The notes beneath the pieces were generated by a model, which saw only the letters and a program-made list of their open reading frames with translations, was not told where the DNA came from and did not search any database. 13,634 bases of DNA. Origin: a virus. Lineage: Duplodnaviria; Heunggongvirae; Uroviricota; Caudoviricetes. Positions 1-13,634 of the stretch are shown one piece after another. How positions within the stretch are numbered: the stretch's first letter is position 1; each line of letters starts with the position of its first letter. Both the position numbers and the translations under genes were made by a program. Location: the IMG/VR virus record IMGVR_UViG_2740892028_000001, positions 1 through 13,634 of that record. The stretch is one strand, 5' to 3'.

Positions 1-825
1 GTTGATACTAACAGCTACGCTCATGGCTTTTGGTGTAGCAGGAGTAACACCTACAGAATCTTCATTCGTAAACTCAGTGAACTTACAAGATATCCCTTCA
101 ACAATTTTAACCGGTCTCTCATTAGAGATGTTAAAAAAATATTTGTTTTTTTCTCCATCACCAGTAAATACAAGATGGGTTCCTTTGCTCCAACTTTTTA
201 ATAATCTTTCAGGCGCTGGTCTATATGTATCCCAATAATCAATGCCAGATCCAACCAGTGAACACCCCTCAGGAATGTTAATATTCTTCTTGATGATGCA
301 TATTCCTTCAGGAATTGTTATAACCGACCTTCCAGAGTTTAAAGCTTTAATAAAAGCATCTGAATCATCTGTTACCCCATCTATTTTTGCTCCCCACCCT
401 CTAACATCTCCACAATCTCTCCATCGTGCCATCTGCAACTCAGGATATTTTTTAGCGCCATCTGGATCTTCTAATTGCGGCCGTAGCTGATCAGGATCAT
501 ACTTCAACACATTAGGAAAATAAAACTGCTGCGCACCATATGCATCATAAACAGCCATAGAATGGCCTTGCACAGTTACGAACTTAGCAATCTGTCCGTT
601 ATATACCGGATATCCAGCAGCGTTAATGATGATTGGTTGCGAAACAGGAACGTGAGAGCCGTCTTCGTTCTCCACATAAACCTGAATCTGGTTTTCAGGA
701 TTTACCGGGTCAGTGTCAATTTTACCGATATAAATTTTGCCATTGGCTACGGCTTTAAAAGAACGCGCCATAGTGAAGAGTTGCGATGGCATTGATACGA
801 TCACATTGGCTGTAATGTCTGTCAT
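1..825 (-). CDS. Tailspike protein, first 275 codons; the gene runs off the window at position 1. Conserved P22/Sf6-type head-binding domain followed by a divergent receptor-binding domain.
   Basis: ATG at 825-823 with GGAG about 9 nt upstream. Minus-strand frame is open from 825 to position 1, which is why it is absent from the ORF track. My translation begins [59 protein letters not shown], matching the P22-family tailspike N-terminal domain as I remember it. The plus-strand ORFs 2..238, 242..490 and 562..795 are antisense to it. Confidence 0.85.
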
Positions 826-882
826 TTAATTTGCTCCAGATACAATGAATCGCCGCAGCGTGGCCACGGTGAATTTTGGGCA

Positions 883-907
883 TAAAAAAACCCAGCCGAA
901 GCTGGGT
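883..907 (-). terminator. Rho-independent terminator downstream of ant, before the tailspike gene
   Basis: On the minus strand: stem AACCCAGC, loop TTCG, stem GCTGGGTT, followed by a run of seven T. Located between the ant stop (926-928) and the tailspike start (825). Confidence 0.7.
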
Positions 908-925
908 TGTCGCGTTGGTTATCTG

Positions 926-1804
926 TCAGTAGTTATGTACTGAAGGAGGTAATTCTTTATTCTTAAGTCTCATCCATGCGGAAAGATTCGCTGGTCCGTC
1001 TGGCTCATTGATATCAACATCTCGTGTGTGATTTATTAAAACGTCTCTCGCCATTCCGATAACATACGAGAATTCATGACCGTAGTCGTAGCATCTGCCG
1101 GAATAGTTCGATTGAATTTGTTTTAATGCCGGATACAGTTCGCGGAATAATGCCTGTGAACGGTTAGCATAATCCCATAGCCATACAAGGCTGTTTGCTT
1201 CTTTTGCAGAAAGCTCGTTTGCTTTCTTCTCTTGTTTGCCGATAAACTCGCCTTCAAGCACTACCCTGTGGATGTACTCTACGGCCAGCGGGATTTGTTC
1301 AATTGAAAGTTCATCAATGCTGTCAATACCAAAACGCTGATGAACCATATTGTATGCATCGTCATAGCGAAGTCCTTTCTTTCCTACCAGCATGTTTACT
1401 GCATCGCGTAGCGGCGTTCTTTCCTCAACAGTGGTTTTCTTGCCTTTCACGTACTCGCCATGTTTGCGAATTGAAGGTAGAACTTCTGCTGTTACCCACT
1501 TGCGGAATTTGTGCGGGACCGAACCTTTATTGACAGCATCGCGGCAGCGCAGAACCAATGTATACATACCTGATTCGCTAACAATGCTTAGATTCTGCTC
1601 ACCGCCAAGGGTGTAACTTAAAGTTACTCCCTTTTCATCGTCATCAAGTGCAGTAAGCGCCTTGCGTGAGTTAGTCAGGGTTAAAGCATCACAAACATCT
1701 TTTGCTACAAACCACGGCTCACCGCATTTGTTGATGACGCGGATTTCACTGTCGCCGAATTTGAAGATGGTGAAATCGTTTTGTGCCTTTGCTATACTTT
1801 TCAT
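926..1804 (-). CDS. ant: Antirepressor Ant with an N-terminal Bro-N/KilA-N-like domain
   Basis: ORF track 926..1870. The 1870 start is a TTG lying 2 nt after the arc stop; the first ATG is at 1804-1802 with AGGAAA about 9 nt upstream. Motif [30 protein letters not shown] is typical of Bro-N antirepressors. Position immediately downstream of arc, as in P22 immI. Start choice is uncertain (1804 vs 1870). Confidence 0.85.
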
Positions 1805-1805
1805 G

Positions 1806-1876
1806 TCAATATTTCCTAATCCGATTTGTTGATACCGAAGCCCTGACTGTTCCCGCAGTTGGGGCTTCAACTTTAC
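1806..1876 (+). ncRNA. sar: Candidate sar-like antisense RNA covering the ant ribosome-binding site and arc-ant spacer
   Basis: Plus-strand -10-like hexamer TATACT at 1793-1798 inside the ant 5' end. A 13-bp stem with two G-U pairs (1837-1849 pairing with 1856-1868, 6-nt loop) followed by AACTTTAC. Predicted transcript is about 70 nt and antisense to the ant RBS, as described for P22 sar. No convincing -35 element. Confidence 0.35.
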
Positions 1877-2034
1877 GCGCCAATGCGCCCTTCCTTCTTA
1901 AAGCTTTCCATTACTCTCTGATAAATCTCAGAGTTAACAGACCGACCATTCTCTTCCGCCACCTTGCGTACCAAATCCAATACTTCTTTAGGCCACCGCA
2001 AATTGAACTGCGGCATCTTGCTCATTCCTTTCAT
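1873..2034 (-). CDS. arc: Arc repressor (ribbon-helix-helix), 53 aa
   Basis: Translation from ATG 2034-2032 is [53 protein letters not shown], essentially the P22 Arc sequence as I recall it. GAGGTG RBS 4 nt upstream. The ORF-track start at 2097 would read through the promoter/operator and is rejected. Confidence 0.95.
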
Positions 2035-2048
2035 ATTCACCTCACAAT

Positions 2049-2069
2049 ATAGGTCCACCGTGGCCCTAT
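2049..2069. promoter_or_regulatory. Mnt operator (Omnt), 21-bp near-palindrome
   Basis: ATAGGTCCACCGTGGCCCTAT; half-sites ATAGGTCCAC and ATAGGGCCAC differ at one position. Lies at the predicted Pant transcription start region. Confidence 0.75.
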
Positions 2070-2097
2070 TGAGAATATAGTAGAGTGCTTCTATCAT
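2069..2097 (+). promoter_or_regulatory. Pmnt promoter, divergent from and overlapping Pant
   Basis: Plus strand: -35 TTGAGA (2069-2074), 17-nt spacer, -10 TATCAT (2092-2097). mnt ATG at 2125 with GGAG 8 nt upstream. Confidence 0.6.
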
Positions 2098-2102
2098 GTC
2101 AA
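2074..2102 (-). promoter_or_regulatory. Pant promoter driving arc-ant
   Basis: Minus strand: -35 TTGACA (2102-2097), 17-nt spacer, -10 TATATT (2079-2074). The Arc operator is embedded between the two hexamers. Confidence 0.75.
2077..2097. promoter_or_regulatory. Arc operator (Oarc)
   Basis: Minus strand reads ATGATAGAAGCACTCTACTAT, the 21-bp Arc operator sequence as I recall it from the literature. It sits between the Pant -35 and -10 elements. Confidence 0.85.
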
Positions 2103-2124
2103 TACACTAACTTGGAGTGATGGC

Positions 2125-2376
2125 ATGGCTAGAGATGATCCGCACTTTAACTTCCGTATGCCTATGGAAGTAAGGGAGAAATTAAAATTCAGGGCGGAGG
2201 CGAATGGGAGATCAATGAACTCCGAGTTGTTACAAATCGTCCAAGATGCTCTATCAAAACCATCGCCTGTGACTGGATATCGCGACGATGCAGAACGACT
2301 CGCTGATGAGCAGTCAGAGCTTGTTAAGAAGATGGTGTTTGATACGCTGAAGGATTTGTACAAAAAAACCACCTGA
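2125..2376 (+). CDS. mnt: Mnt repressor, 83 aa
   Basis: Translation MARDDPHFNFRMPMEVREKLKFRAEANGRSMNSELLQIVQDAL... matches P22 Mnt from memory. Divergent from arc with both operators in the 90-bp spacer. Confidence 0.95.
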   Translation: MARDDPHFNFRMPMEVREKLKFRAEANGRSMNSELLQIVQDALSKPSPVTGYRDDAERLADEQSELVKKMVFDTLKDLYKKTT

Positions 2377-2475
2377 CGGTGAGTTTATTTTTGCATTTAC
2401 CTGGGCCATATTGACTACTTATAAAATGAGATCAATATTTAATCGCCCAATAACGGGTGTATGTTGAGGTATATC

Positions 2476-2655
2476 ATGGCGAAAAAACCAGGTGAAAACA
2501 CAGGAAAAAACGGCGGAATATACCAAGAAGTTGGCCCACGCGGCGGTAAGAAAGACAATTTTGCCACCGTCAAGGACAACGAAAGGCTTCCACCAACAAC
2601 AAAGCCAGGTCATGGCTGGGTATTGGATAAGCGAACTCCAGACAGCAAAAAGTAA
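2476..2655 (+). CDS. Small Lys/Gly/Pro-rich protein of unknown function, 59 aa; accessory (moron) gene
   Basis: ATG 2476 with GAGG 6 nt upstream; the ORF-track start at 2461 lacks a good RBS. Sequence MAKKPGENTGKNGGIYQEVGPRGGKKDNFATVKDNERLPPTTKPGHGWVLDKRTPDSKK has no hydrophobic segment. Followed directly by a terminator hairpin. A loose resemblance to YjzC-like small proteins is from memory only. Confidence 0.6.
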   Translation: MAKKPGENTGKNGGIYQEVGPRGGKKDNFATVKDNERLPPTTKPGHGWVLDKRTPDSKK

Positions 2656-2660
2656 TAATC

Positions 2661-2684
2661 AAGCCGGGTCACTCCGGCTTTTTG
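2661..2684 (+). terminator. Rho-independent terminator after the small accessory gene; hairpin also contains the stop codon of the convergent HExxH gene
   Basis: Stem AAGCCGG, loop GTCACT, stem CCGGCTT, then TTTT. On the minus strand the same hairpin is followed by GATTATTA, so it may act weakly in both directions. Confidence 0.7.
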
Positions 2685-3034
2685 ATATGTCGCTCGCAGA
2701 ACTCAACAAGCCTGCTCATTAAGTAGCAGTAAGTCTCGTTGGCTCTTCCTGGTTCAACATCAACACCTACCCTTGAGCAGATATCGAATGCCATGTGAGC
2801 GCACTCATGGGCAATAGTAGATAGTTTGCCATTGAACACGCCTATCACATGCAAAACACCATTCTCGCTACTCATTGTATGAGACGCTCCGTTGGCGTCC
2901 GAGTCATGCACGTCAACGCCAAGTTTTTGATGCAGGCGTTGCCATTCTGGAAAGTCTCTACAAAACACAATTGTACCGCTCTCAAAGAGCGGTACTAGCA
3001 TCTTTGGTACGTTTCCAATGTTAACTTTTTTCAT
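2669..3034 (-). CDS. Hypothetical 121-aa protein with an HExxH motif (putative zinc-metallopeptidase-like); accessory gene
   Basis: ATG 3034-3032 with AGGA 4 nt upstream. Motif IAHECAHMAF with a downstream Glu (VEPGRANE). Family not recognised by me. Located where P22 carries sieA. Confidence 0.6.
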   Translation of the reverse strand: MKKVNIGNVPKMLVPLFESGTIVFCRDFPEWQRLHQKLGVDVHDSDANGASHTMSSENGVLHVIGVFNGKLSTIAHECAHMAFDICSRVGVDVEPGRANETYCYLMSRLVEFCERHIKKPE

Positions 3035-3064
3035 GGTATCCTGCGCAAAACTAAGGAGGTTGGT

Positions 3065-3394
3065 GTGTTAGAAATAGTCGTACTCGCTCTTGGGATATCC
3101 TGTTGCGTACTATATGCAGGGTTAGCTGCCCTCAAGAAACAGGTTAAGGAATTAGATCGCTCACATGAAATTGATACAAAAATTGCGCGATTAACAGAAG
3201 AGAATAAACACTTAAAAAATTCCATAAGGGCACTAACTGATGACAACTACAAACTGTCCCATGCATTGGCTAAGTGGGAAATAGTAAGTTATGAAAGAAT
3301 GACCGACATGATTTTTTCGTCTTATATGGCTACAAAATCTCCTGAAACATCAGGAAAAGCAATAATTGCAGCCATTGAAAAGAGAATTAAATAG
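3065..3394 (+). CDS. Hypothetical 109-aa membrane-anchored coiled-coil protein; accessory gene
   Basis: GTG start at 3065 with AGGAGG (3054-3059) 5 nt upstream. N-terminal hydrophobic helix LEIVVLALGISCCVLYAGLAAL, then a heptad-like charged region (KKQVKELDRSHEIDTKIARLTEENKHLKNSIRALTDDNYKL). Visibly AT-rich. Convergent with the gp16 gene. Confidence 0.6.
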   Translation: MLEIVVLALGISCCVLYAGLAALKKQVKELDRSHEIDTKIARLTEENKHLKNSIRALTDDNYKLSHALAKWEIVSYERMTDMIFSSYMATKSPETSGKAIIAAIEKRIK

Positions 3395-3413
3395 CCTTCC
3401 TTGGCGTTCATTT

Positions 3414-5255
3414 CTACTGCCTGGTAGCTTCGTTAGTTAGGAGCGGGCGAACGGCGTTAGCAGCCTGATTTAACGCTCGCTCATATGCCGGAGTTCCAGG
3501 CTTGACGTTTGCAAGGCGGAGAAGCATGTTTCTTGCTGCTTTAGACTCATACAAACGCATCATTGCACCAAAGCCAGCCTCAAGCCCCATTGATACGCCA
3601 AGGGTCGCAGTTGCGCCAATCGTCCTTATCCTGTTGGCTTGCGATTGCCCCGTCTGAGTTACTACATTTGCGGTGTCTGACCTTGCTGTTTGCTGTAGAA
3701 CTTCATGAAGAGCATCAAGCTCTTTCATGTGCTTTCCAGAAAAAATAGTGTTGTAAATTTCACCGCCTGACTGAGATTTCAGCTTATTAACTTCAGTGAT
3801 GAACTTGGCTGGAGAGTCCCCGGCCTTTTCCGCTATTTTGCTGACGTAAGCTGCACGCATAGCATCTTTCCCCTTATCATCCAGTGCGCTCCAGATTCGT
3901 TTCACGTCAGATGGTTTTCTGCTTAATACAACGGTATTTATAAGTTCAGGACTGGCTTCACTGCTTGCCTTGTTGAGCTTGTTGGCAATGTTTTTATTAA
4001 GCACCTTATTATAAACGTTTGCATAATCGGAATTTGCTTTAAGGTATTTTGCTGCGTCTGATGCACCGAGGTTTTTAGCAACTGCGTTACGAAGGTCTTT
4101 TGACATTGCATTCTCTACCATATTGGTAGCTGCTTTTGCCTGGTTGGGGAAGACCATAGCATCTCCCTGAACATTAGATCTAAATGCTGTTCTGTGCTGA
4201 CGCAAGAGATCAAACGTAACATCCAAATCAGTTGCAGGGTTTGCTAATTCTTCACGTAGGTTACGCAAGGATGTAAGCAGGCTTTGATTGGCAGACGTCC
4301 CAAGCCGTTCCTGTCTTGCGATCGCTGTATTCAGAGCATTCATGGTATTTGTGGTATCAACTGCGGCATTACCCATTTTATTGGTGACGTCATTGATAAC
4401 AGCGCCAGCGGCATCCTTCCGCCCCCTTAACGTGGTGGTAAGAGATTTCACCACATCATCAGGGTTGTACTCACCAAAACGGTCAAAATAATTACTTACC
4501 AGCTTACTACGCGTTGCATATTGCTCCGCTCGCTTTGAGCCTGTCCCGAGCAAAGCCCCCTCGGCATCCTGAGTTAGGCCGCGAGTGAAAGCATTTTTCG
4601 GCGGGATAACATCAGATGTCATTGGTGTCACGCCCATCGATTCTGATGTGGCAATTTTCTTCGCCACTTCTGGCGCAATATCACCTTTTATAGCCGTTAT
4701 TCCACGCCCTATTCCCTTTGCTGCTGCGGAAAGAACCCCCTGAGCGGCAAGGTTAACTCCGGCATTTTTTGCTGCATTTTGTGCGAAATCGCCTTTCTGA
4801 TTTGCGGCCTCTGCCAGTGATCCAATAGCCATGCTTCCTGCCGTTCCAACTCCTGGAACTAAATACCCACCAATTGTTTCACCGGCTTGCGCGTAGGGGT
4901 CTGTCGGTCTGTCTACTGGACGATAAACATCATCCAAAACCTTGGGTCCACCAAGCCCCTGACTGATTGCATTAATCAGACTTGCGCCGCCCTGCAATAC
5001 GTCAAATGGTATGTTTACCAGACCACGACCAGCCTGTTCTGCAATTTGCCCTGCACTTTGACCACCAGTGAGCCAATCGCCAGCTTGTTGCATCAATGAT
5101 GGTTCTTCACGTGCTGGTTCATTGCTATCCTGGCTGACAGTTTGTTGCTGAACAGACTGTCCAGCAAAATACTCATCAATGGCAGATCCAATATCTTCCG
5201 TGCTCGTACCATCAGGGAAGGTAAATGTCTTACCGTTTGCAGTTACTTTCATCAT
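3414..5255 (-). CDS. Ejection (E) protein, P22 gp16-like, 613 aa
   Basis: N-terminus [33 protein letters not shown] matches P22 gp16 from memory. Its ATG overlaps the gp20 stop (ATGA). Last gene of the gp7-gp20-gp16 triad. Confidence 0.9.
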
Positions 5256-6667
5256 TCCACCGTAAATTGAATGCCTGATTTTGAGGTATATGATCCAACC
5301 TGATTCCGTGGTTCTCCTGAAGGTATCGAATCTTGTGCTGGCGCTGCGTCAGTATTCAATGACATATACCGCTTAACGGCACTCCCCAATGATTCACCTT
5401 TTTTAACATCCAACCCCAATATCTGACCGCCATTACGCGATTGTCCAGGGTTGCCATTCGCGCTCATCCACTCAGCTTTAAACTCATTAAACTGCGCGTT
5501 TCGTCGCTCAAGGTTTGCCATTGCATCAAGCCATCTTGCGACCGTCTCAGGGTTATCCATGTCAGTTGGCGCACCCTGTCTAACGATCTCAACGTCTTTA
5601 TCCGTTGCTGGGCCGGGAGGTAGGAATTTAAGAACCTGACTGTTAACAAGGGCATTTTGGCGAATGCGCAAATCACGCAATGTCGTATCGCTTCCGGTAA
5701 GTTTTGCGAACATGTTCTGTGCGTTACCGAACAAACCTGTCGTTGGTTTTTCTGCTCTGAACTGTTGAGCAAGCGCACTCATGGAATTGGCTGAGTTTGA
5801 TGATGCTGTGGCATTGTTTACAGCCGTCTCGATTCCTTTTTCCATGTTTACTGACAGCTTAGGTGCTTCGCTAATCAACTGCTGAGCCTTTTCCTGCGCT
5901 TGCTGCATCTTAAACCCGAACTCTTGCTGATCCAGAGCCAAGCGTTGTGCTGCGATATTGTGCCCAGTCATTGCTGACTGATAGGAAAGGTTTTGCCCTC
6001 TCGCCTGAAGTGCTTCACCAGCCTGATTGCTGCGGATTGTCTCTGCCAGCCTGCCTCGGTCAATTTCACGACCAGCCATCTTATCCTGAACAGCAAACGC
6101 CTTTTCTGGTCCAAGCGCACCGAGAGACATAGTAGTCAGCATGTGTGATAGCTGCTCTGGATTCTGGATACCTGTCTGAATCATCCAGTCAGCATTAGCA
6201 CCAACGCGATTTAACCTGTCCTTGTTGTCAGTAATGAATTTACTGTAGGCTTCCGGCCCCTGAGAAAGAGCGACGTTAGCCCTCATGGCTAAATCGCCCA
6301 TATCGTTGCGTTGCTGATCATTAAGACCGGAAAACGCCTGTTGTGCCTGTGCAACAAACGCTGGATTTTCCTGGGCAAACTTAAATAGTCCCGATGGATC
6401 ACCAGAAGCCCATGCATCAGCGTGAACCTTATTGAACGCACTAATAGCTTTCTGTTGCTGTTCCTGATTGTAAATATCAGCAACTCCAGCCAGACCACGT
6501 AACGCGGTCAGGCCAACGTTATTTACACCTGAGCGAGCCAGTTCATTGTTTTCGCGGATCAGACCAAGCGTTGCGTTAATGTCGCTTGCCTTTGGCGCAT
6601 TCTCATTTTGCGTACCGATGCCAGCCAGAAAACCACCAGAATTAATACCCTGTTGCCACGTAGCCAT
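5252..6667 (-). CDS. Ejection (E) protein, P22 gp20-like, 471 aa
   Basis: Length and N-terminus [18 protein letters not shown] fit P22 gp20. AAGGGG RBS upstream. Sits between the gp7-like and gp16-like genes. Confidence 0.9.
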
Positions 6668-6677
6668 TGATTACCCC

Positions 6678-7370
6678 TTAAAACAACGAGCCAAGCAGAC
6701 CAAGACCGCCGCCGATCGCAGCCCCCCACGGAGTTGATGAACCAATTAATTTCGCAAGTCCGGCCCCAGCAATAGCACCAGACGCACCTCCGCCAATAGC
6801 AGATTGCATTGCTGATGGTCTGTTGGCATTTGCCGCTGCAAGAGCCGCACTTTGCTGCGAAATCTGACTCATGTTGTTGGCATATGTCTGCCCTGCGTTT
6901 GCCTGACCTTGCAGAGCACCAAGCCCAACGTTTGCCAGATTCTGGTAGTTGTTCATCTGACCAGACAGCCACTGCTGACCAAGCGTTGGTGCGATTGTTG
7001 CTAACTGATTACCGGTTGCAGTGGAACCCAATCCACCTGTTGCTTCCGCTGCAGCCAGACTCTGATAGCGAGCCTGACCAGCAAGATCTTTGTACTGCTG
7101 AGAGTTGTAATACTGGTTAAGTGCCTGACCTTGCCCTTCCAGAGACGATAAGTTCTCGAGGCTGCCGACATACTTATCAGCCAGAGGAGTAAACGGCTTC
7201 AGGTTGTTCATGATGGTGTTGAACTGCTGATTTTGCAGGTCTGCGGCATACTTCTGAGCTTCTGCGGCATACTTTGCGCTTTTATCAGAACTGCCACCTT
7301 TCCCGCCTTTTTCAGGGCAATAAGGTTCCTCGCCGCGCAGTTTTCTGCCCAGCTTAAATGCATATAACAT
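6678..7370 (-). CDS. Ejection (E) protein, P22 gp7-like, 230 aa
   Basis: MLYAFKLGRKLRGEEPYCPEKGGKGG... with a Gly/Ala-rich hydrophobic C-terminus (GGGASGAIAGAGLAKLIGSSTPWGAAIGGGLGLLGSLF). Near-identical to P22 gp7 as recalled. Confidence 0.9.
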   Translation of the reverse strand: MLYAFKLGRKLRGEEPYCPEKGGKGGSSDKSAKYAAEAQKYAADLQNQQFNTIMNNLKPFTPLADKYVGSLENLSSLEGQGQALNQYYNSQQYKDLAGQARYQSLAAAEATGGLGSTATGNQLATIAPTLGQQWLSGQMNNYQNLANVGLGALQGQANAGQTYANNMSQISQQSAALAAANANRPSAMQSAIGGGASGAIAGAGLAKLIGSSTPWGAAIGGGLGLLGSLF

Positions 7371-7372
7371 GG

Positions 7373-7828
7373 CTATCTCCCGTGATTCAGGAAGTCGATT
7401 AGTTCTTCGCGTGTAGCACTGTAAAATGTCACGTCATCCACGCCTTTGAAGTATTTCTTGATGGTTCCGACACGCTTAAGGCCAATCATTGCGCAGTAAA
7501 TCTGCCCGTGGCGGAATTTGCGTGCGGCGAACGATGTGACGCACTGAACGGTGGTGTTAGTCAGAATGTATCGCCAGAACGCCAGCCCGATTTCCTTGCT
7601 GAAGCCGCGAATCTCTGGCAGGTACATGGCGTGGCAATCGAATGTCAGCGGCTGAATCTCCTGATAGTAAACAATGCCGCCAAACTGCCCGTGCACGTTA
7701 ACCTCAAAGTAACGGCAATCAGGTTTGTAGTCGTATCCATCACCGTTGTTGCTCCCGGCGATAATGTCAGGGTGATTTCCTACTGCTTCGATCAGGTCGA
7801 TGTTTCGCGTTGGTTTGAATGTAATCAT
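7373..7828 (-). CDS. P22 gp14-like protein, 151 aa (assigned by position between the tail needle and gp7 genes)
   Basis: ATG overlaps the gp26-like stop (ATGA). Conserved synteny 26-14-7. Function assigned by position, not by recognised motif. Confidence 0.7.
   Translation of the reverse strand: MITFKPTRNIDLIEAVGNHPDIIAGSNNGDGYDYKPDCRYFEVNVHGQFGGIVYYQEIQPLTFDCHAMYLPEIRGFSKEIGLAFWRYILTNTTVQCVTSFAARKFRHGQIYCAMIGLKRVGTIKKYFKGVDDVTFYSATREELIDFLNHGR

Positions 7829-13634: not shown

Follow-up and report, generated by a model that had tools for sequence, protein, structure and literature searches.

An exchanged beta-helix module on a P22-family tailspike and its association with a group 2 capsule of Escherichia coli

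The first 825 nucleotides of the window, as the whole 13,634-nucleotide stretch of viral DNA analysed here is called, encode the N-terminal part of a phage tailspike, and the locus raises the question of where the receptor-binding part of this protein came from and which surface glycan it recognises. A sequence-only reading had described a conserved head-binding domain joined to an AT-rich, horizontally exchanged module. The window's own protein ends at aa 275, covering 82 residues of the beta-helix body, while the C-terminal chaperone lies outside the window; full-length features were read from relatives that are 99% identical to it. The features at this end of the window are as follows.

1-825, minus strand: tailspike gene, N-terminal 275 codons, from the translation; ATG at 825-823, open to position 1 and cut by the window edge
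487-825, minus strand: head-binding (virion attachment) domain, aa 1-113, PF09008
388-486, minus strand: conserved helical linker, aa 114-146, from DNA and protein alignments, model helices and the GC change point
248-387, minus strand: N-terminal cap and first beta-helix coils, aa 147-193, from a PF12708 match and composition
1-247, minus strand: start of the beta-helix body, aa 194-275; the body spans aa 194-694 in the full protein
834-837, minus strand: GGAG ribosome-binding site, 8 nt 5' of the tailspike ATG, read from the sequence
889-908, minus strand: intrinsic-terminator-like hairpin with T-run between ant and the tailspike gene, from a terminator scan

The full gene was sought in relatives, a check that the sequence-only reading had proposed, and an 824-codon form annotated as 'phage tailspike protein' was recovered from complete E. 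coli genomes, 20 of 5,426 of which carry the window fragment at 96-97% DNA identity over window positions 1-1000. Among these 20 carriers the distal 2 kb of the gene is 98.9-100% identical. No record matched the window's Ant protein exactly, and the partial protein P0001 (278 aa) has a different residue 9, so that it does not come from the source of the window. The strong hairpin upstream of the gene (AACCCAGCTTCGGCTGGGTT and a T-run) has an 8-bp stem with 5 GC pairs, followed by TTTTTAT, and alignment indicates that it is unchanged in DP051, which holds the closest full-length relative, and in NCCP12480; tailspike expression would presumably need read-through or antitermination past it. Within two carriers, Combat2C1 and FDAARGOS_1256, the match to window 1-1000 falls into two pieces that lie approximately 530 bp further apart (at about 870-925), and a 'HNH endonuclease signature motif containing protein' is annotated between ant and the tailspike gene, an arrangement that looks like a mobile intergenic insertion.

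The rest of the window is an HK620/Sf6-like (P22-like) late region, 67% of which matches HK620 at 97.4% identity. PHROG and Pfam matches identify the portal C-terminus, scaffold, coat, gp4, gp10, needle, gp14 and the ejection proteins gp7, gp20 and gp16, beyond which come small ORFs of unknown function and then the immI module mnt-arc-ant. The tailspike gene is downstream of gp7/gp20/gp16 and immI and near the attachment site, given its att-side neighbours in L001, L002 and L017, and this is the gene position of the P22 family. Integration is at argW/intS in some carriers, E50, O15_8X, W4 and Combat2C1 among them, and beside dacD in others. Next to the tailspike gene, the window holds the following features.

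926-1849, minus strand: ant, of a P22-type immI module
within 1873-2097, minus strand: arc, of the same P22-type immI module
2125-2376, plus strand: mnt, with Arc and Repressor_Mnt domains
2461-2655, plus strand: ORF, phrog_3202, unknown function
2661-2680, both strands: bidirectional terminator-like hairpin between convergent ORFs
2669-3034, minus strand: ORF, phrog_1365, unknown function

Promoter-like sites on both strands overlap at 2046-2102 and resemble the divergent Pant and Pmnt promoters. The stretch from approximately 2669 to 3400, between gp16 and immI, is the sole other part of the window as AT-rich as the distal tailspike part (39.1% GC in the 486-nt window from 2906) and holds small ORFs without assigned function at 2669-3034, 3031-3246 and 3065-3394. 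The region between gp16 and immI is the usual site of accessory or moron genes in P22-like phages.

At its N-terminus the protein matches PF09008 over aa 1-113 and over the whole of the model (1-113 of 113; E 1.4e-67, 225 bits, Pfam), in agreement with the earlier statement that the first 115 or so residues form a P22-family head-binding domain. The domain matches PDB entries 7sg7, 8tvr, 2vky and 1lkt, aa 1-120 being approximately 93% identical to Sf6 gp14 (7sg7), with strong similarity to P22 gp9 as well, and its DNA is 82-95% identical to that of HK620, N7, Sf6, epsilon34 and others, with the similarity stopping at nt 487. The divergence that had been placed after about residue 115 holds in so far as the protein aligns with Sf6 and P22 no further than aa ~120-139 and most P22-like DNA similarity ends at nt 487 (aa 113), but there is no sharp break, given that the linker and cap, from aa 113 to ~160, are still common to CUS-3, Gally, 720R6, many E. 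coli prophage spikes and PDB 9vvr. The linker is approximately 90% DNA-identical to the CUS-3 endosialidase spike and to 720R6 down to nt 389, its similarity to Gally and 683R2 reaches nt 421, and it aligns at the protein level with CUS-3, 20AR0300 and 9vvr; the structure model of the 99%-identical protein P0005 has helices at aa 111-137. The pattern DQLRxQLEDxDGAxKYPxLQxxRWRDxxDVRGWGAxGDGxxDD is common to the CUS-3 endosialidase, 20AR0300 and PDB 9vvr spikes. Given that this stretch occurs in spikes with unrelated catalytic parts, the linker appears to act as a common recombination joint.

Composition places the start of the AT-rich module beyond the linker. GC is not uniform across the gene: it is 36.4% over nt 1-387 and 42.5% in the head-binding part, against 47.5% in the rest of the window, and GC3 drops from 0.41 to 0.27 on passing into the distal tailspike part. 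Within the gene, five A/T runs of at least 5 nt lie at window positions 1-486 and none at 487-825, and only 0.4% of 486-nt windows taken elsewhere in the stretch are as AT-rich as the distal part. The linker (388-486) is GC-rich, with 49.5% GC and a composition like that of the head-binding side, and the AT-rich module starts with the cap (248-387; GC 36.9%, GC3 0.30), which is approximately 35% identical to the matching part of the P0009 fibre described below. The best change point by maximum likelihood is nt 388 (aa 146). Within the 825-nt fragment alone the GC step is not significant by shuffling (153 of 500), and on the full-length gene in L001 it has a log-likelihood ratio of 12.1, with 0 of 2000 shuffles; the GC3 of the helix body is 0.26, compared with 0.40-0.53 in the other late genes. 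The AT-richness and A/T runs first noticed over roughly nt 1-480 therefore represent a real step, significant on the full gene, but its boundary is at nt 388 and not near nt 480.

The view that the receptor-binding module was exchanged horizontally is now backed by five independent lines: breakpoints, composition, divergence, adaptors and a body shared with an unrelated prophage. The DNA breakpoints against other spikes are nested, at aa 113 for most P22-like relatives, aa 135 for Gally and 683R2, aa 146 for CUS-3 and 720R6 and aa ~154 for many E. coli prophage spikes. Comparison of the window with DP051 identified 17 differences in gene nt 1-347 and 4 in nt 348-825 (Fisher p=4e-4); few differences distally against many proximally indicate a near-identical distal module on diverged backbones. 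The 162-aa distal fragment matched partial proteins only, and the homologue search was repeated with a full-length relative. A 918-aa fibre in an unrelated prophage has the same helix body at 98.8% DNA identity (gene nt 579-2083, aa 194-694, of the tailspike), and this fibre (P0009 type, for example in ECONIH2) adjoins holin/GH19 lysis genes in a prophage at yfgI. Relatives of the body and chaperone at 40-82% identity are carried on four N-terminal adaptors (PF09008, PF18668, PF03906 and PF12571), and at least one relative of the module, P0010, belongs to a phage with a tape-measure gene, which is thus long-tailed. A further protein, P0033 (826 aa), joins a T7-type portal N-terminus (PF12236, E 2e-105) to the helix/chaperone module, a chimera that probably stems from an error of assembly or gene calling and not from a genuine fusion.

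It could be supposed instead that no exchange took place and that the distal part diverged in place from a P22-type domain, the low GC being a consequence of relaxed constraint, and the beta-helix fold common to all P22-family receptor-binding domains would suit such a history. However, the breakpoints are sharp, the near-identical copy of the body has unrelated flanks in another type of prophage, the module also occurs on different adaptor families, the distal part is more conserved among carriers than the head-binding part, and the GC3 of the chaperone is unlike that of the adjoining body. The distal part matches neither the P22 nor the Sf6 receptor-binding domain. In-place divergence is hardly credible and has effectively been refuted already. 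Judged by its sequence relationships, the full protein is put together as a mosaic from four or more exchangeable segments, namely the head-binding domain, the linker and cap, the beta-helix body and the chaperone.

The body begins within the window, where aa 194-275 contain a 19-residue motif conserved in the family. A match to the pectate-lyase-like family PF12708 covers aa 141-196 (window 238-405; E 6e-7, 29.9 bits against a 27-bit cut-off), and the motif at aa 144-162 (window 340-396) that had been likened to the start of pectate-lyase beta-helix domains lies inside it, for the most part in the cap. On the full DP051 protein the match scores 27.2 against 27 bits, and the assignment, marginal by sequence, is clear by fold. 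The AlphaFold2 model, a monomer of P0005, is confident over aa 140-660, which form a right-handed parallel beta-helix as in P22-family tailspikes, and over aa 700-824. Its fold neighbours among phage proteins are the P22 tailspike, GVE2 ORF18, phi29 gp12, the CBA120 spikes and Klebsiella and Acinetobacter depolymerases, and among enzymes GH28 and GH110. The structure comparison that had been suggested thus returned a beta-helix spike or depolymerase fold, but all matches are at 10-17% identity and the substrate is not indicated by them. Four acidic residues, D305, D308, E339 and E351, are invariant in 49 homologues and are candidate catalytic residues, and the body is likely to be the substrate-binding and catalytic module; as a P22-family member, the tailspike would be a homotrimer with endoglycosidase activity on a host surface glycan. 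The catalytic region is predicted to fold as a beta-helix and not as a GH58 beta-propeller, and the match to PF12219 is limited to the stalk (profile 118-160, aa 650-692; 20.4 against 25 bits). The tailspike is an ordinary mosaic P22-family spike and not an endosialidase.

The C-terminus, in contrast to the catalytic region, resembles that of endosialidases. Against PF13884 the DP051 protein reaches 21.4 bits, slightly below the 22-bit cut-off, and homologues of the module reach 22.6-53.6 bits. Residues T692, S693, D694 and K698 are at least 90% conserved in 49 homologues, and S693 and K698 lie five residues apart in STSDETLK (aa 691-698), in the manner of the Ser-Lys dyad of S74 chaperones that was established from endoNF. 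In the predicted model this segment matches 3gw6, 4uw8 and 3gud by Foldseek (TMt 0.75), phmmer returns 7y5s, 4uw8 and 3gw6, and the segment is 88-90% identical to the chaperones of other spikes. Conservation of the dyad suggests that, once the trimer has folded, cleavage at Ser693 probably removes the chaperone. Its GC3 (L001, aa 695-824) is 0.47, compared with 0.26 in the adjoining body. Since the tailspike gene and that of the ECONIH2 fibre cease to be similar at gene nt 2083, inside STSDETLK, the cleavage motif seems to serve as a recombination joint as well.

Since the fold comparison gave no substrate, the receptor was sought through the glycans of the lysogens, on the rule that P22-like prophage spikes match the surface glycan of their lysogen. 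O-types were read from PGAP wzx/wzy names: DP051 is O5, NCCP12480, O15_8X and M160133 are O15, VG38-53E1 is O2/O50 and three carriers are O83. Typing by rfb map distance did not extend to E50 (which is rearranged), O15_8X, W4 and Combat2C1, and O15_8X was assigned to O15 by a wzy search. ECONIH2, which has only the helix body in common, is O6. The O-antigen was tried as the receptor and rejected: the O5 wzy is present in 1 of 20 carriers, O83 and O15 account for three carriers each, and no O-type is itself enriched in carriers, these making up 1 of 35 O5 genomes, 3 of 35 O83 genomes and at least 3 of 100 O15 genomes among the matches listed (60). No O-antigen-modification genes (gtr, O-acetylase) were found beside the tailspike gene in the carrier neighbourhoods. 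Given the diverse O-types, the minority of carriers in each and the lack of modification genes, a single O-antigen receptor is unlikely. In DP051 an IS1 lies between galF and rfbB (L003 27752-28449) and in M160133 fnlA is frameshifted (L011 7097-8130); such lesions of the O-antigen cluster may leave these strains with little or no O-antigen and the capsule as the outermost glycan.

The capsule behaves differently. All 20 tailspike carriers have the same group 2 kps region 2, a locus present in 108 of the 5,426 genomes (P=1.5e-35; P=1.9e-14 when collapsed to 8 lineages), and so do 8 of the 9 strains whose fibre has the helix body in common (P=1.7e-13), the remaining one, GF43, having the fibre but not the capsule locus. 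The module is present in 28 of the 108 capsule-positive genomes. Its occurrence tracks one capsule type across at least four O-types, as would a capsule depolymerase, although co-occurrence is an association and not proof that the capsule is the substrate. Region 2 in the carriers falls into three allele classes differing by 2-2.5%, the hosts, from several continents, include human, bovine and chicken, and kps is near pheV, approximately 1 Mb from either attachment site. From these co-occurrences, the receptor is most likely the group 2 (kps) capsule and not the O-antigen.

Three other accounts of the receptor have to be weighed against the capsule. Lederbergvirus spikes are by default O-antigen endoglycosidases of the classical P22 type, as in P22, Sf6, HK620 and the spike of the O104 prophage, and such an activity would agree with the head-binding domain, the gene position and the predicted fold, which is that of O-antigen-specific spikes. 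Yet a 98.9-100% identical distal module occurs with four unrelated wzx/wzy types (O5, O15, O83 and O2/O50), carriers are a small minority within each (for O15, as counted among the matches listed) and no gtr or O-acetylase seroconversion genes flank the gene, such that an O-antigen target is unlikely. The diversity of O-types would also be expected if the spike bound a glycan common to all E. coli, such as colanic acid, enterobacterial common antigen, NGR glycan or the LPS core, with an indirect link to the capsule; a 57%-identical homologue in phage SD2, one of the Phi92-like phages with spike arrays that include a colanidase, also speaks for such a target, which is nevertheless very unlikely and slightly less probable than the next account. 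In this last, the capsule association would reflect hitch-hiking by descent or linkage, or the exclusion of competing phages by the capsule, rather than the substrate. Descent or linkage is a poor explanation for an association that is spread over at least four O-types, two integration sites (argW and the dacD side), three region-2 allele classes, several host species and several continents, and that involves loci ~1 Mb apart; furthermore, an unrelated prophage type that has the helix body alone in common shows the same association. Hitch-hiking or exclusion is accordingly a little less probable than an O-antigen target.

The group 2 capsule is therefore preferred, and its type can be proposed from the locus. 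Region 2 has genes for GalE, for a bifunctional GT2/Kdo-transferase-like enzyme and for an O-acetyltransferase, and this gene content matches the kTYPr K14 reference, a cluster of 13.9 kb with only two numbered specific genes, whose K14_8 is 761 aa long and carries a GT-A domain at its N-terminus. The K14 polymer contains Kdo, which fits the KpsS/C-like domain encoded in region 2. K14 is also frequent, is found in many sequence types and is present in CC131, and JJ1886 carries the region-2 locus; the K14 reference serotype is O6:K14:H31, ECONIH2 being O6 here. K52, the classical partner of O15, was considered and is disfavoured by gene content alone, since its specific genes are numbered to at least 13, compared with two and galE here. 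Because the K14 label is drawn from gene content, sizes and epidemiology, we infer the type rather than read it; given that the receptor is the capsule, K14 is nonetheless highly probable. Chemically, K14 is an O-acetylated GalNAc-Kdo polymer. Where the sequence-only reading had held the glycan specificity to be beyond assignment, it still cannot be read from the fold, but co-occurrence and gene content now allow a group 2 capsule, probably K14, to be proposed.

Taken together, these observations suggest how the spike may work. Residues 1-113 would attach the spike to the tail hub, and the conserved helical linker and helix cap that follow (aa 114 to ~193) would double as the recombination joint. 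The right-handed parallel beta-helix of aa ~194-694 would bind a surface polysaccharide and probably cleave it, and aa ~695-824 would be an endosialidase-type intramolecular chaperone, probably released at Ser693 after the trimer has folded. On this account recombination brought in the distal modules from a pool common to unrelated phages. The window holds the 5' third of the gene, and the phage is temperate, of the HK620/Sf6-like (P22-like) kind, and integrated in E. coli; its receptor is most likely the kps capsule. The best overall explanation, a P22-like modular spike with exchanged distal modules and a group 2 capsule receptor, probably K14, is given a probability of about 0.7. The narrower proposal that the body (aa ~194-694) is the first identified K14 depolymerase, moving among at least two unrelated temperate phage types in K14 ExPEC lineages whatever their O-type, stands at even odds; K14 does not appear among the K antigens that a published list gives as having phage depolymerases, and no report of a K14 depolymerase was found.

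As a mosaic tailspike the protein offers nothing conceptually new, the swapping of receptor-binding modules on conserved or variable anchors being a textbook pattern in P22-like and many other phages. It does indicate that the target of a prophage spike can be inferred from genome co-occurrence even where fold searches are uninformative, and it provides a candidate enzyme that could be cloned (aa ~114-693) for use on a capsule of clinical importance, probably K14, which is reported to be a top-five K-type of bloodstream infection with the second-highest invasive potential. If the proposal is true, the enzyme could be used for K-typing, capsule stripping and retargeted pyocins, for which the O104 prophage spike is a precedent.

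Among known systems, P22 gp9, Sf6 gp14 and HK620 gp9 have the same head-binding domain, gene position and right-handed beta-helix, but there is no sequence similarity past aa ~120-139, their targets are O-antigens and they are without an S74-type releasable chaperone. The phi29 gp12 pre-neck appendage and ORF18 of Geobacillus virus E2 are more distant, with 12-14% identity, Gram-positive hosts and other modes of virion attachment, and their substrates (teichoic acid for phi29 gp12) differ from that of the tailspike. Of the solved structures, PDB 9vvr (843 aa) is nearest in sequence to the part outside the head-binding domain, having a similar linker and cap (aa 214-291, E 3e-15) and chaperone (E 1e-11), whereas its helix body has no detectable similarity and its N-terminal adaptor is another one. 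Conversely, the P0009-type 'tail fiber domain-containing protein' (918 aa) has the body (aa 194-694) and the capsule association (8 of 9) in common with the tailspike, but its N-terminal ~265 aa, helix cap and chaperone are unrelated. The precedent for a capsule-specific spike is CUS-3, the K1-specific P22-like prophage of E. coli RS218. Its spike has a GH58 sialidase beta-propeller where a beta-helix is modelled here, its capsule type is another one, and the tailspike gene described here has no neuO-like capsule-modifying gene beside it. The two are alike in the P22 head-binding domain, the linker and cap (~90% DNA identity to aa 146), the endosialidase-type C-terminal chaperone, the temperate P22-like backbone, argW integration in some carriers and, as proposed here, a group 2 capsule receptor. 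By this analogy the tailspike resembles the CUS-3 spike in its predicted working, with another catalytic module and another capsule.

Follow-up and report, generated by a model that had tools for sequence, protein, structure and literature searches.

The gene 16-to-gene 9 region of a P22-like prophage, analyzed here in a stretch of 13,634 nucleotides (the window), carries between mnt and gene 16 the left arm of the "ant moron", and this arm consists of three independent units rather than one module. The explanation that best accounts for the findings as a whole combines this anatomy, which is close to certain, with a role for the gene in the sieA slot, one of the three units, whose product would protect the lysogen at the inner membrane; to the combined reading we give slightly less than an even chance. 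Three ORFs lie between the stop codons of mnt (2376) and gene 16 (3414), on the +, - and + strands (Table 1), as an earlier preliminary description of the window had recorded. Each matches a PHROG family of its own, namely phrog_3202 for orf59a (7e-31), phrog_1365 for the 121-aa ORF and phrog_8100 for the 109-aa ORF (1.4e-69), and each has conserved homologues; by these comparisons the three are genuine genes rather than chance ORFs.

Table 1. Features of the interval between mnt and gene 16 and of its borders.
Feature	Position	Strand	Description
Window			Gene 16-to-gene 9 region of a P22-like prophage; region published in 2008 as the variable "ant moron"
mnt repressor gene	2125..2376	+	Left border; Pfam Arc 4e-30, Repressor_Mnt 7e-19; agrees with P22 mnt annotation
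orf59a (HkcD of HK620)	2476..2655	+	59 aa, Lys/Gly/Pro-rich; YjzC-family small protein; same gene as in P22
Bidirectional intrinsic terminator	2661..2680	both	t(mnt) in P22 (BK000583), tORF59A in HK620 (AF335538)
hkcC	2669..3034	- (late-gene strand)	121-aa putative zincin-like (SprT-like) metallopeptidase; also in P22, HK620 and SE1
PsieA-homologous region	2980..3064	+	Matches 85 bp upstream of P22 sieA
Putative PsieA promoter	3004..3034	+	From P22 annotation (BK000583), by homology
Shine-Dalgarno AAGGAGG	3053..3059	+	5 nt from GTG of the slot ORF
sieA-slot gene	3065..3394	+	109 aa: TM helix 4-22, long variable helix, invariant C-terminal 43 residues
Gene 16 (ejection protein gp16)	3414..5255	-	Right border; 613-aa ORF aligning with P22 gp16

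The independence of the units is evident from their distribution. Of 125 loci sharing this junction, 63 have an intact hkcC and 44 retain no more than a 12-codon remnant of it, and the window-type 109-aa gene is accompanied by orf59a and hkcC at some loci but not at others. Conversely, hkcC and orf59a, at 98-100% identity, adjoin SieA, HkcB, 129-aa, 75-aa, 149-aa and other alleles, and in more than half of the window-type loci they are deleted, with a 139-aa gene or other cargo in their place. The three genes thus do not behave as the module that the preliminary description had proposed.

In practical terms these results correct the earlier picture: the supposed island is largely ordinary P22/HK620 sequence, known though uncharacterized since 2000-2003. 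From position 2300 to 3068 the window is 97.9% identical to P22, and the match stops at the sieA start codon. The earlier view that three different genes stand in place of sieA does not hold, because P22 has orf59a and an intact 121-aa ORF beside sieA, and only 3065-3394 replaces sieA itself. The interval is also not AT-rich throughout. When GC content was checked against the late region (330-bp windows, mean 48.4%, minimum 40.6%), orf59a (47.2%) and hkcC (45.9%) lay inside the late-region range, and the 109-aa ORF alone (37.0% GC, 31.8% GC3) fell below every late-region window. This low GC (37%) marks the 109-aa gene as foreign cargo. Precisely this gene fills the sieA slot, and it is a reasonable candidate for a role in exclusion or defence; orf59a and hkcC are not novel cargo but P22/HK620 genes at 98-99% identity. 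The proposal of an accessory hotspot in P22-like prophages agrees with the literature, where the "ant moron" is known as accessory and fast-changing, with 10 types in 16 genomes (PMC2629481). Villafane et al. (2008) had already listed hkcC and 59a as P22 genes of unknown function and gave gene-content types; the start-codon-precise exchange at the sieA slot and the 109-aa family are absent from their paper.

The first unit comprises mnt and orf59a, whose product contains 10 Lys, 9 Gly and 6 Pro among its 59 residues and is identical to P22 orf59a at 58 of them (98%). As had been noted from the letters alone, the gene is followed by its own terminator, which has an 8-bp GC-rich stem and a T-run on the + strand, presents the same stem on the - strand and overlaps the 3′ end of hkcC. 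Rightward transcription of mnt-orf59a in the lysogen would be expected to stop there. The protein matched PF14168 (YjzC) over 47 of 55 profile positions with an E-value of 1.3e-3 and 19.4 bits, below the 25-bit gathering cut-off. A transitive link to the family is provided by homologues found with phmmer (E 1e-6 to 5e-4) that carry PF14168, and UniRef names proteins 76-80% identical to orf59a as YjzC family. The length and the G/K/P-rich pattern are shared with this family.

The second unit, hkcC, encodes a protein 99% identical to HK620 HkcC, and its ORF is intact in P22. The HExxH motif recognized earlier was confirmed as H76-E77-C-A-H80. In an alignment of 19 sequences, H76, E77 and H80 were invariant and N99-E100-T101 nearly so, and the median dN/dS of 0.031 indicates strong purifying selection. 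HExxH together with E100, a candidate third-ligand Glu about 20 residues downstream, corresponds to the zincin/gluzincin motif; in thermolysin the spacing from the HExxH His to the third-ligand Glu is H146 to E166, and thermolysin-type gluzincins share with HkcC a conserved Glu 20 residues past the second His. The AF2 model (pLDDT 89.3, pTM 0.83) places the HExxH helix after a small beta-sheet, as in small SprT-like/zincin-like phage proteins. Foldseek searches of BFVD with this model gave E-values down to 1e-9 and a TM of 0.8, and the predicted phage proteins matched at TM 0.6-0.8 include some named SprT-like, metalloprotease or IrrE. PDB sequences searched with a profile yielded no match at E up to 10, and Foldseek against PDB returned nothing significant. 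Based on motif and model, HkcC is a minimal zincin-like putative metallopeptidase. A simple scan of the minus strand from 3035 to 3413 found no promoter for hkcC, which is most likely transcribed when the late operon is read through from gene 16 in the direction of the tailspike gene.

The third unit is the gene in the sieA slot, and its exchange is precise to the start codon. Identity among the window, P22, SE1, HK620 and E. coli PKF8 extends through AAGGAGGTTGGT-GTG; the sequences diverge immediately thereafter and realign at the stop codon. The GTG at 3065 is the same start codon as that of P22 sieA and HK620 hkcB; since the 109-aa ORF has no internal Met before residue 79, this GTG must be the start. 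The 85 bp upstream are identical to P22 at 82 positions, and P22 sieA with its 85 bp upstream confers full exclusion from a single copy (PMC10883804). This PsieA region sits within the 5′ end of hkcC, which is divergent from the slot gene with 30 bp between the two start codons.

We surveyed the slot at 121 loci with a complete ORF at the junction (116 from IMG/VR). The ORFs that begin at the shared GTG belong to 11 sequence families, with the window type and HkcB counted separately, and terminate within 0-25 nt of the gene 16 stop. In 10 of the 11 families the product has a TM or signal-like segment at its N-terminus (binomial p 5e-5 against an assumed 30% background). None of the 30 complete window-type loci had the ORF with a different promoter or start codon of its own. 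As judged from these alignments, the sieA slot is a site where at least 11 unrelated small ORFs use one conserved promoter region, ribosome-binding site and GTG, and exchange probably occurs by recombination within the conserved flanks. The nine remaining slot families are also uncharacterized.

The 109-aa protein is predicted to be membrane-anchored and helical, as described before, with a hydrophobic segment at residues 4-22. The AF2 model (pLDDT 84.6) consists of a long helix (2-90) and a short helix (96-108). The segment is preceded by no Lys or Arg and followed by four, favoring an N-out/C-in orientation. Across the family, identity is 77-98% in the C-terminal 43 residues and 14-83% in the TM segment. 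The dN/dS ratio is about 0.08 in the C-terminal third and about 1.0 in the N-terminal two thirds. Between the window and SE1 alleles the overall dN/dS is 0.64, and their N/C substitution contrast comprises only 27 changes (Fisher p 0.065). All 30 complete window-type loci have an intact ORF, an assembly collection lists the exact protein in 4429 blocks, and homologues at 50-65% protein identity retain length and motif. The conserved C-terminus and its low dN/dS are among the evidence that the gene is functional. The family is very narrow, and a profile search of 1.84 billion representatives recovered only five true relatives and no link to other families, and PADLOC, Pfam and NCBIfam gave no above-threshold match. 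The gene has the features of a moron: a promoter by homology to P22, a GC content of 37.0% against 48.4%, and a slot whose content varies over the 121 loci. No terminator-like site was found on the + strand from its stop (3394) to 3707.

Comparison with P22 SieA (types A/B/C; phrog_7745) revealed a shared setting without shared sequence. The 109-aa gene has the slot, upstream region (82/85 nt), ribosome-binding site and GTG in common with sieA, lies between genes 16 and 9 downstream of PsieA, and is likewise convergent with gene 16 and a moron-like prophage gene. In both proteins, a short acidic tail at the N-terminus leads into a TM helix, after which comes a basic cluster. In contrast, SieA is 164 aa long and has three or four TM segments rather than one; we found four Kyte-Doolittle segments, two of them overlapping, and Leavitt et al. 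predicted three TM domains (PMC10883804). BLASTP detected no similarity between the two proteins (E 0.31), the 109-aa protein matches phrog_8100 and not phrog_7745, and the SieA motif FxRYPxEAxxFNK (defined in PMC10883804) is absent from its sequence on direct reading.

An architectural parallel is HkcB of HK620, with its homologue at epsilon34 gene 14-15 (phrog_5962), which shares the slot and start codon. HkcB equals the window protein in length (109 or 107 aa) and, like it, has an N-terminal TM segment and a long helical/coiled-coil region. The conserved C-terminal domain of HkcB, however, is unrelated to that of the window protein, and HkcB adjoins gp16 C-termini of HK620 type, whereas the window type adjoins those of P22 type. 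Default BLASTP gave no match between the two proteins. Without composition correction, E-values of 2e-5 (the 107-aa subtype L014) and 0.004 (HK620 HkcB) were obtained over the TM and coiled-coil part; hhalign gave 30% probability over 36 coiled-coil columns, and phrog_5962 an E-value of 0.011.

What, then, might the 109-aa protein do? By analogy with SieA, the lysogen would produce it constitutively from the PsieA-homologous region, and it would insert into the inner membrane with its N-terminus outside, leaving the long helix and the conserved C-terminal hairpin on the cytoplasmic side. Most likely, in our view, it protects the lysogen from incoming phages at the inner membrane; it may interfere with P22-like DNA delivery by acting on the gp16/gp20 conduit or a host partner. 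A SieA-like exclusion role is plausible by this analogy, and we rate an exclusion function as a tentative proposal, somewhat short of an even chance. A slot in common with SieA implicates the protein by association alone, and many moron genes act in host physiology rather than in phage defence. The predicted cytoplasmic conserved domain has no obvious fit to the blocking of a periplasm-spanning conduit. Mimicry of an ejection protein was also considered: the best BLASTP match among all virion and immI proteins of the window was gp16 508-546, but an E-value of 0.023 in a search space this small lacks significance, and the idea was rejected.

The foremost alternative is that the protein is another lysogenic-conversion or defence factor, such as a membrane-tethered Abi sensor/effector, a defence against unrelated phages or an envelope/division modulator, that does not block DNA entry of P22-like phages. 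The predicted cytoplasmic location of the conserved domain is compatible with such a role, and the slot alleles are too diverse for one function to be assumed. In sister prophages a Panacea-domain antitoxin-like gene is part of the neighboring cargo; toxin-antitoxin/Abi-like genes thus occur in this region. The N-terminal TM segment and coiled coil also resemble DivIC, ZapB and LmuB weakly, but all of these matches are below family thresholds and, together with those to bZIP and spanin proteins, were rejected as typical coiled-coil noise. Moreover, the sole characterized slot occupant is a DNA-entry blocker, and the slot adjoins gene 16, the C-terminal part of which is the SieA target. This region is of P22 type (T1) in the window, PF26808 (Phage_P22_gp16) matches the homologous gene at related loci, and the window-type gene was found only beside the P22-like gp16 C-terminal types T1 and T5. 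We consider this alternative unlikely, though to be taken seriously.

An elaboration of the exclusion proposal treats the sieA slot as a hypervariable single-gene plug-in site, in which one promoter, ribosome-binding site and GTG would serve at least 11 unrelated small envelope proteins as distinct exclusion/defence determinants matched to ejection-protein types. The 109-aa protein would then be a new, non-SieA injection blocker acting at the cytoplasmic face of the inner membrane via its invariant 43-residue C-terminal hairpin. In this full form the proposal is doubtful, with perhaps one chance in a few of being right. The preliminary statement that hotspot cargo commonly acts in exclusion or defence was too strong, as experiments have shown such activity only for SieA types A and B (PMC10883804) and for BTP1 STnc6030 (PMC7067206). 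The latter, a transcript, is a second exclusion determinant that maps to the gene 16-to-gene 9 junction, in BTP1 (PMC7067206). As a corollary of the plug-in proposal, this "antisense RNA" may act at least in part via a conserved 23-codon membrane mini-ORF at the same position. An equation of the common 129-aa slot allele with BTP1 st313-td/bstA was rejected, since bstA is located beside the cI repressor gene and an ant moron is altogether absent from BTP1.

The BTP1 precedent (PMC7067206) also raises the question of whether RNA is the active product, with a transcript from the PsieA-like promoter crossing the 109-aa ORF, reaching the 3′ end of gene 16 and acting as an antisense RNA on the late transcripts of incoming related phages, as proposed for STnc6030. 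The absence of a + strand terminator-like site between 3394 and 3707 makes such antisense read-through likely. However, the strong Shine-Dalgarno sequence, the ORF intact at 30 of 30 loci, the purifying selection on its C-terminal codons and the length and motif kept by divergent homologues argue for a protein, and P22 SieA works with just 22 bp of downstream DNA (PMC10883804). An RNA-based function is improbable.

Still less credible is joint action of the three genes as a single module, with, for instance, the membrane protein processed or regulated by the HExxH protein and orf59a in an accessory role. Their adjacency and the divergent arrangement of hkcC and the slot gene, with the PsieA region inside hkcC, would suit a joint function, but nearly identical hkcC and orf59a stand beside many slot alleles and are missing from most window-type loci, and hkcC is on the late strand, whereas the slot gene is expected to be on in the lysogen. 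Finally, a late or lysis function (spanin-like or holin-like) or a decaying, functionless remnant is the least probable reading of all: weak similarity to Rz-like spanins in PHROG (E 0.015 and 0.064) and the overall dN/dS between window and SE1 alleles point that way, but the gene is opposite to the late-operon strand, outside the lysis cassette and without an Rz1 partner, its N-terminal charge pattern is opposite to that of an i-spanin (N-out predicted rather than N-in), its C-terminal third is nearly invariant, and the exact protein recurs in the assembly collection.

The slot gene as a candidate protector of the lysogen lends itself to direct comparison with SieA: the 109-aa gene and its ten sister cassettes share promoter and start codon with sieA, so that each could replace it in the published single-copy test strain. 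If several slot alleles exclude phages, they would constitute a compact natural library of small membrane proteins targeting the podovirus DNA-delivery conduit and would assist in tracing the passage of gp7, gp20 and gp16 across the envelope. Such a finding would also explain why sieA is present in only a third of P22-like phages.

The window comes from a P22-like (Lederbergvirus) prophage and shows its late region in reverse orientation. While its virion genes share ~97% identity with those of E. coli phage HK620, the nearest relatives of the interval between mnt and gene 16 are the Salmonella phages P22, SE1, and ST160. All homology to phages and prophages ends at 13573. Beyond it, the final 61 bases have thousands of matches among IS copies in E. 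coli genomes and interrupt the portal gene. The prophage is probably defective. The window ant gene encodes an N-terminal Bro-N domain followed by a P22_AR_C domain, and in some sister loci P22_AR_N takes the place of Bro-N, making ant a domain mosaic.

Features of the mnt-gene 16 interval and its surroundings
Feature	Position	Strand	Remark
Tailspike gene, 5' part	about 825 down to 1	-	
ant	926-1870		
sar antisense RNA	1806-1872		Rfam RF00262
arc			listed after ant and sar, before mnt
mnt	2125-2376	+	
orf59a	2476-2655	+	59 aa, K/G/P-rich
GC-rich hairpin and T-run	2661-2680		3' of orf59a
121-aa ORF (hkcC)	2669-3034	-	HECAH at residues 76-80
Inverted repeat	2973-2995		perfect, 10 bp; within hkcC 5' end
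Shine-Dalgarno AAGGAGG	3053-3059		
Shared GTG	3065		
109-aa ORF	3065-3394	+	
Terminator-like hairpin and T-run	3338-3357	-	57 nt beyond gene 16 stop
Genes 16, 20, 7, 14, 26, 10, 4, 5, 8 and portal gene 3' part	right of interval	-	
IS3-family element end (IS1203/IS629-like)	13574-13634		

The preliminary description had reported three small ORFs on alternating strands, the first with its own terminator, and all of these features are present. None is a chance ORF, since each has conserved homologues and a full-length match to a PHROG family of its own. The interval had also been called AT-rich, which holds for the 109-aa ORF only: it has 37.0% GC (31.8% GC3), whereas 330-bp windows across the late region average 48.4% and never drop under 40.6%. 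By contrast, orf59a (47.2%) and the 121-aa ORF (45.9%) are unremarkable.

Likewise, the preliminary description's placing of different genes at P22's sieA position was right only for the 109-aa ORF and wrong for the other two, both of which P22 carries. Window positions 2300-3068 are 97.9% identical to P22, and the match ends at the sieA start codon. P22 orf59a shares 58 of 59 residues and the terminator with the window, and an intact copy of the 121-aa ORF lies at 2870-3247 of the P22 locus (L001), unannotated in BK000583. In the HK620 record this arrangement bears the names HkcD, tORF59A, hkcC, and hkcB; HkcC and the window protein share 99% identity. Villafane et al. (2008; PMC2629481) had already listed hkcC and 59a among the uncharacterised genes of P22, in their account of the variable 'ant moron'. 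Because orf59a follows mnt and precedes the terminator, the two genes are most likely co-transcribed. Its product scores 19.4 bits against PF14168 (YjzC), below the 25-bit cut-off, with strong matches to proteins named YjzC family and weaker ones to PF14168-positive proteins from other phyla.

In HkcC, H76, E77, and H80 are invariant among 19 homologues down to 43% identity, and N99-E100-T101 and several cysteines are nearly so. E100 lies 20 residues past the second histidine, the spacing of thermolysin-type gluzincins. In the confident AF2 model (pLDDT 89.3, pTM 0.83), a small sheet is joined by the HExxH helix and a second long one. Good matches (E to 1e-9, TM 0.6-0.8) are numerous among structures predicted for small, uncharacterised proteins of phages, and a few of these carry the names SprT-like, metalloprotease, or IrrE. 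Median dN/dS across 35 hkcC alleles is 0.031. Since hkcC lies on the late strand, a simple scan of the minus strand from 3035 to 3413 found no promoter of its own, and late-operon read-through is known to cross the mnt-to-gene 16 region toward gene 9 (Villafane et al., 2008; PMC2629481), we infer that hkcC is expressed by such read-through.

Two further elements lie within coding sequence. The inverted repeat (GTACCGCTCT..AGAGCGGTAC) lies in the codons of the conserved VPLFESGT motif of HkcC, where the 85-bp PsieA region has its upstream edge. At its own edge the repeat differs from P22 by two substitutions, one of which extends the stem, and it may be an operator, an attenuator, or a chance occurrence. 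The terminator-like hairpin is contained in the codons that encode SPETSGK, a conserved motif of the 109-aa protein, and might dampen read-through of the late operon in the direction of hkcC and the tailspike gene.

Alignment of the window with P22, SE1, HK620, and one E. coli prophage revealed that all five are identical across the hkcC 5' end, the PsieA region, the Shine-Dalgarno sequence, and the GTG, and that divergence begins directly after this GTG. Three of the sequences, those of P22, SE1, and the E. coli prophage, rejoin the window where the ORF ends, its stop codon lying 19 nt ahead of that of gene 16. HK620 fails to realign owing to a different type of gene 16 3' end. The first internal methionine of the 109-aa ORF is residue 79, which identifies the GTG as its start. 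This ORF is left unannotated in the SE1 (about 3137-3466 of locus L003) and ST160 records, probably owing to the GTG start.

We scanned IMG/VR with the 32-nt junction and translated each hit from the common GTG. Adding the window and the five annotated reference loci brought the total to 121 complete ORFs, which form 11 sequence families with the window type and HkcB counted separately. The window type accounts for 30 complete loci (plus two truncated), a 129-aa protein with a signal-like N-terminus for 29, HkcB types for 19, SieA type A for 12, and the 62-, 106-, 75-, 149-, 99-, 140-, and 68-aa families for 2 to 7 each. Ten of the 11 families have a hydrophobic TM or signal-like N-terminal segment (binomial p 5e-5, assuming a 30% background), and SieA alone has a known function. 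Leavitt et al. (2024; PMC10883804) called the start of P22 SieA uncertain. As the same GTG opens all 11 families, mostly with no alternative start nearby (window 3065; L001 3266), sequence comparison favours the 164-aa form of SieA beginning there. The slot allele also correlates with the type of the neighbouring gene 16 3' end: window-type, SieA, 129-, 62-, and 149-aa alleles adjoin P22-like gp16 C-termini (one 149-aa locus with an HK620-type end excepted), and HkcB alleles adjoin HK620-type C-termini only. This pattern fits exchange by recombination in conserved flanks.

The 109-aa family is very narrow: searches of 5.8 billion proteins and of 1.84 billion representatives yielded 14 clusters and only five true relatives, respectively. 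The exact protein is common all the same, with 4429 blocks of assemblies listing it, and is rare in complete E. coli genomes (2/5426). Its description as a membrane-anchored coiled-coil protein agrees with a single predicted TM segment (residues 4-22) and a model (pLDDT 84.6) with a continuous helix over residues 2-90 and a short helix over 96-108. With no K or R ahead of the TM segment and four behind it, the positive-inside rule predicts an N-out/C-in topology. Residues 67-109 (AKWEIxSYExMTDMIFSSYMATKSPETSG..IIAAIE.R) are 77-98% identical within the family, compared with 14-83% for the TM segment and 35-98% for the middle helix. Between the window and SE1, dN/dS is about 1.0 in codons 1-66 (18 non-synonymous, 5 synonymous) and about 0.08 in codons 67-109 (1 and 3), a consistent contrast based on small numbers (Fisher p 0.065). 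Default BLASTP found no match between HkcB and the 109-aa protein, and profile-profile comparison gave 30% probability over 36 coiled-coil columns; PADLOC, Pfam, and NCBIfam returned sub-threshold coiled-coil matches only.

Among 125 junction loci, hkcC is intact in 63 and reduced to a 12-codon remnant in 44, and the window-type gene occurs with both hkcC and orf59a in 12 loci and without either in the rest. In assemblies with the identical 109-aa protein, the mnt-to-slot space holds orf59a and hkcC, a 139-aa gene (phrog_6823), the 139-aa gene with a Panacea-domain antitoxin-like gene, or two other small genes. Replacement cargo in sister prophages lies at 7183-7626 and 6759-7178 of locus L129 and at 7463-7882 of L125. 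The SocA/Panacea-domain protein (PF13274, 1.8e-24), found in one sister locus, suggests toxin-antitoxin-like cargo in the same hotspot. By their distribution, the three genes are not one module.

The favoured reading, at somewhat below an even chance, is that the PsieA-homologous region would drive the 109-aa gene in the lysogen and that its product would reside in the inner membrane and protect the cell, most probably by hindering P22-like phages in delivering their DNA. The 85-bp counterpart of this region in P22, present with sieA in single copy, confers 10^7-fold exclusion (PMC10883804). Three observations argue for such a role: regulatory signals common to this gene and sieA, a slot strongly enriched in small proteins of the envelope, and the location of a further exclusion determinant, STnc6030 of BTP1, at this same junction (PMC7067206). 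The arguments against are that similarity to SieA is entirely lacking (E 0.31) and that the conserved domain is predicted to be cytoplasmic. That the gene is another kind of defence or a host-modulating moron is rather unlikely, and an antisense-RNA mechanism, as proposed for BTP1, is improbable. Joint action of the three genes as one module is very improbable given their independent presence, and a late function or relic is more improbable still.

The ant moron is absent from BTP1. In the place of sieA, between gene 16 and the tailspike gene and antisense to them, BTP1 (LT714109, 5012-5083, minus strand) carries a 23-codon hydrophobic mini-ORF (MERDLLNFVFLIFGLVVGKLLFA) with a perfect upstream TATAAT, a GGAGGG Shine-Dalgarno sequence, and an ATG; E. 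coli phage HF4s keeps its frame, length, and hydrophobicity at 83% nucleotide identity. The mini-ORF falls within STnc6030, reported as an 'antisense RNA' excluding BTP1 (PMC7067206). STnc6030 escape SNPs are missense near the gp16 C-terminus, the region to which SieA escape mutations map. Given the conserved mini-ORF and these missense changes, a small-protein mechanism for STnc6030 may have been overlooked.

The interval is a real feature that was largely known already. The new elements are a single uncharacterised cassette, within a hotspot already known for superinfection exclusion and morons, and the observation that exchange runs precisely from start codon to stop codon.

What the first reader, a model, noticed from the sequence alone, without database searches (positions are those of the whole stretch)
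2669..3034. 121-aa protein carrying an HExxH motif
The motif IAHECAHMAF with a Glu about 18 residues downstream is compatible with a minimal zincin-type metal site, but the protein is far shorter than typical metallopeptidases. It could be a small peptidase, or a sensor/effector of a defence or anti-defence module. It is divergent from the membrane coiled-coil gene with only a 30-bp spacer, so the two may be co-regulated.
Basis: partly seen in the sequence, partly recalled or inferred. Interest (0 to 1): 0.6.

Follow-up and report, generated by a model that had tools for sequence, protein, structure and literature searches.

The report
Minimal zinc-protease-like phage gene hkcC
This 121-residue gene of a P22-like phage is the catalogued but uncharacterised gene hkcC, and it belongs to a large phage-only family of very small proteins that keep exactly the four residues of a thermolysin-type zinc protease site; what it cuts is unknown.

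Summary
The ORF is real (2669-3034, minus strand, 121 aa, HECAH at residues 76-80). It is 99% identical to hkcC of phage HK620. The same DNA is in P22, where RefSeq does not annotate it. It belongs to PHROG 1365 ("unknown function"), has no Pfam model, and is always named "hypothetical".

An exhaustive profile search finds 517 clusters, nearly all stand-alone proteins of 100-145 aa. Across 115 diverse members only H76, E77, H80 and E100 are invariant. The family profile aligns without gaps to thermolysin 134-180, placing these on H142/E143/H146 and N165-E166. The AlphaFold model is confident (pLDDT 89) with a zincin-like topology. Viral structure matches include "SprT-like" and "Metalloprotease" proteins.

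The best reading is a cytoplasmic minimal gluzincin metallopeptidase with an unknown substrate.

Co-regulation with the divergent membrane gene is not supported, because that slot swaps between at least three unrelated genes. The recurring neighbour in the close clade is the convergent orf59a. Distant relatives sit by terminase or portal genes, and some are in virulent phages.

This is a new family-level assignment within a well-known superfamily. Interest is moderate.

The parts
2669..3034 (-). hkcC coding sequence (121 aa; ATG at 3034-3032, stop TGA at 2671-2669). Member of PHROG 1365.
   Evidence: ORF list. 99% identical to HK620 hkcC, AAK28904.1. PHROG 1365 at E=1.7e-39. 517 homologous clusters.
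2795..2809 (-). Codons for H76-E77-C78-A79-H80: the HExxH motif on the predicted active-site helix (residues 71-88). Proposed as two zinc ligands plus the catalytic base.
   Evidence: Read directly from the sequence (CAT GAG TGC GCT CAC). H76, E77 and H80 are invariant in 115 of 115 sequences. They align to thermolysin H142/E143/H146.
2723..2740 (-). Codons for N99-E100-T-Y-C-Y104: the proposed third zinc ligand E100 at the start of the second long helix (residues 100-116), with near-invariant Y104 one turn later.
   Evidence: E100 is in 115 of 115 sequences, N99 in 89, Y104 in 107. N99-E100 aligns to thermolysin N165-E166 at identical spacing. Helix boundaries come from the AF2 model.
3035..3064 (.). 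30-bp spacer between the divergent start codons. It contains the hkcC Shine-Dalgarno AGGA (3039-3042, minus strand) and the TAAGGAGGT Shine-Dalgarno of the hkcB-like gene (plus strand).
   Evidence: Sequence read. No sigma-70-like promoter for hkcC was found there.
3004..3034 (+). Region equivalent to the annotated P22 P-sieA promoter, which drives the divergent gene. It overlaps the first 31 nt of the hkcC coding sequence.
   Evidence: P22-pbi annotation at L001 3105-3135, mapped through the 98%-identical alignment with an offset of 101. This is by homology only; the consensus scan did not detect it.
2661..2680 (.). Bidirectional intrinsic terminator (P22 t-mnt, HK620 tORF59A) between the convergent genes hkcC and orf59a. 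It overlaps the hkcC stop codon.
   Evidence: Terminator scan on both strands. Annotated in HK620 and P22.
2476..2655 (+). orf59a / HkcD (59 aa from MAKKPG...; basic, pI 9.9; YjzC-like). The convergent neighbour that travels with hkcC in the close clade.
   Evidence: P22 orf59a annotation. Weak Pfam YjzC hit, E=0.0017. Always immediately downstream and convergent, with a 12-30 bp gap, in 111 loci. Homologs in L084 and L088.
It occupies the variable slot that holds sieA in P22. Not part of the hkcC unit.
   Evidence: PHROG 8100 at E=1.4e-69. Maximum Kyte-Doolittle 19-residue score 2.43. The slot is variable.
3414..5255 (-). Gene 16 (DNA transfer/ejection protein), the upstream gene on the same strand. 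It places hkcC on the late-operon strand.
   Evidence: PHROG 770 at E=1.7e-279. P22 and HK620 annotations.

Best explanation
hkcC encodes a soluble cytoplasmic, stand-alone minimal gluzincin: a thermolysin-type zinc metallopeptidase core cut down to about 120 residues.

Proposed mechanism (inferred by analogy with thermolysin-type enzymes, not shown here):
- One zinc ion is held by H76 and H80 on the active-site helix and by E100 at the start of the next helix.
- E77 activates the zinc-bound water.
- Y104 may help stabilise the reaction intermediate.
- The substrate is expected to add as a strand to the edge of the small N-terminal beta-sheet (around residues 59-66, just before the HExxH helix).
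- Only about 21 residues follow E100, so there is no lower subdomain and the site should be open. That suits cleavage of an exposed or extended segment of a specific protein, rather than general proteolysis.

Expression: in this phage the gene lies on the late-operon strand between gene 16 and ant/gene 9 and has no detectable promoter of its own. It is therefore most likely made from the antiterminated late transcript during lytic growth.

Status: it is an accessory gene, not a core gene. The substrate is unknown. My best guess is a host protein or a DNA-associated protein whose removal helps lytic development.

Shown here: the gene is real; the four site residues are conserved; the helix-loop-helix aligns with thermolysin; a zincin-like topology is predicted with confidence; the family is restricted to phages.

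Inferred: zinc binding, catalysis, time of expression, and the type of substrate.
For: Site conservation:
- Only H76, E77, H80 and E100 are invariant across 115 sequences down to about 23% identity. E77 is a catalytic residue rather than a metal ligand, so its invariance argues for catalysis and not only metal binding.

Thermolysin alignment:
- hhalign of the family profile against thermolysin 130-196 (sequence verified) gives an ungapped 47-column alignment, probability 82%, pairwise E=1.1e-5. It matches H142/E143/H146 and N165-E166.
- Control: shuffles that keep those five residues fixed score 16.4+-4.2 against a real score of 30.7, and 1 of 100 reaches it.

Structure:
- AF2 model with pLDDT 89.3 and pTM 0.83, topology b-b-a-b-b-helix(HExxH)-helix(E100).
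- BFVD Foldseek: 26 hits at E<=1e-3 with TM 0.6-0.8. The named ones are SprT-like, Metalloprotease and IrrE.
- The PDB Foldseek top hit is the entry titled 'Mechanism of protease dependent DPC repair', 6mdx.

Sequence:
- Every sub-threshold PDB sequence hit is a zinc metallopeptidase.
- 3 of 115 members touch Pfam SprT-like and 1 touches DUF5700, 'putative zinc dependent peptidase'.

Cellular location: no TM segment or signal peptide; family median pI 6.1.

Genome position: late strand, with a terminator at the 3' end and no promoter of its own. Distant homologs are co-directional with, and often overlap, terminase or portal genes.
Against: - No hit to any Pfam or NCBIfam peptidase model for this protein.
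- The thermolysin similarity covers only 47 residues and is largely motif-driven.
- The protein lacks the lower subdomain that completes the cleft in characterised gluzincins. It also lacks counterparts of thermolysin Tyr157 and His231 (established knowledge of family M4). Activity on its own is therefore not assured.
- No expression, zinc-binding or phenotype data were found in the literature.
- Late expression is inferred from gene order. In virulent relatives the gene lies in early or middle regions.
Confidence: 0.62

Rival explanations
1. SprT/Wss1/SPRTN-like function. HkcC would be a DNA-context protease that removes proteins covalently or tightly bound to phage DNA ahead of replication or packaging. 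This would explain why it sits beside terminase, portal and DNA-metabolism genes.
For: - The closest named structural neighbours are SprT-like viral proteins (E=2.5e-5 and 4.5e-4) and PDB entry 6mdx (top PDB Foldseek hit).
- 3 of 115 members hit Pfam SprT-like.
- Neighbourhoods: directly upstream of the small or large terminase; next to the portal; between DNA ligase and RNA polymerase; near primase/helicase and DNA polymerase.
- 5 of 197 members carry Lys/Arg-rich C-terminal tails.
- Like Wss1/SPRTN (from my own knowledge), it is a minimal zincin with an open site.
Against: - The third ligand is Glu at thermolysin spacing, not the His of SprT-like enzymes.
- The window protein itself has no SprT-like Pfam hit even at E<=1.
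- The family is mildly acidic (median pI 6.1) and most members have no zinc ribbon or basic DNA-binding module.
- In P22-like phages the gene sits in the dispensable 'ant moron', not next to packaging genes.
Confidence: 0.15
2. Counter-defence or host-takeover protease. HkcC would cleave a specific host protein, such as an immune sensor or effector or a host factor. It would behave as an exchangeable accessory gene in phage 'moron' hot-spots.
For: - It lies in accessory regions: the ant moron, the lysis-terminase gap in a second clade, and a moron inside a Klebsiella siphovirus tail operon.
- One locus has a Tad2-like (PF11195) gene immediately upstream.
- Patchy distribution: 131 of 5,426 E. 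coli genomes.
- Two paralogs occur in some genomes.
- Present in both temperate and virulent phages.
Against: - No PADLOC hit and no experimental link.
- No consistent neighbouring anti-defence genes; the single Tad2-like neighbour is anecdotal.
- Many distant members are translationally coupled within morphogenesis operons rather than sitting in isolated morons.
Confidence: 0.15
3. ImmA/IrrE-like regulatory protease of the immunity I region. HkcC would cleave a repressor or antirepressor (Mnt, Arc, Ant or c2), or the prophage-expressed small protein Orf59a, to tune the lysis-lysogeny decision.
For: - It sits next to mnt/arc/ant in this window.
- In the close clade it is tightly paired, convergently, with orf59a, which is co-transcribed with mnt in P22.
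- Weak structural similarity to IrrE-annotated viral proteins, E 0.04-0.09.
Against: - No Peptidase_M78 hit.
- The family is common in virulent phages and in genome positions with no repressor nearby.
- orf59a accompanies only 7 of 128 distant-clade loci, and it occurs without HkcC on plasmids and in Gram-positive phages.
- arc and ant are often absent from hkcC-bearing prophages.
Confidence: 0.05
4. A non-catalytic protein that only keeps a zincin-like metal site for stability or binding, or a metallohydrolase acting on a non-peptide substrate.
For: - There is no lower subdomain and no counterpart of the transition-state residues of larger gluzincins.
- No significant match to any characterised peptidase.
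Against: - The catalytic base E77, which is not a metal ligand, is invariant in 115 of 115 sequences. That would not be expected for a purely structural site.
- Y104 is nearly invariant next to E100.
Confidence: 0.1

Closest known systems
HK620 HkcC (AAK28904.1) / PHROG 1365. Also P22 'hkcC', epsilon34 gp70, ST64T Orf-129, phage L Orf129, ST104 ORF47.
   Same: The same gene: 99% identity to HK620 HkcC, in the same position between gene 16 and mnt. Distant members all fall in PHROG 1365.
   Different: Nothing differs. These entries carry no function ('unknown' or 'hypothetical'), and the ORF is not annotated at all in P22 RefSeq NC_002371.2.
Thermolysin-type gluzincins (MEROPS clan MA(E), e.g. 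family M4)
   Same: HExxH followed 20 residues after the second His by N-E. The ungapped profile alignment covers both the active-site helix and the glutamate helix.
SprT-like / SPRTN / Wss1 minimal zincins (Pfam PF10263)
   Same: Small size and a minimal open zincin core. These are the best named structural neighbours in the viral and PDB Foldseek searches, with marginal Pfam hits for 3 of 115 members.
   Different: The third ligand is Glu, not His. There is no zinc ribbon or basic DNA-binding region, and the window protein has no Pfam hit.
PF18894 PhageMetallopep (putative phage metallopeptidase, about 212 aa)
   Same: A phage-specific HExxH protein. It is frequently encoded 3 bp downstream of HkcC-family genes of the second clade.
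   Different: No detectable homology: hhalign probability 2%, though that alignment is shallow. It is nearly twice the size. It is a neighbour rather than a relative.
ImmA/IrrE (Peptidase_M78) regulatory metalloproteases of mobile elements
   Same: A small HExxH + Glu protease encoded next to repressor genes in a mobile-element immunity region.
   Different: No M78 profile hit and only faint fold similarity. There is no conserved pairing with a repressor, and the family is also present in virulent phages.
Stand-alone minimal zincins such as the archaeal minigluzincins and Pfam Zincin_1 (recalled from memory, not tested by name)
   Same: The concept is the same: a soluble metallopeptidase catalytic core of about 100-120 aa with HExxH plus a Glu or His third ligand.

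Membership tests
HkcC / PHROG 1365 | Significant full-length match to the family profile and to the founding member HK620 HkcC | tested here: met
   PHROG 1365 at E=1.7e-39 over residues 1-121. 99.2% identity to HK620 hkcC.
Zincin / gluzincin superfamily (clan MA(E)) | HExxH motif on an alpha-helix, conserved across homologs | tested here: met
   H76, E77 and H80 are invariant in 115 of 115 sequences. They lie in predicted helix 71-88.
Zincin / gluzincin superfamily (clan MA(E)) | Third zinc ligand is a Glu on the next helix, 18 or more residues downstream of HExxH | tested here: met
   E100 is invariant and sits at the start of helix 100-116, 20 residues after H80. It aligns to thermolysin E166.
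Zincin / gluzincin superfamily (clan MA(E)) | The two His and the Glu are clustered in space around one metal site | not testable with these tools
   Model coordinates are not exposed; only the secondary structure and pLDDT are returned. Indirect support comes from the ungapped alignment to the thermolysin helix-loop-helix.
Zincin / gluzincin superfamily (clan MA(E)) | Significant fold match to a solved zincin structure | tested here: inconclusive
Zincin / gluzincin superfamily (clan MA(E)) | Zinc binding and peptidase activity | not testable with these tools
   This needs biochemistry. No published data were found.
Thermolysin family M4 | Overall homology to the M4 catalytic and C-terminal domains (Pfam Peptidase_M4 and M4_C) | tested here: not met
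   No Pfam hit at E<=1. The similarity is limited to 47 residues, and only about 21 residues follow E100.
SprT-like (PF10263) | Match to the SprT-like profile, with His as the third ligand | tested here: not met
   The window protein has no hit. Only 3 of 115 relatives hit, best E=1e-4. The third conserved ligand is Glu.
ImmA/IrrE (Peptidase_M78, PF06114) | Match to the M78 profile and conserved pairing with a cognate repressor gene | tested here: not met
   No Pfam hit. Neighbourhoods of distant members lack repressors.
PhageMetallopep (PF18894) | Match to the PF18894 profile | tested here: not met
   No Pfam hit. hhalign against an alignment of the neighbouring PF18894 proteins gives probability 2%.
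Known anti-phage defence system components (PADLOC) | Match to any PADLOC model | tested here: not met
   0 families at E<=1.

The most novel reading that the evidence does not exclude
HkcC would define a phage-wide family of the smallest known thermolysin-type proteases, used as a dedicated effector during lytic growth. It would either cleave a host immune or housekeeping protein (counter-defence), or clear proteins from phage DNA ahead of the packaging motor. In P22-like phages it could also form an antagonistic pair with the prophage-expressed basic protein Orf59a, encoded convergently 13 bp away. Orf59a could be an inhibitor or decoy, so that a resident prophage blunts the HkcC of a superinfecting relative.
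Probability: 0.15. Interest if true: 0.7.

Novelty: new member of a known kind. Interest (0 to 1): 0.4.

Why it matters
P22 and HK620 are reference phages, yet this conserved gene has no function assigned and is not annotated in the P22 RefSeq record. Every database name found for it is "hypothetical" or "unknown".

Assigning it to the gluzincin metallopeptidases gives a concrete, testable biochemical hypothesis for a family of more than 500 sequence clusters. The family occurs in temperate and virulent phages of many hosts.

If the protein is active, it would be among the smallest stand-alone thermolysin-type catalytic cores. Its substrate would reveal a step of phage-host interaction or DNA handling that has not been described.

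If it proves inactive or dispensable, it is simply one more phage accessory gene, now better labelled.

Tried and rejected
- Pfam, NCBIfam and PADLOC scans of the protein found nothing meaningful. The only hits were chance lantibiotic matches over 'HECAH'-like Cys/His stretches.
- PDB sequence search with the 20-sequence profile gave 0 hits. With the 115-sequence profile it gave only sub-threshold zincins.
- The AFDB50 library was unavailable.
I used sub-alignments instead.
- hhalign against the neighbouring PF18894 family gave probability 2%, and that alignment is too shallow to be decisive.
- Literature searches for hkcC, SieA/P22, 'SprT-like phage anti-defense' and PF18894 found no functional data.
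- I abandoned bulk Pfam annotation of all neighbour clusters because my crude ORF caller produced many spurious ORFs. Only the recurrent neighbours were annotated.
- The longer family members were checked for fused domains, and none were found.
- Rejected: co-regulation with the divergent membrane gene, because that slot is variable.
- Rejected: orf59a as an obligatory partner, because it is clade-specific and also occurs alone elsewhere.
- Rejected: a lysogeny-specific role, because the family is present in Schitoviridae and Autographiviridae.

Full report
**1. What is there**

The window is the late-gene arm of a P22-like (Lederbergvirus-type) phage or prophage. On the minus strand it runs portal, scaffold, coat, gp4, gp10, gp26, gp14, gp7, gp20 and gp16, followed by the 'ant moron' with mnt, arc and ant.

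The finding is a real ORF at 2669-3034 on the minus strand: 121 aa, ATG start, AGGA Shine-Dalgarno 5 nt upstream. HECAH occupies residues 76-80 (nt 2795-2809). The spacer to the divergent GTG-started 109-aa ORF is exactly 30 bp.

Window 2400-3068 is 98% identical to P22 and HK620. The ORF is HK620 hkcC (product 'unknown'). In P22 the same ORF exists but is not annotated in AF527608 or RefSeq NC_002371.2, which list only 'sieA promoter' and 'mnt terminator' over it. A comparative paper lists hkcC and 59a as P22 genes of unknown function (PMC2629481). No functional study was found.

**2. Is it more than chance?**

The protein is His-rich, and HExxH occurs in 2.6% of shuffles, so the motif alone proves little. 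Conservation decides the matter.

The word-indexed search found only 32 relatives, all 'hypothetical' and none with a Pfam domain. The exhaustive profile search found 517 clusters at E<=1e-3 and 143 at E<=1e-10, almost all stand-alone proteins of 100-145 aa. In an alignment of 115 of them, down to about 23% identity, exactly four columns are invariant: H76, E77, H80 and E100. G49, G90 and Y104 are nearly invariant.

The conserved one is E100, in the motif N-E-[T/A]-[F/Y]-C-Y-L.

**3. What it looks like**

AlphaFold2 with the family alignment gives a confident model (pLDDT 89.3, pTM 0.83). Its topology is strand-strand-helix-strand-strand, then a long helix 71-88 carrying HExxH, a loop, and a helix 100-116 that starts at E100. 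That is the layout of a zincin upper domain plus the 'glutamate helix'.

Only about 21 residues follow E100 (family median), so the lower subdomain of ordinary zincins is missing. The protein has no TM segment or signal peptide, and the family is mildly acidic (median pI 6.1).

**4. Comparison with known proteins**

No Pfam, NCBIfam or PADLOC model matches. PHROG 1365 ('unknown function') matches at E=1.7e-39, and it also matches the distant members.

Against solved structures nothing is significant:
- Foldseek's top hit is 6mdx, 'Mechanism of protease dependent DPC repair', at E=0.2.

Against predicted viral structures there are 26 hits at E<=1e-3 (TM 0.6-0.8), from phages of Ralstonia, Erwinia, Achromobacter, Eggerthella, Acinetobacter and crAss-like viruses. 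Most are uncharacterised. The named ones are 'SprT-like' (2.5e-5, 4.5e-4), 'Metalloprotease' (2.4e-3) and, more weakly, 'IrrE'.

Per-member Pfam scans gave SprT-like for 3 of 115 and DUF5700 ('putative zinc dependent peptidase') for 1. The 115-sequence profile against PDB sequences returned only sub-threshold zinc metallopeptidases: myroilysin, BMP1/tolloid, thermolysin and peptidyl-Lys metalloendopeptidase.

The thermolysin hit was ungapped, so I followed it up. They align to the family profile over 47 ungapped columns (hhalign probability 82%, pairwise E=1.1e-5). The correspondences are H76=H142, E77=E143, H80=H146 and N99-E100=N165-E166.

As a control, 100 full shuffles of the segment scored 10.5+-2.7. 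Another 100 shuffles that kept the five catalytic-site residues in place scored 16.4+-4.2. The real score is 30.7, and one motif-fixed shuffle reached it. So the resemblance extends somewhat beyond the motif itself, but it remains a local helix-loop-helix similarity and not evidence of membership in family M4.

**5. Genomic context**

(a) The divergent membrane gene is not a fixed partner. P22 has sieA there and HK620 has hkcB. An E. coli prophage with a 100%-identical hkcC has an unrelated 161-aa gene. Among 119 loci with a near-identical hkcC the slot holds SieA (21), the 161-aa type (18), hkcB-like (12) or other/none (68). The P22 record places the sieA promoter inside the first 31 nt of hkcC, reading away from it.

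(b) The recurring neighbour in the close clade is orf59a. This is a basic YjzC-like 59-aa protein. It is always immediately downstream and convergent, with a 12-30 bp gap containing a bidirectional terminator. The counts are 100 of 119 close loci, 4 of 4 intermediate loci (including a Klebsiella siphovirus-type prophage where the pair is inserted between tail genes), but only 7 of 128 distant loci. Orf59a also occurs without HkcC on small plasmids and in Gram-positive phages, so neither gene needs the other.

(c) A second enterobacterial clade (about 40% identity) includes ST64T Orf-129, phage L Orf129, epsilon34 gp70 and ST104 ORF47. It lies between the lysis cassette (Phage_lysozyme, Rz) and the small terminase. 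It is often preceded by DUF2560 and followed 3 bp later by a PF18894 'PhageMetallopep' protein. Some genomes carry both paralogs.

(d) More distant members sit in several places:
- overlapping the portal or terminase genes;
- among replication genes;
- in virulent phages: Schitoviridae phCDa, and Autographiviridae Kurepalu-1 between DNA ligase and RNA polymerase.

Plasmid hits are few, and several are phage-sized records. In E. coli, 131 of 5,426 complete genomes carry the gene, always as 'hypothetical protein'.

**6. Expression (inferred)**

hkcC is on the strand of the late operon. No sigma-70-like promoter was found in the 30-bp spacer. In P22, late transcription under gp23 antitermination is known to read through this region to gene 9 (textbook P22 biology, from my own knowledge). 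Late expression is therefore the simplest expectation. It agrees with the co-directional, often overlapping placement of relatives in morphogenesis operons, but it was not shown here.

**7. Most likely mechanism**

The protein is most likely a zinc-dependent hydrolase of the gluzincin type:
- H76, H80 and E100 bind the metal.
- E77 is the general base.
- Y104 is a possible intermediate-stabilising residue.
- The substrate would bind along the edge strand that precedes the HExxH helix.

Because the lower half of the cleft is missing, I expect a narrow protein substrate presented as an exposed segment, or dependence on a partner. I put about 0.6 on an active metallopeptidase.

The nature of the target is open. 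The rivals are:
- A SprT-like role on DNA-bound proteins. Fold neighbours and DNA-transaction neighbourhoods favour it. The Glu ligand, the acidic pI and the lack of a DNA-binding module count against it.
- A counter-defence or host-takeover protease. Moron locations, patchy distribution and one Tad2-like neighbour favour it, but there is no direct evidence.
- An ImmA-like immunity protease. This is disfavoured by presence in virulent phages and by the absence of a conserved repressor partner.
- A non-catalytic or non-peptide role. This is disfavoured by the invariance of E77.

**8. Novelty and verdict**

The gene itself has been catalogued since the HK620 genome record and as PHROG 1365. Its kind, a zincin metallopeptidase, is thoroughly known, and minimal zincins exist.

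What appears to be unrecorded in every source I could query is the assignment of this widespread phage family to the gluzincins, with thermolysin-identical ligand spacing. I therefore rate it a new member of a known kind, with moderate interest (0.4).

Its peptidase interpretation is supported with a corrected third ligand. Its co-regulation idea is not supported.

Noticed in passing
window 2669-3034; P22 NC_002371.2 / BK000583.1 13861-14223: The P22 reference records do not annotate this 121-aa ORF at all; only 'sieA promoter' and 'mnt terminator' features lie over it. The ORF is nevertheless 99% identical to HK620 hkcC and belongs to a family of more than 500 clusters. Two GenBank phage records label the homologous ORFs implausibly: KR296688.1 calls it 'GNAT family acetyltransferase', and KR296686.1 calls orf59a a 'tubulin/FtsZ family GTPase domain protein'.
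   Followed up: partly
window 2476-2655 (+), orf59a: orf59a is a basic (pI 9.9) 59-aa YjzC-like protein. It is kept convergent to hkcC with a 12-30 bp gap in 111 loci. It also occurs on its own on small Acinetobacter, Nitrosospira and Shewanella plasmids and in Brochothrix, Clostridium and Streptococcus phages. Its function is unknown.
   Followed up: partly
window 2973-2995: A perfect 10-bp-stem, 3-nt-loop hairpin (GTACCGCTCT-TTG-AGAGCGGTAC) lies inside the hkcC coding region (codons for VPLFESGT), just upstream of the region equivalent to P-sieA. A similar hairpin with different stem bases is present in two loci at about 41% identity (L220, L218) that encode VPLFDSG. Most other homologs lack it. 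It could be a coding by-product or a regulatory or terminator element.
   Followed up: partly
window 3065-3394 (+) and equivalent slot in L001, L002, L257: The slot between hkcC and gene 16 is an exchange site. It holds different small membrane or lipoprotein-like genes: sieA in P22, hkcB-like here and in HK620, and a 161-aa protein in E. coli LR-60. The junction falls right at the start codon, so the upstream promoter region inside hkcC is shared. The alternatives may be analogous superinfection-exclusion genes.
   Followed up: partly
L084 1330-1968; L180 and about 25 other loci (cluster c11): A 212-aa PF18894 'PhageMetallopep' protein (HELYH) is encoded 3 bp downstream of the second-clade HkcC paralog in about 22-26 loci, giving two putative metallopeptidases in tandem. 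PHROG 513, which it matches at E=1.4e-100, is labelled 'transposase'; that looks like a mislabel.
   Followed up: partly
IMGVR_UViG_2531839002_000002 (L143 and L238); IMGVR_UViG_2651869843_000001 (L145 and L251): Some P22-like genomes carry two HkcC-family paralogs at about 40% identity. One is in the ant moron and the other is between the lysis genes and the terminase.
   Followed up: no
L094 5660-5935: In a Citrobacter freundii lambdoid prophage a Tad2-like (PF11195, anti-Thoeris family) gene lies immediately upstream of the HkcC homolog, between the spanin gene and the small terminase gene.
   Followed up: no
window 2046-2102: Overlapping divergent promoter-like sites, including an 11-of-12 match on the minus strand, lie between arc and mnt. 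This is as expected for P-ant and P-mnt of the P22 immunity I region. The mechanical ORF for arc (74 aa, 1873-2097) is longer than the 53-aa Arc annotated in P22.
   Followed up: no
P0066, P0073, P0136, P0158, P0049 (family members): Five of 197 family members carry a C-terminal extension that ends in a Lys/Arg-rich tail, preceded by an acidic or coiled stretch. This could be a nucleic-acid-binding or capsid-targeting add-on. No Pfam domain was detected.
   Followed up: partly

What the first reader, a model, noticed from the sequence alone, without database searches (positions are those of the whole stretch)
3065..3394. AT-rich membrane-anchored coiled-coil protein with a strong RBS, convergent on the ejection-protein operon
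GTG start with a perfect AGGAGG, one N-terminal transmembrane helix and a roughly 60-residue coiled coil. P22 SieA is an inner-membrane protein that blocks DNA entry from superinfecting phage, and a membrane protein encoded next to the ejection-protein genes fits a similar role. An i-spanin-like architecture was considered but is unlikely (see rejected list). Its stop is only 19 bp from the gp16 stop with no hairpin between, so convergent transcripts could interfere.
Basis: partly seen in the sequence, partly recalled or inferred. Interest (0 to 1): 0.55.

Follow-up and report, generated by a model that had tools for sequence, protein, structure and literature searches.

The report
Membrane zipper protein replacing sieA
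A small, common and unstudied inner-membrane protein of P22-like prophages sits in the same gene slot, behind the same promoter and ribosome-binding site, that phage P22 uses for SieA, its blocker of incoming phage DNA, so it is probably a different, unrelated way for a resident prophage to keep rivals out, although nobody has tested this.

Summary
The ORF at 3065..3394 (+) is a real gene under purifying selection. It encodes 109 aa: one N-terminal transmembrane helix, a GCN4-like leucine zipper of about five heptads (not about 60 residues), and a nearly invariant 40-residue C-terminal helix-loop-helix. The window is a P22-like late operon plus immI region.

The gene replaces sieA exactly. P22 is 98% identical up to 4 nt into the ORF, and similarity resumes right after the stop. 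P22's sieA start codon maps to 3065. The promoter region, AGGAGG and GTG are shared.

It is not a SieA homologue (hhalign probability 0.4%, one TM helix instead of three, motif absent). It belongs to phrog_8100, called "hypothetical" everywhere. In about 50 loci from Salmonella, E. coli, Klebsiella and metagenomes it always lies convergent on gp16.

The exact 21-nt leader precedes at least 11 unrelated payload families in 119 viral contigs. Ten of the 11 are membrane or exported proteins, and only SieA has a known function.

Best reading, at 0.45 confidence: a prophage-expressed, non-homologous analogue of SieA acting at the inner membrane. The function is inferred, not shown. An antisense-RNA effect on gp16 has a precedent in BTP1 STnc6030 and remains possible.

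The parts
3004..3034 (+). Stretch equivalent to the putative PsieA promoter annotated in the P22-pbi record
   Evidence: L001 2505-2535 maps here through the 98%-identical alignment. Sequence upstream of about 3032 differs between loci that carry the gene.
3034..3042 (+). Extended -10 promoter core TGGTATCCT (TGnTAnnnT), 31 nt before the start codon
   Evidence: A TGnTAnnnT motif lies at -31 to -39 in 19 of 19 distinct upstream contexts, including distant homologues with otherwise unrelated upstream DNA. It is predicted from sequence conservation; the transcription start is not mapped.
3047..3067 (+). Shared 21-nt leader AAAACTAAGGAGGTTGGTGTG, with the Shine-Dalgarno AGGAGG at 3054-3059 and the GTG start at 3065-3067
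   Evidence: It is identical in P22 ahead of sieA. The exact pattern is found in at least 120 IMG/VR contigs ahead of 11 unrelated ORF families.
3065..3394 (+). CDS of the 109-aa protein (phrog_8100)
   Evidence: Full-length PHROG match, E 1.4e-69. Homologues were found. Purifying selection is shown.
3068..3133 (+). Transmembrane helix, residues 2-23
   Evidence: Kyte-Doolittle maximum 2.43. No K/R precedes it and 2-5 K/R lie in the 15 residues after it in all 7 family members examined, which predicts N-out/C-in. The topology is inferred.
3170..3277 (+). Leucine zipper, residues 36-71, with Asn at two a positions
   Evidence: Heptad analysis. GCN4 zipper hits in PDB sequences, E 0.004. Helical in the AF2 model with pLDDT 90-96.
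3272..3391 (+). Nearly invariant C-terminal module, residues 70-109 (KWEIxSYExMTDMIFSSYMATKSPETSGKxIIAAIEKRI): helix, loop, amphipathic helix
   Evidence: Invariant columns in alignments A2 and A3. dN/dS 0.06-0.12. Between the window and SE1 alleles, 1 of 40 residues is changed here against 17 of 69 upstream, Fisher p 0.0025.
3338..3357 (-). 8-pair hairpin followed by a T run on the late-operon strand, inside the SPETSG codons
   Evidence: Terminator-like hit. Fold energy -11.8 kcal/mol, z -2.6. Retained through a compensatory change in L006 but broken in L003 and L007. Its function is uncertain.
3394..3405 (.). Right junction motif GCCTTCCTTGGC, directly after the stop
   Evidence: Similarity to P22 resumes here. 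Variants GCC[AT]TCC[ATG]TGGC follow the stop in 7 of the 11 payload families.
3414..5255 (-). gp16 ejection (DNA transfer) protein, convergent neighbour
   Evidence: phrog_770, E 1.7e-279. The C-terminal 328 aa are 75% identical to P22 gp16.
2669..3034 (-). Divergent 121-aa ORF (hkcC-like, phrog_1365). Its start codon abuts the -10 element.
   Evidence: It is 98-99% conserved in P22 and SE1. PMC2629481 names hkcC as a gene of unknown function in this region.

Best explanation
SHOWN:
- The ORF is a real gene of P22-like (Lederbergvirus-type) phages and prophages.
- It is one of at least 11 interchangeable payloads of a cassette slot next to the 3' end of ejection gene 16.
- The slot supplies a conserved extended -10 element, a 21-nt leader with AGGAGG, and a GTG start.
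- In P22 the payload of this slot is sieA.

INFERRED:
- The gene is transcribed from its own weak promoter in the lysogen, against the direction of the late operon, as sieA is.
- The product inserts into the inner membrane through its N-terminal helix, with the short N-terminus outside and the rest in the cytoplasm.
- It dimerises through a GCN4-like zipper.
- It presents a highly conserved helix-loop-helix head close to the cytoplasmic face of the membrane.

MOST LIKELY FUNCTION (inferred, not shown):
- It is a superinfection-exclusion protein that is analogous to SieA but not homologous to it.
- It would stop DNA delivery by incoming P22-like phages at the inner membrane.
- The mechanism would be binding either the membrane-embedded or cytoplasmic end of the gp16/gp20/gp7 conduit, or a conserved host factor that the conduit needs.
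For: Allelism with sieA:
- P22 is 98% identical to window 2000-3068, and homology stops 4 nt into the ORF.
- The P22 sieA start maps to 3065, and similarity resumes at the stop codon.

Own expression signals:
- TGnTAnnnT is present in 19 of 19 distinct upstream contexts, with a Shine-Dalgarno sequence at -11 or -12.

Fixed position:
- In about 50 loci the gene lies in a P22-like phage. Its 3' end is 17-30 nt from, or overlaps, a convergent gp16, or is separated from it by one small gene.
- It travels with at least 4 different gp16 C-terminal types, from 100% to 37% identity.
- This holds for the 35%-identical relative P0017 as well.
- A P22-type SieA is never present in the same locus.

Nature of the slot:
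- 119 payloads behind the identical leader fall into 11 families.
- Ten of the 11 have a TM helix or a signal peptide.
- 108 of the 119 are followed within 0-33 nt by a convergent gp16.
- The one characterised payload, SieA, is an inner-membrane blocker of P22 DNA injection. Escape mutations map to the C-terminal regions of gp16 and gp20 (PMC10883804).

Protein constraint:
- dN/dS is 0.14-0.26 overall and 0.06-0.12 in the C-terminal head.

Restricted distribution:
- A search of 1.84 billion representatives found only 7 relatives.
Against: - No experiment exists for this family. Every source calls it hypothetical.
- It has no homology to SieA or to any defence model. The only PADLOC hit is a 15.6-bit coiled-coil match.
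- Sharing a slot does not prove sharing a function. The payloads are structurally very different, including secreted proteins and one soluble protein.
- The predicted cytoplasmic location of the conserved domain rests on the positive-inside rule only.
- If the topology is correct, the protein cannot meet the periplasmic part of the conduit.
- The near-invariance of the head, next to very different gp16 types, fits a host target at least as well as a phage target.
Confidence: 0.45

Rival explanations
1. It is a lysogenic-conversion or host-physiology function unrelated to phage exclusion. The membrane-anchored dimer would bind a conserved host protein at the cytoplasmic face of the membrane and change envelope, division, transport or stress behaviour to the benefit of the lysogen.
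For: - The C-terminal head is almost invariant from Salmonella and E. coli to Klebsiella, while the neighbouring gp16 varies from 100% to 37% identity. This is what a conserved host target would give.
- The slot also carries secreted and soluble proteins of unknown function, one of them YobH-like.
- There are weak architecture-level hits to DivIC and ZapB.
Against: - All about 50 contexts are P22-like phages with the gene tied to gp16. It is never seen in other lambdoid phages, which otherwise exchange genes freely with this group.
- The only characterised payload of the slot is an exclusion protein (PMC10883804).
Confidence: 0.25
2. The active agent is the RNA. The transcript has no terminator and runs antisense into the 3' end of gene 16, where it would interfere with late mRNA of incoming or resident phage, as proposed for STnc6030 of prophage BTP1. 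The protein would be secondary, or the two would act together.
For: - There is no hairpin or terminator between the stops, nor soon after them on the plus strand.
- In Klebsiella and in one metagenomic homologue the ORF overlaps the gp16 3' end by about 29-38 nt.
- In BTP1 a lysogen-expressed RNA antisense to the gp16 homologue's 3' end excludes BTP1. The authors found no ORF longer than 60 aa (PMC7067206; my ORF list agrees).
Against: - Purifying selection acts on the amino-acid sequence, with synonymous divergence up to dS about 1-1.6.
- The strong Shine-Dalgarno sequence and start codon are conserved.
- The same protein sits next to gp16 genes that share little DNA. An antisense effect would therefore be allele-specific, whereas the protein is conserved.
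Confidence: 0.12
3. It serves the phage's own lytic cycle. Examples would be tuning late-operon read-through into the tailspike gene through the internal hairpin and convergent transcription, or protecting induced cells from re-injection by released progeny.
For: - A terminator-like hairpin lies on the late strand 57 nt after gp16.
- The ant moron of P22 has been suggested to influence read-through to gene 9 (PMC2629481).
- sieA is reported to be up-regulated on induction (PMC10883804).
Against: - The hairpin follows largely from the codons of the conserved PETSG peptide and is broken in two of the diverged homologues.
- The gene is absent from most P22-like phages: 13 of 143 phage records with a related gp16 C-terminus carry it. 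It is therefore dispensable for growth.
Confidence: 0.08
4. It is a lysis or division-type bitopic coiled-coil protein, such as an i-spanin or a DivIC/FtsB-like protein.
For: - The architecture is an N-terminal TM helix plus a coiled coil.
- Pfam DivIC gives E 0.0037.
Against: - The DivIC score of 17.5 bits is below the 28.9-bit cut-off.
- There is no Rz-like PHROG hit.
- There is no embedded or adjacent lipoprotein ORF on the same strand.
- The gene lies in the immI/ant moron, antisense to the late operon, not in a lysis cassette.
- The charge distribution predicts the opposite topology, C-terminus in the cytoplasm.
Confidence: 0.02

Closest known systems
P22 SieA (phrog_7745; types A-C of Leavitt et al. 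2024, PMC10883804)
   Same: - Same slot between genes 16 and 9 of a P22-like phage.
- Same promoter region, leader, Shine-Dalgarno sequence and GTG start.
- Same convergent spacing to gp16 (19 nt against 22 nt).
- Both are AT-rich (37% and 33.5% G+C) and both are inner-membrane proteins by prediction.
- In both, the most conserved part is predicted to be cytoplasmic and near the C-terminus.
   Different: - No detectable sequence relationship.
- 109 aa against 162-210 aa.
- One TM helix against 3-4.
- It has a leucine zipper and lacks the FxRYPxEAxxFNK motif.
- Exclusion activity is not tested.
STnc6030 antisense RNA of prophage BTP1 (Owen et al. 2020, PMC7067206)
   Same: - A lysogen-expressed transcript in the same gap, directed into the 3' end of the gp16 homologue.
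- It confers exclusion of the cognate phage.
   Different: - STnc6030 has no ORF longer than 60 aa (and the paper).
- Here the transcript encodes a protein under purifying selection.
- No sequence similarity: tblastn with the target protein found no match in BTP1.
phrog_5962 family (107-109 aa), another payload of the same slot
   Same: - An N-terminal TM helix with no preceding charge, followed by a zipper.
- Same leader.
- Sometimes encoded in tandem with the target, between it and gp16.
   Different: - A different C-terminal domain.
- Similarity is limited to 37 zipper columns (hhalign probability 71%, E 4e-5). This could be coiled-coil convergence.
Small membrane-anchored exclusion proteins of other phages (HK97 gp15, T4 Imm and Sp, lactococcal Sie2009). 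These are recalled from general knowledge; HK97 gp15 is cited in PMC10883804.
   Same: Short prophage- or phage-encoded membrane proteins that block DNA entry after adsorption.
   Different: - Unrelated sequences, different phage types and different targets.
- None is known to me to use a cytoplasmic leucine zipper.
- Not compared by computation here.
DivIC/FtsB and Rz i-spanins
   Same: A bitopic protein with a TM helix followed by a coiled coil.
   Different: - Below the family thresholds.
- Opposite predicted topology.
- Wrong genomic context and no partner gene.

Membership tests
SieA (phrog_7745 / PF26849) | Sequence homology to SieA | tested here: not met
   BLASTP against P22 SieA gives E 0.32. 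hhalign of the family alignment A3 against SieA type-A alignment A4 gives probability 0.4%. No phrog_7745 hit at E<=0.01, while P22 SieA hits it at 3.7e-108. Types B and C were not available for comparison, and the local Pfam copy seems to lack PF26849.
SieA (phrog_7745 / PF26849) | Three or four transmembrane helices | tested here: not met
   A hydropathy scan finds one hydrophobic segment in the target and several in P22 SieA. The paper reports 3 TM helices in type A and 4 in types B and C.
SieA (phrog_7745 / PF26849) | Conserved cytoplasmic motif FxRYPxEAxxFNK | tested here: not met
   The motif is absent from the target and its homologues. It is present in all 11 SieA payloads found behind the same leader.
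SieA (phrog_7745 / PF26849) | Location between genes 16 and 9 of a P22-like prophage, next to gene 16 | tested here: met
SieA (phrog_7745 / PF26849) | Blocks DNA injection by P22-like phages, with escape mutations in gp16/gp20 | not testable with these tools
   This requires plating, K+ efflux and escape-mutant experiments.
phrog_8100 (unknown function) | Full-length profile match | tested here: met
   E 1.4e-69 over residues 2-109 of a 109-position profile. The distant relative P0017 also matches, E 3.2e-16.
Moron (independently expressed insert in a phage operon) | Own promoter, atypical base composition, presence or absence among close relatives, insertion between operon genes | tested here: met
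   Conserved extended -10 element. 37% against 47% G+C. Replaced by sieA or by other payloads in relatives. Antisense within the late operon. A terminator, often part of the definition, is not present.
Rz-type i-spanin | N-in/C-out anchor, periplasmic coiled coil, partner o-spanin lipoprotein gene, lysis-cassette location | tested here: not met
   No Rz PHROG hit. No same-strand embedded or adjacent ORF. The charge bias predicts C-in. The gene is located in the immI region.
DivIC/FtsB (PF04977) | Score above the Pfam gathering threshold | tested here: not met
   17.5 bits against a 28.9-bit cut-off.
Parallel dimeric leucine zipper (structural motif, not a family) | Heptad repeat with L/I/V at a and d positions and buried Asn at an a position | tested here: met
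   The a/d string is I I L N L I L N L L W over residues 36-71. It aligns with the GCN4 zipper, E 0.004. The oligomeric state itself is not tested.

The most novel reading that the evidence does not exclude
The gene-16-proximal slot of P22-like phages would be a cassette-exchange site with a universal expression adapter: an extended -10 element, a 21-nt leader and a GTG start. Its 11 or more unrelated envelope-protein payloads would each be a different blocker of the gp7/gp20/gp16 DNA-delivery conduit. On this reading the target represents a new structural class of injection blocker. It would be a single-pass, N-out/C-in zipper dimer whose conserved cytoplasmic head caps the conduit or sequesters a host factor it needs.
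Probability: 0.3. Interest if true: 0.65.

Novelty: new variant of a known kind. Interest (0 to 1): 0.5.

Why it matters
How short-tailed phages move DNA across the inner membrane, and how SieA stops them, are both unresolved. Leavitt et al. 2024 note that it is hard to see how very different SieA proteins and ejection proteins keep interacting.

If this 109-aa protein also blocks entry, it is a much simpler probe of the same step. It has one TM helix, a dimerising zipper and a 40-residue conserved head. Its escape mutants and binding partners would show which part of the conduit, or which host factor, is the vulnerable point.

The shared leader also gives a cheap recipe for finding and testing a panel of about ten further candidate exclusion proteins, which are common in Salmonella, E. 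coli and Klebsiella prophages. These proteins matter for phage typing and for the host range of therapeutic phages. If instead the protein has no effect on phages, it is simply one more uncharacterised moron.

Tried and rejected
- **Fold search.** Foldseek of the AF2 model against the PDB gave nothing below E 4. The model is essentially one long helix, so fold comparison is uninformative.
- **PDB sequence search.** A profile search returned only generic zippers such as GCN4, Fos/Jun and vimentin.
- **Family libraries.** Pfam, NCBIfam and PADLOC gave only sub-threshold coiled-coil matches: DivIC, bZIP, ZapB and LmuB at 15.6 bits.
- **Truncated SieA.** Two weak colinear BLASTP segments suggested a SieA lacking TM2 and TM3. 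Profile-profile comparison rejected this (probability 0.4%).
- **Hidden protein in BTP1 STnc6030.** I tested whether it encodes a small membrane protein like this one. The gap there is only 155 nt and no plausible membrane ORF lies on that strand, so BTP1 is a different solution.
- **Species-representative genomes.** The scan found no relative, as expected for strain-variable prophage cargo.
- **Literature.** Searches for the RefSeq accession and for related terms found no study of this protein.
- **Lipoprotein reading of LALGISCC.** Rejected because there is no basic n-region and Gly or Cys occupies lipobox positions that do not allow it (read directly from the sequence).
- **Opposite-strand ORFs.** 3031..3246 and 3144..3266 are treated as spurious because the plus frame carries the selection signal.

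Full report
**Setting.** The window is the late-operon end of a P22-like phage or prophage.
- On the minus strand lie the coat, tail and ejection genes: gp7 at 6678..7370, gp20 at 5252..6667 and gp16 at 3414..5255.
- Next comes the immI region: ant at 926..1870 (-), arc within 1873..2097 (-), mnt at 2125..2376 (+) and sar RNA at 1806..1872.
- The finding lies between mnt and gp16. [quoted passage not shown]

- The ORF 3065..3394 (+) starts with GTG, 5 nt after AGGAGG (3054-3059), and encodes 109 aa.
- It is AT-rich: 37.0% G+C against 47.1% for the window, with GC3 at 31.8%.
- Residues 1-24 form the only strongly hydrophobic segment, with a Kyte-Doolittle maximum of 2.43.
- The heptad pattern runs from I36 to W71, about five heptads with Asn at two a positions. 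It aligns with the GCN4 zipper at E 0.004. The coiled coil is therefore real but about 36 residues long, not about 60.
- AlphaFold2, using a 10-sequence alignment, gives a helix 2-89, a loop 90-96 and a helix 97-108, with mean pLDDT 86.
- The stop (3392-3394) is 19 nt from the gp16 stop (3414-3416). That stretch folds no better than shuffled sequence, and no plus-strand terminator follows closely.

**It is a real gene.**
- An open frame of 109 codons at this composition has a chance probability of about 5e-4.
- Between diverged homologues dN/dS is 0.14-0.26. It falls to 0.06-0.12 in the last 39 codons, while dS reaches 1-1.6.
- Between the window and SE1 alleles, 17 of the first 69 residues differ against 1 of the last 40 (Fisher p 0.0025).
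- The constrained part is therefore the C-terminal module KWEIxSYExMTDMIFSSYMATKSPETSGKxIIAAIEKRI. It is nearly invariant from Salmonella and E. coli to Klebsiella.

**It replaces sieA exactly.**
- P22 is 98% identical to window 2000-3068, and the match stops 4 nt into the ORF.
- In the annotated P22-pbi record the sieA CDS starts at the base that aligns with 3065. The putative PsieA promoter aligns with 3004-3034.
- In the three-way alignment, P22 and the window share everything up to GGTGTGT, are unrelated through the coding regions, and become similar again directly after the stop codons (GCCTTCCTTGGC against GCCGTCCTTGGC). Phages SE1 and ST160 carry the window's gene, unannotated, at the same place.

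**It is not a SieA homologue.**
- BLASTP against P22 SieA gives E 0.32.
- Profile-profile comparison with a SieA type-A alignment gives probability 0.4%.
- The PHROG families differ: 8100 for the target and 7745 for SieA.
- SieA proteins have 3-4 TM helices, at least 162 aa and the motif FxRYPxEAxxFNK. None of these applies here.
- Types B and C could not be compared directly.

**Distribution and context.**
- The family is small. A search of 1.84 billion representatives gave 7 hits, several of them fragments.
- It is nevertheless common. The exact protein is recorded on at least 1000 contigs and is named "hypothetical protein [Enterobacteriaceae]".
- It is present at 99.7% DNA identity in 17 of 5426 complete E. 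coli genomes, in 13 phage records and in 40 IMG/VR contigs.
- In every locus examined, about 50 in all, it lies in a P22-like phage on the strand opposite to gp16. Its stop is 17-30 nt from the gp16 stop. In Klebsiella and in one metagenomic phage the two genes overlap. In three loci one further small gene intervenes.
- The same holds for the 35%-identical relative P0017.
- The neighbouring gp16 C-terminus ranges from 100% down to 37% identity, and the left-hand neighbours also vary. No locus holds a P22-type SieA as well.

**Expression signals.**
- Across 19 distinct upstream sequences, including those of the distant homologues, a TGnTAnnnT element (an extended -10) lies 31-39 nt before the start. 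A Shine-Dalgarno sequence lies at -11 or -12.
- In the window this element is TGGTATCCT at 3034-3042.
- Sequence further upstream is not conserved between contexts, so the extended -10 is the conserved promoter core. This is a prediction from conservation, not a mapped transcription start.

**The slot is a cassette site.**
- The 119 complete ORFs that start at its GTG fall into 11 unrelated families:

| Payload family | Loci | PHROG / note |
|---|---|---|
| 129-aa protein with a signal peptide | 21 | phrog_2651 |
| 107/109-aa TM plus coiled-coil protein | 20 | phrog_5962 |
| Target, 109 aa | 19 | phrog_8100 |
| 62-aa protein with two TM helices | 12 | phrog_21338 |
| SieA, 164 aa | 11 | phrog_7745 |
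| 75-aa protein with two TM helices | 9 | phrog_7294 |
| 99/68-aa signal-peptide group | 7 | phrog_19844 / phrog_21022 (68-aa form YobH-like) |
| 103/106-aa N-terminally anchored protein | 7 | phrog_10450 |
| 140-aa soluble protein | 6 | no match |
| 149-aa bitopic protein | 4 | no match |
| 116-aa protein with three TM helices | 3 | no match |

- In 108 of the 119 loci a convergent gp16 C-terminus follows within 0-33 nt.
- Ten of the 11 families are membrane or exported proteins, and only SieA has a known function.
- The variability of this region was known (PMC2629481). I did not find the shared adapter or the envelope-protein bias described in the papers I could read.

**Topology and working model.**
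- In all seven family members examined, no Lys or Arg precedes the TM helix, and 2-5 lie in the 15 residues after it.
- By the positive-inside rule the short N-terminus is outside, and the zipper and conserved head are cytoplasmic. The paper predicts the same side for SieA's conserved motif.
- I therefore picture a membrane-anchored parallel dimer whose head sits about 50-70 residues of helix below the membrane.
- The head could also fold back towards the membrane, because the last helix is amphipathic (hydrophobic moment 0.43).
- Which partner the head binds is not known. Its invariance next to very different gp16 proteins would fit a host factor, or the most conserved conduit components, better than the variable part of gp16.

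**Rival readings.**
- *Antisense RNA.* In the P22-like prophage BTP1 the gap between gp16 and the tailspike gene is only 155 nt. A lysogen-expressed RNA, STnc6030, runs antisense into the gp16 homologue and excludes BTP1. Escape changes lie at the 3' end of that gene. The unterminated transcript of the present gene could act likewise. However, selection on the protein sequence, and its conservation next to dissimilar gp16 DNA, show that the protein matters.
- *Host function unrelated to phages.* This cannot be excluded and is my second choice.
- *Spanin or DivIC-like roles.* These fail their tests.

**Verdict.** Its interpretation is partly supported:
- The positional argument is much stronger than proposed, because the gene is allelic with sieA and shares its expression signals.
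- There is no homology to SieA, and no functional evidence for exclusion.

I file the gene as a new variant of a known kind: a non-homologous occupant of a known exclusion slot. Interest is moderate. It rises if the exclusion test is positive, because the protein would then be a minimal tool for studying inner-membrane DNA entry by podophages.

Noticed in passing
window 3047-3067; loci L059-L178: The exact 21-nt leader (Shine-Dalgarno sequence plus GTG) ahead of the target also precedes 10 other unrelated small ORF families in IMG/VR P22-like contigs. Nearly all are membrane or exported proteins, and nearly all are followed at once by a convergent gp16. The slot behaves like a cassette site with a shared expression adapter.
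   Followed up: yes
window 3394-3405; downstream of payload stops in L059-L178: A 12-nt near-palindrome, GCC[AT]TCC[ATG]TGGC, follows the stop codon in 7 of the 11 payload families. In some loci it recurs between two successive small genes, followed by a new Shine-Dalgarno sequence and ATG. It may be a recombination boundary sequence, or just the 3' flank of certain gp16 types.
   Followed up: partly
window 3338-3357 (-): An 8-pair hairpin with a T run lies on the late-operon strand inside the SPETSG codons (z -2.6). It is kept by a compensatory T-A to G-C change in L006 but broken in L003 and L007. It is largely a by-product of the self-complementary codons for P-E-T-S-G.
   Followed up: partly
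window 2669-3034 (-): A 121-aa ORF (phrog_1365, hkcC-like) is 98-99% identical in P22 and SE1 but is not annotated in the P22-pbi record used here. Its ATG (3032-3034) directly abuts the -10 element of the target gene, giving a divergent arrangement. A 10-pair hairpin at 2973-2995 lies inside it.
   Followed up: partly
window about 3455-3560 (gp16 residues about 533-566): The least conserved patch of the gp16 C-terminus relative to P22 includes the position equivalent to P22 gp16 P546, the site of the P546S SieA-escape change. This position is Ala in the window. G532 is conserved.
   Followed up: no
L009 6351-6680; L007 448-771; L008 442-765: In some prophages a second TM plus coiled-coil gene (phrog_5962) lies between the target homologue and gp16. 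Its zipper region shows borderline profile similarity to the target (hhalign probability 71%).
   Followed up: partly
protein P0014 (JGI metagenome, 71 aa): This predicted protein joins a gp20 fragment ([37 protein letters not shown]) to the last 33 residues of the target family. It is probably an assembly or recombination chimera, because the two genes lie on opposite strands in the window.
   Followed up: no
L049, L050; phage records CP051272, CP051278, CP051288: Some copies of the gene are N-terminally truncated or are split into 2-3 tblastn pieces. They are either pseudogenes or sequencing errors.
   Followed up: no
L053 2259-2708 (-) (phage UPF_BP1); L056 2102-2251 (+) (Klebsiella phage phiKp_30): Other occupants of the gap between gp16 and the tailspike gene: a 149-aa coiled-coil protein with a C-terminal membrane anchor, and an unannotated 49-aa ORF with a lipoprotein signal (LLAGC).
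   Followed up: no
L020 5776-5992: One IMG/VR locus has about 190 extra bases between the target's stop and the gp16 C-terminal match, which lacks its last 7 residues. The nature of this insert was not examined.
   Followed up: no
start codons of homologues (window, L002, L006, L007, L009): Most family members, and SieA, use GTG or TTG starts behind a strong Shine-Dalgarno sequence. Only the Klebsiella homologue and P0017 use ATG.
   Followed up: no
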